From IMG/VR virus record IMGVR_UViG_3300028410_000746: DNA of 64,000 nucleotides; one strand, written 5' to 3'. Shown here one piece after another: positions 1 through 64,000 of the stretch. Within the stretch, counting starts at the first letter, position 1, and every line of letters begins with the position of its first letter. Origin of the DNA: a virus. Taxonomy: Duplodnaviria; Caudoviricetes. Both the position numbers and the translations under genes were made by a program. Below the pieces are notes generated by a model. That model was not told the DNA's origin, did not search any database, and saw only the letters and a program-made list of their open reading frames with translations.

Positions 1-1917
1 GTTCGTGATCGCCAGACCTCCAGCTCGAAGATCAAGCACGAGGTCTCCCGCGACGTTCGTATCCCCCACGCCCAAGGTGACGGAGTACCAACCGGGAAGC
101 GCCGCGTCGTCCAGCTCCGTCAACGTCGTGTTGACCGTGTTGACCGCCGAAGCCCCCGCCTTGAACAGAAGGCTCGTGAGGGCGGACCCGCTTACGCCCG
201 TGTTCGGCTCCCCGTCTCGGGAGAGGTAGAGCGTAGACACGTGCTCAGTCTCAATATCCAGGACGTACCCAGGACGCTGACGAGACAGCTCCGCTCGGAG
301 CGTGCCGATCACCGTATCAAGGGCGCTTGCCGGCTCCAGCTCCACCCACAACCTCGCCGCGTCGAAGTCTGCCGCCTGCTTACCCAGCTCCAGCCTGTCA
401 CCTGTGTTCGCTTGCGGCAAGAAGACCGCCGAGTCTGCCACGTACGTGTCCTGAATCGTCAGGCCAATCGCGGCCGCCTCAGGAGGTACGCTAAAGGTCG
501 CGCCCGCGTCATTGGTGTAAATGAGCGTACCCGACTCGCCCACCACATACGCCTCAGTCGCGCTGACCATGTGCACGCCGGTCAAGGCCTGAACCGTGCC
601 CGTGTTGGCCGTCACGTCCGTCCAGTTGTCTCCAGTATCGGTCGTGTAGATCACCGTTCCGTTGTCGCCCACCGCGAATCCCGAACCCGAACCCGGAAAC
701 AGATGCACGGCTCGAAGGCCGTCAACAGCCGGGAGGACTGAGGGTGCAACCAGAGCGAACCCTCCCGTAGCGCGCCGGACATACGCTGCGCCGCCGCCCG
801 TCTCCCCAACCAGCACGATCGAGTTGGAGGTAGGCACGTCCACGTCATAGACCTCAATACCCACGTGCGTCGAGCTGGCGGACAAGATCGGGGAGAAGAA
901 CGCCCCCTGATAGAGAATCCCATCGCCCCCGGCAGTCTGGCCGATCACGAAGAAGGCCGTACCTCCCGGCTGAACCGCACAACGCCGCGTCGTCGTGAGG
1001 GTCGCGGGAGCAAAGAAATCAACAGCCTCCGTCCAGGTCTCCCCGCCGTCTTCCGTGTAGTACGCAAATCCCAGGTCGCCGTTTGACTCCCACGCCGCGA
1101 CCACGATGCGGTCCGGATCTTCTACGTCACCAGCTACACCAGAAGGCCTCTTCGTGAAGCCGCCACCCGATCGAAACTCGATGTTGGTGAAGGTATCCCC
1201 ACGGTCCGACGAGAAGGCCACCTGATCCGTATCAAAGAAGTCCGTCACCCAGACGTCCACGGCATTGCGCGTACGGGAAGCCGCCCACACCGACGTTGCC
1301 GAGGTCAACGAGTAGCCAAGGTCCACCAGATCACGTGGGATCGGGTTCAGTGGCCGCACCTGCGTCACGACCGTTCCCGGCTCCTGCGTGAAGGCATCCC
1401 CCAGGGTCACCGTGTAGAGACCCTGACCCACCTCAGTGAGCGAGTCGAACACCGTGTTGACCGCCGACGTGCCGTTGATTACGACGTCCGTTGACACGGA
1501 GGCCCCCGTAAGGCCCGTCACAGCCGTCCCATCTCTTACCAGGGGTACGAGCAAGGTCAGCTCGCTGCCGACCGTCTCCGAGCGAGTATAGAGGCTCTCA
1601 CCCCCTGCGACGGATGCCCCGATCTGAAGCGTTTGCGTGTACTGCGCCACACCGGAAGCGCCAACCTCCGTGATCACAAAGGTGAACTCCCCTCGCGTGT
1701 CGAACTCCAGAGCGGTAAACGCCACCTCATACACGCCGGGCATGTTGGTCGCGTCCAGCTCCGCGAAGTTGTCGGAGGTGAGCGTCTTTTCAACGGGCGA
1801 GCCCGCGTCTTTGCGGTAATAGAGGGCAACGTCTGCGGCCACCAATCCCGTCAAGGGGGCGCCCGCCGCGTCGACGAGTAGCATGGACACCGTGTCAGCG
1901 GAGTTGAGCGCGCGCAT
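1..1917 (-). CDS. Virion structural protein, 3'-truncated at the window edge; Ig-like repeats plus BNR/Asp-box beta-propeller
   Basis: Hand translation gives an open frame from ATG 1917 (RBS GAGGA) to the edge. Asp-boxes FSSDRGDTF, YTEDGGETW, YTTDTGDNW, YTNDAGATF. Absent from the ORF track because it has no stop in the window. Confidence 0.75.
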   Translation of the reverse strand, partial: MRALNSADTVSMLLVDAAGAPLTGLVAADVALYYRKDAGSPVEKTLTSDNFAELDATNMPGVYEVAFTALEFDTRGEFTFVITEVGASGVAQYTQTLQIGASVAGGESLYTRSETVGSELTLLVPLVRDGTAVTGLTGASVSTDVVINGTSAVNTVFDSLTEVGQGLYTVTLGDAFTQEPGTVVTQVRPLNPIPRDLVDLGYSLTSATSVWAASRTRNAVDVWVTDFFDTDQVAFSSDRGDTFTNIEFRSGGGFTKRPSGVAGDVEDPDRIVVAAWESNGDLGFAYYTEDGGETWTEAVDFFAPATLTTTRRCAVQPGGTAFFVIGQTAGGDGILYQGAFFSPILSASSTHVGIEVYDVDVPTSNSIVLVGETGGGAAYVRRATGGFALVAPSVLPAVDGLRAVHLFPGSGSGFAVGDNGTVIYTTDTGDNWTDVTANTGTVQALTGVHMVSATEAYVVGESGTLIYTNDAGATFSVPPEAAAIGLTIQDTYVADSAVFLPQANTGDRLELGKQAADFDAARLWVELEPASALDTVIGTLRAELSRQRPGYVLDIETEHVSTLYLSRDGEPNTGVSGSALTSLLFKAGASAVNTVNTTLTELDDAALPGWYSVTLGVGDTNVAGDLVLDLRAGGLAITN

Positions 1918-1994
1918 AGATGCGTTCCTCGTGGGGGGTGCAGAAAGAGGACCCGGAGGTCCTCACTCGCTTTCCCCCCGCTATAAGTGGATTC

Positions 1995-2453
1995 TCACCC
2001 CCAGCACACCGACTCCCAACCCTCCTTCTGGGCGCGGGCCACGTAATCTCGAATCTCGGAGACTCGACCGTGGAGGTAGCCCGCAGGCCGGAGCTGGCGA
2101 AGGACCGAAGCACCCCGCACGATCTCGCTCACGCCGTCCGAGCGGACCTCTACGCGGCGAGGACCCATCTCAACCGAACCCTGTATGGCCGGGTCCTGCT
2201 CACGGCTCAGAAACCGCATGCACGCTCTCCGGACGCGGGGGTAATCCTCCGGGCCCCAGGACCCGCCGTACTCGCTCGGCTCTCCGAGGCACTGGAGCAA
2301 CTCCAGTGCGTTGGAGTTGGACATCTGGATGTCCTCCTGAAACTCGATGCGGTCGACGCCGCTGCCGTCGCAGTGGCGGCAGGAAGGCCTGTCGCAACAC
2401 TCGAACTCCTCAATCTTAACCGGCGCATCGTTGGAAAAAAAGCTGATGGACAT
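1995..2453 (-). CDS. Hypothetical protein (CxxCxGxG motif)
   Basis: ORF behind its own promoter/leader module. Confidence 0.6.
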   Translation of the reverse strand: MSISFFSNDAPVKIEEFECCDRPSCRHCDGSGVDRIEFQEDIQMSNSNALELLQCLGEPSEYGGSWGPEDYPRVRRACMRFLSREQDPAIQGSVEMGPRRVEVRSDGVSEIVRGASVLRQLRPAGYLHGRVSEIRDYVARAQKEGWESVCWG

Positions 2454-2551
2454 GAGGTGCCTCGTGATCTGGTGCGCCGTTTCGGCGCGGTGTGTCGTTG
2501 TCTGTCTCGTCTCTCACCTCTCATGTACCACAAGGGGTGGAGAGCGTAAAA
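2454..2551 (-). promoter_or_regulatory. Repeated early-type promoter plus leader, module 1
   Basis: TTTACG-N17(ends TGTGG)-TACATG, then GAGAGGTGAGA..GACAC..hairpin..RBS. Confidence 0.7.
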
Positions 2552-2647
2552 AGAATCTCAGAAAGGCCGCAAAAAAGATCACGCAAGAACGAAGCGACCC
2601 CCTCCCCGCAATGGGTGAGGGGGTCGGTGAGTCAGCTCAAGAGAGGC

Positions 2648-3064
2648 TCAGGAGAAGTGGGTTCCGAGGACCTCAGGGTTGATGCGGACCCCGTTCGAGC
2701 CCTTACCCTTCAGGCTCTCATCGGCTCGGCACTCGCGGCACCAGCTCTGGAGGTAGGTCTTGCCCCGAGCCTTGTAGAACCGGAGTCCGAAGGTCTCCTT
2801 GATCCCCTGGAGACCTTGAGCCTCCAGTCCACAGCAAGGGCAAGCGTGGACGATGTTCTCCCAGGGCTGGAGCCTTCCGACGAGACCCCTGTGGTCTCCG
2901 CGCGTCACCTCCGGCCAGCGGCTCACCAGGAGGTCGTAGAGGCTGCTCACCGCCTCCTCAGGGATCTCAGGGTTGGCGTGGGTCCAGCAGGCGATGAAAT
3001 CTTTGCGGAGGTTGAGGCTCTTGGCGTTCTTGAGGCTCTTGGCGGCGGCGTTCTGGACTTTCAT
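2648..3064 (-). CDS. Hypothetical protein, putative Zn finger (CPCC...CREC)
   Basis: ORF behind promoter module 2. Confidence 0.6.
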   Translation of the reverse strand: MKVQNAAAKSLKNAKSLNLRKDFIACWTHANPEIPEEAVSSLYDLLVSRWPEVTRGDHRGLVGRLQPWENIVHACPCCGLEAQGLQGIKETFGLRFYKARGKTYLQSWCRECRADESLKGKGSNGVRINPEVLGTHFS

Positions 3065-3155
3065 GACTTCCTCTCTTTCGTGTTGCGCCGTGATCCGGCG
3101 CCGTGTCTCTCTTGTCTCTCACCTCTCATGTACCACAAGGAGTGGGGAGCGTAAA
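3065..3155 (-). promoter_or_regulatory. Repeated promoter plus leader, module 2
   Basis: Near-identical to module 1. Confidence 0.7.
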
Positions 3156-3182
3156 AAGAATCTCAGAAAGGCCGCCGAAATC

Positions 3183-3770
3183 TCAAACGTGGGGGTCCTG
3201 CTTGATGACCGCGCCGCTGAAGCCCAGGCCCGAGTAACGGATAGCCTTGATGCTATCACCCTTGGTGGCCCATCCACGCTGGCCGTTGCCCCGCTTCTGA
3301 CGTCGGGTCCAGCACTGAGCGGGGATGTCCTCAAGAGCGACGCCCTCCTCCAGGGCCTGACGCGCCGATCGGAGGTCCGCAACCCAGATCTTCTTCTGCG
3401 AGTCTACCTTGGTGATGATCGCTCCGTAGGAGTCCCCCTGGACGTAGCGGGAAATCTCCCGACCCGCCTTCAGGATCGGGACGATCCTGATGTCCCTCAG
3501 CGCCAGGAAGTTGGAGCCGACCGCTTCTGCCAGCTCCTGGAAGCCAACGTGCTTCCAGGAGCTGCTCATCCAGTCGAAGAGGACCGAGAACTCCGCCGTT
3601 CGGTGGTCCATCCCCTCTTTCTCAGCCAGGATGCGGCCAAACTCTTCAACGGCTATCTTTTGAAGGTCTCGGCTCTCAAGTTTTACCAGGAGGCCTCTGA
3701 AGGCGAAGTTCTCCCGGTCACCGGACCGGACGTCTGCGAGGAAGCTGCGCATCTCACCGTAATTCGACAT
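3183..3770 (-). CDS. Hypothetical protein
   Basis: ORF behind promoter module 3. Confidence 0.6.
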   Translation of the reverse strand: MSNYGEMRSFLADVRSGDRENFAFRGLLVKLESRDLQKIAVEEFGRILAEKEGMDHRTAEFSVLFDWMSSSWKHVGFQELAEAVGSNFLALRDIRIVPILKAGREISRYVQGDSYGAIITKVDSQKKIWVADLRSARQALEEGVALEDIPAQCWTRRQKRGNGQRGWATKGDSIKAIRYSGLGFSGAVIKQDPHV

Positions 3771-3888
3771 TGTTCTCTCCTGTATCGTGGTGCGCCGTTG
3801 GGGCGTGGTGCGCCGTGATCCGGCGCCGTAGTGTGTTGCTCTCTCTTACACACTCTATATACCACAAGGGGTAGGGGTCGTAAAAACT
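3771..3888 (-). promoter_or_regulatory. Repeated promoter plus leader, module 3
   Basis: TTTACG-N17-TATATA; leader with repeated CGGCGC motifs. Confidence 0.7.
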
Positions 3889-3924
3889 ATCTCAGAATAG
3901 TTACAGAACCGGGAAAGCACCTAC

Positions 3925-3956
3925 AAAAAAACCTCCTCGCAGGTGAGCGAGGAGGT
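3925..3956 (-). terminator. Intrinsic terminator
   Basis: 10-bp stem ACCTCCTCGC/GCGAGGAGGT followed by a U-run on the minus strand. Confidence 0.75.
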
Positions 3957-3980
3957 CGGGAGTGTTGAAGGAGAGGGCCG

Positions 3981-4370
3981 TCAGCGTGCGTGGTTCACGT
4001 TGACGTAGAAGTTAACGTGGAAGTAGTCGCTCGCCATGTCCGAGCCGTCGAAGTTGTAGGCCTTGGCGATCGCCTCCAAGGCGGCATCCACCGCTTTGCG
4101 CTGGTCGGAGTAGACACTCTCGACCCGGTACATGGCCTTCTCCATATCGGACGCCTCGCGGCGCAGCTCGTAGGCGTACTCCTTGACCTCGATGCTGAGG
4201 CTCTGACCCCCTGAGTAGCGCTTGATGCGCACGCTCGCCTTGATCTTGGGGAGGTCCCCCGCCTTGACGGCGGCCTTGATGTCCTGGCGGACCTTCTTGG
4301 CGATCTCGGAAATGTCAAGGCCCTGCTCGTACTTGGAACCGTAAGCGACGGAGTAATCAGGAGCGTGCAT
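3981..4370 (-). CDS. LPD29-like (large polyvalent protein-associated domain 29) protein
   Basis: AKKVRQDIK..SVRIKRYSGGQSLSIEV..SDMASDYFHVNFY matches the LPD29 pattern as recalled. Confidence 0.65.
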   Translation of the reverse strand: MHAPDYSVAYGSKYEQGLDISEIAKKVRQDIKAAVKAGDLPKIKASVRIKRYSGGQSLSIEVKEYAYELRREASDMEKAMYRVESVYSDQRKAVDAALEAIAKAYNFDGSDMASDYFHVNFYVNVNHAR

Positions 4371-4463
4371 CGTATCCTCTCTTTTCGTGTTGCCCCGTAT
4401 CGGGGCGGTGTGTCGTTCTGTCTCTCACCTCTCATGTACCACAAGGGGTGGAGAGCGTAAAAA
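4371..4463 (-). promoter_or_regulatory. Repeated promoter plus leader, module 4
   Basis: Promoter core identical to module 1. Confidence 0.7.
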
Positions 4464-4502
4464 CTATCTGAGTTCGTCACGAAAAAAAAAAGACCCCAGA
4501 CG

Positions 4503-4544
4503 CACGAAACATCCACACTTCTCAACAAGTGTGGATGTTTCGTG
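4503..4544. terminator. 17-bp perfect inverted repeat next to an A-run; probable terminator
   Basis: CACGAAACATCCACACT / AGTGTGGATGTTTCGTG. Confidence 0.5.
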
Positions 4545-4558
4545 ATGTCGAAGGGGTA

Positions 4559-4882
4559 TCAGGAGCGGGGGGTCGGACGCGGCCGCGCGAGGAGCCTCTC
4601 CATCACAGCATCGTTCTGAGCGGCCCGACATTGCGCCTCAACGCCCTGGAGGCCCCAGACTCGACCCAGGACCATGAGAGCCTCACACCACTCCTGAGGC
4701 GTCTCAGGAGCGCGACCACGGCCCTTCTCGAAGGCCACCCGCACCTGACGGTTTAGCCGGGGAGAGCCGACCCACTCCAACCGGGCGAGTAGACCCGCCT
4801 GAACCTTGTAGTAGGCCCGAGCCTCCGCGTCGTCGGCGGGCGCGGTGTAGTCGAGCTTGGCGAGCTGTGCGTCGTAATCCAT
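4559..4882 (-). CDS. Hypothetical protein
   Basis: ORF downstream of a promoter copy at about 4920-4953. Confidence 0.55.
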   Translation of the reverse strand: MDYDAQLAKLDYTAPADDAEARAYYKVQAGLLARLEWVGSPRLNRQVRVAFEKGRGRAPETPQEWCEALMVLGRVWGLQGVEAQCRAAQNDAVMERLLARPRPTPRS

Positions 4883-4960
4883 GTCCTGAGCCTTGCCGTT
4901 AGGTAATGAAGGTGACTACCTTCCATATACCACAACGCTGGCTAGACGTAAAAAGAAAGA

Positions 4961-5266
4961 TCAGGTAGGCAGAAGCTCGCGGCGCACAAGATCCTCTTCC
5001 TCATCCAGCGTCATGACGAATGCAAGGTAATCCTTGTACTGGGCGTCTGTGATCTCATAGCTACGAGTAGACCCACCCACGCCGATCACGTGCAGATGGT
5101 GTGACGGACTCCCAGGGACGTAGGTGACCACCACCCCCTTGGGAATGAGCACGAGGGTGGAGTGCGTGTCGCTCTCGACGAGCGTGATCACGATCACCTC
5201 CTCTCCCACGTTCTCCCAGACAGGGTGATCAAAGTTGGGCACTTGCGCCCATTGCAACGTGTTCAA
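4961..5266 (-). CDS. Hypothetical protein
   Basis: Tiles the minus-strand operon. Confidence 0.5.
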   Translation of the reverse strand: MNTLQWAQVPNFDHPVWENVGEEVIVITLVESDTHSTLVLIPKGVVVTYVPGSPSHHLHVIGVGGSTRSYEITDAQYKDYLAFVMTLDEEEDLVRRELLPT

Positions 5267-5463
5267 AGCTCAACCTCCTTCCAACTGGCGGTACGGCGTG
5301 GAGGGGTCTCAGGCTCCTCACAGGGACGAGCCCAGATGAAGTACGGACCAAAGCCCGTGACTACGCTCTCACGATCATTCACAAGCACAAGATCCCCCAC
5401 TACAAGGTCTGTGTTCGTGACGCGCTTCCAGTTCTCGGGAGTGTCAAGGTGGTCGAAGAGCAT
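5263..5463 (-). CDS. Hypothetical protein (start MLFDHL)
   Basis: RBS GGAG; stop overlaps the next start. Confidence 0.5.
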   Translation of the reverse strand: MLFDHLDTPENWKRVTNTDLVVGDLVLVNDRESVVTGFGPYFIWARPCEEPETPPRRTASWKEVEL

Positions 5464-5495
5464 GGATTCTCCTTTCGGATTGGGTAAATTCACAC

Positions 5496-6086
5496 CTACT
5501 CTATACCACACGACGGGCTCCTCGTAAGAAGTTCGCCGTCTTTTATCCGAGACATGGCCCAACCGCCCTTCGGCGCGCGCACGACCTGGAAGCGGTACGG
5601 CGTGTCCGGGAACGCAAGCTCAACCCCCTCGTCGAGGTCCCGGATGTGGATGTACAGATCGCCTGCCGCGTTGAACCACCGGCGCGTCTGGTCCCACCTT
5701 GGGTGAATCCGATCGTACTCCTTGAGGTTGCCTTCTTCGAGGAGCTGCTCCGGCTCTTCCATGATCGCGTACCACGGCCGGGAGTAGCGCACAGGGGGCG
5801 GGTACGGAAAGGGCTCCTTGCCCGACCGTAGACGCCTCAAGAGTGCCGAGTGTTGTGCGTCGGTCACCAGACGTCCAACGGTGTTCGGATACTTGCCCTC
5901 AGGCCCACCGGGTCGGCAGGCCTCAAAACGGACCCGAAGCCACGTCAAGACGTGCTCGACCTCTTGCCCCTCGTAAGGGCTGAAGAGGTCGCGCAAGAAA
6001 GCCTCACGTCTCGCCGGCGTCTCGGGGATGGCCGTGTGGCTGCCGACCTCATCCCGTATCTGACTGTAGTTCAAAGGAACCTTCAT
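5496..6086 (-). CDS. Hypothetical protein
   Basis: ATG immediately follows the TAG of the upstream gene, in frame. Confidence 0.55.
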   Translation of the reverse strand: MKVPLNYSQIRDEVGSHTAIPETPARREAFLRDLFSPYEGQEVEHVLTWLRVRFEACRPGGPEGKYPNTVGRLVTDAQHSALLRRLRSGKEPFPYPPPVRYSRPWYAIMEEPEQLLEEGNLKEYDRIHPRWDQTRRWFNAAGDLYIHIRDLDEGVELAFPDTPYRFQVVRAPKGGWAMSRIKDGELLTRSPSCGIE

Positions 6087-7097
6087 CTAATCCTCCGGGA
6101 CGTCTAAAGACCTCAAGTGTTCCACAGCCTCCGCCCTCTTGGCAAGCAGGTACTCATCCTTGAGCTGCTGGGTTCTCTTCTCCTGGCGAGACCACGCGTC
6201 GACATACTCGAAGTCCTGATCACTTACAGCCGGAAGCGCCTCGAACCGAGGGGACGCCTCAAGACCGGCGAGACGTTCTCCAAATCGCGCTGAGAAGGTC
6301 TCGAACAACTCACGCGCTTCCTGGCGCATGACCGCCTTGTGGCCACACGTGGAAGCCAAATACAGCGCCTCATGGGCCAGAAGAAGCCAGTCGTCTTGTA
6401 TGTCTTCGGGGATCAACTGAATGCTCCCACGAAGACTGCGCAAGGGGAGCGGCTGCCCTTCTCCGAGAGACCCTCGATCTGCTTCCAAGCGCTCCGCTGC
6501 CCAACGCCCAGCCTCCCGACGGGCTCGGCTATGAGCTACGATCTCTTCGCCCACCATAAAAGGCTCCAGCTCCTCCCAGGTCCCAGGTAGAGCGTTCTGT
6601 TGATACAAGGCTTCGCATACGAGGTCGATCTCCTGAAGCAGAGCCTCAGCAGCAGAAGGCTCCGATTCCCCGCCTCCAACATCCGGAAGGTCCGACCAGT
6701 GCAAGTCAGGCCACGTCACGATCTGACCATCCAGCCACGCGTATCCCGTACCCGAGCTAAAGAAACAGTCAGACAGAACGCTCCAGCGGGTGTGGTACAG
6801 ATCACCATACTCGCGGTAGCACCACTCAAAGAGGCGCTCTACAGTGCTGTCGTACAACCCCTGCTGGTGTTCCCGGACGAAACGTCTCCCCTTGGCCAAG
6901 GCGACCTCTTTCGTGGGAGACATGCGACATGCTGCCTGGACATGGGAGCCCTGACGTGGGATCTGCTCGATATACGAGGACATCCAATTGACACCCTGAG
7001 GGTAATCAATACGAATGCAACACTGCCACGCCTCACCAAACATCCAGCACGCGACCTCATATCGGCCCTGCGTGAATTCTTCCCGCTCCTCACTCAT
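6087..7097 (-). CDS. Hypothetical protein (start MSEERE)
   Basis: Start overlaps the upstream stop; ends in TAG. Confidence 0.6.
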   Translation of the reverse strand: MSEEREEFTQGRYEVACWMFGEAWQCCIRIDYPQGVNWMSSYIEQIPRQGSHVQAACRMSPTKEVALAKGRRFVREHQQGLYDSTVERLFEWCYREYGDLYHTRWSVLSDCFFSSGTGYAWLDGQIVTWPDLHWSDLPDVGGGESEPSAAEALLQEIDLVCEALYQQNALPGTWEELEPFMVGEEIVAHSRARREAGRWAAERLEADRGSLGEGQPLPLRSLRGSIQLIPEDIQDDWLLLAHEALYLASTCGHKAVMRQEARELFETFSARFGERLAGLEASPRFEALPAVSDQDFEYVDAWSRQEKRTQQLKDEYLLAKRAEAVEHLRSLDVPED

Positions 7098-7351
7098 CTC
7101 ATTATCCCGAGCTTGGCATAGGCCTTGAGGGCGCGTTGAAGGCCGTCGGCTCGGTTGGCCGTGCCGGGCTTGGACGTGTGCACCTCCATACCCCTCATGC
7201 AAATTGCGTAGAACGGAAGGCCCGACCAGGGGCTCTTGGACTCCTGGAGCAACTCACACCTCCAGACCTCCGCGCCATCATCGAGATCTCGAATCTTGAC
7301 CGCTTTGAGGTCCTCGCGCTGGTCGATACGCGACTCTATCTTGTCTGCCAT
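7094..7351 (-). CDS. Hypothetical protein
   Basis: Tiles operon. Confidence 0.5.
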   Translation of the reverse strand: MADKIESRIDQREDLKAVKIRDLDDGAEVWRCELLQESKSPWSGLPFYAICMRGMEVHTSKPGTANRADGLQRALKAYAKLGIMR

Positions 7352-7353
7352 GT

Positions 7354-7776
7354 TCAGCTCTCCTCGGTAGGGTCTACCTCCCTCAAGGATACAGCGCGTT
7401 GGGCCCGGAGGTCAAGCACCCTGCGGTGCTCTGCCTGGAGCTGCTCGAACGCAGACCCCACCTCCTCTGACTTGGATTTGCGACGTTGGTATTCCCCCTC
7501 ACGACGCGCCTTTTCAACCTCCACGTCTTCTACGGCGCGGTCGATGGGCTTGAGCCGAGTGGCTTGGGCCGGATTACTGCACGCATGCAGCGCCACGCAA
7601 AGCTCCCCAAGGAGTCTTCGATGGTGCGGCGAGACCTCCAGCTCTTTGGTTCCCAGGACGTTCAAGAGCATGTGGACGTAGTTGAGCGCCTCGTCGCCCC
7701 GGATGTAGACACCCGACCAGTCCTCTCCAAAGCGAATCGCTCCCGTCTCCGCGCGCCACAGCGTGTCGTCACTCAT
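7354..7776 (-). CDS. Hypothetical protein
   Basis: Tiles operon. Confidence 0.5.
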   Translation of the reverse strand: MSDDTLWRAETGAIRFGEDWSGVYIRGDEALNYVHMLLNVLGTKELEVSPHHRRLLGELCVALHACSNPAQATRLKPIDRAVEDVEVEKARREGEYQRRKSKSEEVGSAFEQLQAEHRRVLDLRAQRAVSLREVDPTEES

Positions 7777-8122
7777 TGGACGGACTCGTAAGGAGGTCGA
7801 GCGAGGCCGCATCACGCTCTCGACGCTGCTGCTCCTGATAAGTCTTGGACAGCCTCATCCAAACCCAGGCCGGGGTGCGTGTGGCCACTTCGATACGACT
7901 GGCGACCTCTTGAGTAAAAGGCTGCGCATCCGCCAGAAGCTCGCGCAGATACGCCAGATCAATCTTGGTCAGATCGGCCAGTGTCTCTTCTGCGGTACCG
8001 GAGGACTCCAGCCATATCCGAAGAGCCTCTCCAGGGGAGGTGAAGCCTCCCGGCGTGTAACTCCGCGACTCGTCACGATCTTCGTGCTGTACGAACCCAT
8101 TGGAGCTAATCTTCTTGGTCAT
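7769..8122 (-). CDS. HigA-like Xre-HTH antitoxin-family protein
   Basis: SPGEALRIWL..ETLADLTKID..LL....FTQEVASRIEVATRTPAWVWMRLSKTY fits the HigA pattern. Confidence 0.6.
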   Translation of the reverse strand: MTKKISSNGFVQHEDRDESRSYTPGGFTSPGEALRIWLESSGTAEETLADLTKIDLAYLRELLADAQPFTQEVASRIEVATRTPAWVWMRLSKTYQEQQRRERDAASLDLLTSPSNE

Positions 8123-8822
8123 GTCCGTCTCCTGATTCGGCCACGTCTTCACGTGTCCACATCCACTGCAACTGATAGAACCCGCCGTCGCTTTCGCGGC
8201 GCTCCGCTTCTGGCTCAACCCACGCGTCGGCGTGCTCTCGAACCTCGATCTCCAGGCCGGGAGCGTTGCGGTAGAACCAGGAGAACATCTCATGGCGCGT
8301 TGTCGTATCCGCCATCTCCAGACGTACCCCGTAGAGGGTCTCTCGGAGGCTCCTCAAAGGAGTACCATCCGGCACCACGACCGTCAAGATGAGTTCAGGT
8401 TCTCCATCCTCCGGGCCCACCTGGAAGGTTCGACGTATACCGAGAGCCAGGGAGCCAAAGGCGGCGAAAATGCGACGCGCGGCTTCAAGGTCCAGGCCTC
8501 CAAACCCTTCCTCAGCCCATCTGAGGTGCGCGTGCGAGGTCTGTGCTTTGAGGACCGCGAGGGCTCCCAGATCTACCGCGTAGCTCTTGCCCCCAGACTC
8601 GATGATCCAGAACTGATTGGTCGCCTCATCGTAGGTCCACGTCAGCTCCGGATTCAACTCGACATCACGCACAGAAAACCTCCCTTCAAGCAGCTCCTGC
8701 CGTCGAGGCGGCCCCGTGAGGGCGTGAGCCCTGGCGACACGGCGGCGCTTATAGACGTCAGCACAGGACAACAAAAAGATGAGCCCCACCCACACGATAC
8801 CGAGTAGATAGAGGCCCATCAT
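8106..8822 (-). CDS. Hypothetical protein with N-terminal TM helix
   Basis: Hydrophobic N-terminus. Confidence 0.5.
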   Translation of the reverse strand: MMGLYLLGIVWVGLIFLLSCADVYKRRRVARAHALTGPPRRQELLEGRFSVRDVELNPELTWTYDEATNQFWIIESGGKSYAVDLGALAVLKAQTSHAHLRWAEEGFGGLDLEAARRIFAAFGSLALGIRRTFQVGPEDGEPELILTVVVPDGTPLRSLRETLYGVRLEMADTTTRHEMFSWFYRNAPGLEIEVREHADAWVEPEAERRESDGGFYQLQWMWTREDVAESGDGHDQED

Positions 8823-8838
8823 GACAACACCCTACGAA

Positions 8839-9108
8839 TCAGCGCTCCAGGGAGTCGTTGACCTGCGGAAGAAACTTCGTGTGCAGGTCGCGCTCCACAA
8901 GGAGCCGCAAGACGTCCGCCGCACAGGAGATCACGGCATAGATGTCCTTGGTTTCGAGCTGCGGCATCTCGTACAGGATCTGGTCGACAGTCCACCCGCT
9001 CGACAGCAAAGAGAGCAAGAACTCCACGCTTATGCGAGTTCCTCGAACCGTCGGTCGCCCTCCCATGACTGCTTCGTTTGATACAATACGTGTCCGCCAG
9101 TCTATCAC
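8839..9108 (-). CDS. DUF433 domain protein
   Basis: RIVSNEAVMGGRPTVRGTRISVEFLLSLLSSGWTVDQILYEMPQLETKDI; GTG start with GAGGT RBS. Confidence 0.85.
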   Translation of the reverse strand: MIDWRTRIVSNEAVMGGRPTVRGTRISVEFLLSLLSSGWTVDQILYEMPQLETKDIYAVISCAADVLRLLVERDLHTKFLPQVNDSLER

Positions 9109-9226
9109 GGTACACCTCGGAGGCAAGAGTGAGCACGGCTCCTCCAGGTCTCCCATAACCCCCAGCTTGTATCCTCACTCTGACCCGCCCGCACGCGTAC
9201 GCGCATCACCAGAACACGACGTACAG

Positions 9227-9466
9227 CTAGAATACCGTCGGCGGGTCTCCACTCGCACGAAATCCGACACGAGCAGCCCCAAGTTCAGGCTCCCAAAGAC
9301 CACGGTAGCTGCCTGCGAGACGAAGGCGTCCTTGGTGTACACGTAGCTGGCTGACGTCGTACGACGTCCAAGAACACGCCGACGCAAAGACGAGCGCTTG
9401 AGCGTGTACCTCAAACGCTGACGCATCCATGCCGAAAGCGTAACCCCCCCCTTGCGCTCTTCCCAC
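9227..9466 (-). CDS. Hypothetical protein
   Basis: In frame directly after the TAG of the upstream gene; ends in TAG. Confidence 0.35.
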   Translation of the reverse strand: MGRAQGGGYAFGMDASAFEVHAQALVFASACSWTSYDVSQLRVHQGRLRLAGSYRGLWEPELGAARVGFRASGDPPTVF

Positions 9467-9961
9467 CTACTCATCGTCAGTCTCCGAGGGGGCATGTTCG
9501 GCACACCGTCGACTGAACCAGCTACCCTCATAGACACCCTCGGCGCCCATCTTACCACAGACCTGACAGGTGACGTGACTCACACGCTCCGCAAGGTCCA
9601 CGTAGTGGTCTACCTTGTTAGGCCCATTCATGGTGTAGAACCGCAGCTCGCCCCACTTCTCCTTGACCTGCATGACCACGAAGCCCTCGAAGGGATCGGT
9701 GGGGTACTGCGCAAAGTAGCGCTCAATCCACTCGCAGTCTGCAAGCTCTCCCACGGTGGTGACCCCTTGTTTGACGAAGAGATCGTCGCGGATGTCACAC
9801 ACCTCCGGCCACCTCTTGGCAGCGTGCGAGATCTGATCCAGCAAGGCCTCCACGAGAGGCTCCCAGCCCTCGGGGACGCTGAAGTCAAACGCATCTTTGA
9901 GAAAGGCATGTTTTGCGAACATGCGCTCCCACCACTTCTTCTCTTCTGAACTGTCACTCAT
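9467..9961 (-). CDS. Conserved phage hypothetical protein (QVKEKWGELRFY...CQVCG family)
   Basis: Family motif as recalled; RBS GGAG; true start MSDSSE, the longer track ORF reads through CRISPR array 1. Confidence 0.65.
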   Translation of the reverse strand: MSDSSEEKKWWERMFAKHAFLKDAFDFSVPEGWEPLVEALLDQISHAAKRWPEVCDIRDDLFVKQGVTTVGELADCEWIERYFAQYPTDPFEGFVVMQVKEKWGELRFYTMNGPNKVDHYVDLAERVSHVTCQVCGKMGAEGVYEGSWFSRRCAEHAPSETDDE

Positions 9962-9978
9962 GGTCAAACTCCAGGGTG

Positions 9979-10068
9979 GGGGACATCCCCGCTCGCGCGG
10001 GGAACACCGCAGGTAGTGGGCCTCGTCGCAGATGATGACCGGAACATCCCCGCTCGCGCGGGGAACAC
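9979..10068 (-). CRISPR. Type I-E mini-array 1 (2 repeats, 1 spacer)
   Basis: 29-nt repeats GTGTTCCCCGCGCGAGCGGGGATGT(T/C)CC(G/C) at 10040-10068 and 9979-10007; 32-nt spacer; AT-richer leader to the right. Confidence 0.9.
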
Positions 10069-10345
10069 TCTTCAAATGTTCAGTATACCTAACTCCTTGA
10101 TTCATAAGAGGAATCCTGTTGGCATAGGGTGCGTCGGTTTACTTTACCAAATCGTACCCTGTGGTACAAGCTCCCAAGAGCGACTAAGCGGACCTTACTA
10201 CAAGCTCTCTCCGGCTGTCAAGAGGTTTGCAGCTCTTTCCACATGCGGTACATGTGGGCGCGGATGCGGTCATAAGAGTCCGTGTCGCCTTTTTGAGCGA
10301 TGCCGCGACCCTGGAGCGTGAGGAACACCTCTCCAAAAGCCTCAT

Positions 10346-10498
10346 GGGGACATCCCCGCGTACACGGGGAAGGGGTCCAGGTCAGGCACACGGGCCGTAC
10401 GGGAGTGGGGACATCCCCGCGTACACGGGGAAGGGTGCTACTAGACTCCGGGGTGCATGGCGGTGCGCAGGGGACATCCCCGCGTACACGGGGAAGGG
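10346..10498 (-). CRISPR. Type I-E-like array 2 (3 repeats, 2 spacers)
   Basis: Repeat CCCTTCCCCGTGTACGCGGGGATGTCCCC at 10346, 10407 and 10470; spacers 32 and 34 nt. The G-U in the stem supports minus-strand transcription. Confidence 0.92.
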
Positions 10499-10640
10499 TC
10501 TGTGCCAAGAAGTCACAGGGTAGGGAACACGTAAGTATTCGGTTTTCAAAGACTTTCAGGGTTCAGTGTCAAAGAGCGTCACCCTTGGGCGACCTCTCCG
10601 ACGTCCTTATGGTAACCACACCTAAGAGGGCCTGTCAAGC
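10499..10640 (-). promoter_or_regulatory. CRISPR leader with sigma70 promoter (leader copy 1)
   Basis: TTGACA-N18-TACCAT; highly similar to 39984-40125 and 44025-44165. Confidence 0.8.
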
Positions 10641-11171
10641 GCCGCGCAACGGTCGAAACGTCAAGTTGATGCGAGGCTCAGAGACACGGGCACGCTTGGG
10701 GAGGCTGTGCTCCCACTCGCGCTGAGTCCCCGCAGGCATGACGAGAAGGCTGCCGTCCGTGAGCGCGAAGGAGAGCTTCTCCTTGTGGTCCACCTTGCGG
10801 CGCATCTTGAAGTCTCGGGCAGCTCCAAACGACAGGGAGGCGATCACCGGGTCATCCCCGAACAGCGGCTCATCGTCCGCGTGCCAGCCAATGCGGTCCG
10901 AGCCGTCCCGGTAGAGGTTGGCCAGCATCGTGGGGAGCTTGCAACCCACATGAGCCTCGACCTTCTCCTGGAGCGACTTGAGGAGAGCAGAAGGAAGCTC
11001 CCGAGCCCCCCACTGTAGGTTGGAGTACGTGTAAGAGACCGGACCGTACCACGCAGTCAAGCGAGGCTGTGGGTGCTCTTTGCCGTAGACCACAATCATG
11101 CGCTGTTCAAAGGCGAGCAGACTGCGCAGCTCCTCGAAATCCATCTCCACGAACTGCTCTATCAATTCCAT
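10635..11171 (-). CDS. alkB: 2OG-Fe(II) dioxygenase, AlkB (ALKBH2/3-like) family
   Basis: QPRLTAWYG, LANLYRDGSDRIGWHADDE, IASLSFG, WEHSLPK, RINLTFR. Confidence 0.92.
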   Translation of the reverse strand: MELIEQFVEMDFEELRSLLAFEQRMIVVYGKEHPQPRLTAWYGPVSYTYSNLQWGARELPSALLKSLQEKVEAHVGCKLPTMLANLYRDGSDRIGWHADDEPLFGDDPVIASLSFGAARDFKMRRKVDHKEKLSFALTDGSLLVMPAGTQREWEHSLPKRARVSEPRINLTFRPLRGA

Positions 11172-11227
11172 CACGGTGCTCCAGGGCAAAGGGTGATGAG
11201 CTACCCTAGCCCGAAGAGAGCGTAAAG

Positions 11228-11602
11228 TCAACCGGCAGACAGCACCAAGCGCCAGATCGTCCACGCACACAGGAGGTGGTACGTGTTGTCGACGATGATC
11301 ACGGACCACGGCCCCATGTTGTCACGGAACCCCGTCTGACCTGCCTTACCCATCCAGGCGGCGGCGAGACGGTAGCGGTCGACCGGGTAGTGCGTGGCCC
11401 AAATGGCAGCGTAGGCCCACCACGGCCAGACATCCCCCATGACCCAGGTGAAGCAGACAAACATCAACGTATAGAGCGTCACATGCACCAGACACGCTGC
11501 CGTGCCCTCCCAGGTACGTGCGCTCTTGTTCTGCGCCATCCAGTCGTTCTGGTAGACGTAATCACCCACGAGGTGAACCAGAATAAGAGTACCCATATCC
11601 AT
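11228..11602 (-). CDS. DUF3307-like membrane protein
   Basis: HLVGDYVYQNDWMAQNK..H..THYPVD..DNTYH. Confidence 0.75.
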   Translation of the reverse strand: MDMGTLILVHLVGDYVYQNDWMAQNKSARTWEGTAACLVHVTLYTLMFVCFTWVMGDVWPWWAYAAIWATHYPVDRYRLAAAWMGKAGQTGFRDNMGPWSVIIVDNTYHLLCAWTIWRLVLSAG

Positions 11603-11880
11603 TACCGAACCTTCGCTTTGGAGGTCTCAAGCACGTACAGCGCCTGAAACAGTGATGTCCCGCCCGCTGTCTCTGGCCCACCCAGAGGACCGGGGTATAC
11701 CACGTCACCACTCTTCGCGTCCAACACAGCGAAGAAATTCTTCCACTGGATGGGAGATACGGGACCCGGCTTCTTGGGAGTTCCCCACTCGCAACGGTAA
11801 TACGGGGTTCCATCCTGGAGGGTGCCTGCACGCGAGGCTGTGAAGCCGTCGTCGCGATGGAAGGTAAAGGGGTAGACCAT
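11602..11880 (-). CDS. Hypothetical protein
   Basis: Tiles operon. Confidence 0.5.
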   Translation of the reverse strand: MVYPFTFHRDDGFTASRAGTLQDGTPYYRCEWGTPKKPGPVSPIQWKNFFAVLDAKSGDVVYPGPLGGPETAGGTSLFQALYVLETSKAKVR

Positions 11881-11982
11881 CTAACTCTCGCAAGGTATGA
11901 GGTATGGGCGCTCGGGAGGCTTACTTCCCGCTCTTGGGCATGGTCACCTTGATCGTCCACACCGGAGGCTTGCCGTTACGAT

Positions 11983-12011
11983 AGGGACATCCCCGCGCGT
12001 GCGGGGAAGGG
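11983..12011 (-). CRISPR. Solitary type I-E repeat
   Basis: CCCTTCCCCGCACGCGCGGGGATGTCCCT; no second repeat one spacer away on either side. Confidence 0.8.
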
Positions 12012-12016
12012 CCGGG

Positions 12017-12055
12017 CGCATCGACAATGCTACCACACCCTGAAAGGGGCGTCAA
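12017..12055 (-). promoter_or_regulatory. Sigma70 promoter directly upstream of the solitary repeat
   Basis: TTGACG-N17(ends TGTGG)-TAGCAT, about 16 nt before the repeat. Confidence 0.7.
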
Positions 12056-12060
12056 GTCCC

Positions 12061-13647
12061 TCACTCCACGGGTCCCAGGATCTCCTGGACGGTACCGAAG
12101 TTGGTGACGAGGAAGCGCACGGGGGCTCCTACCGTGTACCGTTGGAACTCCCCGTAGTCAACGGTGAGGGTCTGCGAGTACGGCGTATCACCCTCCTGGA
12201 ACCCCAGAGTAAGCTCATAACGCGCCGTGCGGCGTTCGCGCTCCAGCGGCCCCAGTGACCCCTTGGGCCAGCGAGCCGGTCTCTTGGTTCCTGCGGAGTT
12301 ATGACGGTCGGAGTCGATCCAGCGTTGCGTGGCGTAGCTGCACCACTGCTGCGGGATGGAGCGCTCGCAGATCTTGTCCACGGTATCGGAGCTGTGAATG
12401 GCCACCTGCTTCGAGCGCGTACACGTGTCAGGCACGCTGTCATAGACCGTACGCGAGCAGGTTGAAGAGACACTACGGGAGCAGTATCTGGGGGAGCAGG
12501 AGCGCGACGCGCTGCCCTTGCTCGTGCGGGACGTAGAGCACGTCTCGCCGCACTGATAGGACTCCGACTTGGAGCATGAATAGCTCTCCTGTCGAGACAC
12601 CTTCTTGGTGCACGAGTAGCTCTCCGTCTCCGTCCTCATGTGCGTACACGACACCTGCTTGGTCCCACACACGTAGTCCTGGTAATGGTGGTGCTTCATG
12701 CGACAGGACTGCACGCGAACTCCCGCGCGCGCGCCTGAGCCGTTGACGGGCTTGACCTCTCTCCGCTCGCTCAGACTCATCTGCCAGTCTTCGTCGACTA
12801 CAGGCGTCCACCGCTGCTCCTGGATCACCCTCTCCCAATGCAGCGACTCCACCTCTCCCGTGACCTCATGGGTCTGGAAGCCCCAAACGGTCGTACCCAG
12901 GACAAGCCCGAGGACACTGATCGCAGCCCCGCCGCCCTTCTGCTTCGGGCTCATGGATGAAAGGCGGGCCAGCTTGGGGACCTTTGGCGGGGAGTCCTCG
13001 GACGGCATACCCGACGTATCCTCGGAGGCCTTCTTGACAGGCTCTTCCTCCTCCAGGAACGCGTTCTCGGAGATCACCGAGCTGGGAAGGTCCTCGTCGC
13101 TCCATTTTGGGCGCGCGACATGACCCTGTGACTGCATCTCTTCTTTGAACGCCGAACGGCCCTTGTTGGCCGCTTCGAGCTGGTCCTCGTGCTTCGCGTC
13201 CGCGTCAAAGGAGAGGCCGTGTGCTGCACGCATACCCGCGAAGGCGCCGAACTGCTCCACGAGGTCCGCTGCGACACCCTGTTCGCCGTCCATGTAGGCC
13301 TGGAATGTACGGTAGTCGAGAGCCTCACGAAGCTGCTCATCCGAAGCACCGCGAGGCGCTGCGCAGTGGTGACACTCCGTCTCATCCCCGTAGTTGTCCC
13401 CCGTGCAGTTCGTACAGAACCAGCTCGCGCCAACGTCTGCGAACCGTGCCGTGTCTTCTTGGGTCCACGCGCGCTCTTCATGACCATGACTGGCCCACGA
13501 CTCGTCATCGCCAGGGAGATACGCCCCATCAAACTCTTCAAAGGTCCGGGCATGCGCGCACTCGGGGCATGTGCGATGGCGAGGACTACACGGGATACCC
13601 ACATGTCCGCAATCCGAACAGTCCCACATCAACCAGTAGTCACTCAT
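12061..13647 (-). CDS. Membrane-anchored protein with N-terminal Zn ribbons and a Cys-rich C-terminal domain
   Basis: WDCSDC/CPEC/WFCTNC..CHHC; one TM segment; Cys-rich tract. Confidence 0.7.
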   Translation of the reverse strand: MSDYWLMWDCSDCGHVGIPCSPRHRTCPECAHARTFEEFDGAYLPGDDESWASHGHEERAWTQEDTARFADVGASWFCTNCTGDNYGDETECHHCAAPRGASDEQLREALDYRTFQAYMDGEQGVAADLVEQFGAFAGMRAAHGLSFDADAKHEDQLEAANKGRSAFKEEMQSQGHVARPKWSDEDLPSSVISENAFLEEEEPVKKASEDTSGMPSEDSPPKVPKLARLSSMSPKQKGGGAAISVLGLVLGTTVWGFQTHEVTGEVESLHWERVIQEQRWTPVVDEDWQMSLSERREVKPVNGSGARAGVRVQSCRMKHHHYQDYVCGTKQVSCTHMRTETESYSCTKKVSRQESYSCSKSESYQCGETCSTSRTSKGSASRSCSPRYCSRSVSSTCSRTVYDSVPDTCTRSKQVAIHSSDTVDKICERSIPQQWCSYATQRWIDSDRHNSAGTKRPARWPKGSLGPLERERRTARYELTLGFQEGDTPYSQTLTVDYGEFQRYTVGAPVRFLVTNFGTVQEILGPVE

Positions 13648-13674
13648 AGCTCTACTCCTATTCTTCAAGGGGCC

Positions 13675-13968
13675 TCAGCTCTCCTCAACGATCTCCAGGA
13701 GCCGCGAGACCACCATGTCTTGGTTAGCCTGGAGCCACTCGACGACCGCCTCATGGTTACGGTCCAGGCTCGGCAGATCGTTACTCACACGGCGCGCGTT
13801 GACCGCGTACTCCATCTCATATGTGAGGTCAGTGAGAGCGGAACCCTCCAGAGTTCCGTCGAGCTTCGTGGCAGCGTTGAGATCCTCCAGGGTCTCCAAC
13901 GCCGTGTCCCAAAAGCAGTGGTAGAAGTGGTCCGTGTTCGAGAAAAGAGCCTGCATCGCGTCGTACAT
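13675..13968 (-). CDS. Hypothetical protein
   Basis: Behind a promoter copy at about 14010-14045. Confidence 0.55.
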   Translation of the reverse strand: MYDAMQALFSNTDHFYHCFWDTALETLEDLNAATKLDGTLEGSALTDLTYEMEYAVNARRVSNDLPSLDRNHEAVVEWLQANQDMVVSRLLEIVEES

Positions 13969-14049
13969 GTTTTATACCTCTGTTCGGTGTGTCTGTGTTG
14001 TCTTACACACATCATATAACACAAGGAGTAGGGGGTCGTAAAAAGAAAG

Positions 14050-14754
14050 TTACCACGCGGCTTCCTCATGTGAGAGGACGATCTCCCACACCACGGACAC
14101 ATCCACACACCCAGGTACGAGCCTCCAACCCCCTGTGATCTGCTCCACGATGCCTTCCTCCTCAAAGACCTCCAGACAACACACCTGACCGTACAGCTCC
14201 GTGACGTCGAAGCACCACGCCAAACGAAAGGCCGCCAAAGCGTAGGGGACCCACACGGCACAATCAACGATCCCAGCCGTCAAGAGGTCGCGTACGCCGG
14301 TCCCCACGAGGATATGCCCGTCGTCGGTCTCCCAGGGGCCGTGATCGAGGTAGTGATCTCGGATGTTCTGTTTGATTTGTGCGTCGACCTCCAGCCCCTC
14401 GCGAGGCTGGGGAGGCAAGCGCTCGTAGCTATGGGAGAGCACGAAGACCGGCAAGAGCTGGGCGATGGGGTCCTGACGCGTGTTCAGAGCGGGGGGTCGA
14501 CATCCCCTCGCCAGGATATGCTCGGTGAGGGTGGGAGCATTGAGCCTGTACCACTCCTTTCCGCCTTGAGCGCTCCACGGGTCCAGGAGCTTGTGCATGC
14601 GCTGCTCTTGCTCGAAGCTACCCGGCCAGCTCCCCACCAAGTGAAGACGCTCCACGTTCGAGCCTTGCATCTCAAGGCGCCGGTGCTCCCCCGAGCGACG
14701 CGTGTACCCGACCTTGTAGCCGTCGGTGGTCCCCGCTCTCAACAGATATATCAT
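14050..14754 (-). CDS. GIY-YIG (T5orf172/MUG113-like) domain protein
   Basis: IYLLRAG..YKVGYT..RRLEMQGSN..EQRMHKLL..KEWYRL. Confidence 0.75.
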   Translation of the reverse strand: MIYLLRAGTTDGYKVGYTRRSGEHRRLEMQGSNVERLHLVGSWPGSFEQEQRMHKLLDPWSAQGGKEWYRLNAPTLTEHILARGCRPPALNTRQDPIAQLLPVFVLSHSYERLPPQPREGLEVDAQIKQNIRDHYLDHGPWETDDGHILVGTGVRDLLTAGIVDCAVWVPYALAAFRLAWCFDVTELYGQVCCLEVFEEEGIVEQITGGWRLVPGCVDVSVVWEIVLSHEEAAW

Positions 14755-14823
14755 GACACCGTTCGCTGCGTGTGATCTGGTAACAGACCACGATAACCCC
14801 CGCACCGTACCGTGTCAAAGGTC

Positions 14824-15594
14824 TCAGCGGTAGAGCTTGAGCTTCCCGGTGATAGGGTCAAGGTCCTCCGCGTACTCCGGACCTATCGCCAAGGCCGTCG
14901 TCTGCGCGCCCGCAAAGATCGTCCGACCCTCATCGACCACGAGAGCGGTACGCAGGCCTGCCTCCTGTGCGGCAGCGTACAGCGCGAGCATCTCCGACTC
15001 GCTGTCAACTCCCAACACGATCTTGACGTGAGAGCCCTTGCTCCACGCGAGGTCGAGCGGTCTCATCTTCAGCGTCAGGTCTCCAGGTCCCGATGTGAGG
15101 GCCTCGCCCATGAACGCCTTGAGGCTGGCATGAGCAGCCTGCGCCGCTGCCTTGCCTGCGGGCATCTTGAGGTCGGTCCGTAGAATGATCACTTGCTTGG
15201 GCTCTCTCATCTCCATCACCTTGGTCTGTAGGGGGTTGAGCTGTAGGAGGTAGCGTTCTGCCTCCCGCGTATGCGTACACACGGTGGCTACGATCTTGGC
15301 CGGACGAAGCAGCGAAGCGTAAGCCATACCGTCAGCCGGATCAGTCGTCTCCTCCCAGGAGGACTCCAACTCCACCGCGTAGACGCCCGAGCCCACCCAG
15401 ACACCACTCTCCGTCAAGAGCACCGCCCCGCCTGAGCGAATATAGAAGGACAGCACATCATAGAGAGTCTTCCAGACGGTCCCCTCCACGTCCTTGTAGA
15501 TCGAGACGTCTCTCCACTTCTCGTAGGTCTGGAGGTTCCCGACCGTGTATGCGCGCGTGCCGGGGAGAGTCGGCACATCTTTGGACCAGCTCAT
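14824..15594 (-). CDS. pth2: Peptidyl-tRNA hydrolase Pth2 with an N-terminal extension (or an internal start)
   Basis: KQVIILRTDLKMPAGKAAAQAAHAS..VKIVL..VVDEGRT..TALAIGP..LDPITGKLKL. Confidence 0.88.
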   Translation of the reverse strand: MSWSKDVPTLPGTRAYTVGNLQTYEKWRDVSIYKDVEGTVWKTLYDVLSFYIRSGGAVLLTESGVWVGSGVYAVELESSWEETTDPADGMAYASLLRPAKIVATVCTHTREAERYLLQLNPLQTKVMEMREPKQVIILRTDLKMPAGKAAAQAAHASLKAFMGEALTSGPGDLTLKMRPLDLAWSKGSHVKIVLGVDSESEMLALYAAAQEAGLRTALVVDEGRTIFAGAQTTALAIGPEYAEDLDPITGKLKLYR

Positions 15595-16301
15595 GATTCA
15601 CCCTTCGTCGACGCCCAGACGCCCCGACCCACCTTGGAGGCCTCACCCTCTTTCTCCAGCTCTCGGAGGATTCGACTCACGGAGCTGGAGACGTTCTTGT
15701 AGAGGGTGGCGTAGTGGGGTGCCTCCTTGGCCAGCTTCAAGGGCTTGACCTCTCCAGCCTCCAGGCTCGCGCGCACCCACGCACGCGTGAGCTTGTAGTG
15801 GGTGCAGTACGTATGGGCCCCGCTTGGATAACCCGCGAGCTGGTCACGGTTCTGCTCACACAACAAGAGCTTGTGCCGGTTGCGATGCTTCTTGGCATCG
15901 TCCAGACGCTCCGCTGCAACATGCTCCACGAAGTCCTTCGTCTCCGTGTCAAAGCTCATGAGGCCGTGCTTACTCCAGCGTCCGCCCTTGAACGCCGCCA
16001 CCCACTTGGCCACGGTCGCTTCTCGCGGGGTAGCCATCGTGAACCCCCACACCTCATCGGCCACGTGGTAGATGTCGAGCTTCCACACCTGGCGTCTAAG
16101 CGTCTTATCTGACCCACGCTTCATCTCGATCGCCACCACGTACTCGGGAGCGTCACAGGGCCCCGTATGCCCCACGTGGTCCACGAAGATTGATTTGCCA
16201 AACATCGCAACCTCCCCGTGCACGCATAACCCGCGCGCACGCAGGTGCGCGACCACGTACGGGGACAGCTCCAGCTCTGTTTTGGGACTCTCTTTACTCA
16301 T
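15591..16301 (-). CDS. PD-(D/E)xK-like nuclease-fold protein
   Basis: ELEL..EV..VDHV..VAIEMK motif order. Confidence 0.5.
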   Translation of the reverse strand: MSKESPKTELELSPYVVAHLRARGLCVHGEVAMFGKSIFVDHVGHTGPCDAPEYVVAIEMKRGSDKTLRRQVWKLDIYHVADEVWGFTMATPREATVAKWVAAFKGGRWSKHGLMSFDTETKDFVEHVAAERLDDAKKHRNRHKLLLCEQNRDQLAGYPSGAHTYCTHYKLTRAWVRASLEAGEVKPLKLAKEAPHYATLYKNVSSSVSRILRELEKEGEASKVGRGVWASTKGES

Positions 16302-16367
16302 GGCGACCCTCCAAGGTACTTATATCACGTGTAAGGTGGACAGGGACAGCCTAAAGGAGACCCCACC

Positions 16368-16685
16368 ATGTACCGCCGCACTTACGCATTCGCCGCTCTC
16401 CTCCTCCTCACGCTCACAGGATCGACCGCAGCCTCCGTGATCCCTCGTACCTTCGACCCCTTCGGCTGGCTGCGTCTGCAACCCGTCCAGGTCATCGAGC
16501 TACCCGAAGAGTTCATCCCCGCGAACCTCACGCCACGCTACTCCGACGTCTACCTCGAATACTGCGCGCTGCCTGCCGACTCCGAAGCCTCTTATGTGCT
16601 CACGCACACAGGAGACCTCATCCAGGGTGATCCGGACTCGTGCCCGCATGAACTCACCCCTGAAGTCATCTTCGGACCTCAGTGA
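16368..16685 (+). CDS. Hypothetical secreted protein
   Basis: Signal-peptide-like N-terminus. Confidence 0.5.
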   Translation: MYRRTYAFAALLLLTLTGSTAASVIPRTFDPFGWLRLQPVQVIELPEEFIPANLTPRYSDVYLEYCALPADSEASYVLTHTGDLIQGDPDSCPHELTPEVIFGPQ

Positions 16686-17494
16686 CATACGACCGGATCA
16701 CTGCCTTTAGGGTTGGGGCAGAACGTCTGCGCGAGCACGGGCTCCGGAGAGTATGAATCAAACCGAACGTGAAGCATCGCGCGCTCCGCCGCCGAGCGTG
16801 ATCCGTACTCTCCAAAGGCCAGATGGAAGATCTCGCCGCGCTTGAAGACGCGTGCTCCCGAGAGCATCGTCAGGCCCTCGCGCGTGGGTGCGCGCATGAG
16901 AATGAGGATCCACCATGCCGTAGCATAGTCGTCAACGGCCCTGGATTGAGCTGCAAGCGTCTTGGGCTTCCCGGACGGAGCGGTAGCCGCGCGAGCCACT
17001 TGAACCGCTCTCGCGGAATATTCGGGGGCCTCCTCGCCTCGATCTGCTCCAGGGTCCTCAGCCCGGTCCCCGGATGGGAGAGGAGGAGCCGACATCATGG
17101 GAGCATACTCAAAGATCTCGTGATCCAGAACATCCCCGTAGCTGTCCGCCTCAAGCGCAGCCACCTCGCTTTGCTTGGCAGACTTCGCTCGTTCGATCAC
17201 CCAGGCGGCTTCGTCCGGGTAGAGGACCGTGAGCATGGTCACCGCATAGGTCACCCGCGCCGGGTCTTCATCGAGCAAGGGGGGGATGTAGGCCTTGAAG
17301 TCCGCGTTGCGGTCCGCCATGCGCGCGTTGTCGAACTCCTGTCTCTTCAGCTCGGCTTGCCGCTCCGCCTTGATCGTCTCCTGCTGCACCGCGTAAACGT
17401 GGGCCGCGTAGCTCGTGACCAAAGGTAGCAGCATGGACAGGACACCCACGAGAGCTGTCTTTGCCCGACTCCAGCCTGTTGTACTCTCCGCCAT
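16679..17494 (-). CDS. Membrane protein with a possible C-terminal SPOR-like domain
   Basis: TM helix, coiled coil, FHLAFGEYGSRSAAERAM. Confidence 0.5.
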   Translation of the reverse strand: MAESTTGWSRAKTALVGVLSMLLPLVTSYAAHVYAVQQETIKAERQAELKRQEFDNARMADRNADFKAYIPPLLDEDPARVTYAVTMLTVLYPDEAAWVIERAKSAKQSEVAALEADSYGDVLDHEIFEYAPMMSAPPLPSGDRAEDPGADRGEEAPEYSARAVQVARAATAPSGKPKTLAAQSRAVDDYATAWWILILMRAPTREGLTMLSGARVFKRGEIFHLAFGEYGSRSAAERAMLHVRFDSYSPEPVLAQTFCPNPKGSDPVVCH

Positions 17495-17542
17495 CGTGAT
17501 CCTCGTCTCGTATTGGTAGTACCCATACACGAGAACAAAACA

Positions 17543-18091
17543 TCATCGCGTCCACAACCGCTCAAGCAACGCCGCCATGTCCGCATCGTTCATACTCCCC
17601 TCACCTGGACCCCTCTCACCCGGTAGAGCCCAATCTCTTGTAGGGTCACCCGGCATAGAGCCGTACATCTGGGCCAGCGCGTCCGCCACGACATTCACAG
17701 AAGACGGTGTAAGTGAAGGATCACGACTCCTGCGTTGTGCAGGGGCATCCCGTCCGGTAGAGGCATCGTCATCTTGCAGGAGCCTTCGATCCAAGGCCTG
17801 GAAATGGGAAAGCCAATGTGCTGATACGACCGCCCCAAAGAGCGCCCAATCGGCCTGCTCCAGAGCCCACCTCATCTGACCACCGGAGCGACGTAGCCCG
17901 AGGATACCGTTGGCACGCTCAAGGGTGGTGCACATTCTGAGTAAGGGGTCTCGTAGGAGAGGGTTCAACCCCCTCAATGGCTCAAGCTCAATACACTCCA
18001 GGCCCCCCATCAACGCCATCACCTGTTGGGGCAGAGACGGGTGGCGTTGTACGAAGCGCATAGCCACCAAGGCATTAGACTGTTGCAGCAT
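17543..18091 (-). CDS. Hypothetical protein
   Basis: Tiles operon. Confidence 0.5.
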   Translation of the reverse strand: MLQQSNALVAMRFVQRHPSLPQQVMALMGGLECIELEPLRGLNPLLRDPLLRMCTTLERANGILGLRRSGGQMRWALEQADWALFGAVVSAHWLSHFQALDRRLLQDDDASTGRDAPAQRRSRDPSLTPSSVNVVADALAQMYGSMPGDPTRDWALPGERGPGEGSMNDADMAALLERLWTR

Positions 18092-18093
18092 GC

Positions 18094-18987
18094 TCAGCTC
18101 TCCAAAGACTCTTTGACGAAGGAGACGACCCTATTCACACCCAAGCTATGCAGCTCCTGGACCGAGACATCCGAAGACAGCTCCTCGATCTTCGGCATAC
18201 CCGACCAGCGCTCGGACGCCGCCGCTACTGCCGCGCGTCCGCTCTCCCACCAGCGAGCCTCCGACTCAGCCTCTCCTGTGGCCACGGTGACGCGTTCGTA
18301 GTCAGCCCGGAGGCCCAGCACCAGATCATACGAAGGAGGCACGCCGTTGTCGTAGCGGGTCATGCTTGCGTGCATATCATCGGAAGCCACGCTCAGCAGA
18401 AGCGGCAAGGGAGACGGGTAGAGCAGGACGCTTGGCCCCACTCGTAGATCCGCCGTCTCCCTGGCGATACGATCTAACATGGCCTGGAGCTTCCACGTAT
18501 GGACCGCCCGGATCTGGTCATCCTCCAGGATCGTGTCCTGGTCCCACAGGTCTCTCCCTCCATAGATACCCATATCACGCTGCGACAGCACGTGCAGCGC
18601 AGACGGGACCACCAAGGGGTTACAGCCAATGGAACGCAGATGCGATGCCAAGCCCTCCGTGAACTTGGGTATCCGAGACCCCGGAGCGCCCCACAAGGCA
18701 ATGGAGACCACTGACGGCTTCGTGGCGCGCGAATGCGCCTCATATTCGACCAGATTATCTCGCAGGATCGAGAACGTCTTCGCACCCGATACCCGCTCGC
18801 CGTCTACAAAGGGGGCGAGATCCCAGTAGGGTACGAGAGAATCGCAACCGCGTACATTCGTCTCACCTCTGTGGACGACTACATACAGGGAGCCCTCCTC
18901 GTACTTGCGAACAGGGTTCAAGAGGATGAACGACCGCAACAGCCGTAAGATTAGCCCTGGAGCCGGGTTCAAGAGTCGATGTGTCAT
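18094..18987 (-). CDS. Hypothetical protein
   Basis: Tiles operon. Confidence 0.55.
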   Translation of the reverse strand: MTHRLLNPAPGLILRLLRSFILLNPVRKYEEGSLYVVVHRGETNVRGCDSLVPYWDLAPFVDGERVSGAKTFSILRDNLVEYEAHSRATKPSVVSIALWGAPGSRIPKFTEGLASHLRSIGCNPLVVPSALHVLSQRDMGIYGGRDLWDQDTILEDDQIRAVHTWKLQAMLDRIARETADLRVGPSVLLYPSPLPLLLSVASDDMHASMTRYDNGVPPSYDLVLGLRADYERVTVATGEAESEARWWESGRAAVAAASERWSGMPKIEELSSDVSVQELHSLGVNRVVSFVKESLES

Positions 18988-19071
18988 TCGTCTTCCCGAG
19001 GTAATACGATGCCCAAGAGATGGGGAGGTGCGTTTAGCGCCCTGGCGATGCGCTCCGCCGTGTAGGCCACG

Positions 19072-19563
19072 TTAGACGAGGTGGCCCGCCTCCAGCCTTG
19101 AGTGTCGCGCAGCTCCCGCGTCTGTGTGCGTAGTTGAAGGTTCAGAGTAGCGCCCCAAAACAGGCCCCGCAGGGACGGGCTGTGGTCGCTGCTCAAGTGT
19201 GCTCATCACGCTCGGACTCACCACCAAGGTAGACGGTGCATAATCCCCACTCAAAGACCTACGCGCCTCAAATAGGGCGTCAAGGACAGACCCTCGCCGT
19301 GCCGGGGCCACCGGTGGGTACGTAGGTACGAACGTAGCGGGGGATATCTCCGCGCGCATGCGCGCGATCCTCCCCATTAGCGACGGGAGCGTCGGTGGAG
19401 TACCAAACTCCCCGGTAAAGGGAGAGCGGCCACTATACGAGGTGGAAGCATACACCTCCCACTCCCGAGGCATTGAGTTTGTGAGCAAAGAACCGTAGAA
19501 GGCCCAATCGGCACGTGAGCTTGGCCAAAACTCACGGCCCGTATCGTCAGAGCACCACGCCAT
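19072..19563 (-). CDS. Hypothetical protein
   Basis: ORF track; boundaries uncertain. Confidence 0.35.
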   Translation of the reverse strand: MAWCSDDTGREFWPSSRADWAFYGSLLTNSMPREWEVYASTSYSGRSPFTGEFGTPPTLPSLMGRIARMRAEISPATFVPTYPPVAPARRGSVLDALFEARRSLSGDYAPSTLVVSPSVMSTLEQRPQPVPAGPVLGRYSEPSTTHTDAGAARHSRLEAGHLV

Positions 19564-19720
19564 TTCGAGGGTACGCGTTGCCGTTAAACGGGAAGGAGGC
19601 TACCGTCCCGCTGACTTTGCGCCTCTTGCGACCTCGTACCTCCTTCAAGTAGGGCTCGATGAGGCGCTGATTCTCGTGCGCAAACTTCATAGCCTTGAGC
19701 GCTGGGTGTCGGATCAACAT
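19547..19720 (-). CDS. Small basic hypothetical protein (57 aa)
   Basis: RBS AAGGAG then ATG TTG ATC; below the track cutoff. Confidence 0.45.
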   Translation of the reverse strand: MLIRHPALKAMKFAHENQRLIEPYLKEVRGRKRRKVSGTVASFPFNGNAYPRNGVVL

Positions 19721-19741
19721 GAGAGGGCTCCTTGAGAGGTA

Positions 19742-19814
19742 TAGTCACGATGGGACTCGAACCCATACACGGGGATTTAGAATCCCCTGCTCTAACCCGT
19801 TGAGCTACACGACT
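19742..19814 (-). tRNA. tRNA-Sup(CUA), amber suppressor, copy 1
   Basis: Cloverleaf; anticodon arm GGGGA-TT CTA AA-TCCCC; A73; no encoded CCA. Confidence 0.9.
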
Positions 19815-19929
19815 GGAATGGAGAGGTAGGCACGTACTTGGTTTTTGCCGGACCAAAGCAGGCTCTTGGTTAGAAGACCCTGTACCCCCTCTCCATGCCG
19901 GGTACTATGCCACACCCCATGCGTAGGGG

Positions 19930-20880
19930 TCAAGACAAATAGGCACCCTCGGGACCACAAAGATCCAGGCGATCGCCAATGAGACCTCGCACGCGCGCAC
20001 GCTCGTCCGCATCCATGCGCGCCCACTGAGCCGCCACCTGCTCCCGGACCTCGGCAGGAACCTTATCCTTTGGAGAGGGTACCCACTCACGCAGGTACTG
20101 AATCATCTGGGCTGCGCGGTCCATGTCTGACGGCCGCCAGACGCACACACGCTCTCGCTCCTCCGTCACCGCCTTGACGGACTTGAAGGCCTCCTCAGAG
20201 TCGACGTCATTGTCCAGGTAGTCCTCCCAGCAGGCGCTGTTGAGGGCATTGAACGCAAGGTCCTGCTCTCCCTTCAGGTCGAGCACGAAGGCTTCGTACT
20301 CCTTGTGGTAGATCGCGTCTTCTTCTTTCCAGGTGAAGCTGCCGTCTTCCTGCCAGGACCCCTCAGTCGGGTCCAACCCTGACTCGAAGATCACGGGCCA
20401 CGGAACGTTGAGAGGCTCGCTGACGTCATACATCCGCACCTGATAGGGACACCCCCAGTAGCAGCCCTCCATGACCAGGAACTGCTTGCACGGCGACAGT
20501 TGCATCAACGCAATGCAGAACCCATGTCCGTCATTGGCCGCCTCGGAGAGGAAGTCGACCTGTTCGCCGTCGCTCAGGCGCACCACCGTATACCCCTGGT
20601 AGTCAAACCCACAGATCAAGTAGTCCTCGCCGTCCTCCGCGCCCACGAGGAACTCGTAAGGAAAAGACCCGAAGTTGCGGTCGACCCGCGCCACCTCGTC
20701 ATCTCCCCGATACACAATCCCACGAGAGTAGCCCCACGCCTCCTTTTCCGGATTATTCAGGTTGCCGATCACGAGTTGGTAGGTCTCGCAAGGGCTCATC
20801 CGGGGTGTGTCCCGCACCGTGAAATCCCAGTCGGACATGTCAGGGCGGTCGTAGGCTTCGGTCGTCGTCTCAGCACTCAT
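19930..20880 (-). CDS. Hypothetical acidic protein
   Basis: RBS GGAG; start MSAETT. Confidence 0.6.
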   Translation of the reverse strand: MSAETTTEAYDRPDMSDWDFTVRDTPRMSPCETYQLVIGNLNNPEKEAWGYSRGIVYRGDDEVARVDRNFGSFPYEFLVGAEDGEDYLICGFDYQGYTVVRLSDGEQVDFLSEAANDGHGFCIALMQLSPCKQFLVMEGCYWGCPYQVRMYDVSEPLNVPWPVIFESGLDPTEGSWQEDGSFTWKEEDAIYHKEYEAFVLDLKGEQDLAFNALNSACWEDYLDNDVDSEEAFKSVKAVTEERERVCVWRPSDMDRAAQMIQYLREWVPSPKDKVPAEVREQVAAQWARMDADERARVRGLIGDRLDLCGPEGAYLS

Positions 20881-20945
20881 TGTCTTCTCCAGTATTAAAG
20901 GCGAAGGGCCCACGCATCCAATGATGCGCGAGCCCTTCAGGTTGT

Positions 20946-21542
20946 TCACGTGTTGTACGTGTCTCGCCGCTGCCGGCTCTCCTCGGCGTACTCCTCCGTG
21001 GAGCGATACTGCCGGCGCGTCCGTCGCTTGGAGGCGCGCTGGCGCCTCTCCTCCTTACGAATCTCGAAGGTGGTCCGCTCGTAGGCTTTCGCCGTTGCCT
21101 CCCACTCCTCCCACGCCAGCTCGTAGCGCTCGCGCTCGGCCGCCATCACGCCCTTCGTCGTCGAGTACGGGAGACCCTGCACGTAGGAGACGACACGCGG
21201 GCCATGCTCCATCACGAGGGCCCTCACCTTGGAGAGGTCGCCCGAGAACCGATAGCGGGAGTTGCCCACCATCCTCTCGAAGCTCACGCCACGCATGAAG
21301 CCATACGCCAGCAACAGGTTTCTCAGCTTGCCCCCGTACGGACCCGCACCCGCACCGCACCGGCGACGGTACATCTTCTGGCACGCCTCCGTCTCCAGGA
21401 GGTTCCAACGCAAGGCGTCGATGGTGGTGTTGTAGTAGCGGCACTTGTGAGGACGCAGGCCCTTGGTGTTGGCGAAGGGGTTGACCTCCTCGATTGCGGG
21501 GATCTCAAGGCTCGGGGTCATTGGCTCGATAGTCATCGTCAT
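20946..21542 (-). CDS. Hypothetical basic protein
   Basis: Tiles the operon downstream of the Pth2-like gene. Confidence 0.55.
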   Translation of the reverse strand: MTMTIEPMTPSLEIPAIEEVNPFANTKGLRPHKCRYYNTTIDALRWNLLETEACQKMYRRRCGAGAGPYGGKLRNLLLAYGFMRGVSFERMVGNSRYRFSGDLSKVRALVMEHGPRVVSYVQGLPYSTTKGVMAAERERYELAWEEWEATAKAYERTTFEIRKEERRQRASKRRTRRQYRSTEEYAEESRQRRDTYNT

Positions 21543-21594
21543 CTCTCTTTGTTTGATCGGCCACAGCACAGCGAAGGGTGAGAGGTCACGTCCG

Positions 21595-21963
21595 CTATGG
21601 TGGAGGTCGAGAGGAGAGCGCCAAGGGCAAGCCACGGGTCACATGCAAGCACACGTAGTCATCCATCCCGTCGGGATCACCCAGGGGGCGGATCGCCACG
21701 GCGGTCACCGCGTCGCCGTAATACGGCTCACGGAAGACAGTGTGTGAGATGTGATGGGCTTGGAGCTTGGCGACGAGACTCACGAGGTGGTCTTCATCGC
21801 GGGCCGCCAGCATGACGATTCGGTTGGACACTGCGCGCCACGTAGCTACCCCATCCGAGGAGTCTAACGTGTGCTCAATGGCCGCATGAAGCGACTGAGC
21901 GGCCTGTTGCCCGGCAGATAGGTCTGCTCGGGTGACGACATAGAATTTAGCGTTCTACGACAT
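21595..21963 (-). CDS. Pth2-like protein with an in-frame amber codon at codon 3
   Basis: GGAG-N9-ATG TCG TAG AAC GCT AAA TTC TAT GTC = M-S-*-NAKFYVVTRADLSAGQQAAQSLHAA..RIVML..VFREP..TAVAIRP; 122 aa with readthrough. Confidence 0.8.
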
Positions 21964-22060
21964 GTCTTAAGGCTCCAGTAGATCGAGGCACCCAGTGCGC
22001 CTCGGGTTCGTTAGAAAGAGAATGGACACATCGCGACCTTGTGTCAAGGTCTTTTCGCAG

Positions 22061-22252
22061 TCAAGCGATACGCTCGACCTCGAACTCATCGGAAGCCCCA
22101 CCACCAACGGTCACTCGATCGCCCGGTTTTTCCAGGCTCTCCAAGCTCTTGACATCGAAGTCGTCGTTGCTGGTGACCAGCTCGTTGACCGAGCCGGTCC
22201 AGATCAGGGTTCCGCTGTCGTAGAGATTCACATCGTAGTCCAACATGGTCAC
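22061..22252 (-). CDS. Hypothetical protein
   Basis: RBS AAGGAG; behind a promoter copy at about 22280-22310. Confidence 0.55.
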   Translation of the reverse strand: MTMLDYDVNLYDSGTLIWTGSVNELVTSNDDFDVKSLESLEKPGDRVTVGGGASDEFEVERIA

Positions 22253-22322
22253 GCTCCTTGTGCGTTAGGTTGCACGAGGTATGTACCACAAGGAGATTAG
22301 GCTGTAAAAGAAAACTACGAAG

Positions 22323-22395
22323 TGGACGATGCGAGGATCGAACTCGCTACCTCCGCTGTGCAAAAGCGGCGCTCTCCCAGATGAGCTAATCGCCC
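22323..22395 (-). tRNA. tRNA-Ala(UGC)
   Basis: Cloverleaf, G3:U70, A73. Confidence 0.95.
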
Positions 22396-22459
22396 GGAAA
22401 CGGGAGGGGGGTTGCAAACGAGCCTCCGTAGAGGGCATCGCCTGCAACCCCGATATGAG

Positions 22460-22590
22460 CTGTACGAACAAGGGACTGGAAACGGAAGTTTAGCGTGCTA
22501 CCCATACACTACCCCCCGAAGGGGGCCGGGACTCGAACCCGGTCTGCCTCATTAACAGTGAGATAACCGTTTGCCATTCAGATCGTACAG
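22460..22590 (-). ncRNA. Circularly permuted tRNA-Asn(GUU)-like domain (core 22494-22563) in a conserved scaffold
   Basis: Order: anticodon arm (loop CT GTT AA), T arm, CCCCC-TTCG-GGGGG, D arm. Flanks pair. Confidence 0.75.
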
Positions 22591-22610
22591 AACATCACCC
22601 GTAAGGGTTG

Positions 22611-22740
22611 TGCGGTCAAGAGGTTAGAAGTGCTTATATATCAGATGCCTCTACCAGTTGGGCTACGTCGCTATAGGCGCGACGGCGGGGCTCGAACCCG
22701 CAACACTCCGATTCCGTTAAAGCTCTTCAAGCAGACCGCA
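22611..22740 (-). ncRNA. Circularly permuted tRNA-like domain opened in the anticodon loop (core 22641-22713)
   Basis: AA-TCGGA, variable loop, T arm, CGTCGC-GCCTATA-GCGACG, D arm, TCTGA. Flanks pair. Confidence 0.7.
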
Positions 22741-22742
22741 CA

Positions 22743-22882
22743 TACGGACCGAGGGAGTCGAACCCTCGCGTTTAGACCTCGCCAGGAGTTTTTTAGTACC
22801 TTGGGGTCGCCCGTATCTCGTCTTTCCGAGATGTCACCGCAAGAATTTTGGTCTGAGTACCTACCAACCTTGCGGAATCCGT
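22743..22882 (-). ncRNA. tRNA-like RNA with a large structured insert
   Basis: Acceptor ACGGATT/GGTCCGT plus A73; T arm GAGGG-TTCGACT-CCCTC; internal hairpins. Confidence 0.45.
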
Positions 22883-22899
22883 AGGTACCCCCCAGCGTC

Positions 22900-23717
22900 T
22901 GGTCTTGCTGGACCTCTCCAGGAGGTGCGAGGAACTCCCTGAGCATCCCGTCTCCCAACAACAATGGCAAGAGGGTTCCTCATCCTGGAGGGTGGTGTTT
23001 GAAGCTGGGTCAAGTTTGCGTAGCCAGGGTGCAAGCCACGTCTCTCAACGGGGCAAGTTTTGGATAACCCGAGCTACATCAGACCCAGCTTCAAGCTGGT
23101 CCGGCCGGAGCCGGTAGAAAGCTTCCCGGTCAAGGTAGCGTAGGAGGGTATCCCCCAGCCCAACCCAGACCCACTCTCGCAGGTAGGGCTCGACATGGGG
23201 GTTTCCAGTAACCCTGCCTACATCAGACCGGAAAGAGGTGTCGCAGATGCGGTGTGGTCGCGAAGGGAACGGAAGGGAAGGGACCATCCCCATGTGCGTG
23301 GGGAATCGATCGAGTTACCATCTCTCCCACCCGCTAGAAGCCCCCTCGGTGAAGCCCGAGACCTCCCTCCGGGTATGAACCGGAGGGTGTGCTGATTACA
23401 CCAGAGGCACCGTGTCACCTCAAGGGTAACTTCGGCAGGACCTCTCCACGCACTTTGCAGTGCCTACCTTTGCTGATATCCGCGACAGGTAGTAATCCAG
23501 TGCTCCGTTCTGGACTTGCACCAGACCTTCCCGCAGACCTCTCCACCAAAGAAGAGAGATGAGGGGCGTGCCTCTAAAGGTACTCGGCGCTTCATCGGAG
23601 GATCTAAAGACCCGTCCATTTCCGTCGCCTCGTACGCCAACACTTTCGGAACAGAACGTTCGATCAAGAGAGCGACGAGGAAGATTTTTGCGGTAATCCT
23701 CGTCAGCAGATCGAACG
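22900..23717 (-). ncRNA. Highly structured non-coding region in the tRNA operon (several scaffold copies)
   Basis: No credible ORF; many nested stems and repeated motifs. Confidence 0.55.
23280..23308 (-). repeat. Degenerate solitary type I-E-like repeat
   Basis: CGATTCCCCACGCACATGGGGATGGTCCC. Confidence 0.45.
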
Positions 23718-23720
23718 TAG

Positions 23721-23792
23721 TAGGGTCGGTGGGGATTGAACCCACGACCATCTCGGTGTAAACGAGGCGCTCTCCCACTGAGCTACGACCCT
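23721..23792 (-). tRNA. tRNA-Val(UAC)
   Basis: Cloverleaf, loop TT TAC AC, A73. Confidence 0.92.
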
Positions 23793-23877
23793 AAGAGTCT
23801 TTCGAGCAAAGAATGTGCAGTTGCCGGGGGGTATCGTTTGGGGATAACCCAGCGTTCGCGGGCAGCTCGGAAGACAG

Positions 23878-23950
23878 CAGGACGCCGGGGAATCGAACCC
23901 CGATACTCGGATTTGGAAACCAAGCGGATCAGCCATTACCTCAACGTCCC
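23878..23950 (-). tRNA. tRNA-Trp(CCA)
   Basis: Loop TT CCA AA closed by U-U; G73 and G2-C71 favour Trp over Gly. Confidence 0.75.
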
Positions 23951-23953
23951 ATC

Positions 23954-23995
23954 CGGAGTGGAGCTGGGTGCCCTGAGGGTCCCAGCTCCACTCCG
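23954..23995. repeat. 15-bp perfect inverted repeat
   Basis: CGGAGTGGAGCTGGG / CCCAGCTCCACTCCG just 5' of tRNA-Trp. Confidence 0.8.
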
Positions 23996-24164
23996 TATGC
24001 AGTGTGCCTCCTCCTGAGGGGGGAAGCCACACCGCGTGATGTGTTCATTCTCTTTACTTGTCAAAGACTCTGGGTCTGCGTCGGGCTTCCCCGTGCTGAC
24101 GTCTTCCTTTATAGGGGAGGCCCTGGGAGGCTGTCAAGCACATTCTGCAAGAGCGGACCAGAAA

Positions 24165-24237
24165 AGCGACTGGCGAGACTCGAACTCGCTATCTCCTCGT
24201 TGGAAGCGAGGTGCCCTGCCGGTTGAGCTACAGTCGC
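24165..24237 (-). tRNA. tRNA-Gly(UCC)
   Basis: Cloverleaf, C2-G71, U73. Confidence 0.95.
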
Positions 24238-24312
24238 GTTGTGTCCCGGCCTGGACGGGAAGCACAACTGAGGAAGAGGTTCGAGCTATTCCAGGAAGGA
24301 CCTCGAAGAAGG

Positions 24313-25542
24313 TCAGGAGACCCTTCGGAACGGCACGTGAGCGGTATTGCACGCCGCTTCAACGTTGGCAATGAAGTCCGACCGTTGCTTGTTCTCCGTT
24401 CCGTTTCCGCGTCTCGGATACTCCAGGGGGCCGTTCAAGAGATACTTCGCGTTCTTGCGGCACGCGTAGTGGTTGTACGCCGCCCACAGGCCCGCGTACT
24501 TCTTCGACCGGTCCGACGTGCGACGGGAGAGGAGAGCCAGACGGCCGGGGTTCGCAGGAGGATTCTGAAGCTCCAACCGGAGTGCGTACTTGAGAGCCTC
24601 AAACGAGAAGTTGTCGTGGCCGCGCACGTGCACGTACGCGTAGACGCCCCCGCGATTACAAAAGAAGGACTGCAAGATGTCCCGCCCCTCTTCCAGGATC
24701 TCCTCAATCTCGCTGAAGATGGTGAGGATCTCCTCCTCGCTGCGGCGAGGAGGTCCGAAACCGGTCTTCGCATGACTGGTCTCGTAGCCGGAGATGTCCA
24801 ACGCCGTCATGTACGTCACCCACGTAGGGGCCCCCTCGAAGTACCCCAGCTCTTCGCGAAGCTCCGGAGTGTAGAGGGCCAAGAGACGTTGCGCATTCTT
24901 ACGCCTCTCCGGATCGCCGCCCACCATCCCTGCCTCGTACGCAATGAAGTCCATAGTGGTCCAGACAGAGCCCGTCTCGTTGAGAATTCGCAGCGACTCG
25001 ACGGGGTTTTGACCCGTCTCCAGGAAGGAGACGTACGCGTCCAGAGGCTCTCCCCGCTCCTCCAGGACCTGGAGCCTCGCATGGATGCGATGCTGGCCGT
25101 CGATCACCACGAAGGGAGCGTCGGGGTTGGGGTCCCCCTTGTAGTCCACGAGGGTGTCCTCAGGGGACAAGCCCTGCGGGTAGGGCTTCACGCACACTGA
25201 CGCGGGGACCGACGCCGACAGATCACACGTCTTCATCTTGGCGGTCAGGTTGTTGACAAGCTTCTCGTCAAGGTCCCGATTGTGTGAGGAGAACCCAAGG
25301 AGCATCGGGTCGGTGATCCGATAAGAGACCTTGTAGGGCTCCAGATCCGGGTGAGCCACCTGTGCGGGCGACACCGTAGGCGTGATCACCGTCGAAGGAA
25401 TCACTCCAGACTTGACCTTGGCCGAAGGCTTGGCGTTTTGGGCGAGCTTGGCGGACTTGGCGAGCTTGGACTCCGGACCGAGTAGCGCATCAAGGGCGAG
25501 CTGCGTGCGGCTGCCCGAAGAGTCGGACGTAGAAGACGACAT
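24313..25542 (-). CDS. ParB/Srx-like (DGQHR) domain protein
   Basis: FVVIDGQHRIHARL. Confidence 0.6.
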   Translation of the reverse strand: MSSSTSDSSGSRTQLALDALLGPESKLAKSAKLAQNAKPSAKVKSGVIPSTVITPTVSPAQVAHPDLEPYKVSYRITDPMLLGFSSHNRDLDEKLVNNLTAKMKTCDLSASVPASVCVKPYPQGLSPEDTLVDYKGDPNPDAPFVVIDGQHRIHARLQVLEERGEPLDAYVSFLETGQNPVESLRILNETGSVWTTMDFIAYEAGMVGGDPERRKNAQRLLALYTPELREELGYFEGAPTWVTYMTALDISGYETSHAKTGFGPPRRSEEEILTIFSEIEEILEEGRDILQSFFCNRGGVYAYVHVRGHDNFSFEALKYALRLELQNPPANPGRLALLSRRTSDRSKKYAGLWAAYNHYACRKNAKYLLNGPLEYPRRGNGTENKQRSDFIANVEAACNTAHVPFRRVS

Positions 25543-25621
25543 AGGAACTCCTGTACTAGTTCACGTGAGCGACGACTCTACCACACACAGAGTGAACGGG
25601 TCAAGCATATCAGACCTCAGA

Positions 25622-26056
25622 TCACGTAAGGTGTGCCGACACTGCGAAGATGTCATTACCGAAGCGGTCGACGAGCTGACGGGTGAAGGCCTCCAGCTCC
25701 ATCCGAACACCTCGAAGGGTCGCCTGAGAAGGGGAGGGGAAAGGAACCTGGAGGTGGATGTGGATATGGGGCATGAGGAGAACATCATCCCACTCGAACT
25801 CCGTGACGTAGGGTAGCCCACGCTCCAGGAAGTCCGACACGTGACAGAACGCGCGCAGCGTCTGCTCCAGCTCCAACAGCGTGATCGTGGTCTCCCAGTA
25901 CACCGGAGTCGTCGAGTGCTCATCCAGGTGACAGGAGGCTCGACGATCCGAGACCGGAGCGACCGCTGCGGGGAGGTCCATGTACGGCGTGTAAAAGGGA
26001 ACCGGGAGGAGAGCTGTAACCGCTTCTGGGAGGTCTTCGTAATCATCGGAGGGCAT
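25622..26056 (-). CDS. Hypothetical protein
   Basis: Tiles operon. Confidence 0.5.
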   Translation of the reverse strand: MPSDDYEDLPEAVTALLPVPFYTPYMDLPAAVAPVSDRRASCHLDEHSTTPVYWETTITLLELEQTLRAFCHVSDFLERGLPYVTEFEWDDVLLMPHIHIHLQVPFPSPSQATLRGVRMELEAFTRQLVDRFGNDIFAVSAHLT

Positions 26057-26071
26057 ATCAAGGCCGGGGCT

Positions 26072-26398
26072 TTAAGGGAGCCCCTCGCCTCCGTCAGGAG
26101 CCTGGAGCACTTTGTCCGCGTGTTTAACGATGTCCTGCCGTACTGAAGAAGGAACTGCCACATTCTCACGCTGCCACAGGCGTAACCGCTGAGCAGGGGT
26201 CAAAGAGTCCTCGAAGCCTTGAGGGGTAGCCAACACCGACATCATGGCGTCGAGCTGACGCGCAAAGCGGCCGTGCTCTGCGCTAAGGTCTTCCAACGTC
26301 GCGGCGCCGAAGAGATCCTTGAGGGCCTCCTCGTGTGTCTGTGACATGCGCGCGCGCCATTGAAGGTACAGGGTCTCAAACTGCGTAGTCATCCTCAA
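26072..26398 (-). CDS. Hypothetical protein
   Basis: Tiles operon. Confidence 0.5.
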   Translation of the reverse strand: MRMTTQFETLYLQWRARMSQTHEEALKDLFGAATLEDLSAEHGRFARQLDAMMSVLATPQGFEDSLTPAQRLRLWQRENVAVPSSVRQDIVKHADKVLQAPDGGEGLP

Positions 26399-26417
26399 CT
26401 CCAGCTACTCAAGTACA

Positions 26418-27395
26418 TCAGGGCATCGAAGGGTCGCCCAGATTGGAGGCCCATGGTAGCAGAAGCCCCCGGTTGAGAAACACAAAGACTTCTCCGGGAT
26501 CTCCCAGGTACCGCTTCCCGTACCCCGCAGGCACATCCGGGAACTGTCGGAGCGTCCGACGGTCGTAGTTGATGTAAGTCCCATAGTCTTCAGAAGGCAA
26601 CAAGATCGAGCGCGGCACACGACGTGACAGGTACGTCCCGTCAATGGGGAACGGTTCCGACGTCGAAGGCGAGATGGAGTCGGAAAAGCCCGGATAGAGC
26701 GACTCGTAGTAGGGCGTAGGGTAATCATCCGAAAACAGCACCTGAAAATGCCGGTTCGAGTTGACCATACCCGAGGTGCTGCTTCCGGGGTCAAACCCAT
26801 ACACACCCTCGGTTGCCCATGTGAAGCGAGGATCAACCGGGACCCTGGAGCTGTCGAACATCTGAGAGGAGAAGCCCCACATCGCAGGGATCAGGTTGGT
26901 CAGTGACGTCACGTAGAAGAGCAGCTCAGGGTAGTCGTCATTCTCGATGAGGTAGAGCGAAAACGTCAAGCCTGCATTGGATGTGTTGTAGTTGTCGATC
27001 GTCTTGACGTGCGTGGAGAGCGTGGGCCAAAACGACGCGTCGCTGTATGGCAAGTCTCCCGTGACAAATGCCGCCGTGAAGCCTCCCCCACGCGCGTAGC
27101 TGAAGCCTAGCGCGCCATCCGCCACGTTATCATTGGTCGTACGTCGTGAGATCTCCACCTGCTCGGTGTAGCTGATGCTCTCCCCGTTCGGGCAGCTCAC
27201 GAGGACCTCATGCGTCCCATTCGTACACACGAAGTACGACCTCTCAGTCGTACCTGAACCATACGACTGGAGCGCGCCTACGGACCATGTAGTGAGGTTG
27301 GTGGCGAAGAAGTTCTGCATGAACGTCCCCTCGCCGTTGGTCGTACCCGAGGCACCATACGGATCACGAGCTATGGTGTAGCCAACGCGAGGCAT
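26418..27395 (-). CDS. Putative virion/tail protein
   Basis: S/T/G/aromatic-rich; lies in the structural cluster. Confidence 0.55.
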   Translation of the reverse strand: MPRVGYTIARDPYGASGTTNGEGTFMQNFFATNLTTWSVGALQSYGSGTTERSYFVCTNGTHEVLVSCPNGESISYTEQVEISRRTTNDNVADGALGFSYARGGGFTAAFVTGDLPYSDASFWPTLSTHVKTIDNYNTSNAGLTFSLYLIENDDYPELLFYVTSLTNLIPAMWGFSSQMFDSSRVPVDPRFTWATEGVYGFDPGSSTSGMVNSNRHFQVLFSDDYPTPYYESLYPGFSDSISPSTSEPFPIDGTYLSRRVPRSILLPSEDYGTYINYDRRTLRQFPDVPAGYGKRYLGDPGEVFVFLNRGLLLPWASNLGDPSMP

Positions 27396-28471
27396 CAGGG
27401 CATACCGGTAGGGTCAGGGTAGGGGAAGGAGGGGTTACCCGGCACGTAGGCCATGCACAGGTCTGCGTGGAACTTGATGAGGCTGCCTCCATCGAACTGC
27501 GTGAGCTGCTGACGCCCCGAGGCACCCATGACACGTACGACATCCGGGTCAATGTACCCCTTGTAAAAGGTGCCAGTGCTCAAGACACATACATCCCAGG
27601 GGTAGCGGCCATCCCCAAACGGAACGTTGTCCGGGTTGAACCCACCCGCCTCAAACTGATCCTCCAGCAAGACTTGAACGCCTCCATCATCAAAGACCCA
27701 GTGGGAATCCGCTACGATAGAGCCCCCACTAGCGCTGTCCAACATGTACACGAACGTTCCAGACGTTTGTGTATCCGTGCTGCGGTACGGGATCACTATT
27801 TCACCCAGGAACCAACACCCTCGAATCGTCATCGACGACGCAAAGCCGTGGTACAGGGCCACGAAGGGCTTATCCGGGTCGAACACGAACACTGCGCGTG
27901 TCCCTGTTGTCGAATACGCCGTCATCCCATCCGACGCACGAGAGGCGAGGCCATACAACGTGCCTGCGGGCATGAACGTCTCAATCGACGTGTACGGGCT
28001 AATCGCAGGGGCATCAAAGTCCCCGCCTACCAGAGCGCCGCTCGCATCCAGGCCCGTGCCGTAACCCCCCGAAGGTGCGTAGTGCATGGCAAACTGACCA
28101 TCATCGCCAAAGCTTACGCCGCCGCGAACGTCCTGGAAGAAGGTGCCGCGTTGCGCAGACGTAACCTGATCAAACTCGGCCGGGAAGAAGGAACCCTGAG
28201 AACCGCTCCAGAAGAAGATCCACTCGGGACCCAACTTGGCCGACGGCGCGCCGCCATCCATGAGGGCCACGACGAATGCGTAACCTTCAATAGTCGAGAG
28301 ACCGGGCCACTTGAAGATGTCCGAGACCTGCCACGTCGTCTGGAGGCTGTCAGGGTCCAGAGCCGCACGGAACGCATCACGGATGCGAGTGACCTCCGCA
28401 TCCGCGCGCACCTTGGTCTGGTAGCGAAGGTAGGGGTCCCAGATTCCGATGTCTACAAAGCTGCGTGCCAT
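27395..28471 (-). CDS. Putative virion/tail protein
   Basis: Similar composition and size to its neighbour; likely paralog. Confidence 0.55.
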   Translation of the reverse strand: MARSFVDIGIWDPYLRYQTKVRADAEVTRIRDAFRAALDPDSLQTTWQVSDIFKWPGLSTIEGYAFVVALMDGGAPSAKLGPEWIFFWSGSQGSFFPAEFDQVTSAQRGTFFQDVRGGVSFGDDGQFAMHYAPSGGYGTGLDASGALVGGDFDAPAISPYTSIETFMPAGTLYGLASRASDGMTAYSTTGTRAVFVFDPDKPFVALYHGFASSMTIRGCWFLGEIVIPYRSTDTQTSGTFVYMLDSASGGSIVADSHWVFDDGGVQVLLEDQFEAGGFNPDNVPFGDGRYPWDVCVLSTGTFYKGYIDPDVVRVMGASGRQQLTQFDGGSLIKFHADLCMAYVPGNPSFPYPDPTGMP

Positions 28472-28520
28472 GTCGCCTCCAAGCTAGTCCAATACACTTA
28501 GAAGCGCTACAAGCCGATTA

Positions 28521-29030
28521 TCAGACGATCTGCGTCACGCGCAGCTCATCCGTGAGTTCGGTCGGATTGGACGTCAGCGTCCCCTTTGGAGTCATCCGCA
28601 CCGGCTCATACCGTTCCAGTAGGTCGAGTGCGAGGGCCGATCGAGGATGTGCCGCGTAGGTCTCAGGAAGCACATCCAGCGCGATGGTAGCGGTCGTATT
28701 GAAGGAGGAAGCCAGGGTCACCGTGTTGGTGACCGTGATCGGACCCTCCGGGGAGTTGTCCGCCGTGAACGACAAGACCGGGTTGGCCGTATCCTGGACC
28801 AGGAACGTCGCCTCCCCATTGCTCAGCGTCTTGGAGTTGTCGAGCACGGTGAACGTGCCGTCCGAGTTCGCATCAAAGAGAATGCCGAGGTCGGTACTCG
28901 TTAGAGTGACCACGGTAGTGCTGTCATCGGAAATGAAGCTCCCTGAAGCATCAAGGGCGCGCACCAGGACCTCGAAGGTGCTACCCACCTGAATGGTCGA
29001 GGGGACCAGAATCTCAAAGCTGTCAATCAT
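28521..29030 (-). CDS. Ig-like domain virion protein
   Basis: FEVLVRALD..DSTTVVTLTS..FDANSDGTF..KTLSNGEATF. Confidence 0.6.
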   Translation of the reverse strand: MIDSFEILVPSTIQVGSTFEVLVRALDASGSFISDDSTTVVTLTSTDLGILFDANSDGTFTVLDNSKTLSNGEATFLVQDTANPVLSFTADNSPEGPITVTNTVTLASSFNTTATIALDVLPETYAAHPRSALALDLLERYEPVRMTPKGTLTSNPTELTDELRVTQIV

Positions 29031-29048
29031 GTGAGCTGCTCCTGTACA

Positions 29049-30041
29049 TCACGCCCCTACCGTAAGGAGGCTGCGAATCTCCGCCACGTCATCAAAGCCA
29101 TACTCCGCACCCGCGTTGTAGAACACCCCCTCCATCGCACCGATGTGGTAGAGGGCGCCGTTGGTCAGCTTGCCAAACTCTGCGATCTGGGCATGAACGC
29201 CTGCATCGGCTGCGATCGTGCCCGTGGTGCCTACTTGCACACCGTTGAGGTACATTCGCATGTCCACACCGTCGCCAATGACGACGACATCGAGAGCGTC
29301 TCCCAGGGTGTATGAGCCATTGAAGCTCACAAAGTCGCATCTGTGCGTGATCCCACCCCCCCCATTCCAGGTCACAAACGACATGCTGGAGCCACCCGCA
29401 TAGATGAACAGGTTGACCCCTCGACCGCTCGATGCGCGCGTGTGGAGGATGCTCATGTCGATAGTGAAGACGGGGCTGTCGTACGCATCAATGCGCCCCC
29501 TCCAACCAAACGCGAAGATGCCTGTTTGGGTCATCGCCTGGAAGGTGCTGGTGTCTCCCCCACGGAAGAAGTTGGTTTGAGTGGCGGCGTTGTCCATCTC
29601 GACGAGGTTGGCTAGATTTTGCGGCCGGTTAGCGCCCTGAGCCGTCAGCGTAAGACCCGAAGCCGTTTGCGTATCCCAGGTGTCGACATCCGTACCGGTC
29701 CCCGTGATCCCCACGTCGGAACGAACAAGCACGTCCGACGTGGGGAAGATGATGATAGGGGCATCACCGGACACCAAAACACCCTCGGAGGTAACAAAGA
29801 CGACTCCCTGGCGCAGCAGCTCATCGCGCGCGAGGCCCTCGAACTTCGGATGCACTGCCAGGGTCTCCGGCGTGCTGTCCAGATAGAGGATGTCTCCGCC
29901 TGAGACGCGCTGGATCACACGTGACTCGTTGGAGGGGACACCTCCCGGACCCTCTGCCACGAGCGTGAGGTCTCCGGAGGTCAGATCACGGACCCGAATC
30001 ACGAACTGACCGCCTGTCAATGTCTTGACGTCATCTGCCAT
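29049..30041 (-). CDS. LamG/ConA-like lectin domain virion protein
   Basis: C-terminal LamG pattern (MRMYLNGVQV..IGAMEGVFYN); start MADDVK. Confidence 0.65.
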   Translation of the reverse strand: MADDVKTLTGGQFVIRVRDLTSGDLTLVAEGPGGVPSNESRVIQRVSGGDILYLDSTPETLAVHPKFEGLARDELLRQGVVFVTSEGVLVSGDAPIIIFPTSDVLVRSDVGITGTGTDVDTWDTQTASGLTLTAQGANRPQNLANLVEMDNAATQTNFFRGGDTSTFQAMTQTGIFAFGWRGRIDAYDSPVFTIDMSILHTRASSGRGVNLFIYAGGSSMSFVTWNGGGGITHRCDFVSFNGSYTLGDALDVVVIGDGVDMRMYLNGVQVGTTGTIAADAGVHAQIAEFGKLTNGALYHIGAMEGVFYNAGAEYGFDDVAEIRSLLTVGA

Positions 30042-30042
30042 C

Positions 30043-33000
30043 TCAAACCTCTCCGAAGGTGCCGTCGCCGTCGCTGTCGAACTCAACATCCTGATCCGAC
30101 GACATCAGCACCTGCGTGGTCGAGTCCGTCGTGACCAGCTTCCCCGTCACATCGCGCGCGCGCACACGAAGGTCAAAGTCTCCGCCCGAAACGATCCCAT
30201 TGGGAGCCGTGATCTCGTACTCCGTGACCGGACCCAGAGCCTCCAGGTAATGGGCGAGAACGTCCGTGACCAGGAGAGCCCGATCGTAGACTGCAAAGTC
30301 CGAGACGATGCCTTGCATGCCCCTACCCAGATCCCACGTCGTAGGAAGCAACGCAGCTCCCCCCGAGTACGGCGTAGAAGCCTCCTGAGAGCCGTCAATG
30401 TAGATCCGCATCCAGCTACCGTCGTAAGTCAGGACGAGGTGGTAGGGCTCGCCTACCTCCCGGCCCGAGACCTGGAGCGACTTGGTGCCCCCCGTCGTGG
30501 TCAGGGTCCACGAGTACGTCCCATCCTCCAGGAGCTGTATCTCGTCTCCCAGAATGGCAGAAGCGCCCGGCGCTCGAACGTTGACCCACATCTCGATCGT
30601 CAGGGGGCCCGTGATGAGATTCCGGTACGCCAGCGTGGGAAGCGACACGTAACCCGAGTCCACGCGCGCAGCGTTCTCCAAATCCTTGGCGAGGTAGCCC
30701 AACGTATCCCTTGGGACTCCGTTGATGTAGCTGCCATGTGCCTGGAGTGGTCGGACGTCGTACGCGCGCGCGCCTGAGGCCTCATTGAGGGGGTAGTAGG
30801 CCAGCGGCTCATCCCCAAACACCAACGCAGGGTAGAACTGGCCGAAGATGCTCACGCTGGCCTGAGACGTATCCCGGTTGCCGAACGTATCCTCAATGGT
30901 GAAGTCGAACGTGGCGACTCCAAGGAACCCCGTGGCAGGTGTGAACAGGATCGTGTTGTTGATGCCGGTACCAATCAAGCTCGTGTTGCCCTCCACGCCC
31001 ACGCTGTCCACGCTCACGATCTTGAGCGGATCACCCTCAGGGTCTGAGGCCAATGCGATAGGGTTGAGGACCGCCGCCTGCTGGAAGATCACAGGCTGGA
31101 AGATCGGCAAGGCCACCGGAGCTTGGTTGGCCTCAATAGTCACCGTGATCGTCGCCGTATCCGTGAGCCCAAACTCGTCCGTGATCTCATAGTCGAACGA
31201 GTCCACGAACGGGGTCGCCAACAGGGGATGCACGTAGGAGATGAAGTCGTCGTACACACTCCCCACGTTACCGCCCACGTTGATCGACACGGTGCCGCCC
31301 TGAGCGCTTACAGGATCAGCGTTCGACACGAAGAACAGGTCGCCGTCCGGGTCGAAGTCGTTGGAGCGAGGGTCTACGTTGAGCACCTCACCCTCAGCTA
31401 CCGTGACGCTCAAGTCCGAGGCCACTGGTGCTTGGTTCGCGCCAACCTGGACCGTCACCTGAGCCGACTCAATCTGTCCGTAGGAGTCACGCGTCGTACA
31501 CGTCACGACATACGTACCCACCCCAGGGAACTGGAAGCTACCGGAGCGTGCCGTAGACGTCCCCGCCCCACCGAAATCCCAGAAGTAGGTGTAGCTCTTG
31601 TCAAAGCCCGTGGCTCCCGTCACCGACGCGCTGAAGGTGATCACCTCCGTAACAGGCAAGGACAGCGGAGAGACCGAGATGTTGAGCGTGTAGCTGATCA
31701 CCACCTGGACCGTACGGACCGTCGAGTTACCGAACGTGTCCGAGATCGTATAGGTGTAGCTGTCCAGACCCACGAAGCCGGGGTTTGGAGTGTAGAGAAG
31801 GCGATCGTCGCTCAGGTCTCCAGGGGTACCCCCCTCCACGCGCGTCACCACACCCGCTGAAGGCTGCGTGAAGCCCGTCAAGGTGATCACCTCACCCTCA
31901 GGGTCCGTGGCAGTCGCCAGGGGATCTACCTCACGCGGCGTGTCCAGAGGAGCCGATACGCGGAAGTTGACCGCTGACGGCGAGAAGTTGTTGACCCTCA
32001 CACTAACCGCACCCACATCCGTGCGGGTCCCATCATCCAACGTATAGGTGAAGCTGGTCGTACCTGCGAAGCCCGCAGGAGCCGTATACGTGATCGTGTC
32101 ATCCACGTTGAGCACCGCCGCGCCTTCCCCAACAGGGGGCTGCGTGATCGCGCTCACCGAGAGCGGGTCCGGGAACGGGGTCGTATCGTTCCCCAGGACG
32201 CCAAACGTCACTGAACCTTCAAATGGACACACGGCCGAGTCCGAGATCGCCTCGAACTGGATCACCTTGACCGTGATGATGATCGTCCCGTCTCCAAGCA
32301 GCCCATCCTCGTCCTGGACTTGGTAGACAAACGTATCGGTACCCAGGAAGCCCGGAGCCGGCGTGTACTGGACTTGATTGCCTACCACGACGGCTGACCC
32401 ACCTTCGGGCGTGGGCGTCTGCACATCGACCACAGTGAGCGTCTGAGAGGGCGGGTCCGGACGGTCATTGGACTGAGGGGAGAAGGTAACAGTCGTATCC
32501 GGCGAAATGGTCCTACGGTCCGTGGCAGTCTGGATTGGCTTCTTGGCCGCCACGGAGACCGTCACCACCGCTTGCGAGAGGGCGCCAGAGCCGTTGGTGA
32601 TCTCGTAGGTGAACGTGTCGTCCGCGTCCTGGAAAGTGTCATCAGGCGTATAGAGGAACGATGCCGACTCTCCGCTGCCTTGAAGCGCCACGGTACCATT
32701 GGCAGGCTGCGTGAATGAGTTGATGGACCCCAGGCCACCCGGAGGAAACGAATCGTTCGACAGGACGTTCAACGTCCTCGGCTGTCTGTAACCCGTGCCG
32801 AAGAAGTCACTGAAGGCGTTGAGGTCCGGGACCGGATCGACGTTGATCGTGGGGAACGCGCGCGAGCGGTTTGCCTGTCCATCGGTGACGAAACCCACCG
32901 GCGAATACACGCCCGTCTCCAGGTACTGGACGACCGTGGTGTTGGACGCCTGAGGTCCAACAGAGGGCGTGAACCCGTCCGGACTGAACGAGTACGTCAA

Positions 33001-33858
33001 GGGGTCCTCGTCCGGATCGGTCGCGGAGAGCACGAACGTCACCGACTCCCCCTCAAAAATGTTGACCGTCCCCGAGTTGAACCCATTCGCCGTGGAAGAC
33101 GAGATCACCGGAGCGGAGTTGGCGTCGTTGTTAAAATCGGTACGCTGGCCCGCGTCGATGTCGATCCCATCTCCGTAGAGTGCGACCTCATCAATCACCC
33201 CGTCGAAGCGCTGGCCGTTGTTGTAGGCACCGATCTGGACGTTCTCCGTCCCAAGAGCCGGCGCGGGCACGTTGGCCACCAAGTCTCCGCGTACGCCGTT
33301 GAGGAACACTGCGTTGGTCGTGCCGTCCCAGTTCGCCAAGATGTAGACGAACTCACCCGGCGAGATCACCGAAGGGCTCGTCGCGATCTTGGCCGACGCA
33401 GAGTCGTTGTACCAAAACTTGATCCGGCCGTCCGGGAGAAGAGAGAGCTGGAAATTGTTCGTGCCCACATTAGTGCCGCGAGACACGAGGACCTCCTCGG
33501 AGGCCGGCAAGGCGTCTACCTTGATCCAGCAGTCCACCGCAAACTGCGTGAACGCTTGGTTCAACGCTGCGTTGGAGGTCACCGTGATGAAGCCATCCAC
33601 CCCGTCCAGCTCGATGGCCGTATCACGCGCGTCGCGCGTCAGCGGGCTAGCCACCCCCCGAGTGATCCCGGTAGAAGTGAGCGTCCCATTGGTCCCATTG
33701 GTCGACGTATCAAACGCAGTCAGCCCTGCCGACTCCTGGAACCTCAGGTACATCAAAGGGTTCTGCCGCAACACAAACGAAGCGTAGTTGAGCCCACCCG
33801 GCACGAGCCGGTTGAAGTCAAAGATCAGGTTTGGGTTGAGGTTGTTGAAATCTGCCAT
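30043..33858 (-). CDS. Large tail/adhesin-like protein: LamG, tandem cadherin/Big_9-like repeats, PKD, LamG
   Basis: Two LamG domains (FDGVIDEVALY, SDFAVYDRAL); repeated DP(D/E)GD..FTY.I.D units; PKD motif YFWDFGG. Confidence 0.85.
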   Translation of the reverse strand: MADFNNLNPNLIFDFNRLVPGGLNYASFVLRQNPLMYLRFQESAGLTAFDTSTNGTNGTLTSTGITRGVASPLTRDARDTAIELDGVDGFITVTSNAALNQAFTQFAVDCWIKVDALPASEEVLVSRGTNVGTNNFQLSLLPDGRIKFWYNDSASAKIATSPSVISPGEFVYILANWDGTTNAVFLNGVRGDLVANVPAPALGTENVQIGAYNNGQRFDGVIDEVALYGDGIDIDAGQRTDFNNDANSAPVISSSTANGFNSGTVNIFEGESVTFVLSATDPDEDPLTYSFSPDGFTPSVGPQASNTTVVQYLETGVYSPVGFVTDGQANRSRAFPTINVDPVPDLNAFSDFFGTGYRQPRTLNVLSNDSFPPGGLGSINSFTQPANGTVALQGSGESASFLYTPDDTFQDADDTFTYEITNGSGALSQAVVTVSVAAKKPIQTATDRRTISPDTTVTFSPQSNDRPDPPSQTLTVVDVQTPTPEGGSAVVVGNQVQYTPAPGFLGTDTFVYQVQDEDGLLGDGTIIITVKVIQFEAISDSAVCPFEGSVTFGVLGNDTTPFPDPLSVSAITQPPVGEGAAVLNVDDTITYTAPAGFAGTTSFTYTLDDGTRTDVGAVSVRVNNFSPSAVNFRVSAPLDTPREVDPLATATDPEGEVITLTGFTQPSAGVVTRVEGGTPGDLSDDRLLYTPNPGFVGLDSYTYTISDTFGNSTVRTVQVVISYTLNISVSPLSLPVTEVITFSASVTGATGFDKSYTYFWDFGGAGTSTARSGSFQFPGVGTYVVTCTTRDSYGQIESAQVTVQVGANQAPVASDLSVTVAEGEVLNVDPRSNDFDPDGDLFFVSNADPVSAQGGTVSINVGGNVGSVYDDFISYVHPLLATPFVDSFDYEITDEFGLTDTATITVTIEANQAPVALPIFQPVIFQQAAVLNPIALASDPEGDPLKIVSVDSVGVEGNTSLIGTGINNTILFTPATGFLGVATFDFTIEDTFGNRDTSQASVSIFGQFYPALVFGDEPLAYYPLNEASGARAYDVRPLQAHGSYINGVPRDTLGYLAKDLENAARVDSGYVSLPTLAYRNLITGPLTIEMWVNVRAPGASAILGDEIQLLEDGTYSWTLTTTGGTKSLQVSGREVGEPYHLVLTYDGSWMRIYIDGSQEASTPYSGGAALLPTTWDLGRGMQGIVSDFAVYDRALLVTDVLAHYLEALGPVTEYEITAPNGIVSGGDFDLRVRARDVTGKLVTTDSTTQVLMSSDQDVEFDSDGDGTFGEV

Positions 33859-33902
33859 GAGACCCGCCGCGAGAGTGCTTGAACACTCCCGCTATAGACA
33901 GA

Positions 33903-34397
33903 CTACCAAAGGCCCGCGACCAGCGCACCAACAGAGGCCACCACGAAGGCCATGCCTCCGACACGGTAGATCCACGGGCTCGTCCCCGAAGCCTCCGCCG
34001 CCTTGCGCAGATCCGTCTTGGGGTGCAGGCCCAGCGAGTTGGTGAACATGTCCACGACGCCTCCCCCCCACAGCACCACCCACGCCAGAAGGACCCAGCC
34101 ACCCCAACCCCACCACGCAGCCAAAGGCATCAGCGTTAGGGCTACCAAGCTCGGAAGACGTGGTGCCATCGAGATCCAGAACTCCTCTCGGGGCTCCGGA
34201 GACCTCACCATGTAGTAGGAGACGCTCGCCCAACGGATGCCTCCCTCGTAGCGGCGAGGCCATGGGTTGATCGTGTAGCGCAGAACGCCGACCAGACGGT
34301 CCGCCATCCACACGTGGGAATGCTCATGAAGCTGCACCCAGATCACATGAGTCAGAGGGATGAGGTAGAGCAGGTGCAGGTAGGTCCAGGGGGACAT
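33903..34397 (-). CDS. Membrane protein with an HExxH motif (zincin-like)
   Basis: LHEHSH, SMAP, TM helices. Confidence 0.5.
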   Translation of the reverse strand: MSPWTYLHLLYLIPLTHVIWVQLHEHSHVWMADRLVGVLRYTINPWPRRYEGGIRWASVSYYMVRSPEPREEFWISMAPRLPSLVALTLMPLAAWWGWGGWVLLAWVVLWGGGVVDMFTNSLGLHPKTDLRKAAEASGTSPWIYRVGGMAFVVASVGALVAGLW

Positions 34398-34455
34398 GAG
34401 ACGCCTCGCGTGTCAGGTAGTGTGGACCACCTGACATACAAGGACGATATCCACA

Positions 34456-34956
34456 TCAGAGACGGCAGACCTGCCACTCCCGCGAGGAGGCCTCGAAGAT
34501 GTCCTGAACGAAACCGGAAGGCTTGACGCTCCAGTCAGGATCACTCTCGGACCAGCACAGGCCTCCCAGGCCACACCCCACCGGGACCGTAACGTAGTAG
34601 TCGTAAGCCACGTAACCCTCCAGCTCTCGCACCACCTTCTCCACCGCGTCGTAGTCGGCATAGGCGTGCCCTGGCATGGTCCGACGGCCGTAGTCGAGCT
34701 GCGTGATTGCGTTGACCACCGACAGCTCGGGCGACATGTGCACGATCTGGTGTGTCCCGAGAATGAGCGGCCGGGGTACCGTAGCACAGTGCCGGAGGTA
34801 CGCGTGAAACGCAGCCGGCCACCGCTGCTTAACCACGCGCGCGACGCCCGCGCCCATGACCCCCCGAGAGTTGCAGCCGTGTAGGAAGAGGACGCGCCCG
34901 TTGAGGCCTTCCAGGAAGGCGAAGGCGTCTGTCTTGTCGTGCATCGTGACGGACAT
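34456..34956 (-). CDS. Macrodomain (ADP-ribosyl hydrolase, TARG1/DarG-like)
   Basis: HGCNSRGVMGAGVA..VVNAITQ..VGCGLGGLCW. Confidence 0.85.
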   Translation of the reverse strand: MSVTMHDKTDAFAFLEGLNGRVLFLHGCNSRGVMGAGVARVVKQRWPAAFHAYLRHCATVPRPLILGTHQIVHMSPELSVVNAITQLDYGRRTMPGHAYADYDAVEKVVRELEGYVAYDYYVTVPVGCGLGGLCWSESDPDWSVKPSGFVQDIFEASSREWQVCRL

Positions 34957-34966
34957 CAGCCGTACC

Positions 34967-35476
34967 TCACTTGAGCTGCTTGAGGCGCTTCACCAGGGAC
35001 CCGTAAGACCCCCAAAGCTCCCTGGACGCGACGTAGAAATCGGTCTCGAAGCCCCGAACGTGGTCGTAGCGACGTTCCCGCTCCCACTTGGGTTGAGTGC
35101 CGGCCGGCAGCACCATCACACTGTGGGTGACCTGACTGACGCATATCACTCCCACGGGGCGAGGCTCCTTTGCATCCCACCCGCTGACCGTATCCACGAA
35201 CACGTCGTCGTAAGGGAAGTCTGCGGGAGACTTGAACTTGACACGACGAGACTTGACCTCAAAGACCAGCTCTCGTCCGGACCCCACCTCCACCACCACG
35301 TCCGAATCCTGGAGGTACTGGTGCGCCTGAGAGACGTGATCTCGAAGAGTCTGCTTGGGGCACGAGGCCTTGAGACCGTCTCGTGTGAGCAAGCCCACCA
35401 CGTAACGCTCCCACTTGTGGCCCTCAGCACACTCGCGCAAGAACAACGCGTCGTTCTGGAACCAGTCCGTGGTCAT
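34967..35476 (-). CDS. PD-(D/E)xK-fold nuclease-like protein
   Basis: GHKWE..DSDV..FEVKSR. Confidence 0.55.
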   Translation of the reverse strand: MTTDWFQNDALFLRECAEGHKWERYVVGLLTRDGLKASCPKQTLRDHVSQAHQYLQDSDVVVEVGSGRELVFEVKSRRVKFKSPADFPYDDVFVDTVSGWDAKEPRPVGVICVSQVTHSVMVLPAGTQPKWERERRYDHVRGFETDFYVASRELWGSYGSLVKRLKQLK

Positions 35477-35835
35477 GACGCCTCCGAAGGCTCCTCGATA
35501 CCCAGAAGTTCTCCTTCGCGAACAAGGAAGAACTCCTGACCTTCCGACTTCACCACGGTCGCGCTACGCGGACGGAAGAGGACGCGATCACCAACACGTA
35601 CGCGAAGGGGGATACACTCCATCTGACGAGGACCGCCCACCAAGTGACCGTTGTGTTCGATCGACGGACCGTCCACCGCGCGGTCGGTACGGTAGCCTTC
35701 CCCCACCGCGACCACATTCGAGTACCGAGCCTCGTTGGGGTCGTCTGTGGTGGAAAGGACGAGCCCCGAAGCGGTCGTCTTGGGGGCCTCTTCTTTACGG
35801 AGGAGGATCAGGTCATACAGAGGTCGAAAAGCCAT
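35473..35835 (-). CDS. groES: Co-chaperonin GroES with an internal insertion
   Basis: FRPLYDLILL..KTTASGLVL..VVAVGEG..VRVGDRVLF..LVREGELLGI. Confidence 0.92.
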   Translation of the reverse strand: MAFRPLYDLILLRKEEAPKTTASGLVLSTTDDPNEARYSNVVAVGEGYRTDRAVDGPSIEHNGHLVGGPRQMECIPLRVRVGDRVLFRPRSATVVKSEGQEFFLVREGELLGIEEPSEAS

Positions 35836-35896
35836 AGCGGTATCCTTTTGATGATTGCACCGGGATTGTAACACCAAGAAGCGCGAACAGTAAATC

Positions 35897-36196
35897 TCAA
35901 TTTAGCGACGCACTCCGAAGCTCAACCTCCGAGTCGCACAGCGTCGCCGTACCGCTGTGGTCAAACCTCACCGTCGGAAAGACGGCCCCATCCGCATACC
36001 GATCAACCGACACCACCCAGCCCTCATCGCCAGCGCGACAGTGAACCCACCCAGGCTCTCCGGGAACCGCCTCCAGGAGAGACTCTCGGTCCCCCTCTAC
36101 CAGGGTCTGCGTTGCCGCCACTCGCTGTCCTACTTTCCAACACATACTCTCTCCGCTATACGACCTCAACTCACGTCGAGTCCGGTTTGGTTTCAA
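35897..36196 (-). CDS. Hypothetical protein
   Basis: Tiles operon. Confidence 0.45.
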   Translation of the reverse strand: MKPNRTRRELRSYSGESMCWKVGQRVAATQTLVEGDRESLLEAVPGEPGWVHCRAGDEGWVVSVDRYADGAVFPTVRFDHSGTATLCDSEVELRSASLN

Positions 36197-36459
36197 TTGA
36201 ACTGAACGTGTAGGCCCGCACTACCCGAGACCCCATAGGCCTTGGCGAAGGGCTGCCACACCGTCTTTATCCAGGTCTCGACATTCGGGAAGTGAACCTG
36301 GGGATTGTACGGACTCACCTTGAAGGGCTTATGACCCAGGCAGAGATAGTTAACATTCTCCCTGTCATTCTGGAGTAGGACGAGATGTATCCCCGGATGG
36401 GCCTCGGGGTCAATCTCAGCATCGCTCCACTGAAGCTCTTGCCACACCTCCAATCTCAT
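36193..36459 (-). CDS. Hypothetical protein
   Basis: Tiles operon. Confidence 0.45.
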   Translation of the reverse strand: MRLEVWQELQWSDAEIDPEAHPGIHLVLLQNDRENVNYLCLGHKPFKVSPYNPQVHFPNVETWIKTVWQPFAKAYGVSGSAGLHVQFN

Positions 36460-36531
36460 GAGTCACTGAACGCAAGAAGCCTACCTCAATGGGGAGGCAG
36501 GCGTCAAGCGAAAGCGTGCTGAAACTGCAAG

Positions 36532-36999
36532 TCAGTCGATGTCGGCTTCTTTGAGCAAGGGGAGGAGGTCCGCGCGAAGTTCCGGCTTGGTGTACGCCAA
36601 CTTCACCAGGGCGGCCCGCAGATTGCTCTCAGAGGCACGCACGAAGCGTCGGTTGAGGTCACGCATCTGCGCAATCGAGGGGTCCTTGATGTAGTAAAGC
36701 TTGCCCTTGCCGTCCCTGAAGTACAGGTTCTCTTCACCCTGCTCCTGATAGCGAAAGGGGCCACGCATACGGTCCAGCTCCGAAGGGTCCTCAATGGCCT
36801 CAGGCCGCGCGTCTCGCTCCACGAAGAGCCTTCGCAGGATGCGCATCTGAGCATCCGAAGGCTCCTTGATGAAGTAACGCTGACCGCTGCGGTCGGTGAA
36901 GTAGGTGTTCTCTTCACCCTGACTCTCAATCCGGAAAGGCTTCCAGGACATGTCCAGCTCAGAGGGGTCTTCGATTTGGATCAGTTTGCTACGCGGCAT
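36532..36999 (-). CDS. Protein with two internal ~58-aa repeats
   Basis: IEDPSELD..PFR...QGEEN.YF.D..G..Y.IK.PS.AQMR.L.R.FV twice. Confidence 0.7.
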   Translation of the reverse strand: MPRSKLIQIEDPSELDMSWKPFRIESQGEENTYFTDRSGQRYFIKEPSDAQMRILRRLFVERDARPEAIEDPSELDRMRGPFRYQEQGEENLYFRDGKGKLYYIKDPSIAQMRDLNRRFVRASESNLRAALVKLAYTKPELRADLLPLLKEADID

Positions 37000-37112
37000 G
37001 AGAGCACCTCTATCTTGGATGTGTTGACGGGTTACATGGGGGGGCCCTATATCAACGTATTATCATCCCTCGAACGAAAGACGCCTACCCCAAAGATGAG
37101 GTAGGCGTCCAG

Positions 37113-37187
37113 GGCGACTGACGGGACTTGAACCCGCGACTTCCGGTGTCACAGACTGGCGCTCTAACCAACTGAGCTACAGCCGCC
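37113..37187 (-). tRNA. tRNA-His(GUG)
   Basis: G-1:C73; loop CT GTG AC. Confidence 0.93.
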
Positions 37188-37208
37188 ATGATCTCCCCCG
37201 AGGGAGAG

Positions 37209-37281
37209 AGGTAAGAGTGGGAGTCGAACCCACTGCGACTCGTGTTGCAGACGAGCGCCCCGCCACCAGGGCCTTCTTACC
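37209..37281 (-). tRNA. tRNA-Cys(GCA)
   Basis: Cloverleaf, U73. Confidence 0.9.
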
Positions 37282-37447
37282 GAACATCACCACCGGGACT
37301 CGAACTCGGATCTACACTGGAGGACGACGGCGACATCACGAACCCCAACCGCTGCCGGTTGAGAGGCTATTCCACGTCAGGAGTATTTACCCTCGTCAAC
37401 CTCTGTGGTACAAAGAAGCTTCAACCAAACTCTAAAGCAGAGCGGAC

Positions 37448-37948
37448 ATGGGCCAATATTACCGACCAGTCATCCTGAATGCTGACGATGAGGTTACCGC
37501 CTGGGTGCGGTGCTACGACTACCAGAACGGCGCCAAGCTCATGGAGCATAGCTACCTCGGCAACAACTTCGTGATGGCCGTGGACATGCTCCTGCTAGAG
37601 AACGCTCAACGTCTCGTCTGGGCGGGCGACTACGCCGAGGAAGACTACTACCTGCGGTGCACTGAAGAGTCTAAGAAGACACCTCTCGCAGGCGCGCGGC
37701 AGCCCCCTTACGTTATCAACCAGGACAAGAAGACGTACTTCAACCGCGATGAGGTCCGAAAAGACCTGGAAGGACACGTGCTGGACCCGCTCCCCCTGCT
37801 CACTGCTCTGGGGAACGGGAGAGGGGGCAGAGACTACCGAGGCGCCGATACCGAGGACGTGGGCATCTGGGCAGGTGACCGCATTCGAGTGAGCTTCACC
37901 AAGCCCTCCGAGGAGTACGCGCGGGATTATTTCTTCTTCGCTATGTGA
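37448..37948 (+). CDS. Conserved phage hypothetical protein (MGQYY...KLMEHSY)
   Basis: Plus-strand promoter copy TTTACC-N17-TACAAA at about 37387-37415. Confidence 0.65.
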   Translation: MGQYYRPVILNADDEVTAWVRCYDYQNGAKLMEHSYLGNNFVMAVDMLLLENAQRLVWAGDYAEEDYYLRCTEESKKTPLAGARQPPYVINQDKKTYFNRDEVRKDLEGHVLDPLPLLTALGNGRGGRDYRGADTEDVGIWAGDRIRVSFTKPSEEYARDYFFFAM

Positions 37949-38240
37949 GAAGCGCGCTCTTGAGCTTGAGCCGGTCCGCGTACCACAGGACACGGACGTC
38001 TCCGATCACGCTCTCCAGCCTATGAGACTTGCAGTGCTCAGGTAACCCTACCTGAGCCCGCGTGATCGAGTGACGCTCAGAGTCTGAAAGCCGATAGAGG
38101 CCTCCCGAAGTCTCACCCTGAGCTGCGAGGGCGTCCCGAACATACGAGAGCCTTGAGAGCACCAGATCCTCAAGAGAGGTAAACGCACATTCGAGCTGCG
38201 GCCCGTGCGGACCTTCCCTACGCAACACCCAGACCTTCAC
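37941..38240 (-). CDS. Hypothetical protein
   Basis: RBS GGAG. Confidence 0.45.
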   Translation of the reverse strand: MKVWVLRREGPHGPQLECAFTSLEDLVLSRLSYVRDALAAQGETSGGLYRLSDSERHSITRAQVGLPEHCKSHRLESVIGDVRVLWYADRLKLKSALLT

Positions 38241-38388
38241 TCCAGACCTCCGCCCTCATGCCACCGACCACACCGCACGCATATTTGATAGTACCGTACA
38301 GGGTGACGTGAGCCCGAACGTACAAGCGGCCTCATGCCAAAGGGCACCCACCAATGGAAGCCCAGACGACATCTCCAGGGTACCTTCG

Positions 38389-38769
38389 TCACGATGAATT
38401 TCCTCGCGCAGCCAAGTCCGCCTGCATTTGAGCGTGCTCAACGCGAACCTTCTGGACCGCTTCAGGCACATCGGTGGGGGGCACCTCACCGGGTGCATTC
38501 GGCAACAGGTACCACTGAGTGGCGTCATCCTGGGGAACCGAAGAGAACCCCCAAAACGATCCATGTCCGTCAGGCACGGCAGGGACATACCACCCCAAGC
38601 TTCCCCCTTCCTCCAGAGGAACACTCGAAGGCAAGAGATCACGCCCTACCTCATCATGCACGCACGCAACGCACCTGAGCATGTCATCTACCAAAAACAC
38701 GGCGGACTTTCGGTAGAGCTTACAGTCACATGCTCCACATAGACCGCACCGATACGGGTATTCACTCAC
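38389..38769 (-). CDS. Hypothetical Zn-binding protein
   Basis: CGLCGACDC..CVAC. Confidence 0.5.
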   Translation of the reverse strand: MSEYPYRCGLCGACDCKLYRKSAVFLVDDMLRCVACVHDEVGRDLLPSSVPLEEGGSLGWYVPAVPDGHGSFWGFSSVPQDDATQWYLLPNAPGEVPPTDVPEAVQKVRVEHAQMQADLAARGNSS

Positions 38770-38989
38770 TGTCAGTCTCCTCTAGATGCTTTTGAACTTC
38801 TGCCAACGTGGACGGAGCACGGCCCGTGTCCTCCATGTTGATCTCGTCAAGAGACGTCACCGTGCTCCCCAGGAGACGAGCGATCTCTTCCCACGTCACG
38901 GTGTGACCCTCGACCAGGAGGCGCCCGGTGTCGCCATCATAGACCGCCTCCCAATCGCCACTCTCCGCACACACGCGCACGAGGTTCAT
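38762..38989 (-). CDS. Hypothetical protein
   Basis: Tiles operon. Confidence 0.5.
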   Translation of the reverse strand: MNLVRVCAESGDWEAVYDGDTGRLLVEGHTVTWEEIARLLGSTVTSLDEINMEDTGRAPSTLAEVQKHLEETDSE

Positions 38990-39192
38990 AGGACCCCCTC
39001 TTGGTTACGGGTATAGGCCCCGTGTGCGAAGTACGAGGCCACCAGCAGCACGAGGCTACAAGGAATCAGCAGAATCAAACCTGCGGTGACCTCATCAATG
39101 AAGTAGTCAAGGCGGTGAAACGTTACAGCCTTGGATACCTCACCTGCACCCGAAAAGACCTGCTGGATATAGCCCACGGCGCGAACGCACAC
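38986..39192 (-). CDS. Small membrane protein
   Basis: One TM helix. Confidence 0.4.
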   Translation of the reverse strand: MCVRAVGYIQQVFSGAGEVSKAVTFHRLDYFIDEVTAGLILLIPCSLVLLVASYFAHGAYTRNQEGVL

Positions 39193-39466
39193 AGGTTATT
39201 GAGGAAAGGTTGCCCACGACGTGGGGGCTCAAAACCGCGAATCATACACCACCCTCGGACTGGACAGACTCCCACAGCGCCACACTTAGCACCGCAGGAG
39301 CTGCCATGCCCATGTAACATACCATAGACATCGCACCCCCGACAAGCGAGATGCCCATGGAGACGACATCTGAATACGGCCGAGGGAGGGGGCGCGATAC
39401 ACGCTCCGAGATGTGACCCGCCACCGTGCTTACGAGCTGACTCGGAAGGGGCGCCACGTGTGTCAA

Positions 39467-39983
39467 GGGGACATCCCCGCGTGTGCGGGGAGGGGTTGAC
39501 CGAGCACTGCTTCAGGTTGTCGATGTGGGGGACATCCCCGCGTACACGGGGAGGGGAAAACTTCTCCTGGGGGGTCTCTGCGGGCGCGGGGGACATCCCC
39601 GCGTGTGCGGGGAGGGGTTCCATCACTGCGCAGGAGCCGATGGCGGCGACGGGACATCCCCGCGTGTGCGGGGAGGGGTGCGCGACACAAGTCGTACATA
39701 AGCTCATTGCGGGGACATCCCCGCGTGTGCGGGGAGGGGTGACTCCGAGACCTCCGAGAGTGAGTCGCCGAGGGGACATCCCCGCGTGTGCGGGGAGGGG
39801 AAGCACGTCCGCGTCGGGCTGGTCAAAGCCAAGGGGACATCCCCGCGTGTGCGGGGAGGGGCCCGTCGTCTGGACCGCCGCTGACCTTATGGAGGGGACA
39901 TCCCCGCGTGTGCGGGGAGGGGAACTCATGGCGAGATGGTCTCCCAGGTCATACGGGGACATCCCCGCGTGTGCGGGGAGGGG
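39467..39983 (-). CRISPR. Type I-E-like array 3 (9 repeats, 8 spacers)
   Basis: 29-nt repeat CCCCTCCCCGCACACGCGGGGATGTCCCC every 61 nt (39467, 39528, 39589, 39650, 39711, 39772, 39833, 39894, 39955); all spacers 32 nt. Confidence 0.97.
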
Positions 39984-40125
39984 TCTGTGCCAAGAAGTCA
40001 CATGCGTTAGATCGCGTAAGTATTCGGTTTTCAAAGACTTTCAGGGTTCAGTGTCAAAGAGCGTCACTCTTGGGCGACCCTCTTGACGTCCTTACGGTAA
40101 CCTTGGTGAGGGAGACATGTCAAGC
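39984..40125 (-). promoter_or_regulatory. CRISPR leader with promoter (leader copy 2)
   Basis: TTGACA-N18-TACCGT; homologous to 10499-10640. Confidence 0.8.
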
Positions 40126-40190
40126 TGTATTTGACACGACGGTATCCAGTACGCTATTAACAGGGCACACCGTAACCAAGAGGCACCCCT

Positions 40191-40982
40191 ATGAGCACAC
40201 GTGAAGGTCTCCGAGCCAAGCTCTCCACACTCCCCCTGAAGCTCAAGCCCTACGCAGAGGTTGACCTCGAACGGGACTGCAAGCTCATGACGGGCTCCGG
40301 CTGGATGTTCGAGATGATGTCTCGCATGGAGAACGCGATGTGGGGGAGGTGGGGCTACTGGCTCAACGCATGGGCGACCATGCAGCCTCCGACCGAGGCC
40401 ATCCCTCAGATCGAATTCGAGAACGCGCCCAACCCCTTCGTGCTCAAGATGCTCGACCACACCCTTGAGTGCTGCACCCAGGGACGCATCCACCGCTACC
40501 GCGCCATGGAGTGGCTGGTGGACTGGATCAGGTGGTCACTGGGAGGGCTCAAGGACAAGCCCGAGAACCCGGTCCCGGAGATCCCGAGCGACGTGATCGC
40601 CTATCAGGTGTTCCAGCTCGACCCCATGGTCCTCTACCCCTACGACTACTTCGGGCACTGGTACGCGGAAGCCGGGCACGGGAAGAATGGAGCTGCGTTT
40701 TACCCTACCCCAATGGGCCTCACCAACCTCATGGAGCGTATCCTCTACGGAAATGACCCCCTCCCCACATCCTCCTCCGCATGTGACCCCGCCGTGGGCA
40801 CAGGAAGGACCCTCCTGGCGGCCAGCAACAGCTCCTTACGCCTCTACGGTCAGGACATCGACGCGCGCGTCCTCGCCTGTCTGGAGGTCAATTTCGCGCT
40901 CTACGCCCCGTGGGGCTATCGACCTCTGCCAGACGCCGTGTGGACCGCTCACTCCTCCTCGAAAATGACCTCCTCTCCATAG
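40191..40982 (+). CDS. N6-DNA-methylase-like SAM-binding protein
   Basis: FYPTP..CDPAVGTGRTLL..LYGQDID; no NPPY/DPPY motif seen; promoter TTGACA-N18-TATTAA. Confidence 0.7.
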   Translation: MSTREGLRAKLSTLPLKLKPYAEVDLERDCKLMTGSGWMFEMMSRMENAMWGRWGYWLNAWATMQPPTEAIPQIEFENAPNPFVLKMLDHTLECCTQGRIHRYRAMEWLVDWIRWSLGGLKDKPENPVPEIPSDVIAYQVFQLDPMVLYPYDYFGHWYAEAGHGKNGAAFYPTPMGLTNLMERILYGNDPLPTSSSACDPAVGTGRTLLAASNSSLRLYGQDIDARVLACLEVNFALYAPWGYRPLPDAVWTAHSSSKMTSSP

Positions 40983-41167
40983 AGCCGCACATTGGACACC
41001 GAGAGGCTCATGGAACCACGTGAGGGGTAGAGCGTTACCGGAGGACCCTCCAACGACGCGATGAGGGGGAGGTTGTCCGGGAACGGTACCTCCGGCGTCT
41101 CCAGCACACCCACCTCACGAGCGGCGAGCAGTCTCAAACCCTCCAACCTCTTCTGATCGTCGCTCAT
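40949..41167 (-). CDS. Hypothetical protein
   Basis: Tiles operon. Confidence 0.45.
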   Translation of the reverse strand: MSDDQKRLEGLRLLAAREVGVLETPEVPFPDNLPLIASLEGPPVTLYPSRGSMSLSVSNVRLYGEEVIFEEE

Positions 41168-41477
41168 ACCACTGCTCCAGGAAAGCGGGGACAGGCTCTT
41201 CGACCATCCCGAGTTCTACCAAGTATAGACGCAGGGCCTCGTGGGCCTCGTGCGTCCAAGGCGTAAACAAGAGGCCCTCGCCGCCGCCCTCTACCCAAGG
41301 CATGTCTACAAACGCATCCACACCGAACACGTCTTCAATGCGATCCAAGAGCTGGTCATCCCGGCACGTCTCGTCACCATCCCACAGCTCAGGAGCTACG
41401 AGCGTGAAGAGCGTCCCCGACGGGCGAAGCTCCAGCACCACGAATCGCCACGTTCCCGGACCGGTTTGATCACACAT
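41115..41477 (-). CDS. Hypothetical protein
   Basis: RBS GGAG. Confidence 0.5.
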   Translation of the reverse strand: MCDQTGPGTWRFVVLELRPSGTLFTLVAPELWDGDETCRDDQLLDRIEDVFGVDAFVDMPWVEGGGEGLLFTPWTHEAHEALRLYLVELGMVEEPVPAFLEQWYERRSEEVGGFETARRS

Positions 41478-41567
41478 ACACATCTCCAAAAAAGCGGAGG
41501 GGGAGTCGAACCCCCGGCGCCGCACTCCGCTAAGACACTACTCAAAGAGGGATGGACGCTGCCAGGA

Positions 41568-41747
41568 TCAAGCACCTTTATGTGCGTCTCCATACACTTC
41601 CTGGTAAAGCCCCAGGAGCTGCCGCGCCCCGTGGAGGACCACCGGATAGAAGAGCACGGCGAGGCTGATCACGACACCCGCACGCATGAACTGGAAAAGC
41701 TCCACATCCCTTACGGTGCCCGCCCACGTATACAGCCCGTGTGTCAT
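41568..41747 (-). CDS. Small membrane protein (59 aa)
   Basis: Hand translation MTHGLYTW..VVISLAVLFYPVVL; start overlaps the upstream stop. Confidence 0.45.
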   Translation of the reverse strand: MTHGLYTWAGTVRDVELFQFMRAGVVISLAVLFYPVVLHGARQLLGLYQEVYGDAHKGA

Positions 41748-42190
41748 CCAGTCGGCTCCGAGCTGTCGTGCAGGTTCTCGAAGATGAAGCCCGCCTCAAG
41801 GAAACGCGCCTTGACCTCCGACCACCCCGAGCCCGTCACCTCAAAGAGACTCTCCTGGCATTGCCCCTGGAGACCCAAACGCGCGTAACGCGCACCCAGC
41901 TCCTCTCGAATCTCCGCGTTCGTATCCCAATCAGGGTAGGGACCATCCGCACGATCTCGAAGAGCCTGTGAACAGATGTACACCAGAACCAAACCCTCCT
42001 CATCCTCATACCCGTCGTCAGAGAACGTGAAGTACCACGTCCCCTCAACAGTAGTCGGCAAGACCAGAAGGCTTTGAGCCTCTCTCAGAACCGCTTTGGC
42101 CTGCTTCAAGGTGAGTCCCGCCTTCTCCGGGTCCAGCTCGTGCGCTACGAGGAGCGTCAAGTCTCTCAGGACCTCTTCTCGCGTCTTCAT
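41744..42190 (-). CDS. Hypothetical protein
   Basis: Tiles operon. Confidence 0.5.
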   Translation of the reverse strand: MKTREEVLRDLTLLVAHELDPEKAGLTLKQAKAVLREAQSLLVLPTTVEGTWYFTFSDDGYEDEEGLVLVYICSQALRDRADGPYPDWDTNAEIREELGARYARLGLQGQCQESLFEVTGSGWSEVKARFLEAGFIFENLHDSSEPTG

Positions 42191-42375
42191 CAGGAGGTAT
42201 CTCGCTGCCGCACGTGAATGCTACATGCCACCAAGAAGATCGTGGCGTGAATCCAGCACCTCATGTTGAAGTCTTCGAGGGACTCCGCTTCCAGAGCCGC
42301 GAGCTGTTTCGCGAAGCTCTTTGACTTGAGTAGCACTGCACGGGAGACCCGCCGCTTTCCAATCACATAACTCAT
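42190..42375 (-). CDS. Hypothetical protein
   Basis: RBS GGAG. Confidence 0.45.
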   Translation of the reverse strand: MSYVIGKRRVSRAVLLKSKSFAKQLAALEAESLEDFNMRCWIHATIFLVACSIHVRQRDTS

Positions 42376-42396
42376 ACTCTACTCCCTCTTCTCGGC

Positions 42397-42696
42397 TCAC
42401 GAGAGCCAGTTATTAACGTCCGCCTCGAACTCCGGGTACTCCTTGAGCACCGCGTCAAGGGTGCGACCCGTCCCGGTGACCTCCACCAGGACGTCAGCCC
42501 CATGTTCGGTGAAGAGCACCTCCAGGATATCCCGACCCGTTGCCAGGGCGGTCTGGACAGGCTCCGCGTACACCTCGCGCATGGCTCCGAGGACCCACTC
42601 GCGGCACGAGTGTCGAAGCTCCTCTTCGCGTTCCGCACAGTCCTCAGAACTCGCGATCGCGTGGCGCTCATCGTACTCGCTGTAACCGTATCCCAT
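42397..42696 (-). CDS. Hypothetical protein
   Basis: Behind a promoter/leader copy at about 42700-42762. Confidence 0.55.
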   Translation of the reverse strand: MGYGYSEYDERHAIASSEDCAEREEELRHSCREWVLGAMREVYAEPVQTALATGRDILEVLFTEHGADVLVEVTGTGRTLDAVLKEYPEFEADVNNWLS

Positions 42697-42789
42697 GACC
42701 AGCTCCGTGTGTGTCTGTGTTGTCTTACACACCCTATATACCACAAGGGGGGGCCGTAAAAACTCATTCAGATTTTCGAGAGCAGTCCA

Positions 42790-42863
42790 TGCGCCGAGTG
42801 GGGCTCGAACCCACAACACGGGGATTTAGAATCCCCTGCTCTAACCCGTTGAGCTATCGGCGC
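42790..42863 (-). tRNA. tRNA-Sup(CUA), amber suppressor, copy 2
   Basis: Perfect 7-bp acceptor GCGCCGA/TCGGCGC; same D and anticodon arms as copy 1; A73. Confidence 0.92.
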
Positions 42864-42871
42864 TAAAACCT

Positions 42872-43127
42872 CGCAGAAGACTCCGGTTGTACGGCCGGAG
42901 TCCTCCTGTAGCCCTTATTAGGAGCGTCGTGTCAGGCAGCGGTATCACCCGCGTTCCGTCACCGAGGTGCTTGCCTTGAGTCAGTGTTTCCAGAAGCTGT
43001 GTGCTCCGCAGAACTGTCCGGTTATACGGCCGGAGTTCTTTGTAACCCTTACTAGGGGCGTCGTGCTAGACAGCGGTTTCATCCGCGTTCCGGCACCGGA
43101 GCTGCTCTGTCCTCACTGACTGAAGAC
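42872..43127 (-). ncRNA. Tandem pair of a ~125-nt structured RNA motif
   Basis: Two diverged copies with compensatory stem changes, between a promoter (about 43132-43163) and the CUA tRNA. Confidence 0.6.
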
Positions 43128-43170
43128 ACCCCCTATATACCACAAGAAAGAGACCCTGTAAAACTACTTC

Positions 43171-43422
43171 TCACTCTTCTTCCGAGGAGTCGTGTTCGGG
43201 ACGGGCGGCGGAAAACGCGTTCAGGAAACGCTCCCGTCGCGCCGCACCCTCGGAGGGCTTCCCGAGCTGAGCTTGGAGGTACGGGATAATAGCCGAAGAG
43301 GCGGCGGGACGGCCTGACCCCCTTGAGAGTGCCTCCAGGATTTGATTGCTGCGCGAGGTACGCCCCACGGAGCCGTTATCTTCATTCGACACGGGGACCT
43401 CCACGTTCATCCAAGGCATCAC
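43171..43422 (-). CDS. Hypothetical protein
   Basis: Tiles operon. Confidence 0.4.
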   Translation of the reverse strand: MMPWMNVEVPVSNEDNGSVGRTSRSNQILEALSRGSGRPAASSAIIPYLQAQLGKPSEGAARRERFLNAFSAARPEHDSSEEE

Positions 43423-43930
43423 GGCCCTTCTGAGTAAGGGTCATCGTCGGGCCGCTCAACTTCACCTGCTCCCAGGTCGCCAACTCGCCTATGGCATAGC
43501 TCAAGGGCTTGAGATCCGGGGCGGCCACGCGAGCCTGAGCCGAATCCATCACAAGCACGTGCCAACGCTCCCCCGTCTTGTCTACGAGACGACACAAGCT
43601 CTTCGCATCCAGGGCTCCGTGTATCCACAGGAGCGACAAGATCGTGAGATGCACATCTTCCAGGGGATAGGTCACCACACTCAGATCACCCTCTCCCGCA
43701 GGGTCACTTGGATCACGAGGGGGAGGCGGCTCAAACTCCGTGAGAGCGCCCTCCTGGGATGTAAGACCCCATTTACGACGCAACGACACCCGCGTGTCCC
43801 GTATCAGGCGGCCTATTCGCACCGTCTTGACGTACTTCCAGCAGGTGATGCTCCAGATGAGCACAAGCAACACGAACACGCTCACGAGAGCATACGATAC
43901 CCACAGAGCGGACGATTCCCACCCCATCAC
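43382..43930 (-). CDS. Membrane protein with a possible C-terminal winged helix
   Basis: N-terminal TM helix; RBS GGAGG. Confidence 0.55.
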   Translation of the reverse strand: MMGWESSALWVSYALVSVFVLLVLIWSITCWKYVKTVRIGRLIRDTRVSLRRKWGLTSQEGALTEFEPPPPRDPSDPAGEGDLSVVTYPLEDVHLTILSLLWIHGALDAKSLCRLVDKTGERWHVLVMDSAQARVAAPDLKPLSYAIGELATWEQVKLSGPTMTLTQKGRDALDERGGPRVE

Positions 43931-43995
43931 AAACCTCCAGTCACGTCAAAGGAGCGTGCCCGTTGTACGAACTGCGCGGCATCAAAGTGCATCCA

Positions 43996-44024
43996 CGGAA
44001 CATCCCCGCGTGTGCGGGGAAGGG
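43996..44024 (-). CRISPR. Solitary type I-E repeat with a full leader
   Basis: CCCTTCCCCGCACACGCGGGGATGTTCCG; no neighbouring repeat. Confidence 0.85.
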
Positions 44025-44165
44025 TCTGTGCCAAGAAGTCACATGAGCGGAATCACGTAAGTACTCAGTTTTCAAAGACTTCTCAGGTTCAGCGCCGTTC
44101 GGTGTCACCCTTGGGCGACCCTCTTGACGTCCGTATGGTAACCCTGAGGAGGGAAACCTGTCAAC
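44025..44165 (-). promoter_or_regulatory. CRISPR leader with promoter (leader copy 3)
   Basis: TTGACA-N18-TACCAT; homologous to the other two leaders. Confidence 0.8.
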
Positions 44166-44279
44166 ATGAGCAAGCTTCGCTTCCGCCAATTGCTTCAAAT
44201 GCGCATCCCTCAACCCGAACCTCCTGTCACAGTGTGAGTCCGAAGAGAGAGGATACCTCGAAGTCACACACCTGTCAAG

Positions 44280-44350
44280 CTCTGGGACCGGGACTTGAAC
44301 CCGGAAAGATTGGTTAACAGCCAATTATGATACCATTTCATCATCCCAGA
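44280..44350 (-). tRNA. tRNA-Asn(GUU)
   Basis: Cloverleaf, G73. Confidence 0.9.
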
Positions 44351-44377
44351 AGACGATCACGTTACCGCGACCGACAG

Positions 44378-44462
44378 GGTGTCGGGAAGGAGTCGAACCT
44401 TCATACCTCCGAAGAGGAACTGGGCCACACGGAGGCGAGCCTGCCAATGCTCAACCGGACGC
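44378..44462 (-). ncRNA. Tyr-like tRNA paralog C (loop GT GTG GC); its own acceptor and anticodon stems do not pair
   Basis: D arm, long variable arm and T arm intact; halves complement paralog B. Confidence 0.6.
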
Positions 44463-44467
44463 CCAAA

Positions 44468-44551
44468 TGCGCCGGGTAGGAGTCGAACCTACAGGTCTCC
44501 GAAGAGAACCCTCGCTACAACCAGCCGAGCTTACCAATGCTCAACCGACAC
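44468..44551 (-). ncRNA. Tyr-like tRNA paralog B (loop TT GTA GC); its own anticodon stem does not pair
   Basis: D arm, long variable arm and T arm intact; halves complement paralog C. Confidence 0.65.
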
Positions 44552-44555
44552 GCAA

Positions 44556-44636
44556 TGCGTTGGGCAGGACTCGAACCTGCACGCCCGAAGGACCGGGGCT
44601 ACAACCCGGCGAGCCAGCCAATTGCTCAACCAACGC
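44556..44636 (-). tRNA. tRNA-Tyr(GUA)
   Basis: Complete type II cloverleaf, A73. Confidence 0.9.
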
Positions 44637-44662
44637 AGATCACGAGCCTCACACGCTCGCGA

Positions 44663-44749
44663 CAATGACCTCTCACGGAATCGAACCGTGACCCGCAGGG
44701 GGAGACACCCCCACGTAGGTGAGGAAAAGTCTGCGACAAGAAGTCATTG
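44663..44749 (-). ncRNA. tRNA-like element with an 11-bp acceptor-like stem and T arm, no D arm
   Basis: CAATGACTTCT/AGAGGTCATTG; CACGG-TTCGATT-CCGTG. Confidence 0.45.
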
Positions 44750-44792
44750 CACGTGTGTAATCGAGAGACGTAGTGCTCTCATTCCCAAAAGA

Positions 44793-45362
44793 TTACTCCT
44801 CTCCGTCGTCCATATACACATCATCAGGCCCGCGAGCATTCAACAGGAGCAACTGAGCACCCAGGACGTCCAGCGCGCCGTAGAGCGACGACGCGGCGCC
44901 GTGAGCGTCCTCCAGACATGCTTGGTAGCACGGCTCACCATCTCGCATCTCGACAGACAACAAAACGTCCTCTCTCGCCGTACGTAGTACCGAAGGGGGG
45001 AGCACCGTCGAGGAGGGGCCCTTGAAGCCCATGAGCAGGACCCCAGCGCTCTTTGCGTGGCGCTTGAAGCCGTTGTAGCGCTGAATCAGTTCCCGATGCG
45101 AGGATTCGCGTTCAGGGTACTCGACCGCGTGGGTACGAGTAGGGCCGACGTAGCTGAAGCGAGGGCCTTCATAGCCGTACTCCGGCTTGTCCACGTGCTC
45201 CAGGAACATCTCAACAGGACGTGCCCACAACTCCCCAGAACGATCAGGCCGATGGTACACGGCTACAGGAGAGTCGCCTTCCGAATGCCTAGCGACCCCT
45301 ACCAGAAAGTAGAGGTCACCCTTGAAGTGGCGGTAGTAACCGGGCACCGGTTCAGTAGTCAT
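44793..45362 (-). CDS. DUF1653 domain protein
   Basis: GYYRHFKGDLY..VARHSE..VYH..LWARPVEMFLE..PRF. Confidence 0.85.
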   Translation of the reverse strand: MTTEPVPGYYRHFKGDLYFLVGVARHSEGDSPVAVYHRPDRSGELWARPVEMFLEHVDKPEYGYEGPRFSYVGPTRTHAVEYPERESSHRELIQRYNGFKRHAKSAGVLLMGFKGPSSTVLPPSVLRTAREDVLLSVEMRDGEPCYQACLEDAHGAASSLYGALDVLGAQLLLLNARGPDDVYMDDGEE

Positions 45363-45943
45363 CTAGATGCCTTGGTCAGGTACGCCATGATATCAGTCAG
45401 CGTGCCGAAGTTGTCCAACGTGTCCGACTCCAGGATCTCCCCCTCTTGGGTGACCTTCATCTCCACGCACCCCCAAGGGTTCTTTGCCGTGGGTGGGTAC
45501 GACCTCAACACGATGGCGAGGTTGCCCCGCACCAGAAGCTCCTCACGAGGCTTACCGGGAGCGTTAAGGTCTCGCCACATCTTCAAAGGCTCCGAGACTC
45601 CCCACTCTGCGAAGTCCACCGACTTGGCCTTCGAGGTGACGTACCGATCACTGTCGTTCTCGTGACCCCAGGGTCCCAGATTCGGCATCGCCATGATCTG
45701 GAACATAGAAGCGAGTGCTGCCACGACCTCATCCAGGGAGACCATGAACAGGCCTTCGCTCTCCGCGTACTCAGCATCCTCGCTCAATGCGAAGACGTTG
45801 TAGTCCCCGTAAGGGACGCAGGGTGAGACCAGAACAGGACACTCCATGTCCCGAAGGACGGCCTGAAGGTTCTCGGAGGGGATGTCCTCCGAAATGGCGA
45901 CGTGGCCGAGGAGCTTCGCGTTGGGGGCCCAGTTGTTCATCAT
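45359..45943 (-). CDS. Hypothetical protein
   Basis: Behind a promoter/leader copy at about 45945-46020. Confidence 0.55.
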   Translation of the reverse strand: MMNNWAPNAKLLGHVAISEDIPSENLQAVLRDMECPVLVSPCVPYGDYNVFALSEDAEYAESEGLFMVSLDEVVAALASMFQIMAMPNLGPWGHENDSDRYVTSKAKSVDFAEWGVSEPLKMWRDLNAPGKPREELLVRGNLAIVLRSYPPTAKNPWGCVEMKVTQEGEILESDTLDNFGTLTDIMAYLTKASR

Positions 45944-46025
45944 GATCGCGCTCCGTCAGAAGGGGTGTGTCGTTTCGTCTCTCACCTCTCATATACCACA
46001 ACAGGTATGGGGCGTAAAAAAAGAC

Positions 46026-46457
46026 TTACCAGCGCACGTCCTGGATGATGTACGTGATCCACACCTGACGCTCTCCGTTACGAGCATCAAGACCCACAAC
46101 GGTATGACACCACGGGTTCTCCTTCGGATCTGCCGAGATACCCTCCCAGGTGACCACGGGGTTGGCGAAGCTGCCCCCAAACCCAGGCGCTGCTATGATT
46201 TGGTTGAGCATTGTACGGACCTCAACCGGATCGTGAGCGGCAACCACACCCTCCCACACGTCCCCAGACAACTGACACTCTGCGAATCGACGCAGGGGGT
46301 CACTGTGCGGAGTGTACTCGGCCTCCCAAACCTCCGCCGTAATGGCCTCGAAAGCGTCATGCGAGAAGATGTAGAGGTGGAAGATCTCCACACCATCCTC
46401 ATGATACAGGTACTCGACCGGCTCAACTGAATTCGTTGGTGCAGAACTCATATCCAT
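46026..46457 (-). CDS. Hypothetical protein
   Basis: Tiles operon. Confidence 0.45.
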   Translation of the reverse strand: MDMSSAPTNSVEPVEYLYHEDGVEIFHLYIFSHDAFEAITAEVWEAEYTPHSDPLRRFAECQLSGDVWEGVVAAHDPVEVRTMLNQIIAAPGFGGSFANPVVTWEGISADPKENPWCHTVVGLDARNGERQVWITYIIQDVRW

Positions 46458-46731
46458 CCTCAGTGAGGTATCCGTACGTGCGCAGAACGGCTAGGTGAGG
46501 TCGAAGCTCTTGCTTCATCTCCACCAGGGCCCAGAAGCGTTCCAGGGACACCTCGCGTCCGTACTCGTCGACTACCCTCTCATGTCGATTGAGGAGGGCG
46601 CGAACGCTGTCCACGGTCTCAAGCCCAGTGTGGCTCCGGAACAGAAATCTCCAGCCAATCGACGACTTGCCGACGTGGAGACCCTCTTCCGGGTCCTCCG
46701 CGTCCGTGGGTAGGTAGTAATTGGTGCTCAT
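46423..46731 (-). CDS. Conserved phage hypothetical protein (MSTNYY..HVGKSSIGWRF)
   Basis: Family pattern as recalled. Confidence 0.55.
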   Translation of the reverse strand: MSTNYYLPTDAEDPEEGLHVGKSSIGWRFLFRSHTGLETVDSVRALLNRHERVVDEYGREVSLERFWALVEMKQELRPHLAVLRTYGYLTEDGYEFCTNEFS

Positions 46732-46742
46732 GAGACAGCCTC

Positions 46743-47039
46743 TCAAAGGTAGAACGCGACTTGACGAAGCCCGGAGATGAGGTCCTTGAACCCCTTGAAG
46801 GTGCGAACCGGGAACTGGATCTCCGAGACGACGCGTGCCCTCTCCAGATCCTGAACCTCGAAGCTGAGGCCGTAGAGGACGTGCACGACGGTCTTCGAGC
46901 CCGACTCGAAGACGTCTTCAGGAGCCGAGAACAACCGTCCGTCCTCGCTCATGTAGTAGTCCGCCTCTCCTGCGTACGCTCCCGTGAGACCGTAAAGAGC
47001 CTCATCACTGTACCTGCTCATGTCAACCTTGGTGAACAT
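46743..47039 (-). CDS. Hypothetical protein
   Basis: RBS GAGGA; promoter copy at about 47077-47104. Confidence 0.5.
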   Translation of the reverse strand: MFTKVDMSRYSDEALYGLTGAYAGEADYYMSEDGRLFSAPEDVFESGSKTVVHVLYGLSFEVQDLERARVVSEIQFPVRTFKGFKDLISGLRQVAFYL

Positions 47040-47163
47040 CTTGTCCTCTCCTCAGTGGGTTGGTGTATGACTCGTTTGTACCACTGCGACACTGCTCCGT
47101 AAAACAAAACCTCCCGGAACCTCAAGAAAGGTGCCGGGAGGCGAGTGATCGCGAAAGCGGAGG

Positions 47164-47514
47164 TCAGTCCCCCATCAAGCTCAAGTCAAAGATCTCGTCG
47201 TCCTCCACGGGACCGATTCGGCGCCATCCGAGACCAGGAACCGACGTCTCCGGCAAGCTGGCGTCTCCAGGCCACATGACGACGTGACGGTAGGGAGAAG
47301 CGGCGAATCCGATCTCATCTACCTCCACGTACACACCTGGAAGCTTGGGAACCATCCCAGGCTGGAGGACGAGCCAGTGGTTCTCTTCGGTAAGGACCGA
47401 CTGGTAAGAGGCGTTCCTACGGTAAGACAGCCACGCGCGGATCGCCACGGTTACCAGGAACACGCTCAGGGCAAGGATCGCGAAGAGGTGAAGGGAAGTC
47501 ATGGGAGGGTTCAC
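47164..47514 (-). CDS. Membrane protein
   Basis: N-terminal TM helix. Confidence 0.5.
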   Translation of the reverse strand: MNPPMTSLHLFAILALSVFLVTVAIRAWLSYRRNASYQSVLTEENHWLVLQPGMVPKLPGVYVEVDEIGFAASPYRHVVMWPGDASLPETSVPGLGWRRIGPVEDDEIFDLSLMGD

Positions 47515-47581
47515 AGCAGCACCTCGGGGGTAGCAGGATCACGGACAGTCGCAAGTACCAAGCACCCCTTGAACCTCCAGA

Positions 47582-47923
47582 TCACTCCTGCTCATCCTCG
47601 GAAGCGGCCGGTTGAGGGGCCGCAGAGAGGACACAGCGAAGAACCGCCGCCCAGTCAAACGTGATCTCCAGGCCCTTATCGGTCTCCTCGGCTGCCGTCA
47701 CGATCTCCGGGAAGTAGGGGACCATGCTCATGGCCATCTCCCATTGCCACGACGAGTCAGCACCTCCGCGAAACTCTCCGTCTTTGGTGAGCTGGTAGCG
47801 AGACAAGCGCGTCTGGTCAAAGCCCTCCGTGATCATGCTCAGGAGCCAGTCCGTGCCCGTTCGGCCGCCATCCTCTCGGCATAGCAGCCATCCTTGAACG
47901 TCTCTCTCCGGATCTTGCGACAT
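47582..47923 (-). CDS. Hypothetical protein
   Basis: RBS GGAGG; start overlaps the upstream stop. Confidence 0.5.
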   Translation of the reverse strand: MSQDPERDVQGWLLCREDGGRTGTDWLLSMITEGFDQTRLSRYQLTKDGEFRGGADSSWQWEMAMSMVPYFPEIVTAAEETDKGLEITFDWAAVLRCVLSAAPQPAASEDEQE

Positions 47924-48255
47924 CACATACCTCCAGCTCGATTGAGCAGCGCTATGGCCGCAGCAGCGGCCTCTTTCCATCGGACCTTGGGGTCCTGATG
48001 AGTCGCCAGAAGCGTCTCATCCTCGTCCTCGAATCTCCAGGCCCAGACTGACAGGCCCTTGCTGCGGAGCTGGTACCCCTGATTGGACAGGAGCGTGCCC
48101 AGTTCGAGCTGCATGCGCCACACCCAGGTAGAGACCTCAGGCCACGCAAGATCCTTGACTCCAGCTCGCCACGCACGCACACCCAACCAGGAGAGCGGGC
48201 ACGCGAGCACGTAATAAACCAACCGCCACTTCCACACTGCCAGTCGGTACGCCAT
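47923..48255 (-). CDS. Hypothetical protein
   Basis: Tiles operon. Confidence 0.5.
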   Translation of the reverse strand: MAYRLAVWKWRLVYYVLACPLSWLGVRAWRAGVKDLAWPEVSTWVWRMQLELGTLLSNQGYQLRSKGLSVWAWRFEDEDETLLATHQDPKVRWKEAAAAAIALLNRAGGM

Positions 48256-48314
48256 GGCATCCTCCAGGGTGTGTGTAACACTTACCCCGAAGTATCGACA
48301 GAGTATTCACCCCG

Positions 48315-48578
48315 TCAGAGCCCCTTGGTGTCACCGTCTTGCGGCATCTCGGACAAGAGAAGGTACTCCTCGCCCACCCTCATCTCCTCGCCGATCTCGT
48401 AGACCTTGGCAGGCTCTCCGTCCTGCTCGACCCGTCGTGAGTGTGCTCCCAGGAGCGCCTTCGCCATCCGGATCTTGAATCGTCGCAGCGCCTGATCTTC
48501 ATCGTGTGTCATCGTATGCCTCATGGTGTTCGTAGGAATCGTAGACCTACGATAGCCGGGCACACGAAAGAGCGTCAA
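48315..48578 (-). CDS. Hypothetical protein
   Basis: Tiles operon; start uncertain. Confidence 0.4.
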   Translation of the reverse strand: MTLFRVPGYRRSTIPTNTMRHTMTHDEDQALRRFKIRMAKALLGAHSRRVEQDGEPAKVYEIGEEMRVGEEYLLLSEMPQDGDTKGL

Positions 48579-49147
48579 GGGTCGGTGATGTGGCTTTCGC
48601 GGTAAAAGGCCAACTCATTGATCGTACTACGAAGGTCTCCCAAAACCCTGTGATCTGCGGAGACCTCGCGGGGCAGCATCTCGTGGCCCCAGACCTCGAA
48701 TGCGCCGCGAAAGCTGGACACGTCAATGTTCCGGTAGTGGAACAGGGCGTTGAAGTCGGGCATCTGCGTCTGGACGAACTCACGGTCGAAGTGCACGGAG
48801 GACCCGCACATGGGCAAGGTGCCGTAGCGACCGTTCTTGCCCTCGCGCGTGATCTCTTCCGGGAGCATGATCGGGCGGTAGTAGGCGAGCATCTCCTGCT
48901 CCACCTCCGCGAGCGTCTTGGTAGCCTCCAGGGACTCCTGAGTCAGACCGCTCTCGCCGTGTACGCGTACGCACCACGGATCCATCGCATCCAGAACCTC
49001 TTGCGAGTGGTGGACCACCCAGGCGTGGGCATCCAGCTCGACGAGGTTCGCATCGGTGATGATCACGCCCACCTCCAGGATGGGGATCTCGGCGCATGGG
49101 CGGTTCGTGGGAAGGTCTCCCGTCTCCAGGTCAAGAAAAACAAACAT
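48575..49147 (-). CDS. orn: Oligoribonuclease (DEDDh)
   Basis: FLDLETG..ILEVGVIITD..MDPWC..HGESGL..CGSSVHFDREF..HYRNIDVSS..HRVLGDL. Confidence 0.92.
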   Translation of the reverse strand: MFVFLDLETGDLPTNRPCAEIPILEVGVIITDANLVELDAHAWVVHHSQEVLDAMDPWCVRVHGESGLTQESLEATKTLAEVEQEMLAYYRPIMLPEEITREGKNGRYGTLPMCGSSVHFDREFVQTQMPDFNALFHYRNIDVSSFRGAFEVWGHEMLPREVSADHRVLGDLRSTINELAFYRESHITDP

Positions 49148-49779
49148 CACTCCTCCTCCATAAGCTGTGAAAACTCCGCCAAAGACTTGAGCGCCTCCCA
49201 ACGCTTCCGCTCTCGCAGGGACCCGTAAAGGCCCTGGAGCTGCATGAAGGTCGGAGTGAGCTGGTCGTTCACCAGGACGGTCTCAAAGTCGCCCCAGTCC
49301 TCGTACATCTCTCCAACAGCAGACCCAAGCCTCTTTCGGGCATCGGCTTCTCCGCGTCCATCCGACTTCAACCGGTGCACCAGAGCGTCCACTGACGGTG
49401 GGAGAAGAAGCACTGCGAAGATCTCGACCTCATCGTCCTCCGCGAAGTGCTCCCGGAGCTGCTCCAGGCCATGCCTCTCGATCACGACGAGGACGTTCTT
49501 GCCGCGCCCAAAGGGATCTCGAAACGCATCCTCACGGTAACCGTAGTAGTGATCATGGTACTTGACGTGCTCGATGTACTCCCCCCGCTCGATCTCCTCC
49601 AGAACCTGCTCCCGGCCCCTGAAGTCGTAGTCGACCCCCTGCACCTCTACAGGACGTGGAGGCCGTGTGGTGACCGATACGGCGACCTGAGCCGTATCCT
49701 CGCACGAGGCCGCCAACAGCCGGCATAGGGTGGTCTTTCCGACCCCTGAGGGGCCTACCAGAGCTAAGATGGTATTCAT
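49147..49779 (-). CDS. gmk: Guanylate kinase
   Basis: GPSGVGKTT, SVTTRPPRPVEVQGVDYDF, HYYG. Confidence 0.92.
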   Translation of the reverse strand: MNTILALVGPSGVGKTTLCRLLAASCEDTAQVAVSVTTRPPRPVEVQGVDYDFRGREQVLEEIERGEYIEHVKYHDHYYGYREDAFRDPFGRGKNVLVVIERHGLEQLREHFAEDDEVEIFAVLLLPPSVDALVHRLKSDGRGEADARKRLGSAVGEMYEDWGDFETVLVNDQLTPTFMQLQGLYGSLRERKRWEALKSLAEFSQLMEEE

Positions 49780-49862
49780 TTGCGTTCTCACAGGGGGTAA
49801 TCAAGTGCTCGTAGCCCAAAGTAAGAGAGGACGTCTGATCTGTCAAGTCAGACGCCCTCAGA

Positions 49863-49944
49863 TGCGCGAGGAGGGGATCGAACCCTCACGGCCATTGCCA
49901 CCGAATTCTTAGCCCGGCCTGTCTACCAGTTCCAGCACCCGCGC
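49863..49944 (-). tRNA. tRNA-Leu(AAG)
   Basis: Type II Leu body (GGAACTGGTAGAC), loop CT AAG AA, A73. Confidence 0.88.
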
Positions 49945-50004
49945 TCACGAAAGGTACTACCCTGAGAGACCACTCAACATTCCGAGAGGCCCCACTCGCG
50001 ATCA

Positions 50005-50092
50005 CGGAGGGTAGGGGGCTCGAACCCCTGTACCGGAAGACCCGATGTCTCAGATTAGCAATCTGGCCGCTTACCAACTCGCGCAACCCTCC
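50005..50092 (-). tRNA. tRNA-Ser(GCU)
   Basis: Type II, G73. Confidence 0.92.
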
Positions 50093-50132
50093 AGCTCTCC
50101 GAACCTCAAACCCAGGCCCTCGTATTTCAAGC

Positions 50133-50492
50133 TCAGAGCACCAGACGGTGCAGGAGGTCATTGAGCACCGTGCTGAAGGCTTGCGAGTTCATGGGGACGT
50201 AGAGAGGCTCCGTACAACGCAGCAGACCTTTGGGCTTGAGGCAGAAGTCCGTCAGATCGTCCAGGCAGTCGAACTGCTCGGCCATCACCCTGTTGTAGAA
50301 CCGCACGTGCGCCGGCACGATGTCCACAACGCTCATCTGTCTGAACAGGCATTGAATGCGGCGGATGGGCCGAGTCAAGATGAAGTTGAACTGACGCGTG
50401 GAGGGCTCCAGCAGCATGACTCCCACGTTCACGCCCTCCTGCCGGTCAGGGTCAGGCACGAACTGGATAATCGAATAGAAGGCGCTGCTCAT
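50133..50492 (-). CDS. DUF3037 domain protein
   Basis: YSIIQFVPDPDRQEGVNVGVML. Confidence 0.75.
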   Translation of the reverse strand: MSSAFYSIIQFVPDPDRQEGVNVGVMLLEPSTRQFNFILTRPIRRIQCLFRQMSVVDIVPAHVRFYNRVMAEQFDCLDDLTDFCLKPKGLLRCTEPLYVPMNSQAFSTVLNDLLHRLVL

Positions 50493-50504
50493 CCTAGCCT
50501 CTCG

Positions 50505-50786
50505 TTAGTGAGGGCTCCAGGAAGCCTCCCCGGAGTCCTTGTCCTGTGACCTCAACCTCCACGCCAGACAAATCATGACCACGACCGCTACCGCGCCGTA
50601 CACCCAGGAGAACTCCAGGATCTGATCCAGGAACGAAACGTCCGGATCAATCGAACCCCACATCACCGCCAGGGTTACTACGAACAGGAGCCCAAACGCA
50701 TCCTTGAACGTCGCCATCACTGCATGCCACATCTCTCCAACCTCTTGCTTCATACCCTGGAACGCAAAAAAACGCCACCCCGACAT
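50505..50786 (-). CDS. Small membrane protein
   Basis: Two TM helices. Confidence 0.45.
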   Translation of the reverse strand: MSGWRFFAFQGMKQEVGEMWHAVMATFKDAFGLLFVVTLAVMWGSIDPDVSFLDQILEFSWVYGAVAVVVMICLAWRLRSQDKDSGEASWSPH

Positions 50787-50891
50787 GACCCCCTGGAGGG
50801 CGCAAGCCGCTGACGTTACAGGACATAGACGGATTACAGAGAAACCCCCGAGACTGACTCGTGATCACGAGCCCGCCTCGGGGGTCAAGAG

Positions 50892-50975
50892 AAGAGCGGG
50901 GGAGAGTCGAACTCCCAGGCCCCGAAGGACTACACCGGGTTCAAACCGGGCTGGCGTGCCCATGCCTACCACTCC
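50892..50975 (-). tRNA. tRNA-Ser(UGA)
   Basis: Type II, loop TT TGA AC; atypical U73. Confidence 0.8.
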
Positions 50976-51020
50976 ATAGCACTTGAAGTACCAACCCTGA
51001 GTGGTCAAACATTCCCGCGC

Positions 51021-51578
51021 TCAGTAGTAACCGCGACGCTGCAACCTATAACGCAGCGCCAACGCGAGCGCATCCGGGCTTGCGTTCATATCAAGGCACC
51101 ACACAGACTCCGCCCACTCCTCGAAACCTGCTCCATCTCCCGGCGCCTCATCAGGGATCAGGTCGGTGACGTCCACCGCGAAGAGATGCGTGCGGCTCTC
51201 CAGCACCTTGGAAAGATGCACAGTACCCAAGGACAGCATATCATCGGAGGTCACGCGATAGCCGGACTCCTCGTACACCTCGCGAACAGCGGTATCAACC
51301 GGGTTCTCACCCTCGTGATCCATCATGCCCGTCAACGACGACAAGATACGCTCCTCCGGGTCTCCCGAGTCGACGAGCCACGGCGGGACAATCTCCCGAC
51401 GCAAGAGCACCTCGATCACAGGATCACGCAGGCTACGCTTCACGTAGCGAAAGGGCATCACGGCGACAGACGCGCCCGTCCCGTCCTTGACCGACGTGTA
51501 CGGGTTGACCGAACCATCAGGCATCACATGCGACAGCTCATGCACCTCAACCCACCGGTTCTTGTACAGCACCTTCAT
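51021..51578 (-). CDS. NUDIX hydrolase
   Basis: GMMDHEGENPVDTAVREVYEESGY Nudix box. Confidence 0.9.
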   Translation of the reverse strand: MKVLYKNRWVEVHELSHVMPDGSVNPYTSVKDGTGASVAVMPFRYVKRSLRDPVIEVLLRREIVPPWLVDSGDPEERILSSLTGMMDHEGENPVDTAVREVYEESGYRVTSDDMLSLGTVHLSKVLESRTHLFAVDVTDLIPDEAPGDGAGFEEWAESVWCLDMNASPDALALALRYRLQRRGYY

Positions 51579-51579
51579 C

Positions 51580-51813
51580 TCAAACCTCCGTTCTCATCCA
51601 AGCAAAAGGAACATGCAACACATAGCGATCACAGTAGACTCGATGCAAGCGACGGTCAAGGAGGCCACAGCGACGCCTTCGACGCTCCACAAACAAAAAC
51701 CCCGGCTGATTGAGCCGGGGGGCGTGGTGCGTAATGTGCCACAGGTGCCAAGCTCCCCACAGGAAGATCACGGAGCACAGGAACGCGAGCAGGCCGTGCA
51801 GGAAACGGGTCAT
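51580..51813 (-). CDS. Small membrane protein
   Basis: N-terminal TM helix. Confidence 0.4.
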   Translation of the reverse strand: MTRFLHGLLAFLCSVIFLWGAWHLWHITHHAPRLNQPGFLFVERRRRRCGLLDRRLHRVYCDRYVLHVPFAWMRTEV

Positions 51814-51869
51814 GTGTCGAGGGGGGCAAGGGGGTTAGCCGACGCCCACCTCCTCCATAAGCGAATCAC

Positions 51870-53060
51870 TCAAAAGAGCAGGGACTCGCCCTTGGAGCCG
51901 GTGAGACGGAGGGTGTACCACGTGTAGCCCTCGAACGACTCTTGCGCCTCCCACAGCTCGCGGATCTTGGGCCTGAGATAAGGCACACTCGATTGGTAGC
52001 CACTATAGTAACTGTGGTAGTGGGACCTCGGACGTGGATTGGCGACATGCTTGAAGGGCAGCTCACTGTAGGTGGCTTCAGGGTCTATGGTCATGTCCAG
52101 TGTGTAGAGTTCCGGATCGTGCCCGTGGTACGAAACCAGAAGCCACTCTCCCTTGGGAGTCTTGACCACAAAAAAACGACCCCCCTCCATCCACCCACGC
52201 CACCGGCCATACGACTCAACGTCTTCCGGGAACGGCACCGTGGTTGGCTCCAGCGTGAGCTGGGCATCTTCCGGCGCCATCTTGGCCTTCAAGAACATGT
52301 TCGGCTTGTAGTACAACCTCAGCCCCCCGTCGTCGTCGATCAACGTACGAACGTCCTCCCACGTCAAGGCTTCATCCGACTCCTCGATAAGGCTGCTCAC
52401 CTTCAAGGACGCGCGCGAGTCCAGATCAAAGCTCGTGTTATCCGACTTCTTGGGGTCCGAGAGGACCTGCACGTAATGGCGACGCTTGAGCGCAGACAGG
52501 ATCAGGGAGTGCCTCGCCTCCAGCTCCAACTCGTAATGCCCCCCCAGGTAGATCACCTCACGGTTGTCCTTGAGACGCACCCGGTCTCCCGGTTTGATGT
52601 CGCGCAGGCTCACCTTGGAGAGACGGGTCTGCGTGTACAGCTCCGCCGCCGCATAGGCCTCAGTACCCTCAACCAGGAGCCAGTTCTGACCGTCCGAACC
52701 TCGCGCCCACCGACACGCAGCTTGTATGACGCCACAGTCAATGAGGCTGTGGCGTAGGATAAGCTCCAGGTTGGCGCTGGGGACTTCGAGATCGAACCCT
52801 CTTGGGTCGGAGATTCGCCACACCTTGTTCGACGTGCGATAGCGCGAAATCACGTCCCCGATCTCAAAGCCCGTCACCCCCGTGTTCTCAAGGACGAACC
52901 CGGTTCCCGACCCCCAGGACTCCACAGACGCCTGCGACTGCGCGAAGGACGTAGCCTCCTTGTGCTCGCTCTCCTGGTAGGGAGTCGCGTACCCAAGAAG
53001 CGTATCTCCACGCTCCTGGAACTGGAGGTAGTAGGAGAGCGGGAAGTAGTGCTGTGTCAT
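51870..53060 (-). CDS. Hypothetical protein
   Basis: Long ORF, no family recognised. Confidence 0.6.
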   Translation of the reverse strand: MTQHYFPLSYYLQFQERGDTLLGYATPYQESEHKEATSFAQSQASVESWGSGTGFVLENTGVTGFEIGDVISRYRTSNKVWRISDPRGFDLEVPSANLELILRHSLIDCGVIQAACRWARGSDGQNWLLVEGTEAYAAAELYTQTRLSKVSLRDIKPGDRVRLKDNREVIYLGGHYELELEARHSLILSALKRRHYVQVLSDPKKSDNTSFDLDSRASLKVSSLIEESDEALTWEDVRTLIDDDGGLRLYYKPNMFLKAKMAPEDAQLTLEPTTVPFPEDVESYGRWRGWMEGGRFFVVKTPKGEWLLVSYHGHDPELYTLDMTIDPEATYSELPFKHVANPRPRSHYHSYYSGYQSSVPYLRPKIRELWEAQESFEGYTWYTLRLTGSKGESLLF

Positions 53061-53069
53061 GACGAACCC

Positions 53070-53291
53070 TTAGAGGTAACGAAGGCCTTGCCACTGCCGT
53101 GACGCATCCTTTTCGACGTAGAGAATCAAGGCGTTTAGAGACGACCCATGAACCTTTTCATAGGCCCTCAAGCTCGGATACACCTCGGCCAACTGGAGCC
53201 CGGCTGTCCAGCCAGAACCATCCCAGTACCGAGGACCCTCCGCGCCTTGAGACACCCGCACGAAGCCGTGGTCAAGCATCGAATCGCTCAT
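53070..53291 (-). CDS. Hypothetical protein
   Basis: Tiles operon. Confidence 0.45.
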   Translation of the reverse strand: MSDSMLDHGFVRVSQGAEGPRYWDGSGWTAGLQLAEVYPSLRAYEKVHGSSLNALILYVEKDASRQWQGLRYL

Positions 53292-54247
53292 GACGTGAAG
53301 AGCTGGTTGCCCTGGCGTACCTTGTTCGCTTCCACAATCGTAGCGAAGGCCTCCGCCTCTTCCTCGTAGGGAATGAACGCCTCATGCCGACGAGTCGGTC
53401 GAGATTGCGTCGAGAGCAGGAACGACAGCTTTGCATCCTCGAACTTCTTCCGGTCGTAGCTCCGGTTAGTCGCCAGAAGGTCCATCTCCTCCATATGCTT
53501 CTCGACCTCACGCCAGCGCCTGGACCACACGTTCGCCCACTGAACGTTCTGCTGGGCGTAGTAGTGGATCTGGAGCGCGCAGAGGTCGAAGGGAGACGGG
53601 TTACGCATCGTCTGCACACGCTCGTGCATGAGACGATGCAGGAGGTTACTAAGATCCGTCTCAACCGCGAACGTTCCAAGCGCCTCGGGACACATGGGAG
53701 GCTGATTGTCGTCGTACAACCCCGAAGCGCGAGCCGTCACCGTCGCCTCCGTGACCGAATCCATCATTTCCAGGGTGGGCATGTATTTGAACTCGCGCTG
53801 CTTCTCCTGGAAACGATCCACCCACAGCTCGAACTCAAACGACTGCTCTCGCAAGCCGTCAAGCATGAAGTACACGAACGCTTCCGAGTGAAGGCTCGCA
53901 TACATCTCGTTCTCGGTCATCTTGCGAAACCACTTCGCGAAGCTCAAGGTCGAGTCGTACGTCATGGTCCCCATGTGTACGAACTCGTGGAGGTAGTAGA
54001 GGTCGTGGACCACATCCGACTCGTACTCACGAAGCGCGATGCACCCCATCCAGGTCGTGAAGTGGGACCACTCCAGCTTCGAGTCCGTCATCTCAAACGC
54101 CACCAGGGGCTTCTTGGCGGGCGCATCCACCACCCCCGCGATGTAGCCGCCCTCTTGCTCATGCGAGGCTTTGAACAGCTCGAAGCGCCACAGGCTCCCC
54201 ACCCACTCTCGAACATCTTCCGAATGTACAAACTTCAACTTCTTCAT
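53288..54247 (-). CDS. Hypothetical protein with an HExxH motif
   Basis: YLHEFVHMG; promoter copy at about 54280-54308. Confidence 0.55.
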   Translation of the reverse strand: MKKLKFVHSEDVREWVGSLWRFELFKASHEQEGGYIAGVVDAPAKKPLVAFEMTDSKLEWSHFTTWMGCIALREYESDVVHDLYYLHEFVHMGTMTYDSTLSFAKWFRKMTENEMYASLHSEAFVYFMLDGLREQSFEFELWVDRFQEKQREFKYMPTLEMMDSVTEATVTARASGLYDDNQPPMCPEALGTFAVETDLSNLLHRLMHERVQTMRNPSPFDLCALQIHYYAQQNVQWANVWSRRWREVEKHMEEMDLLATNRSYDRKKFEDAKLSFLLSTQSRPTRRHEAFIPYEEEAEAFATIVEANKVRQGNQLFTS

Positions 54248-54309
54248 GCACTACCTCTCTGTGTCGATGTACGGACCGTGTATACCACACAGAATCGTAA
54301 GCGTAAAGC

Positions 54310-54540
54310 TCAATCAGCACCGAACGGCCAAGGGGGCCACGACGAGTTTACCCAGGAGTCGTAGTCGCTGGCCACATCATCGCAAGCCTGCTGCTGGGCC
54401 TGGACGCACTTGGCCTCCAGGTCCACCTCGGAATCCGACACGTCGGGAACCTCTCCAGACCCTCCACAGGTACAGCAAGGGTCCTCGTAGCTCACGAAGA
54501 GGGGGATACGTCCTTTGCCTTTGCAGTCAGGGCACCTCAT
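54310..54540 (-). CDS. Small CxxCxGxG Zn-finger protein
   Basis: CPDCKGKG..CCTCGGSG. Confidence 0.55.
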   Translation of the reverse strand: MRCPDCKGKGRIPLFVSYEDPCCTCGGSGEVPDVSDSEVDLEAKCVQAQQQACDDVASDYDSWVNSSWPPWPFGAD

Positions 54541-54904
54541 AGAGCCCACGCGCCTGAGCCTCTTCGTAGAGAAGCTGAGTCAGGCAGTAGCGGTAACGAC
54601 CCGCACGATTGTAGGCAGGGAGGCCCCCTAGTGACGACGTTGCCAGAAGTGTCACATGCGACGTTTGACATGCCACATACGAGTCAGAGAGATCCAGTGA
54701 TAAGGCCTTCACCACATCGCGCTGAAGCTCCCGGTAACGCAACGGCAGCTCGGCCATCTCCGCCAGCATGGCCTCCGTCTCAGGCATCACCCACGAGTAG
54801 ACGGTCGTGCTCAGTTTGGTATCCAACGTATCCTCCATACAAGCCTCACCGAGAGGCGGGGTCTTTTCCCCGAGAAGGTACCTTGACATACCATGAATCG
54901 TCAA
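54527..54904 (-). CDS. Hypothetical protein
   Basis: Tiles operon; start uncertain. Confidence 0.4.
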   Translation of the reverse strand: MTIHGMSRYLLGEKTPPLGEACMEDTLDTKLSTTVYSWVMPETEAMLAEMAELPLRYRELQRDVVKALSLDLSDSYVACQTSHVTLLATSSLGGLPAYNRAGRYRYCLTQLLYEEAQARGLYEVP

Positions 54905-54969
54905 CCCCCAAGGTCAATACTTCTTTTGTGCTCCGAGTAGTCGTATGCTTTCGCCCCCTCGGAGACTCG

Positions 54970-55584
54970 ATGAACCTGGACAGCTTGAAATACGGCGCGT
55001 TGAACCGTCAACAGGTCCTCTCCCTGTCCAGGCCGACCCCATTCTTCGCGTGCGACGTCGGTGATCTGCCTCTGGTCGCCCCCATGAAGAACAGCGACCC
55101 TCGCGTACGGCGAGAGATCGAGTTCGTGAACCACGTCATGAAGCGTAAGCCCCTCCCAGACGACTTCATGAAGCTGTGTGATCGGGACCTCCTCGCACCC
55201 TTCCACATGAGGCTTGCCAAGATCGGCGCGCCTCCGCCCCTCTGGTTGGAGCCTCTTGCCGGCCAAGTCGAGAGCTTCGTCGTCTACCTCAAGGAGCACT
55301 ACCAACGGGCCCGACCCTCACAGCTTGCCCCCTACATTGAGATGAACTTCATGCCTGAGGCGACCCTGAGCGGACACTCGCCAGCCTACCCCTCCGGCCA
55401 CTCCGCGCAAGCCATCGTGGTCGCGCTCGCGCTGCAAAAGGCCTACGGCAAGCACGGCTTCCTGGAGCTGGCCAAGGCGATCTCGCTTTCCCGGCTCCAG
55501 CTAGGCGTACACTACCCATCCGACAAGAAGTACGGGGAGTACCTCGGGTACTGGCTCTTCAAGCGCTGCACCTTTCGGCTCTAA
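54970..55584 (+). CDS. PAP2/vanadium-haloperoxidase-type phosphatase
   Basis: KEHYQRARP, AYPSGHS, SRLQLGVHYPSD; RBS GGAG. Confidence 0.88.
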   Translation: MNLDSLKYGALNRQQVLSLSRPTPFFACDVGDLPLVAPMKNSDPRVRREIEFVNHVMKRKPLPDDFMKLCDRDLLAPFHMRLAKIGAPPPLWLEPLAGQVESFVVYLKEHYQRARPSQLAPYIEMNFMPEATLSGHSPAYPSGHSAQAIVVALALQKAYGKHGFLELAKAISLSRLQLGVHYPSDKKYGEYLGYWLFKRCTFRL

Positions 55585-55787
55585 GGCCGACAGCCTCCCA
55601 CCTCGGATACCGAACCATCACAGCCTGAAACAAGACGACCCCGGCGAGGAGGAAGCGGCGCGTTCATCGCGCGCTGCAACCGACCCATGCCGGGGCGTCC
55701 GTGTACCCAGGACCATCCCACTGCCGCAAGGCTGAGGCCTCCGTAGAAACAGGCGCTCATCCAAATCAGGGCAACCAGGGCAGTCAT
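55581..55787 (-). CDS. Small membrane protein
   Basis: Hydrophobic N-terminus. Confidence 0.35.
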   Translation of the reverse strand: MTALVALIWMSACFYGGLSLAAVGWSWVHGRPGMGRLQRAMNAPLPPRRGRLVSGCDGSVSEVGGCRP

Positions 55788-55807
55788 GGGAAGCTCTCAG
55801 GTGCGGT

Positions 55808-57403
55808 TCAGCTCACCTCATCGGGGCTGAACGTGTAGGTAACCGTGCGGGTGCCGTCAGCGCTCACCTGCATGGAGATGAGGCCCTCCTGCGTCGTCTG
55901 CTGAATCAGCGCGGCGAGCGCGGGGTCCACCTCGCGGGAGACCTGGAGGTTGTGTGCCGTTGTACCCTCACTGGCAGTCGTTGACAAGGACTTATTGAAC
56001 TCCGACGGCTTCCTGCGGCGCATCGCCTTGGGACCCGAAACGCCCATGGCAACCTCCGCCCACTTCGCGCTGGTGTCGTCCAACGGGAGGCTGTTGGGAG
56101 TGTTGGATACGTTCGGAGCAGCGGACGAGGCGCGCTTCGTAGTCACGACCTCCTCCGTATCCAAGATCGAAGCCTGCTCCAGAAGCCAGGACGGCTCAGG
56201 CATCGAGCAGCTCCCCTCGCGGGTGAGCACCTGACGCAGCAAAGGCCTCGCATCCTCGGAGACATCCTCGAACAGCGCCGTCAGGTCCGGGGCTCCCAGG
56301 ATCTGGTACTGATAGGGACGGACATCGCGAGCCACCGTCACGAGGCCCTCCTTCTCCAGACGGCGAAGGGGGAGATCCACGAGCGCACCCGACGTATCGC
56401 TGTAGATACCGCGAAAGGCCGACACCACGAACTCAGACTGACGCACCGGGACCGCAGCCTCAGACGCTCCGAGATCGTTCAGGACCGCCAGAATCAACCT
56501 GGACTGGGCCTCGACCTCACCTCCATCTGATTCTCCCGAGAGGTTCGCCTGGACGTACGCCTTGGCCATCGCCGGAGTCACATGCTCGAAGGCCGGAGTC
56601 ACCGAAGAGTAGCTGGTGTTCTGACGGCTCAGGAACCCCAGGTTCACCAGATCCTGAACGCGGCGGCTGATCTGAGCGAAGGGCTGACCCGTGAGCTGGT
56701 GGATAAGACGTGAAGACACGTCACCACCGATCGCCACGTAGTGCGTGAAGAGGTTCACGAGGTCCTTGCTCGGGGTCGGGAGGTCCTCGTAGAACTGAGC
56801 CTCCTTGAGCGCCTTGACCTTCTTGTACGTACGGTAGGACTTCCAGTCCTGTTGCAAGCGCTCCTGCAACAGGGAGTTGAAGGCAAAACGGAAGGTCTCC
56901 ACGTCGAAGCGGTCCGACACGTGGCGAGTGCCGAAGCTCGACAGGATGTCCGTCAAGCGAAGGAAGGTCTCCTGCATGGCCGCCAGCTCATCGCTGCGAA
57001 CGGTCTGCCTGCGAATCTTGAGCGTCTCATCCTGGAGAATCCCATACAGGTCGCTCATCTGGAAGACGCCCGGTGCAACCTCCAGGGGGATCACGTACTG
57101 AAGGTCCGCCTCCGACGACTGGTTGCGGTCGTGGTCCCACCCAAAGATGCGGGCTCCCAGGACCGGAACCTTGGTCCGAGAGAAATACATCATCTCGAAG
57201 TGGTGCAGGAGCAGCGCGGCGTAACCGATCAGGGACGATACATTGCCGATGTAAATCGACTCGTCGAGAAGGTCCAGAGCGGCCTTGCCATAGCGCGCCT
57301 CAAACGCGCTCTGGTTCGTGTGTGGGGTGACCTTGAACATCTGGCTCAGGTCGTGGGTCGGGACGTATCCCTCTTCGGGAGAGGGGGTCGTTTGCGTGTC
57401 CAT
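55808..57403 (-). CDS. Hypothetical protein, possible winged-helix repeats
   Basis: RBS GGAGG; HTH-like ISRRVQDLVNLGFL and LRRLEKEGLV. Confidence 0.6.
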   Translation of the reverse strand: MDTQTTPSPEEGYVPTHDLSQMFKVTPHTNQSAFEARYGKAALDLLDESIYIGNVSSLIGYAALLLHHFEMMYFSRTKVPVLGARIFGWDHDRNQSSEADLQYVIPLEVAPGVFQMSDLYGILQDETLKIRRQTVRSDELAAMQETFLRLTDILSSFGTRHVSDRFDVETFRFAFNSLLQERLQQDWKSYRTYKKVKALKEAQFYEDLPTPSKDLVNLFTHYVAIGGDVSSRLIHQLTGQPFAQISRRVQDLVNLGFLSRQNTSYSSVTPAFEHVTPAMAKAYVQANLSGESDGGEVEAQSRLILAVLNDLGASEAAVPVRQSEFVVSAFRGIYSDTSGALVDLPLRRLEKEGLVTVARDVRPYQYQILGAPDLTALFEDVSEDARPLLRQVLTREGSCSMPEPSWLLEQASILDTEEVVTTKRASSAAPNVSNTPNSLPLDDTSAKWAEVAMGVSGPKAMRRRKPSEFNKSLSTTASEGTTAHNLQVSREVDPALAALIQQTTQEGLISMQVSADGTRTVTYTFSPDEVS

Positions 57404-57509
57404 TCTATCCTCCAATGGTTGAAGCAATCATCACCAGGAGAATGACACAAGAAACCCGCTCTCGTCAAATGAAAGCGGGTTTCTGAGTGGTCGTATGACG
57501 AGCGTTAAG

Positions 57510-57591
57510 TACGGGGGGAGGGGATCGAACCCTCACGGCCGAAGCCACAGAATTTTGAATCCTGCGTGTCTACCAGTTCCACCACACCCGC
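57510..57591 (-). tRNA. tRNA-Leu(CAA)
   Basis: Type II Leu body, loop TT CAA AA. Confidence 0.9.
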
Positions 57592-57594
57592 ATA

Positions 57595-57667
57595 TGCCGC
57601 TGAGAGGACTCGAACCCCTTTCTCCTCCATACCACAGAGGTATCCTAGCCGGTTGGACTACAGCGGC
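57595..57667 (-). tRNA. tRNA-Thr(GGU)
   Basis: C2-G71, A73; atypical G32. Confidence 0.8.
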
Positions 57668-57670
57668 GAG

Positions 57671-57742
57671 AGCCTCACGAGGGACTTGAACCCTCCTCTC
57701 GGCATTACAAAAGCCGCGCGGCGCCGTCTCCGCTTGGGTGGC
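57671..57742 (-). tRNA. tRNA-Thr(UGU), degenerate acceptor stem
   Basis: Loop TT TGT AA; two acceptor mismatches. Confidence 0.6.
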
Positions 57743-57779
57743 ATGGTGATAAGTGCCACCCAAGCGAAGGCTATTCCAC

Positions 57780-58322
57780 TCACAGGTGCCTCAACCGCGC
57801 GGTAAAGACCAGGACCCGCTCGGCCCCCACGCGAGTGAGTCGGATCAGATCACGGTGCCCCATACGAGACAGGCACGCCGAGAACGCAGACGTGTTCACA
57901 CCCTCCAACTGATCGCTCAGAGCTGTCAGGAGGTCGGAGTTGGAGCCCTGAAGAGTCAAAACTCGGCACGTGCGCGGCTTGGAAGTCCCCGACTCTCGCA
58001 GACGCCTCTCCGCCTCTCCTTGAAGCGCACGCAGGAGCAAAAGCTCTCGGGCGGGGAGACTACTCGGGTCGACCCAGGAGATGCCTCCTGACTCCTCGAC
58101 GTCTGGCATGGTGTACCGGGTAGACGTGTCAGCTCGCAGCATGTCAGCCTTGAGCAAACGAAGCTCGGAGAAGAACGCTTGGGCCTCCTTCTCACGTTGT
58201 GTGACCCGAGCTTCCCGGACATCCAACTCGTGGGCGCGCTCGCGTAGGAGCGTGATCAGGGGCGCGAGCGCGCCCGCGAGGACAGAACGGGCCAGATCAT
58301 CAAAGGTATCAGACGTCTTCAT
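57780..58322 (-). CDS. Hypothetical coiled-coil/winged-helix protein
   Basis: Start overlaps the upstream stop. Confidence 0.5.
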   Translation of the reverse strand: MKTSDTFDDLARSVLAGALAPLITLLRERAHELDVREARVTQREKEAQAFFSELRLLKADMLRADTSTRYTMPDVEESGGISWVDPSSLPARELLLLRALQGEAERRLRESGTSKPRTCRVLTLQGSNSDLLTALSDQLEGVNTSAFSACLSRMGHRDLIRLTRVGAERVLVFTARLRHL

Positions 58323-58633
58323 TGCGCAAACCATGGGTGTGCCGTGACTCCCCGACCGCCGCAGTCGTCACATGGAGGATGAGAATAGAGAACCCCCTCG
58401 CCGCCACACGCGCCACACTCAAGGTCGTAGAGGACCCCTTGGTAGTCACACCTCGCGCAGCCGTCCGGATCTTCCCCGTCTCCTTCCCCTCCGCAGGCCG
58501 GACACGGAATCTCTTCCAGGAAGCCATCCCCCCGACAGACCTCGCACTCGGTCTCCAGGAGGAGATCCTTTCGGACCCCCTCCATCATACAGACCTCGCA
58601 CTCGACGAGCATTGTGGGAGGCATGGGACTCAT
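58319..58633 (-). CDS. DnaJ-type CxxCxGxG Zn-finger protein
   Basis: Multiple CxxCxGxG repeats. Confidence 0.7.
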   Translation of the reverse strand: MSPMPPTMLVECEVCMMEGVRKDLLLETECEVCRGDGFLEEIPCPACGGEGDGEDPDGCARCDYQGVLYDLECGACGGEGVLYSHPPCDDCGGRGVTAHPWFAQ

Positions 58634-61600
58634 ACAGACGGCTCCTGGACGAAGGGCTCGGTCACCGGGAGAGCCTTGGTCCAGTCACGAAGAACGTCTC
58701 GGAACACCAGCGGCGGAATCTGCTCCACGCGGTCCACCGGGTAGAACGTCATTTCGCTGAGCACCAGGGCGTCCACGTCACGCAGGTCCTTGGTACACTG
58801 CGAGGGCATGATGACCTCACGGATGCCCGCGCGATGCGCGGCGATGACCTTCTCCTTGATGCCGCCGACCGGGAGCACCTGACCCGTGAGCGTAATCTCA
58901 CCGGTCATGGCCACCTCTCGGCGCAGCTTGAGCCCCGCGAAGCGAGAGAGCAAGGCGCTGAACATCGTGATGCCTGCGGAGGGACCATCCTTGGGGATGG
59001 CGCCAGCCGGCACGTGGATGTGAAGGTCGTGCGACTTGATCATGTTGGTGTCTACTCCATACAGATCGCCATGCGCACGCAGGTAGCTCAGGGCAGCCCG
59101 GACAGACTCCTTCATGACGTCTCCGAGCTGGCCCGTCAGCGTCACCTCACCCTTACCCCCTTTCATCGCCTGCACCTCAATGAAGAGGATGTCTCCACCT
59201 ACCGCCGTCCAGGCCAAGCCCGTTGCCACGCCCTCCTGATCCTCACGCTGCGACACCTCCGAGATGTACCGAACGGGACCCAGCGCCTTCTCGACCCGCC
59301 CCATGTCCAGGGGGAACACCGCACCGAGACGCTCAGCCTCCGGAAGCTTGACGACATCCACAGCGATAGAGCGGCACAGGTCTCCCAGCCTACGGTTCAG
59401 GCTACGGACGCCCGCCTCACGGGTGTACTTGTCCACCACGTGGTGGACCACCCCATCCGCGACCTCGATCTGGTCGGGCCCCAGACCGTGGGCGGCTACC
59501 TGCTTGGGGAAGAGATAGCGAGTCGCGATCTCATTCTTCTCGAACATCGTGTAGCTGGGGACCTCCAGGATCTCCATACGGTCACGCAGCGGAGCCGAGA
59601 TCGTATCCAACCGGTTGGCCGTGGCGATGAAGAGGACCTTGGACAGGTCAAGGTCTATCTCCAGGTAGTGGTCGTTGAACGTCGAGTTCTGAGCCGGATC
59701 AAGAACCTCCAGGAACGCGGCGGCGGGGTCGCCTCGGAAGTCCGAGCCCACCTTGTCGATCTCGTCCAGGAGGATGACCGGGTTCATCGTGCCGGCCTTC
59801 TGAAGCGCTCGAACGATGCGGCCCGGCATGGCGCCCACATAGGTACGACGGTGACCACGGATCTCGGACTCGTCGTGCATACCTCCAAGGGAGATGCGCG
59901 CGAACTTGCGGCCCATCGTCCGGGCAATGGACTTGGCGATGGACGTGTTATGCGTCACAATCACGTCATCAGTGATGTAAAGAGAATCAGGAGCAGAGAC
60001 CTTGATGCACTGAGTCTCCTTGACACCTACCGCTACGATATCAGAGATGAACCTCTTGGGAGCGTACTTACTCTTGGAGACCCACCGCTGAGCTTTGGCG
60101 TCACACCAGAAGGGACACTGACCCGCCGACATTGAGACCGTCACGTTGTACGCCAGACGACCCGAACGCCTCTCCCCATCAACCGTATATGACGGCTTTT
60201 TCATCGTCACCCGTGTCACCCCCCCAAGCGACCGGACCAACCACTGCACGTCATCACACAATCGCGTCGACGTCGTACAAAAAGAAACCCTACAACCCGT
60301 CGCGTCTACAGTACCGCCAGTGTCCATCAAGCCCTGCAAAAGAGCGAGCCTCTGCTCTACCGAGCCGTAAAGGTACACATAAGGTACATGCTTTTCGTAC
60401 GAGTAGAGCCCCGTAAGTTCCAGAGCATCCAGCTCCACCTGCAACGCGTCCCGTACAGACCCCTTTCGCCCTGCGGTCAAACGATAGTCACAGGTCTCCG
60501 ACGCTTGCTTGCGCATCCGAACCTCCCCCGGCAAGGCGGCAGCTACGCGTGCGCAAATATCACCCTCTGGGTTTGAAAAACCAACGGAAGCTCCCGTAAG
60601 GCCTCCATCTCCCAAGAGCGCCCCCAAGAGGTACGGGTCAAGGGGTACGGACTTTTCCGCAAACTCCAAGGGCTGGGTCAGAGGGATAGAATGGTTGCGG
60701 CGAGCGTCCGAGCCGTACCGAAGCGTCTCTCGGATTTGCTCCAGAGACTTCACCGACCCCTCACGGGAAGCCTTCCGATCGAGGTCGGTATGCGTGTACC
60801 ACAAGTGCTCGTCGCAACACTCTGTTGATGAGCCGTCTTGAAACTCCACACGATACACCGGCCGCGTGCCTTGAGGGAACGCGCCCTCCACGTGATGAAC
60901 GCCCCCGTCCGCACCCATGACCGCATCACCTACCGCAAGCGTACCCATCGCAACCCAACCCTTCGGGGTCAACACCCGCGCATCCAAAGGCTGCGCCTTG
61001 CCCACACCGGGAGGGCCCACGAAGCACAGGATCGGGCCGTTCATGTCCTGCTTGAGCGCCTGAACAGCCAGATGCTCGACCACCCTTCGCTTCACCTTCT
61101 CCAGGCCGTAGTGGTCCGCGTCGAGCACATCCTCCGCGCGGACGACATCCAGGTTGTCCTCGCTCTCGACGCCCCACGGCACATCGAGCATCTGCTGGAT
61201 GTAGTTGAGCGTCACCGAATACTCGGAGCTGGCCGGCTGCATCGCGTCGAGTCGACGATGCTGCTTCAGGACCGCAGCCTCCACCTCCTCAGGCATGTCT
61301 GCCTCCTGAATACGCTCAAGCAGCTCCTCCGTCTCGGAGATGTCCTCACCGAGCTGGTCCTTGATGACCTTGAGCTGCTGGCGAAGGATGTACTCACGCT
61401 GAATAGACTTGCTGCGCTCCTGGAGCGACTGGTTGATCTCACCCGCCAGCTCCTGGCGCGCGATACGCTCCCCCAGGATGCGCAGACACCGAGACGCGCG
61501 CTCCGTGATGTTCGGCTCCAGGTAGAGAGCCAACAGGTCCTCATCCTCGAAGCGGGGCGCGAGCATGTCTGTAAGGTCTGAGAGGGAGCCCACAGCACGC

Positions 61601-62079
61601 ACGCGCTCGAACTCCTGCTCGGGAGCGTCCGGATCGTCTCCCAGGACCTGAAGCGTCTTCTCCTGAAGCGCCTCGAACAGCGCTTCATTGTACTCCGCCT
61701 CCTTGTCGAACTCCGGTCCAATGACCTCGAAGTGACCCATCAACGGCGCGGAGGCATCCTCCGGAATCTCAAGATCCAGGAGCCTCAGCCTCACCTCCCC
61801 GGAAGAAATGACCGTATAGTCGTTCGCGTTCGGGTTCGGGATGATCTTGATGCAGGACACCAGGGTCGCGATCTCGTGGACCTCATCCATCGAGGACAGC
61901 GTGAGCACGTCCGGAGACTTCTGAAGCACGACCGCGATCTTGAAAGGCGCCGGCGAGTCTGCACCCTCAATGACCGCCAGGGAGCGTGCTCGACCGACCC
62001 GAACAGGGATCATCTGTAGCGGGAAAAGAGGGTTCTCGCGCATGGCGATCACGGGAAGGTACAGGGTGTCAGCGCTCAT
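58630..62079 (-). CDS. lon: ATP-dependent Lon protease containing an intein
   Basis: LON N-domain, GPPGVGK|T, LLDEIDK, DGPSAG catalytic Ser, IGGIKEK-type VGGIKEK. Confidence 0.97.
59947..60996 (-). mobile_element. Class-3 intein (350 aa) with a LAGLIDADG domain in the Lon P-loop
   Basis: Starts AQPLD, ends VTHN before Thr+1; WCT signature (HLW, TQC, VTHN). Confidence 0.92.
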
Positions 62080-62128
62080 CGTGGTCCTCGGTAGTGCATT
62101 TGTGTAGTATCATGTTGTCCCCCACCGT

Positions 62129-62674
62129 GTGAGGTGCCTCGTGGCTTTGATCGTTCTCGACCTTGAGTACAACCAACCCTCACGACGTATCATCCAGATT
62201 GGGGCAGTCGAAGTGCGAGCCCATGAGGGTGAGATTGAACCAGTTTTCTGTGAGCACGTCAACCCCGGAGAGCCGCTTGACGCCTACATCCAGAAGCTGA
62301 CGGGGATCACTCAAGAGCAGGCTTCGCGCGCGCAAACCCTGGATCACGTCGCCGCTCGCTTCTGGCGTACCATCGGCCACCACGAGCACATAGTCCTCGG
62401 AGGTTGGGGCGACGACGCGAGAAAGCTCGTGCGAGACTCCCACCGCGCGAAGGTACTCACACCTGAAGCACACGCGCTCGACCTGACGACGCTGTGGAAG
62501 CTCTTGCAGACGCTTGGAGAAGCTCCCACGCCCAAGAATCACGGCCTCAAGAGGCTCATGCGCTACTACGGCGTCCGCTTCGAGGGTCAACAGCACGACG
62601 CCCTCACGGACGCGCGCGCTACGGGTGAGGTCCTCATGAAGATGGCTCAAGCGGCTCGGGATATTCTTGGCTGA
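62129..62674 (+). CDS. DEDDh 3'-5' exonuclease
   Basis: VLDLEY..IIQIGAV..LTGIT..WGDD..QHDALTDA. Confidence 0.85.
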   Translation: MRCLVALIVLDLEYNQPSRRIIQIGAVEVRAHEGEIEPVFCEHVNPGEPLDAYIQKLTGITQEQASRAQTLDHVAARFWRTIGHHEHIVLGGWGDDARKLVRDSHRAKVLTPEAHALDLTTLWKLLQTLGEAPTPKNHGLKRLMRYYGVRFEGQQHDALTDARATGEVLMKMAQAARDILG

Positions 62675-63146
62675 CCGCGAGCTGCGAGTTGAAGTAGCGA
62701 GTATCGTCCGAGACCTCCACACCAACCCAGTCCGGCAAGACCAACTCCTGAGCCTCACTCTCCAGCTCGACCTCGGCCACGACCAACGGGCTAAACGGCT
62801 CCTCGAACGTGTCGATCTCCCAAAGCACACCTGAGTGGTCCACGGTATGCCTCGTCTTACAAACGAGGTTCCCACAGTCCTTCAACAGACGCGTGGCCTC
62901 AGGGTACTTGATGCCCACCTCATGCTCCACCCTCGTGATACCCGTCGTGGGCCCCTTGATGGTCAGAAAGGCAAGGGGCCGCGACATCGGACGCCGACAT
63001 ACACGCACCCGAACCGTGGTCTCCGGGCCGATGCCCCGCAAGTAACCCTGTTCGATCTCCACCACGTCCTTGAGAATACCAGAAGCGACGGCCGCAGCCC
63101 TTCGTCCCGGAAGCACCAGGAACTTTCGCTCGATCTCAACACCCAC
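62634..63146 (-). CDS. CYTH-domain triphosphatase/adenylate cyclase-like protein
   Basis: EIERKFLV, IEQGYL, VRVR, LTIKG, KTRH, WEID, AEVEL. Confidence 0.92.
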   Translation of the reverse strand: MGVEIERKFLVLPGRRAAAVASGILKDVVEIEQGYLRGIGPETTVRVRVCRRPMSRPLAFLTIKGPTTGITRVEHEVGIKYPEATRLLKDCGNLVCKTRHTVDHSGVLWEIDTFEEPFSPLVVAEVELESEAQELVLPDWVGVEVSDDTRYFNSQLAVSQEYPEPLEPSS

Positions 63147-64000
63147 TCACTCCTCTCCTGCCCTCATGAGGGCCATGTAGTTCACGATCATCTCCTTGCG
63201 CACCTCGGCAGACTTGCCCATCACGTCCGAGAGCACCGTATCCAGCTCACCCTCATCTGGCACGGTCACCGGGAGAAGCGTTCGGGAAGAGGGCGACAGC
63301 GCCGTGTAGCGCAGCTCCTCCTTCATCATCTCACCCAACCCCTTGAAGCGGGCGATCTCGGGAGGACGACTCAAGGTCTTGAGGTACACCGCCAGGGCCC
63401 GGTCGTCTTCGATCCACCGAGACGTTGAACCCACGGTGACCTTGTAGAGAGGAGGCTTGGCCAAGTAAACGTGGCCTCCCCTCACCAAGTCAGGCATGTA
63501 CCGCCACAGGAAGGTCAGCAACAGCGTCGCGATGTGCGAACCGTCCGAATCCGCATCCATGAGCAGGATGACCTTATGGTAGCGCAAGGAGTCCGCATCG
63601 TAAAGCTCCTTTACGCCACAGCCCAACGCCTCTACCAAGTCTCCCAGCTCTCGGTTCTTGAGCACCTGAGAGGTGGTAGCGGATTCCGCGTTGAGGACCT
63701 TCCCCCTCAAAGGGAGGATCGCCTGTGTGCGACGCTCGCGAGCCTGCTTGGCGTTGCCACCAGCGGAGTCTCCCTCCACCACGAACAGCTCACACTCCGA
63801 CGGGTTCTTGGAGGTACAGTCTGCCAGCTTGCCCGGAAGAGCGAGGGCCCGGTTGGCGGGCTTCTTTCGCTTGACCAGCTTCGTAGCGGATCGCGAGGCC
63901 TTGCGTGCTCGCGCTGCCTGTATGATGCGCTGGGAGATGTCGGAGGCGGTCTCGGGGTTTCCCAGCAGGAAGCTCTCCAGCTCCGTACGCACGAGCTGCG
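63147..64000 (-). CDS. gyrB: Type IIA topoisomerase subunit B (GyrB/ParE), 5'-truncated at the window edge
   Basis: EGDSAGG, PLRGKVLN, MDADSDGSHI, RFKGLGEM. Confidence 0.93.
   Translation of the reverse strand, partial: QLVRTELESFLLGNPETASDISQRIIQAARARKASRSATKLVKRKKPANRALALPGKLADCTSKNPSECELFVVEGDSAGGNAKQARERRTQAILPLRGKVLNAESATTSQVLKNRELGDLVEALGCGVKELYDADSLRYHKVILLMDADSDGSHIATLLLTFLWRYMPDLVRGGHVYLAKPPLYKVTVGSTSRWIEDDRALAVYLKTLSRPPEIARFKGLGEMMKEELRYTALSPSSRTLLPVTVPDEGELDTVLSDVMGKSAEVRKEMIVNYMALMRAGEE

What the first reader, a model, noticed from the sequence alone, without database searches (positions are those of the whole stretch)
21595..21976. Amber-gated Pth2-like gene: RBS-ATG-TCG-TAG followed by a complete hydrolase domain
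The only well-placed start (GGAG-N9-ATG at 21963) is followed by UAG at codon 3. The conserved N-terminal Pth2 block (KFYVVTRADL..QQAAQSLHAA, with the His/Gln active-site residues) comes right after it, so the internal GTG start in the track would lose it. Full-length protein (122 aa) therefore needs readthrough. A CUA tRNA lies about 1.8 kb downstream on the same strand. Hypothesis: a suppressor-tRNA-dependent switch. Without suppression a dipeptide is made; with charged suppressor tRNA a tRNA-recycling enzyme is made. This is the strongest candidate for an undescribed system.
Basis: partly seen in the sequence, partly recalled or inferred. Interest (0 to 1): 0.9.

Follow-up and report, generated by a model that had tools for sequence, protein, structure and literature searches.

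The report
Stop-codon-gated hydrolase gene with suppressor tRNA
A giant phage gene for a peptidyl-tRNA-hydrolase-like protein opens ATG-TCG-TAG, and in dozens of distant large phages the same gene carries a very early stop codon matching a stop-reading tRNA encoded beside it, so the protein is probably made only when that tRNA works.

Summary
On the minus strand, GGAG-N9-ATG(21963)-TCG-TAG(21957) is followed in frame by a complete PTH2-fold domain, with no ATG/GTG/TTG for 41 codons. It is not an error or a pseudogene. ATG-TCG-TAG is identical in four independent metagenome relatives (61-72% aa identity for three; a fourth is a 91%-nt fragment). The 41 codons behind the TAG have dN/dS 0.09-0.23.

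The pattern is general. Of 71 distinct PTH2-like genes on IMG/VR contigs (mostly >100 kb), 49 have ATG plus 1-7 codons plus a stop directly before the domain. In 43 of these a suppressor tRNA matching that stop lies in the same 20-kb locus, usually downstream on the same strand. None has only a mismatched suppressor. Stop and anticodon switch together (TAG/CUA, TAA/UUA, TGA/UCA). These loci otherwise read well in the standard code.

Best reading: translation of this gene depends on the phage's own suppressor tRNA. The window has two, on a tRNA-Phe-like scaffold. Why the enzyme is gated remains inferred. I found no published description in seven literature searches. This scan has already met the same cassette on other DNA (38 notes, at least 31 genomes). 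It would give the 'orphan' suppressor tRNAs of standard-code jumbo phages a client gene.

The parts
22019..22048 (-). Promoter-like element: CTTGACA (22048-22042), 17-nt spacer, CATTCT (22024-22019)
   Evidence: CTTGAC plus a 17-nt spacer plus a T/C-A-N-N-N-T hexamer lies at the same place in L001, L002 and L004. The simple sigma-70 scan did not flag it. Function not shown.
21984..22004 (-). 5' stem-loop of the putative transcript (8 bp, 5-nt loop)
   Evidence: Predicted in the window. A stem-loop at the same place is predicted in L001 and L004, with different sequence. Not tested for covariation.
21973..21976 (-). Shine-Dalgarno GGAG, 9 nt before the ATG
   Evidence: GGAG-N8-ATG in L001, L002 and L004.
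21955..21963 (-). Two-codon leader plus gate: ATG TCG TAG
   Evidence: All nine bases are invariant in five sequences. Equivalent ATG + 1-7 codons + stop occurs in 58 of 80 IMG/VR loci.
21598..21954 (-). PTH2-fold domain ORF (119 codons, P0001). The first 41 codons have no canonical start.
   Evidence: Pfam PF01981 35.5 bits. AlphaFold2 pLDDT 91.7 with strand beta1 at residues 3-9. Foldseek top hits are Pth2 structures at TM 0.70-0.79. dN/dS 0.09-0.23 for codons 1-41.
21586..21597 (-). Terminator TAG followed by CGG ACG TGA (back-up stop two codons later)
   Evidence: If the suppressor also reads this TAG, the protein is only 2 residues longer.
21934..21966 (-). Possible hairpin: the 5' arm holds the AUG and UAG, and the 3' arm is the F-Y-V-V codons
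   Evidence: Predicted in all four clade members. 95% of cells pair, but there is no compensatory change. Clade-specific and unproven.
19742..19814 (-). tRNA with anticodon CUA (#1), 1.78 kb downstream on the same strand
   Evidence: ARAGORN. Rfam tRNA 65.7 bits. 85% identical to #2, with an identical D-arm to anticodon-arm core.
42790..42863 (-). tRNA with anticodon CUA (#2)
   Evidence: ARAGORN. Rfam tRNA 68.1 bits. Best E. coli match is tRNA-Phe, 83% over positions 6-59.

Best explanation
This is a self-contained translational gate. The PTH2-like gene is transcribed from its own promoter-like element, and ribosomes start at the SD-led ATG. After one sense codon (TCG) they meet UAG.

Without a UAG-reading tRNA, release factor 1 (or drop-off) ends synthesis after a dipeptide. 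When the phage's own charged tRNA-CUA is present, it decodes the UAG and the full 122-residue PTH2-fold protein is made. The amount of protein therefore follows the suppressor activity in the infected cell. In logic this is a coherent feed-forward or AND gate.

Shown by comparison:
- the early stop is conserved and selected;
- the codons behind it are translated;
- the stop type matches the neighbouring suppressor tRNA across many phage lineages.

Inferred:
- the tRNA is made and charged (possibly with Phe, given its tRNA-Phe-like body);
- the protein hydrolyses peptidyl- or N-acyl-aminoacyl-tRNA;
- the purpose is to tie this tRNA-recycling activity to the level of stop-codon suppression.
For: (1) No ATG/GTG/TTG lies between the TAG and codon 42, while beta1 of the fold is residues 3-9. 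Solved Pth2 chains align from their residue 1 to this point.

(2) Codons 1-41 have dN/dS 0.09-0.23 with synonymous differences of 0.41-0.80 per site, so they are translated in this frame.

(3) ATG TCG TAG is invariant in five independent sequences from lake and sea water.

(4) Of 80 IMG/VR loci, 58 are gated (49 of 71 distinct proteins). 55 use TAG, although only 9.4% of ordinary ORFs of 100 aa or more in those loci end in TAG.

(5) 49 of the 58 have the matching suppressor within 20 kb and none has a mismatched one. L054/L055 have theirs 40 kb away on the same contig.

(6) Sister loci L079 (TAG, tRNA-CUA) and L083 (TAA, tRNA-UUA) switched stop and anticodon together (SH-aLRT 99). L052/L053 use TGA with tRNA-UCA.

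(7) 46 of the 59 nearest suppressors lie downstream on the same strand, 34 of them within 1 kb of the gene's end.

(8) The loci are well coded in the standard code. Density is 0.82-0.95 in most, lower in about a dozen tRNA-rich ones, and rises by no more than 8 points if TAG is read as sense.

(9) The base after the stop is A in 43 of 58 loci and G in 12. From memory of the E. coli literature, that context favours suppression of UAG.
Against: There are no expression, proteomic or biochemical data. No RNA run holds the stretch.

In the window's own clade, co-occurrence with a tRNA-CUA is seen only once, because the relatives are contigs of 1.1 kb or less.

Nine gated loci (six distinct proteins) show no suppressor within 20 kb. 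Most are incomplete contigs.

TAG still ends several genes in the window, so a strong suppressor would have a cost.

The family lacks the GKGK loop of archaeal Pth2, so the enzymatic activity is uncertain.

Counts across loci are not phylogenetically independent, and the tree is weakly resolved.
Confidence: 0.72

Rival explanations
1. Mini-ORF plus reinitiation. The ATG-X-stop is a tiny upstream ORF, and the terminating ribosome restarts at a near-cognate codon just after the stop (AUU, AUA, GUU). The protein is then made without any suppressor, and the tRNA linkage has another cause.
For: By my count from the 'after' column, the codon after the stop is ATT/ATC/ATA in about two thirds of gated loci and GTT/GTA in about ten more. 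Bxz1 and Myrna have ATG/GTG-TAG-GTG with the SD best spaced for the second GTG.
Against: In the window's clade the codon after TAG is AAC or AAG, which are not start-like. Reinitiation does not care which stop ends the mini-ORF. Yet 55 of 58 are TAG in loci where TAA is 64% and TAG 9% of gene ends, and the exceptions match the local suppressor's anticodon.
Confidence: 0.08
2. Attenuator only. The early stop merely keeps the level of a potentially harmful hydrolase very low, through rare spontaneous readthrough by host tRNAs. The phage suppressor tRNA serves other purposes.
For: Natural readthrough of UAG-A and of UGA occurs at low frequency (general knowledge). Several gated loci have no detectable suppressor within 20 kb.
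Against: A weak SD or a rare start codon would do the same more simply. The stop/anticodon match and the tight same-strand linkage, 34 of 59 within 1 kb, are then unexplained.
Confidence: 0.08
3. General code change. The phage reads TAG as an amino acid throughout (code-15-like), and this TAG is one of many.
For: There are two tRNA-CUA genes. TAG is a minor stop in the window. Recoded phages with suppressor tRNAs are known (bioRxiv 10.1101/2021.08.26.457843).
Against: No other gene in the 64-kb window needs TAG readthrough, and several genes end in TAG. Reading TAG as sense raises coding density no more than reading TAA or TGA as sense, both in the window and in the 80 loci. The stop always sits at codons 3-9, just before the domain, and is not scattered. 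The other roughly 300 kb of the genome could not be read.
Confidence: 0.06
4. Decaying gene, or a bar-like minigene. The two-codon ORF is the functional unit (a peptidyl-tRNA generator like lambda bar), or the gene is simply broken. The PTH2 frame is not translated.
For: SD + AUG + one codon + stop is exactly the anatomy of toxic minigenes that load Pth with peptidyl-tRNA (PMC2490762, PMC8708949; lambda bar from memory).
Against: There is strong purifying selection on the codons behind the stop. The intact fold is conserved over 682 homologs and 80 loci.
Confidence: 0.03

Closest known systems
Stop-codon recoding in phages with phage-encoded suppressor tRNAs, including 'code change modules' (Borges et al., bioRxiv 10.1101/2021.08.26.457843; Peters et al., PMC9523058)
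   Same: A phage tRNA that reads a stop codon allows translation of phage genes holding that stop in frame. The proposed use is as a timing or regulatory device.
   Different: In those phages, many late, structural and lysis genes carry scattered in-frame stops, the phages are mostly low-GC gut phages, and TAG is read as Gln or TGA as Trp. Here the surrounding genes use the standard code. One small gene carries a single stop, always within the first few codons. The gene is physically linked to the tRNA, and the window's tRNA has a Phe-like body. That paper does not mention a hydrolase (0 occurrences).
prfB (release factor 2) autoregulation through an early in-frame UGA
   Same: A conserved in-frame stop near the 5' end of a translation-factor gene makes its own synthesis depend on how that stop is decoded.
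   Different: prfB continues by +1 frameshifting and senses its own product. Here the frame does not change, the decoder is a separate tRNA gene, and feedback by the product is only conjecture.
Lambda bar and other two-codon minigenes (PMC2490762, PMC8708949; lambda bar from memory)
   Same: SD, AUG, one sense codon, stop. Such units produce short peptidyl-tRNAs that are the substrate of peptidyl-tRNA hydrolase.
   Different: Minigenes are free-standing. Here the minigene is fused in frame to a conserved 119-codon domain under purifying selection.
Synthetic suppressor-tRNA feed-forward gates (PMC7969014)
   Same: Amber codons placed early in a gene, together with a co-expressed suppressor tRNA, give AND-gate control with low leak.
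   Different: That circuit was engineered in E. coli. This would be a natural, widely conserved counterpart.
Archaeal/eukaryotic peptidyl-tRNA hydrolase 2 (PF01981; PDB 2zv3, 3erj, 1wn2, 1xty, human Bit1 1q7s)
   Same: The same fold (TM 0.70-0.79), a Pfam score above the cut-off, and a conserved A-Q-x-x-H-A helix.
   Different: The G-K-G-K loop is deleted, and R-D-A-G is replaced by R-E-P-D/Y. The family's own invariant residues are Q20 and E76. Activity has never been tested.
Orphan suppressor tRNAs of cultured jumbo phages (XacN1, PMC5852040; RsoM2USA, PMC8504454; Atu_ph07, PMC6102473)
   Same: Large standard-code phages with many tRNAs, including CUA or UCA suppressors.
   Different: For XacN1, in-silico readthrough of its 18 amber stops revealed no target. 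The RsoM2USA and Atu_ph07 papers only suggest, from stop-codon counts, that several genes could be targets. In XacN1 the PTH2-like domain is the ungated C-terminus of ORF364. The present cassette offers a concrete client in other lineages.

Membership tests
PTH2 (Pfam PF01981) | Sequence matches the family HMM above the gathering score | tested here: met
   35.5 bits against a cut-off of 23; protein residues 3-91 match profile positions 2-100 of 115. The family profile against PDB Pth2 chains gives E 2.8e-12.
PTH2 (Pfam PF01981) | PTH2 alpha/beta fold | tested here: met
   AlphaFold2 mean pLDDT 91.7, pTM 0.86. Thirteen of the top 15 Foldseek PDB hits are Pth2/Bit1 chains; the others are 2gax (Atu0240) and 1rlk (Ta0108), both of unknown function. 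TM 0.65-0.79 among the top hits.
PTH2 (Pfam PF01981) | Catalytic residues of characterised Pth2. From memory these are a Lys in the G-K-G-K loop and an Asp in R-D-A-G of the S. solfataricus enzyme. | tested here: inconclusive
   In the profile alignment the G-K-G-K loop is a 2-residue deletion, and R-D-A-G aligns with r-E-P-D. The residue assignment rests on my memory. I found no source in the held library.
PTH2 (Pfam PF01981) | Hydrolysis of peptidyl-tRNA | not testable with these tools
   No biochemical data. Mycobacteriophage annotations of 'peptidyl tRNA hydrolase' are by homology only.
Genome-wide TAG-recoded phage (code 15) | Phage-encoded tRNA-CUA | tested here: met
   Two genes, Rfam 65.7 and 68.1 bits.
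Genome-wide TAG-recoded phage (code 15) | Many genes interrupted by in-frame TAG; coding density restored when TAG is read as sense | tested here: not met
   No other gene in the window needs TAG. Density is 0.879 in the standard code, 0.918 with TAG as sense, 0.943 with TGA as sense and 0.900 with TAA as sense. Only 64 of about 366 kb could be read.
prfB-type autoregulatory in-frame stop | Conserved early in-frame stop in a translation-related gene | tested here: met
prfB-type autoregulatory in-frame stop | Continuation by +1 frameshift at a slippery site with an internal SD | tested here: not met
   The domain continues in the same frame as the ATG.
Lambda bar-type minigene | SD, AUG, one sense codon, stop | tested here: met
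   GGAG-N9-ATG TCG TAG.
Lambda bar-type minigene | Free-standing unit with no coding continuation | tested here: not met
   119 in-frame codons under purifying selection follow it.
Suppressor-tRNA / early-stop PTH2-like cassette (as delimited here) | ATG plus at most 8 codons (counting the ATG) plus a stop directly before the PTH2-like domain, with no other canonical start | tested here: met
   Window: 2 codons plus TAG, with 2 codons between the stop and K-F-Y-V-V. The same holds in 58 of 80 loci.
Suppressor-tRNA / early-stop PTH2-like cassette (as delimited here) | A tRNA whose anticodon reads that stop, nearby and usually downstream on the same strand | tested here: met
   tRNA-CUA at 19742-19814, same strand, 1.78 kb behind the gene. 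This lies within the range seen elsewhere.

The most novel reading that the evidence does not exclude
The cassette is a homeostat for genetic-code override. The PTH2-like enzyme acts on the suppressor tRNA itself, in its peptidyl or N-blocked aminoacyl form, or otherwise lowers suppression. The early stop would then close a negative-feedback loop that holds stop-codon readthrough at a set level in the infected cell. That would be a tRNA-based analogue of RF2 autoregulation. The suppressor tRNAs of standard-code jumbo phages would then exist mainly as parts of this regulatory circuit rather than to recode genes.
Probability: 0.15. Interest if true: 0.9.

Novelty: new variant of a known kind. 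Interest (0 to 1): 0.78.

Why it matters
Large phages that use the standard code often carry stop-reading tRNAs with no known purpose. The XacN1 study looked for targets and found none (PMC5852040). This cassette supplies a conserved, testable client gene. It also supplies a simple rule: the early stop matches the neighbouring anticodon.

If confirmed, it would be a natural example of gene control by a dedicated tRNA and codon pair. It would point to a functional link between stop-codon suppression and peptidyl-tRNA recycling.

It would also correct the annotation of hundreds of phage genes now called as N-terminally truncated proteins. The window's own gene is stored as a 78-aa fragment. Finally, it offers compact, orthogonal-looking tRNA and leader pairs for synthetic biology.

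Tried and rejected
- **Sequencing error:** rejected.
- **Ribosome hopping from UCG to a downstream UCG:** the only matching site puts the ribosome in the wrong frame, and it is absent from L004. The ATGTCGT direct repeat 22 nt apart occurs only in the window.
- **Transcriptional slippage:** there is no homopolymer run.
- **GTG at V7 as the start (as called for P0003):** present in L001 and L002, but GTC in the window and CTG in L004.
- **Hairpin as the selected feature:** pairing is 95%, but there is no compensatory change, and other clades have different leaders. I kept it only as a possible clade-specific extra.
- **Searches that found no further close relatives:** IMG/VR by DNA pattern and by a 3-sequence profile; JGI metagenomes by profile; metagenome and GTDB contigs by DNA pattern, where all 23 matches were chance; homologs of the downstream 199-aa gene.
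- **Neighbour-based walk to long contigs:** the contigs were not syntenic.
- **tRNA-CUA core pattern in IMG/VR:** one 11.7-kb fragment without the gene.
- **Whole genome:** not held, and the window's own protein is not retrievable.
- **The 80-sequence alignment:** too diverse for a locus scan.
- **Tenacibaculum phage PTm1:** no match with the profile in the genome search, although tblastn had listed two Tenacibaculum records. I identified no cultured phage with a fully gated gene.
- **RNA evidence:** no RNA run holds the stretch.

Full report
**1. What is in the window**

On the minus strand the sequence reads GGAG (21976-21973), nine bases, ATG (21963), TCG, TAG (21957). It continues in the same frame for 119 sense codons to TAG (21597), followed by CGG ACG TGA. 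An in-frame TAA lies two codons before the ATG. The first ATG/GTG/TTG after the early TAG is GTG 21831, which is codon 42.

The 119-residue product matches Pfam PTH2 above the curated cut-off (35.5 against 23 bits). The match begins at profile position 2 and residue 3. It also matches two PHROGs of unknown or 'hydrolase' function.

A model built on 80 homologs is confident (pLDDT 91.7). Its first strand is residues 3-9, K-F-Y-V-V-T-R. Foldseek finds archaeal Pth2 and human Bit1 at TM 0.70-0.79. A family profile aligns residue 1 of the M. jannaschii enzyme to this same point. Starting at GTG 21831 would therefore remove one strand and two helices.

The window is part of a contig of about 366 kb from lake water. 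It is about 60% G+C, its genes lie almost all on one strand, and it has 15-16 tRNA genes. Two of these have anticodon CUA.

**2. Not an error, not decay**

Three independent assemblies encode proteins 61-72% identical: Logan SRR17165168, ENA ERZ27257088 and ENA ERZ23490130. All keep GGAG-N8-ATG TCG TAG in front of the domain. L004 keeps it even though it lacks the next two codons. A 151-nt seawater contig, 91% identical, shows no difference across 21935-21964. A separate assembly of the probable source run is identical at depth 17.6.

Between these sequences, the 41 codons that lie between the TAG and the first canonical start have dN/dS 0.09-0.23. Synonymous sites there are 41-80% different. 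This stretch is therefore translated in this frame.

Local synteny is conserved too, with a small upstream gene and a downstream gene. A CTTGACA-N17 promoter-like element is also conserved.

**3. Not a general code change**

No other likely gene in the 64 kb needs TAG to be read. A few genes end in TAG, most in TGA. Reading TAG as sense raises greedy coding density from 0.879 to 0.918, which is less than reading TGA as sense does. I could not read the rest of the genome.

**4. The pattern is family-wide**

A distant homolog from the exhaustive search (P0148, about 38% identical) had looked N-terminally truncated. Its DNA reads GGAGG-N6-ATG ACG TAG ATT AAA ... K-L-I-V-I-T-R-R-D-L.

I then scanned IMG/VR with a 12-sequence profile and obtained 80 loci. 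Most come from contigs of 100-530 kb, with G+C from 0.24 to 0.69.

- In 58 loci (49 of 71 distinct proteins) the domain is preceded, 0-13 codons upstream, by an in-frame stop.
- That stop is itself preceded by ATG plus 1-7 sense codons.
- There is no canonical start in between.
- The stop is TAG in 55, TGA in 2 and TAA in 1.
- Ordinary ORFs of 100 aa or more in the same loci end in TAA 64%, TGA 27% and TAG 9.4%.

ARAGORN finds a suppressor tRNA that reads exactly that stop inside the same 20-kb-or-shorter locus in 49 of the 58. None has only a non-matching suppressor. For L054/L055 the tRNA-CUA lies 40 kb away on the same contig. Most of the remaining cases are contigs estimated 17-52% complete, or contigs that end just behind the gene.

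The nearest suppressor is downstream on the same strand in 46 of 59 distinct loci, and within 1 kb of the gene's end in 34. Sixteen of the 22 ungated loci also have a suppressor tRNA beside the gene. The gene-tRNA pairing is therefore broader than the gate.

On a weakly resolved tree, TAG-gated genes occur throughout. One large, mostly high-GC clade is ungated.

Two switches are informative. L079 (ATG ACG TAG, tRNA-CUA 25 nt behind the gene) and L083 (ATG GCT TAA, tRNA-UUA directly behind the gene) are sisters with SH-aLRT 99. Their leaders are alignable but their tRNA bodies are unrelated. L052/L053 use TGA and carry a tRNA-UCA.

All these loci read well in the standard code.

Public records show the same arrangement. 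GenBank LR756500.1 has ATG AAG TAG ATT... with a tRNA-CUA 1.1 kb downstream. The first IMG/VR hit, L003, has ATG AAA GAT AAG TAG with a tRNA-CUA 1.4 kb upstream. Mycobacteriophages Bxz1 and Myrna have SD-C-ATG/GTG-TAG-GTG in front of gp154/gp84 and a tRNA-CUA 300 and 130 nt behind it. In Bxz1 that tRNA is annotated 'tRNA-OTHER'.

**5. How it most likely works**

Ribosomes start at the SD-led ATG and reach the stop after one or a few codons. Only a charged suppressor tRNA lets them continue into the domain. Output therefore tracks suppressor activity.

Placing the stop at codon 3 makes the 'off' product a dipeptide rather than a truncated protein. The residue inserted is irrelevant, because the N-terminal tail of the family is not conserved. 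The base after the stop is A in 43 of 58 loci and G in 12. As I recall from the E. coli literature, that is the context that favours UAG suppression.

The window's two CUA tRNAs share an identical D-arm-to-anticodon-arm core and differ in their acceptor and T stems. The best E. coli match is tRNA-Phe, so Phe is a reasonable guess for the inserted residue.

The purpose of the gate is inferred. The simplest reading is that a tRNA-recycling activity is wanted in proportion to suppression. A bolder reading is negative feedback on the suppressor itself.

A 12-position hairpin joins the AUG/UAG to the F-Y-V-V codons in all four members of the window's clade. It shows no compensatory change and is not general.

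**6. Rivals**

- Reinitiation at a near-cognate codon after the stop fits the many ATT codons. It does not fit AAC/AAG in this clade, the TAG bias, or the stop/anticodon match.
- A pure attenuator leaves the linkage unexplained.
- General recoding, decay and a free-standing bar-like minigene are contradicted by sections 2-4.

**7. Comparison with what is known**

The nearest concepts are:
- phage stop-codon recoding with 'code change modules' (bioRxiv 10.1101/2021.08.26.457843, which does not mention a hydrolase);
- prfB autoregulation;
- two-codon minigenes (PMC2490762, PMC8708949);
- an engineered suppressor-tRNA feed-forward gate (PMC7969014).

Papers on cultured jumbo phages report suppressor tRNAs. 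XacN1's authors looked for targets and found none, and the other two papers name no specific target (PMC5852040, PMC8504454, PMC6102473). Seven full-text searches found no description of a PTH2-like gene gated by a stop codon beside its suppressor tRNA. The library lacks most subscription journals, so absence there is not proof.

This scan has already met the same cassette on other DNA: 38 notes in at least 31 genomes, several followed up with the same reading. I treated those as leads. The counts given here are my own.

**8. Verdict**

The feature is a member of a widespread, apparently undescribed variant of suppressor-tRNA-dependent gene expression. The expression dependence is well supported by comparative evidence but is untested at the bench. 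The enzyme's activity and the reason for gating remain open.

Noticed in passing
window 14824-15594 (-), domain about 14874-15201: A second, weak PTH2-like domain lies inside a 256-aa ORF (hmmsearch with the family profile, domain i-E 1.3e-6, 16.9 bits).
   Followed up: no
window 19930-20949 (-): This 339-aa ORF lies between the gated gene and tRNA-CUA #1. Its N-terminal ~150 residues recur directly beside PTH2-like genes in IMG/VR loci L039, L058, L061, L070 and L115. They also recur in tRNA-rich regions of other large phages (L005, L006, L008). It could be a third component of the cassette. No Pfam or PHROG match.
   Followed up: partly
L116 2469-2482 and 3160-3232 (Bxz1); L117 2466-2479 and 2963-3034 (Myrna): Cultured mycobacteriophages Bxz1 and Myrna have SD-C-ATG/GTG-TAG-GTG in front of the PTH2-like gene, and a tRNA-CUA 300 and 130 nt behind it. 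Bxz1 gt155 is annotated only as 'tRNA-OTHER'. This may be a relaxed form of the gate, and it is a tractable experimental model.
   Followed up: partly
window 5496-7202 (-): Two genes (6087-7202 and 5496-6086) lie in one frame, separated only by TAG-ATG. The second ends TAG + 1 codon + TGA. With an active amber suppressor, a fusion protein would be made.
   Followed up: no
L066 8545-8899; L081 3579-4063: A phage tmRNA gene lies 1.1 kb upstream of a gated PTH2-like gene (L066/L067, which show no tRNA in 20 kb). A GOLLD RNA lies in L081.
   Followed up: no
window 58630-62079 (-): A phage-encoded Lon protease (1149 aa) carries a LAGLIDADG-type insert, probably an intein, in the AAA+ region.
   Followed up: no
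window 57671-57742 (-) and 50891-50975 (-): The tRNA callers disagree. Rfam finds a tRNA at 57671-57742 (38.4 bits) that ARAGORN does not list. ARAGORN's tRNA-Ser(UGA) at 50891-50975 does not reach Rfam's threshold.
   Followed up: no
window 21929-21963 (-): ATGTCGT occurs twice, 22 nt apart. The second ATG is out of frame, inside TAT GTC. It is present only in the window and not in relatives, so it is probably chance.
   Followed up: yes
L148 3341-3413 and 4001-4249 (Prevotella phage Lak-B5): The Lak megaphage PTH2-like gene appears ungated, and a tRNA with anticodon UUA lies 600 nt upstream.
   Followed up: no

Follow-up and report, generated by a model that had tools for sequence, protein, structure and literature searches.

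A probable YrlA-type Y RNA with a permuted tRNA-like domain in a lake-water jumbo phage

The minus-strand element at positions 22460-22590 of the window, that is, the whole stretch of 64,000 nucleotides of viral DNA (Duplodnaviria; Caudoviricetes; IMG/VR record IMGVR_UViG_3300028410_000746) that was analysed, is very probably a YrlA-type Y RNA of a lake-water jumbo phage with a genome of ~373 kb. The element, called copy B in the following, belongs to a conserved, covarying family, the members of which co-occur near-universally with Ro genes. It adds a member to a class known since 2014 from both bacteria and phages and is not a novel kind of RNA.

YrlA is the bacterial partner RNA of the Ro60 protein (Rsr). 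Its ends pair into a stem with the motif GNCGAAN0-1G, which is thought to bind Ro, and its middle, which runs from a T arm through a closed acceptor-like stem (AS) to a D arm, mimics a tRNA (PMC4201824). Such RNAs were reported in 2014 in 254 bacteria and 22 phages, mostly less than 4 kb from rsr (PMC4201824). The first-pass annotation of this locus, made from the sequence alone, knew of no description of the architecture for phage, and this has to be corrected.

Architecture of the element

Copy B consists of a permuted tRNA-like domain inside a long bulged stem. Its parts, all on the minus strand, are as follows, with the basis of each assignment in brackets.

22460-22590: whole Y RNA, copy B; the RNA ends are predicted (sequence, fold, covariance model R1, Rfam YrlA)
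22590-22583 with 22467-22460: outer stem, in DNA letters CTGTACGA with TCGTACAG (sequence)
22583-22590: 5' strand of the outer stem, CUGUACGA, followed by UC and the bulge UGAAU at 22580-22576 (sequence, fold)
22460-22467: 3' strand of the outer stem, UCGUACAG, preceded by the bulge GUCCCUUGU (sequence, fold)
22567-22575: 5' strand of the inner stem, GGC-AAACGG, pairing with CCGUUU-CCA at 22477-22485 (sequence, fold)
22572-22567 with 22485-22480: inner stem, in DNA letters AAACGG with CCGTTT (sequence)
22563-22568: GGUUAU, which includes the YUAY conserved in YrlA (sequence; PMC4201824)
22547-22563: anticodon-arm mimic TCTCA-CTGTTAA-TGAGG, the 'V' stem-loop of the YrlA literature (sequence, family survey, ARAGORN)
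22543-22546: variable loop CAGA, 4 nt (sequence)
22526-22542: T arm CCGGG-UUCGAGU-CCCGG (sequence, covariation)
22512-22525: sealed acceptor stem (AS) CCCCC-UUCG-GGGGG (sequence, covariation)
22495-22511: U8-A9 (TA at 22511-22510) and D arm GUGU-AUGGGUA-GCAC at 22509-22495 (sequence, covariation)
22486-22494: G26 (22494), followed by the A-rich linker CUAAACUU, which returns to the inner stem (sequence)

The anticodon-arm mimic has a stem of 5 bp and a 7-nt loop that reads C-U-GUU-A-A. The sealed acceptor stem comprises five G-C pairs capped by a UUCG tetraloop, and its 14 nt are the only nucleotides between the T arm and TA, in agreement with what the first-pass annotation had counted. A48, the last base of CAGA, is able to form the Levitt pair with U15. 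The YUAY motif ahead of the V stem-loop is present as UUAU at 22566-22563, and the same motif as GGUUAU of copy B occurs as GGGUUAUC in nematode sbRNA and other Y RNAs. The 3' bulge GUCCCUUGU includes the CUU that is common to all six scaffolds of the locus described below.

In the minimum free energy fold (z = -2.6), the helices of the flanks, the T and D arms and the sealed stem are all recovered; the fold puts the anticodon-like hairpin in a slightly shifted register, whereas the family data favour the unshifted one. ARAGORN found no tRNA in the native order. After un-permuting, for which the UUCG loop was cut, G26 was joined to the hairpin and one A was added as discriminator, it called a tRNA-Asn(gtt) of 71 nt with all four arms. 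Thus, copy B is a complete permuted cloverleaf that is open at 26/27 and sealed at the acceptor end. The parts listed by the first-pass annotation were all found at their minus-strand places, as seen in the sequence and, for most helices, in the fold, and its reading holds: a circularly permuted Asn(GUU) cloverleaf, sealed at the acceptor stem, that is no normal tRNA gene. It had also noted that the flanks pair, which they do in sequence and fold, without recognising in them the stem that binds Ro60 in Y RNAs.

The Rfam tRNA model called no tRNA at copy B, and neither ARAGORN nor Rfam found a tmRNA there. The flanks form a long helix with 3- and 8-nt bulges and no bulge-helix-bulge motif, and the acceptor junction is a bare UUCG, with no removable spacer that carries a discriminator. 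A promoter and terminator scan gave nothing exceeding the shuffled background, and none of the RNA sequencing runs searched for the stretch contains the copy B locus. The locus is identical in three public assemblies and hence shows no variation.

The phage also carries a normal tRNA-Asn gene, which the first-pass annotation had placed at 44280 and which is real (44280-44350). It has in common with copy B the loop CUGUUAA and 16 of the 17 T-arm bases, and only about half of all positions agree; a recent copy of the phage tRNA-Asn was therefore rejected as the origin of copy B. The D stem of copy B is closer to those of the family members L022 and L052 than to that of the tRNA-Asn.

Assignment to the YrlA family

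In a permissive Rfam scan of positions 22200-23000, YrlA (RF02553) was the only non-tRNA family to be found, with copy B scoring 27.1 bits (E = 0.0017). This falls short of the YrlA gathering score of 69 bits. However, none of 15 Ro-adjacent phage loci, that of Pleione included, reaches the threshold either, and the low score is therefore no argument against membership.

A family model was built from phage sequences. A pattern scan of IMG/VR (GGTTAY, gap, GGGTTCGANNCCC, gap, GTAGNNNA) yielded 118 loci, among which were 67 distinct elements with a sealed stem of at least 4 bp; 65 elements, with the window left out, made up alignment A1, from which the covariance model R1 was built. R1 matched copy B at 22478-22576 with 65.6 bits (E ~1e-13, an E-value that rests on a short calibration). 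The next match in the window after copy B and its neighbour copy A was the tRNA-Thr/tRNA-Leu junction with 29.7 bits, which is the best tandem-tRNA junction in the window. The match of copy B is thus far beyond chance.

Copy B has the order of parts of YrlA, i.e., T arm, sealed acceptor-like stem-loop, UA and D arm, with tRNA-like T and D loops, and the fold contains the bulged end stem. Its 5' motif reads UCUGAAUG instead of GNCGAAN0-1G, a CUGAA(N)G variant also seen in Magritte and in locus L134, where the element lies next to a Ro gene. The 5' strand of the outer stem together with its bulge is a candidate Ro60-binding module, as a variant of the published motif.

Covariation across the family

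A search with R1 over 72 sources retrieved 110 phage elements (alignment A2), and many viral contigs contain two to five tandem copies, as the window does. Among these members the T helix is paired in 100%, the sealed stem in 94.8% and the D stem in 97.3%, while slid controls are only ~45% paired. Changes on both sides occur at 17 of 19 pairs, and none of 500 shuffles attains the observed score, though it should be noted that many members are kin and that model-made alignments are biased towards the model. In the sealed stem, the length of which ranges from 14 to 34 nt, all six pairs show both-sided changes. The Levitt pair 15:48 covaries as well, with G:C in 70 and A:U in 27 members; U15:A48 of copy B is a third complementary combination. 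Building a covariance model and searching other phage genomes had been proposed by the first-pass annotation as a check, and conservation elsewhere is its outcome.

The conservation of GGUUAY, of the T loop and of GUAG...A exists by construction, because the retrieval pattern fixes these parts, and pairing of the sealed stem was the filter for A1. GGTTAY was demanded of the relatives and not of the element in the window. Close relatives of the phage were not found by megablast in the phage collection, the neighbouring 409-aa protein has no relative in IMG/VR, and the proteins of the window have no homologue in the retrieved viral loci. The covariation is therefore drawn from distant members and not from syntenic relatives.

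An anticodon-like hairpin throughout the family

The hairpin between GGUUAY and the T arm was part of neither the retrieval pattern nor the filter. Of the 110 phage elements, 75 have a hairpin (stem of 5 bp, loop of 7 nt) that stops 3-6 nt short of the T stem, compared with 21 expected from shuffles. Loops of the form Y32-U33-NNN-R37 make up 58 of these 75 (1.4 expected from shuffles), and 45 read CU-NNN-AA. By position, U33 occurs in 71, C32 in 57, A37 in 54 (G in 14) and A38 in 59 of the hairpins. The middle triplet varies (UGU 9, GUU 9, GCU 5, GUG 4 and ~20 others), so that CUGUUAA is among the commonest loop types of the family and not a private mimic of tRNA-Asn. The pair 29:41, which was not individually required, is formed in 72 of 75 hairpins, with changes from C-G to U-A, and the 5-nt spacer to the T stem most often reads AGGUC or UGGUC, a typical class I variable loop.

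After un-permuting, ARAGORN called a tRNA in all 75 hairpin-bearing phage elements, compared with none of the 110 in native order. Bacterial elements, mostly from Actinomycetota, contain the hairpin in 86 of 128 cases, and 77 of the 86 were called tRNAs after un-permuting. The family data thus agree with the anticodon-arm label of the first-pass annotation for what the literature calls the variable (V) arm. The annotators of Magritte had labelled the 5' two-thirds of its element as tRNA-Arg(tct). As far as can be read from sequence, in this branch of YrlA the tRNA is broken at 26/27 and its anticodon arm is intact.

Loops with U33-G34-U35 are of the type of the queuine tRNAs (Asn, Asp, His, Tyr). 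They occur in 15 of 75 phage and 31 of 86 bacterial hairpins, which is more than the 1 in 16 of chance in sequences that are not independent. A rule that all hairpin loops carry UGU (TGT substrate) was rejected in view of AUUGCAA in Pleione and CUUCUAA in Magritte; the enrichment remains.

Co-occurrence with Ro genes

Relatives next to Ro genes were found by way of copy A, the neighbour of copy B. By BLAST, copy A matches a stretch without annotation inside the tRNA array of mycobacteriophage Phabba, and the Phabba element in turn led to relatives that lie 180-450 nt from annotated Ro genes: ~180 nt upstream of a gene annotated as 'Ro' in Pleione (Bxz1 type), ~400 nt upstream of a 'Ro-like RNA binding protein' in the Microbacterium phage Magritte, and directly downstream of a Ro-like gene in Snenia. 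Copy B and these relatives have in common CGG-UUAY, hairpin, T arm, sealed stem, UA, D arm and R-C.AAAC..-CCG, the R-C.AAAC.. standing where copy B has G26 and its linker.

The association is general. A TROVE-like open reading frame lies within the few kb around the element in 19 of 58 IMG/VR loci with a sealed element, usually at less than 1 kb and on the same strand. In the remaining records, Pfam TROVE is found elsewhere in 33 of 38, and in 20 of 21 among records that are at least 90% complete. Altogether, TROVE is present in 52 of 57 viral records with the element, compared with 4 of 28 controls (tRNA-bearing viral records that match the crude pattern and lack a sealed element). In bacteria, 63 of 91 loci with an R1 match contain a TROVE open reading frame within the 8-kb locus.

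No TROVE domain was found in the 64-kb window, neither by Pfam on 20 open reading frames nor by phmmer and a small HMM on all six-frame open reading frames, and two window open reading frames of ~535 aa gave no match to a Ro alignment in profile-profile comparison. Recoding of TAG, suggested by two tRNA(CUA) genes, was tried and rejected: reading TAG as Gln joins few frames and yields no open reading frame of the size of Ro. The window is part of a circular lake-water metagenome contig of 373,477 bp (ENA ERZ27315555 k141_181878), in which window coordinates equal record coordinates + 3281; that the contig closes on itself follows from the window spanning both of its ends. In the 118 kb (32%) of the contig covered by record positions 352,255-373,477 and 1-96,821, precomputed Pfam assignments and a Ro profile revealed no TROVE. 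Copy B is thus not one of the YrlA genes with rsr on the same strand at less than 4 kb.

The missing gene carries little weight, because the Ro genes of jumbo phages can lie far from their YrlA genes: in five jumbo-phage records that are at least 90% complete, the distances are 8, 87, 110, 167 and ~136-329 kb. By analogy with these records we infer a Ro gene elsewhere in this phage genome; the Ro gene of this phage is either distant or absent.

An array of Y-RNA-like genes

The ~2-kb stretch in which copy B lies, bounded by tRNA-Gly (24165-24237) and tRNA-Ala (22322-22395), contains no convincing reading frames. The following further elements were found in this stretch, all on the minus strand.

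22609-22742: copy A, a second YrlA-type Y RNA directly upstream of copy B (Rfam, R1, fold)
23003-23091: Y-RNA-like scaffold D, without tRNA-like domain (fold z = -5.7; RF01656 22.8 bits, E = 0.048, sub-threshold)
23123-23235: Y-RNA-like scaffold C, without tRNA-like domain (fold z = -4.3; RF01656 18.5 bits, sub-threshold)
23657-23717: Y-RNA-like scaffold E (fold z = -6.1)
23798-23874: Y-RNA-like scaffold F (fold z = -3.3)

Copy A has a T arm and a D arm on either side of the sealed stem CGUCGC-GCCUAUA-GCGACG, lacks the anticodon hairpin and is enclosed by the outer stem UGUGCGGUC/GACCGCACA. It scores 33.2 bits with Rfam YrlA (22621-22731) and 45.8 bits with R1, and a seawater contig carries a relative of it.

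Scaffolds C-F each have an outer stem of 9-13 bp of their own sequence, the 5' strand of which ends in GUC, AUC or AGC, followed by a 5' bulge starting with UG, an inner stem, GGUUAY or AUUAC, and an A-rich tract; the 3' bulge ends in CUU immediately ahead of the returning strand. The stem of copy B and the five neighbouring scaffolds have GGUC/GAUC-UG...GGUUAY...CUU-GAC in common. In view of these common features, the phage appears to carry a six-gene Y-RNA-like array, in which two genes contain tRNA-like domains.

RF01656 comprises the nematode stem-bulge RNAs, which are the worm homologues of Y RNAs. Its matches to scaffolds C and D run from end to end via GGUC-UG, GGGUUAUC and CUUGACC. As here, the bulged helix at the base of metazoan Y RNAs and nematode sbRNA has GGUC-(C/U)G in its 5' strand and CUUGAC in its 3' strand, and GGGUUAUC is present too; presumably, the stem of the window resembles human Y RNA sequences as well. 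Unlike copies A and B, the eukaryotic RNAs lack a tRNA-like domain, and scaffolds C and D score below the RF01656 gathering value.

The window further encodes 16 tRNAs and PTH2, a peptidyl-tRNA hydrolase, and RNase T-like and CYTH proteins are encoded nearby; as context, this gene content fits a genome with a strong commitment to tRNA functions. Degenerate Tyr-like tRNAs are found at 44378-44551.

Comparison with known RNAs

The closest parallels are the YrlA RNAs of mycobacteriophages (ET08/Bxz1 type; Pleione L010:3997-4111 and Phabba L001:5970-6074) and of M. smegmatis (PMC4201824), which have the same order of parts as copy B. In the mycobacteriophages this order is CGG-UUAY, hairpin with 7-nt loop, T arm, sealed acceptor stem, UA, D arm, A-rich linker and CCG. 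The Phabba gene, like copy B, lies inside a tRNA array, 37 kb from the TROVE gene of its genome. The mycobacteriophage type scores 84-87 bits with R1, compared with 65.6 for copy B, which differs in having the shortest sealed stem (5 bp and UUCG), U15:A48 instead of G:C or A:U, a GUGU/GCAC D stem and the 5' motif variant UCUGAAUG; moreover, at least 30 kb upstream and at least 68 kb downstream of it are free of a Ro gene. The YrlA of M. smegmatis has a 7-bp sealed stem, which is opened by RNase P, after which CCA is added (PMC4201824), whereas the stem of copy B has 5 bp. The view of the first-pass annotation that the element cannot mature into a chargeable tRNA is therefore likely to be right without being certain.

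The crystallised YrlA domain of Salmonella (6CU1) closely mimics a tRNA but 'lacks the anticodon loop' (bioRxiv 10.1101/312249). The Salmonella Typhimurium RNA (RF02553), which is bound by Rsr, resembles copy B in its L-shaped tRNA-like domain with closed acceptor stem and conserved T arm, D arm and UA. However, the equivalent of its anticodon stem continues straight into the Ro-binding stem, while copy B has a closed anticodon hairpin and its Y stem exits between the D and anticodon arms (26/27).

In the permuted tRNA genes of Cyanidioschyzon merolae and some archaea, as in copy B, the sequence for the 3' part of the tRNA precedes that for the 5' part. These genes give working tRNAs and have a bulge-helix-bulge and a spacer at the acceptor end, in contrast to copy B with its break at 26/27, its acceptor end closed by a tetraloop, and its family that goes with Ro60. 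tmRNA likewise contains a tRNA-like domain within a larger RNA, and permuted, two-piece forms exist, but it has a free CCA end, the alanine pair G3:U70 and a tag frame, and no D or anticodon arm.

Alternative explanations

None of the following explanations fits the Ro co-occurrence and the covariation as well as the assignment to the Y RNAs. One, which goes back to the first-pass annotation, would make copy B a tRNA decoy that is independent of Ro, a sealed mimic of the Asn type that soaks up an anticodon nuclease or a tRNA sensor, with the flank stem merely stabilising it. Such a role of YrlA has been suggested in print (PMC7790460), anticodon loops are well kept in the family (U33 in 71 and A37 or G37 in 68 of 75 members, with 1.4 canonical loops expected from shuffles), and no Ro gene was found in the 118 kb around copy B. 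However, the presence of TROVE in nearly all records with the element and in few controls, and the Y-RNA stem signature that the flanks share with Ro-adjacent relatives, make this explanation unlikely. It should be noted that only the form without Ro is a rival, because a decoy role and Ro binding are compatible with each other.

Still less probable is that copy B has no function, as the remains of a tandem tRNA pair or as a spurious match where two tRNAs adjoin. YrlA has been proposed to descend from dimeric tRNAs (bioRxiv 10.1101/312249), and the arrangement of the element is consistent with such an origin: the first tRNA would have supplied the anticodon arm, the variable loop, the T arm and the 3' acceptor strand, and the second the 5' acceptor strand and the D arm. 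The tandem tRNA junctions of the window do score weakly with R1, at 19-30 bits, and degenerate tRNAs are present in the window. Nevertheless, copy B scores 36 bits above the best junction, its stem is sealed by a 4-nt loop that leaves no space for two tRNA ends, compensatory changes preserve all helices and 15:48 over more than 200 elements, and the locus is the same in three independent assemblies.

A true permuted tRNA-Asn gene of the C. merolae type, the product of which would be circularised, opened at the acceptor stem and charged, is the least credible possibility of all: in spite of the full cloverleaf accepted by ARAGORN once un-permuted and of the processing of M. smegmatis YrlA by RNase P and CCA addition (PMC4201824), the acceptor stem is 5 bp with a tetraloop and has no discriminator, spacer or CCA, the sealed stem varies in length across the family and the triplet is not conserved, the flank helix with its two bulges is no bulge-helix-bulge motif, the family tracks Ro genes, and the phage already has a normal tRNA-Asn.

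Discussion

The assignment of copy B to the Y RNAs leads to a proposal for how it might work. In Y RNAs the basal stem binds Ro60, and the remainder gates the cavity of Ro60 or links the protein to a partner, which in Deinococcus is polynucleotide phosphorylase (PMC4201824). For YrlA, a protein that recognises the elbow of tRNA is the expected partner (10.1101/312249). By analogy, copy B would be expressed, bind Ro and have a partner of its own. Its paired ends would form the long bulged stem, the module that in Y RNAs binds to the outside of the Ro60/Rsr ring, and the complete permuted cloverleaf carried by this stem would fold into the L-shape of a tRNA without a free CCA end. The phage would thus make Ro-Y RNA particles with a whole tRNA that lacks the CCA end as the exposed module, and copy B would, as in the studied Y RNAs, tether Ro60 to a tRNA-recognising partner or gate Ro60 against it. 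The module might in this way bring enzymes that handle tRNA to Ro.

Alternatively, the exposed module might act as a competitor of real tRNAs for the enzymes by which tRNA is attacked or repaired, in the setting of a conflict between phage and host around tRNA cleavage and repair. Hughes et al. have suggested that YrlA might be a competitive inhibitor of an anticodon nuclease (PMC7790460). Because the frame of the anticodon loop is kept, the competition idea is directly testable.

The YrlA literature, as far as it was covered here, contains no statement that V is an anticodon arm. A complete, family-wide anticodon-arm mimic with a variable triplet may thus be an addition to published YrlA work. 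A tentative and rather doubtful extension is that in this branch of YrlA, in phages and mostly actinobacteria, the V stem-loop is a selected mimic of the anticodon stem-loop, that Ro-Y particles present a whole tRNA as a bait, decoy or sensor for enzymes acting on the anticodon loop, and that the six-gene array is a battery against tRNA-cleaving defences of the host. It is based on the retention of C32, U33, A37 and A38 around a free triplet and on the over-representation of U33-G34-U35.

The family-wide anticodon-arm mimic, the six-gene array and the distant or absent Ro gene are the points that deserve the attention of specialists. Copy B adds a lake-water jumbo phage to the hosts of Y RNAs, and it indicates that phage YrlA genes can sit far from any Ro gene and can form arrays, here of two tRNA-bearing copies and four bare scaffolds. 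The survey may be more useful than copy B alone. It yielded over 160 YrlA-type elements in which the anticodon arm is complete; ARAGORN takes nearly all of them for ordinary tRNAs after un-permuting, the Rfam YrlA threshold misses these elements, and in a deposited phage genome at least one has been annotated as a tRNA gene. The anticodon-arm mimics offer a concrete handle on what the tRNA-like module of bacterial Y RNAs binds.

Additional Y RNA-like elements

The YrlA-type Y RNA with the anticodon hairpin (22460-22590, minus strand) has several Y RNA-like neighbors:

22609-22742, minus: second YrlA-type Y RNA (copy A), directly upstream of the hairpin-bearing element and itself without an anticodon hairpin
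23003-23091, 23123-23235, 23657-23717 and 23798-23874, minus: four Y RNA-like bulged hairpins without a tRNA domain

The motifs GGUC/GAUC-UG, GGUUAY and CUU-GAC are common to the four bare scaffolds and both YrlA copies of the window, and two of the four match the nematode sbRNA family RF01656 with scores below threshold. A relative of copy A is present on a 151-nt contig from a seawater metagenome; the loop of its sealed stem, the acceptor-like stem-loop between T arm and D arm, carries a 10-nt palindromic insertion.

Orphan T arms and unusual tRNAs

tRNA-like features extend beyond the YrlA domain:

22767-22751, minus: orphan T arm GAGGG-TTCGACT-CCCTC, closing a structured stretch of about 140 nt (22743-22882) just upstream of copy A
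41499-41515, minus: orphan T arm followed by a T run
44667-44731, minus: orphan T arm in a short, mascRNA-like (21 bits) structure of acceptor plus T arm, ahead of the tRNA cluster
44378-44551, minus: tandem pair of degenerate, Tyr-like class II tRNA look-alikes that follow the real tRNA-Tyr
19742-19814 and 42790-42863, minus: two tRNA genes with the amber-reading anticodon CUA, labeled Pyl by ARAGORN

Neither ARAGORN nor Rfam called a tRNA in the structured stretch next to copy A. The Tyr-like look-alikes score 29.6 bits with the Rfam tRNA model and 26.6 bits with tRNA-Sec, and the anticodon regions of both are disrupted. Reading TAG as sense joined few frames, and genome-wide recoding is not evident.

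YrlA elements in other phages

The Microbacterium phage Magritte (OR553905.1) has one YrlA copy at L011:2847-2948 and another a short way upstream of its Ro-like gene. The 5' two-thirds of the latter are overlapped by a feature annotated as tRNA-Arg(tct) (L011:2979-3055); that annotation is therefore probably wrong. The YrlA-type RNA of the Mycobacterium phage Phabba (NC_054714.1, about 93,850-93,960; L001:5970-6074) is unannotated and lies between tRNA-Val and tRNA-Glu; the TROVE gene of this phage, at about 131 kb, is 37 kb away. A further viral contig has a permuted (two-piece) tmRNA gene (L134:2552-2820, minus); the Ro gene and YrlA element of this contig are a few hundred bases away. At its gathering score, the Rfam model for YrlA (RF02553) detected none of 15 Ro-adjacent phage loci, and thus standard pipelines leave the YrlA RNAs of phages and actinobacteria without annotation.

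Lon-type protease and closure of the contig

One protein-coding gene should also be mentioned:

58630-62079, minus: Lon-type protease of 1149 aa

This protein probably contains an intein, because its middle part matches Hint/intein-bearing phage proteins. Both ends of the 373,477-bp contig k141_181878 (ENA ERZ27315555) are spanned by the window, and therefore the assembly closes on itself, which is consistent with a complete jumbo-phage genome that is circular or terminally redundant.

Follow-up and report, generated by a model that had tools for sequence, protein, structure and literature searches.

A probable tRNA-interleaved operon of six Y RNA-like genes in the genome of a lake-water phage

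The window analysed here, a 64,000-nucleotide stretch from a lake-water phage whose genome is circular and 373 kb long (IMG/VR record IMGVR_UViG_3300028410_000746), contains an array of six structured RNAs (c1–c6) on the minus strand. Y RNAs are small RNAs whose usual partner is the ring protein Ro60, and the array consists of Y RNA-like (Yrl) RNAs, a known kind. It is unusual in its six copies and in the absence of a Ro60 gene from the 108 kb of the genome that was inspected. As a whole, the array is probably best explained as six paralogous Yrl genes in a tRNA-interleaved operon that act through the mechanism proposed below. The occurrence of six paralogues in a single tRNA-punctuated operon is likewise unusual.

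Judging from the sequence, c1–c6 appear to form a protein-free operon of ∼1.9 kb in which Y RNA-like genes are interleaved with tRNAs, all on the minus strand. A promoter-like element, TTGACA-N18-TATAAA-GGAAGACGTC (24098–24137), precedes tRNA-Trp and the array by ∼150 nt and may drive their transcription. The pattern TTGACA-N24-34-GACGTC occurs four times, always on the minus strand and in intergenic DNA (0.17 occurrences expected). The 3′ end of tRNA-Trp(CCA) (23877–23950; ARAGORN; Rfam tRNA 34.9 bits) abuts c6 (23798–23874), and tRNA-Val(UAC) (23720–23792; ARAGORN; Rfam tRNA 67.3 bits) is placed between c6 and c5 (23657–23717). The segment between c5 and c4 (23236–23656) is a structured RNA with a minimum free energy of −182 kcal/mol (z −3.2 against shuffles) and matched no Rfam family. 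Beyond c4 (23122–23235) and c3 (23001–23092), a long hairpin (22884–23000; fold of 22742–23003, z −3.1) precedes a tRNA-like RNA (22742–22883) that combines a 7-bp acceptor stem and a T arm with a large insert and whose 3′ end abuts c2 (22610–22741). This RNA is read by ARAGORN -i as a tRNA-Ala(GGC) with a 64-nt intron, unconfirmed by the Rfam tRNA model. After c1 (22460–22590), tRNA-Ala(UGC) (22322–22395; ARAGORN; Rfam tRNA 59.9 bits) is the last gene of the RNA operon.

Folding closes each of the six RNAs with a helix made from its own 5′ and 3′ ends. The closing helix, with compensatory changes between copies, is common to all six, as are a 5′ box (box A; GNC-U-GA/C), a GGUUAYC box (box B) and a 3′ CUU-G. 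The earlier note on this DNA had described six copies of such a scaffold, and all six are borne out at coordinates within a few bases of those it gave. It had also claimed that the stems covary. Among the paralogues, to which the covariation is confined, cognate outer strands pair at 9.5 of 10 positions and non-cognate strands at 6.3 of 10, with both-sided changes at 7 of the 10 positions. Each copy forms 9–10 of the 10 closing-stem pairs, and the compensatory changes lie between paralogues. The pairs were counted by script because MAFFT misaligns the 5′ boxes of the six copies. The array sequence is identical in three assemblies and three lake-water runs, and the runs that contain it are DNA of lake-water metagenomes only; no natural sequence variant or orthologous array that could provide independent covariation was found in the assemblies, the runs or the IMG/VR searches.

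The clustering of the scaffold exceeds chance. The window was scanned with a descriptor consisting of an 8-bp stem ending in C, TG[AC], 30–140 nt, CTT, and G with the complementary strand. Five perfect matches were obtained (0.66 expected from 300 Markov shuffles), four of which fall within 1.5 kb on one strand, where the shuffles reached a maximum of two. The fifth match (11051–11127) lies inside an AlkB-like ORF and was taken as chance. The inner motif GGTTATC..AAAC, proposed as common to the copies, is present in c1, c3 and c6 and degenerate in c4 (GGGTTACT), c5 (GGATTACC) and c2 (GCTTTAAC). The position of the insert also varies, between UUAUC and AAAC in c1 and after AAAC in c3 and c4.

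The shared boxes coincide with those of Y RNAs encoded beside Ro60 genes. Y RNAs and their Ro60-contact motifs, bacterial GNCGAAN0-1G and vertebrate GGUCCGA, are defined in previous work (PMC4201824). Box A of c1 (GAUC-U-GAAUG) corresponds to the bacterial motif with one inserted U, and the literal bacterial motif is absent. The GGUCUGA of c3 and c4 agrees with six of the seven bases of the vertebrate motif, and c2, c5 and c6 have UGC. The C-UGA-(A/U)G variant of c1, c3 and c4 is also found in three Ro60-adjacent RNAs of phage Magritte. In 13 RNAs from seven Ro60 loci, the distance between box A and box B is constant and the alignment has no gaps. A sequence-only model of these 13 RNAs (R1) placed c3 and c1 as the top two of 128,000 positions, with weak E-values (0.63 and 1.1). 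The earlier suggestion that a protein recognises the element, whose stems vary and whose unpaired bases are conserved, agrees with these data, since the bases coincide with the presumptive Ro60-contact box and the second box of the Ro60-adjacent RNAs.

Conserved unpaired bases between covarying stems would also be expected of a self-cleaving or self-ligating ribozyme, or of a processing signal that displays or releases a cargo RNA, which the earlier note had favoured. No self-cleaving ribozyme family of Rfam matched the array at E-values up to 10, nor did any ribozyme family appear in the Rfam searches at any threshold. Moreover, all of the conserved bases map to boxes held in common with Ro60-adjacent Y RNAs, the “insert” does not keep a constant position (c1 compared with c3 and c4), and the supposed cargo is a YrlA module. 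The ribozyme or cargo-release reading is therefore scarcely credible, and the Y RNA-like match assigns the scaffold to a known family whose role is unrelated to it.

On sequence and fold, c1 and c2 are assigned to the YrlA type and c3–c6 to YrlB-type hairpins. The YrlA-type RNAs were evaluated with a covariance model (R2) built from eight Ro60-adjacent RNAs, with no window sequence included. The sources were phages Sham, BoomerJR, Magritte (two RNAs), Farewell, I3 and Forza, together with Mycobacteroides franklinii. The hosts of these phages are Streptomyces (Sham and BoomerJR), Microbacterium (Magritte), Mycobacterium (I3 and Farewell) and Gordonia (Forza). R2 matched c1 over its full length at 57.5 bits (E 6e-18) and c2 at 31.4 bits (E 4e-9), the latter just above the best tRNA–tRNA junction artefact of the window (27.9 bits). 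c1 aligns over its full length with the Sham RNA and others, and the alignment takes in the UAAAC box as well as the hairpin that follows box B.

The tRNA-like parts of c1 and c2 follow the YrlA module order, in which a T arm, a loop-closed acceptor stem, UA and a D arm are nested in the closing stem with no free CCA. In c1, box A (GAUC-UGAAUG) and box B (CGGUUAUC) are followed by an anticodon-arm-like hairpin (loop CUGUUAA), the T arm, a UUCG-capped 5-bp acceptor stem, UA, the D arm and UAAAC. In c2, the GGUC-UGC closing helix leads into an anticodon-stem-like helix, the T arm, an acceptor stem closed by GCCUAUA, UA and the D arm. The acceptor stem of YrlA is closed and its module has a UA linker (bioRxiv 10.1101/312249); c1 and c2 show both features. 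The earlier description of two copies with permuted tRNA parts and four without is correct: the tRNA-like module occurs in c1 and c2 and is absent from c3–c6. These “permuted tRNAs” are the known tRNA-like module that is built into YrlA.

The same order, a 3′ half followed by a 5′ half, could instead mark c1 and c2 as permuted tRNA genes that are cut in the acceptor loop to give split or circularised working tRNAs, as in algal permuted tRNA genes. In vivo, RNase P cleaves the YrlA of M. smegmatis, which also acquires CCA (PMC4201824), and the acceptor loop of c2 begins with GCC, both in keeping with such a reading. The acceptor stems are short, however, at 5 bp in c1 and 6 bp in c2; CCA is not encoded, and c2 has no anticodon loop. 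The scaffold is also common to four copies that contain no tRNA part, and c1 matches Ro60-linked YrlAs at the R2 score given above. Descent of c1 from the phage’s own tRNA-Asn was considered and rejected, as un-permuted c1 has no specific similarity to it. Working permuted tRNAs are thus very improbable, and the YrlA assignment is preferred.

In an Rfam covariance-model search, one of the checks proposed in the earlier note, all matches of the six copies scored below the gathering threshold of the family. YrlA (RF02553; gathering 69 bits) matched c2 at 33.2 bits and c1 at 27.1 bits, both over the full length, and tRNA-junction artefacts scored at most 23 bits with the same model. Bona fide Ro60-adjacent YrlAs likewise fall below the RF02553 threshold (36.1 bits for I3 and 48.7 bits for M. 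franklinii). Nematode stem-bulge RNA (sbRNA; RF01656, ceN72-3_ceN74-2; gathering 38 bits), a homologue of Y RNAs, is the best Rfam match for c3 (22.8 bits; E 0.013 in a 245-nt search) and c4 (18.5 bits), again over the full length. The Y_RNA family RF00019 was not reported for the array at E-values up to 10, and c6 had no Rfam match.

The hairpin-type RNAs c3–c5 align box for box with hairpin-type Y RNAs that adjoin Ro60 in phages Magritte and I3. Their layout is that of the Magritte RNA Magritte_c: a stem, UGAUG, an upper stem, a UUAUC loop, a pyrimidine-rich 3′ bulge and the returning stem. c3, which reads GGGUC-UGA-UGUAGC-UCGGGUUAUCCAAAAC...GCUACG-CAAACUU-GACCC, is the top R1 match of the whole window. 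c4 has a long apical hairpin (GGUC-UGA-UGUAGG...GGGUUACUGGAAAC...CCUACG-CUACCUU-GACC). c5 is a minimal form (GAUC-UGC-UGACGAGGA-UUACCGCAAAAAUC-UUCCUCGUCG-CUCUCUU-GAUC) with a folding energy of −26.8 kcal/mol and all 10 outer-stem pairs. c6 is the most divergent of the six copies, with box A GAGC-UGC, box B GGGUUAUCCCCAAAC and a 3′ CUUU-G, and was placed by its fold, its stem pairs and an alignment with Ro60-linked YrlB-type RNAs. c5 and c6 are classed as putatively Y RNA-like solely by paralogy with c3 and c4. Ro60 binding by c1–c6 would be expected by homology with the Ro60-adjacent RNAs.

Published bacterial and phage Y RNAs are no more than 4 kb away from Ro60, and the operational definition of a Yrl asks for a same-strand TROVE (Ro60) gene at a distance of ∼4 kb or less (Chen et al. 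2014, PMC4201824). The array has no such neighbour in the inspected DNA. No TROVE/Ro60 gene (PF05731) was found among the window ORFs of at least 150 aa or among the called genes of 108 kb (positions 352255–373477 and 1–87204 of the 373,477-bp contig, ENA ERZ27315555 k141_181878). This region extends 40 kb to one side of the array and 67 kb to the other and makes up 29% of the 373-kb genome. The three largest orphan ORFs resemble ParB-like, Zn-ribbon and HTH proteins. A Ro60 protein could be encoded distantly in the phage genome or supplied by the host.

The missing Ro60 neighbour and the location in a phage tRNA cluster would also suit Ro60-independent tRNA mimics or decoys descended from Y RNAs, which during infection would soak up tRNA-targeting nucleases of the host, tRNA-modifying enzymes or RNase P, or would sequester the host Rsr instead of serving a phage Ro60. 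The anticodon-arm-like hairpin retained in c1 has a canonical 7-nt loop, and the sbRNAs of C. elegans, which have the same box layout, were not recovered in Ro60 immunoprecipitates (PMC4726728). Box A, the presumptive Ro60-contact strand, is nevertheless kept in all six, a retention that a loss of Ro60 binding would not lead one to expect. The hairpin after box B is also found in the Ro60-adjacent YrlAs of Sham, BoomerJR and Magritte and is therefore no special decoy feature, and the absence of Ro60 is that of the 108 kb inspected. A decoy role is accordingly judged quite unlikely, and Ro60-partnering Yrl genes remain the preferred reading.

Searches for relatives returned none of the array itself. 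An exact 28-mer of c3 had no match in IMG/VR, and a blastn search of the operon against 50,697 phage records gave tRNA matches only. The adjacent 409-aa protein has no IMG/VR relative and only a self-match among 5.8 billion proteins. Scans with c3-type patterns yielded 23 matches in IMG/VR and 7 in GTDB species genomes; these are essentially chance, as their stems fail to extend. A TROVE gene occurs in only one of the pattern-matched genomes, and the match there lies outside the TROVE locus (∼1.5 kb either side). In Caulobacter phage CcrBL9, which lacks a TROVE gene, the YrlA model picked up nothing but tRNA-junction artefacts. A Ro60 gene is present in Agrobacterium phage Atu_ph07, with no recognisable Y RNA in the 650-nt gap that follows it.

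The closest known systems are the YrlA/YrlB-type sets that adjoin the Ro60 genes (“Ro-like RNA binding protein”) of actinophages, Mycobacteroides and Mycobacterium (phages Sham and BoomerJR; Magritte; I3 and Farewell; Forza). Like the array, they have box A GNC-(C/U)-GA with box B GGUUAYC 8–10 nt further on, and then a hairpin, the T arm, the closed acceptor stem, UA, the D arm and the UAAAC box. They too form tandem sets associated with tRNA clusters: the Ro60 genes of actinophages lie in or beside such clusters, and the Forza Y RNAs lie between tRNAs. Two of the inspected phage records appear to mislabel Y RNAs, as a tRNA or as small ORFs. The actinophage sets contain two or three RNAs of two types, whereas the array has six copies with no Ro60 gene within the 40 and 67 kb on its two sides. 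The spacing between box A and box B is 1 nt longer in the array, and the conserved CUU-G on its 3′ side contrasts with ...CAU-GUC or CAC-GCC in the actinophages. The host and phage lineage of the array, that of a lake megaphage, are unrelated to the actinophages, and its neighbouring proteins have no homologues.

Other Y RNAs show more partial likeness. Salmonella-type YrlA (RF02553; PMC4201824) shares the plan of a Ro60-binding closing stem and a tRNA-like effector module in which the acceptor stem is closed and no CCA end is free, but its GNCGAAN0-1G is interrupted by one U in the array, and it is described as having no anticodon loop, in contrast to the hairpin of c1. Metazoan Y RNAs and nematode sbRNAs share a lower stem ending in GGUC, a bulged pyrimidine, GA/GG and then an upper stem, after which (G)GGUUAUC opens the loop on its 5′ side and the 3′ strand carries ACUUGACC (PMC4201824, PMC4450293, PMC4726728). 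Unlike these RNAs, the array has no Pol III context and no U-tail. The role of sbRNAs is in DNA replication, and they are not known to partner Ro60; the likeness may have arisen by convergence on a shape that binds protein. Thermus phage phiLo also encodes a Y RNA-like set, proposed to recruit host PNPase, although its two RNAs (Yrl1 and Yrl2) lie directly upstream of its own Ro60 gene; the array is likened to it by description (PMC12135203).

In the proposed mechanism, a single precursor would be transcribed from the promoter-like site (24137–24098). RNase P and tRNA 3′-end enzymes would cut at the flanking tRNAs and so free each Y RNA with its ends locked in the closing helix; this tRNA-punctuated release is suggested because the spacings are 1–4 nt. 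By homology, the Ro60/Rsr ring would dock on the conserved GNC-U-GA, the 5′ strand of a bulged helix that CUU-G closes. The apical modules (tRNA-like, long hairpin or small loop) may then each tether or gate a partner of its own, for example PNPase or a tRNA-binding enzyme, and since the modules differ, we propose that one Ro60 protein would gain several specificities.

A more far-reaching pair of readings, taken jointly, is considered unlikely. In the first, the array is an orphan of six Y RNAs with no Ro60, which would capture or re-programme the host Rsr/PNPase decay machinery or act as Ro60-independent decoys. In the second, the two-box core that the array has in common with actinophage Yrl RNAs and nematode sbRNAs, namely the Ro60-contact helix and GGUUAUC at a fixed distance, would connect bacterial with animal Y RNAs. 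If true, this core would point to a deep common origin of the two groups, or to an ancient second protein-binding site in them; reviews treat the two as not homologous.

Almost all bacterial and phage Y RNAs known so far came to light through searches beside Ro60 genes. The array shows that sequence and structure alone suffice to recognise them, and that they can lie far from a Ro60 gene or possibly without one. GGUUAYC stands at a fixed distance from the Ro60-contact box in every inspected Ro60-adjacent actinophage RNA and in nematode sbRNAs, and this box may serve as a simple search key for further members and is a candidate second binding site. The six copies have one docking helix in common, and their apical parts range from a complete tRNA-like module that includes an anticodon-like hairpin, through one lacking that hairpin and through long hairpins, to a minimal loop. 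Such a natural graded series is suited to asking what the effector module of a Y RNA, for example that of YrlA, recruits.

A protein-free segment of ~1.9 kb (window 22322-24237), in which every RNA gene lies on the minus strand, contains six related RNAs: c1 (22460-22590), c2 (22610-22741), c3 (23001-23092), c4 (23122-23235), c5 (23657-23717) and c6 (23798-23874). In transcript order, the segment runs from tRNA-Gly, a promoter-like site, tRNA-Trp, c6 and tRNA-Val through c5, a 420-nt structured segment, c4, c3 and a long hairpin to a tRNA-like RNA with a large insert, c2, c1, a hairpin and tRNA-Ala. The c6 and c5 RNAs are located directly 3' of tRNA-Trp and tRNA-Val, respectively, with a spacer of 1-3 nt each; the end of c6 is 4 nt from tRNA-Val, and the end of the tRNA-like RNA adjoins c2. 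In the tRNA-like RNA (22742-22883, minus strand), ~110 nt separate a 7-bp acceptor stem from a canonical T arm; it is read by ARAGORN as tRNA-Ala(GGC) with a 64-nt intron and has no match to Rfam tRNA. Two structured non-coding segments on the minus strand (23236-23656 and 22884-23000; z about -3.2 and -3.1, respectively) matched no Rfam family, and GGAGAGGUC occurs three times.

All six copies described in the earlier note are present, with offsets of a few bases, and in every one the 5' and 3' ends pair with each other to close the helix. The common scaffold and the covarying outer stems, which had also been proposed, exceed chance expectation. A scaffold descriptor (8-bp stem ending in C, UG[A/C], 30-140 nt, CUU, and G plus the complementary strand) scanned over the window yields five perfect matches compared to 0.66 expected, and four of the five are found within 1.5 kb on one strand, compared to a maximum of two in any of 300 shuffles. 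Cognate outer-stem strands form 9.5 of 10 pairs, whereas strands combined from different copies form 6.3 of 10. The outer stems vary among the copies yet remain paired, with both-sided changes at seven positions.

The family was assigned by comparison with RNAs adjacent to the gene of Ro60 (TROVE protein; bacterial Rsr), the protein partner of Y RNAs, using the Ro60-side intergenic DNA of seven actinophages and Mycobacteroides franklinii. In each of these actinophage and Mycobacteroides loci, between one and three RNAs are present on the same strand as Ro60. They contain two boxes at constant spacing, box A (G-N-C-(C/U)-G-A) and box B ((C)GGUUAYC), and 13 Ro60-adjacent RNAs form an ungapped 45-column alignment. 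The same boxes are observed in the window copies, such as c3 (GGUCUGAUGUAGCUCGGGUUAUCCAAAAC); the two-box region is AGGCUGAUGAUUUCUGGUUAUC in phage Magritte and GGCCGAAGGCUCGUCGGUUAUCAAC in phage I3. A covariance model (R2) built only from eight Ro60-adjacent RNAs of the YrlA type, which carries a tRNA-like module, detects c1 at full length with 57.5 bits (E 6e-18) and c2 with 31.4 bits, compared to 27.9 bits for its top artefact, a tandem tRNA-Thr/tRNA-Leu pair. R1, a model of the 13 box regions that uses sequence only, ranks c3 and c1 as the top two among 128,000 positions, with E-values (0.63 and 1.1) that are weak because the model is short. These two independent models settle the assignment as Y RNA-like.

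The first pointer to this family came from Rfam. YrlA, the bacterial Y RNA-like family, matches c2 (33.2 bits) and c1 (27.1 bits) across its complete model, and RF01656, the nematode stem-bulge RNA (sbRNA) family of worm Y RNA homologues, matches c3 (22.8 bits) and c4 (18.5 bits) over the full length, all below the gathering threshold. The weak YrlA scores were calibrated by running the same model on other genomes: tRNA-tRNA junctions of two tRNA-rich phages reach at most 23 bits, the YrlA located 190 nt upstream of the mycobacteriophage I3 Ro60 gene scores 36.1 bits, and that upstream of rsr in Mycobacteroides franklinii scores 48.7 bits. Judged by sequence and predicted structure, the window RNAs fit the Y RNA-like family as ordinary members; they fall outside its operational definition by Ro60 synteny and below the Rfam thresholds.

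Because c1 aligns end to end with RNAs of Sham, BoomerJR, Magritte, Farewell and I3, and c3, c4 and c5 share the layout of the Ro60-adjacent Magritte RNA Magritte_c (lower stem, UGAUG, upper stem, UUAUC loop edge, pyrimidine-rich 3' bulge and lower stem), the inner motif GGTTATC..AAAC, present as previously noted, is now read as box B and the UAAAC box of the Y RNA-like family. The tRNA parts taken for permuted tRNA cargo are also present but compose the YrlA tRNA-like module, which consists of a T arm, a closed acceptor stem, UA and a D arm (PMC4201824; bioRxiv 10.1101/312249). The anticodon-arm-like hairpin of c1 recurs in Ro60-adjacent RNAs of Sham, BoomerJR and Magritte. That they form functional permuted tRNAs is unlikely, given short and capped acceptor stems, no encoded CCA and four of six copies without a tRNA part. 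The ribozyme or cargo-display interpretation has no support and is replaced by the known Y RNA-like family.

The observation of c1-c6 itself is confirmed, and the RNAs belong to a known family but have some unusual features. The array contains six copies, whereas two Y RNA-like RNAs per species have been described (PMC4201824, PMC12135203) and I3 and Magritte each have three beside Ro60. The lower stem resembles that of animal Y RNAs in its bulged pyrimidine, GA over UU and CUUGACC. UUAUC, within box B, is described as a hallmark of nematode sbRNAs (PMC4450293). Box B is observed in every actinophage and Mycobacteroides Ro60 locus inspected, and no open-access paper was found that notes it in bacterial Y RNAs. 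No recognisable Y RNA was detected beside the Ro60 gene of the jumbo phage Atu_ph07, in the 650-nt gap that follows it. In Streptomyces phage Sham, a 62-nt 'tRNA-Ser(cga)' overlaps a YrlA (L068 737-798) and appears mislabelled, as do two small 'hypothetical protein' CDSs overlapping the three Y RNAs upstream of Ro60 in Mycobacterium phage I3 (L056 2556-2970). In Gordonia phage Forza, two Y RNA-like RNAs between annotated tRNAs (L065 4059-4400) carry boxes A and B, and one of them overlaps a 68-nt 'tRNA-Gln'; the Ro60 gene and a tmRNA lie ~1 kb upstream of the pair.

The window RNA region is 100% identical in an ENA lake-metagenome contig (k141_181878; 373,477 bp), JGI contigs and Logan contigs. 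Relative to the window, the ENA contig is circularly permuted: its position 1 corresponds to window 3282, and its far end holds window 1995-2453. A circular or terminally redundant genome follows from this arrangement. The gene content indicates a very large phage: it includes 15-16 tRNAs (two of them CUA suppressors), an intein-bearing Lon protease, GyrB, PTH2, AlkB, RNase T, Cpn60 and tail-fibre-like giants. The two CUA-anticodon tRNAs (amber suppressors) are located at 19742-19814 and 42790-42863 (minus strand), and the long window ORFs are mostly open in the standard code despite them. The Lon protease (58630-62079, minus strand; 1149 aa) contains a homing-endonuclease/LAGLIDADG segment at residues ~565-650, probably the intein. 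RNA-metabolism genes are numerous (PTH2, AlkB-like, two RNase T, Rv2179c-like exonuclease, CYTH, Macro, NUDIX and DHH).

No TROVE/Ro60 domain was found in window ORFs of at least 150 aa or among the called genes in 108 kb (29%) of the contig, a stretch that extends from the array by 40 kb in one direction and by 67 kb in the opposite one. The three largest orphan ORFs are ParB-like, Zn-ribbon and HTH in appearance. The separation of the array from any Ro60 gene in the inspected 108 kb is unusual; in actinophages, by contrast, Y RNAs lie within ~1.5 kb of Ro60, often within tRNA clusters. With 29% of the genome inspected, a Ro60-independent decoy role or a hijack of the host Rsr, either of which would accommodate this separation, retains a low probability. 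The product of a 409-aa gene just upstream of the RNA operon (24313-25542, minus strand) is without relatives by sequence in a set of 5.8 billion proteins, and its Atlas model resembles phage ParB/Srx N-terminal domain proteins (TM 0.56).

A promoter-like element, TTGACA-N18-(TACCAT/TATAAA)-A/GGGA(A)GACGTC, occurs four times in the window, always on the minus strand (10600-10638, 24098-24137, 40085-40123 and 44126-44164), compared to 0.17 expected, and probably represents a class of phage promoters whose start region is conserved. The element at 24098-24137 is ~150 nt upstream of tRNA-Trp. The Y RNA-like RNAs may be transcribed in a single precursor and freed by tRNA-end enzymes, which would be the simplest route given the tight spacing of c6, c5 and c2 to tRNA genes or the tRNA-like RNA. 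In M. smegmatis, YrlA and YrlB are both cut out of one precursor (PMC4201824). By analogy with the family, Ro60 would dock on box A, and the differing apical modules would recruit differing partners (PMC4201824, PMC4726728, PMC12135203).
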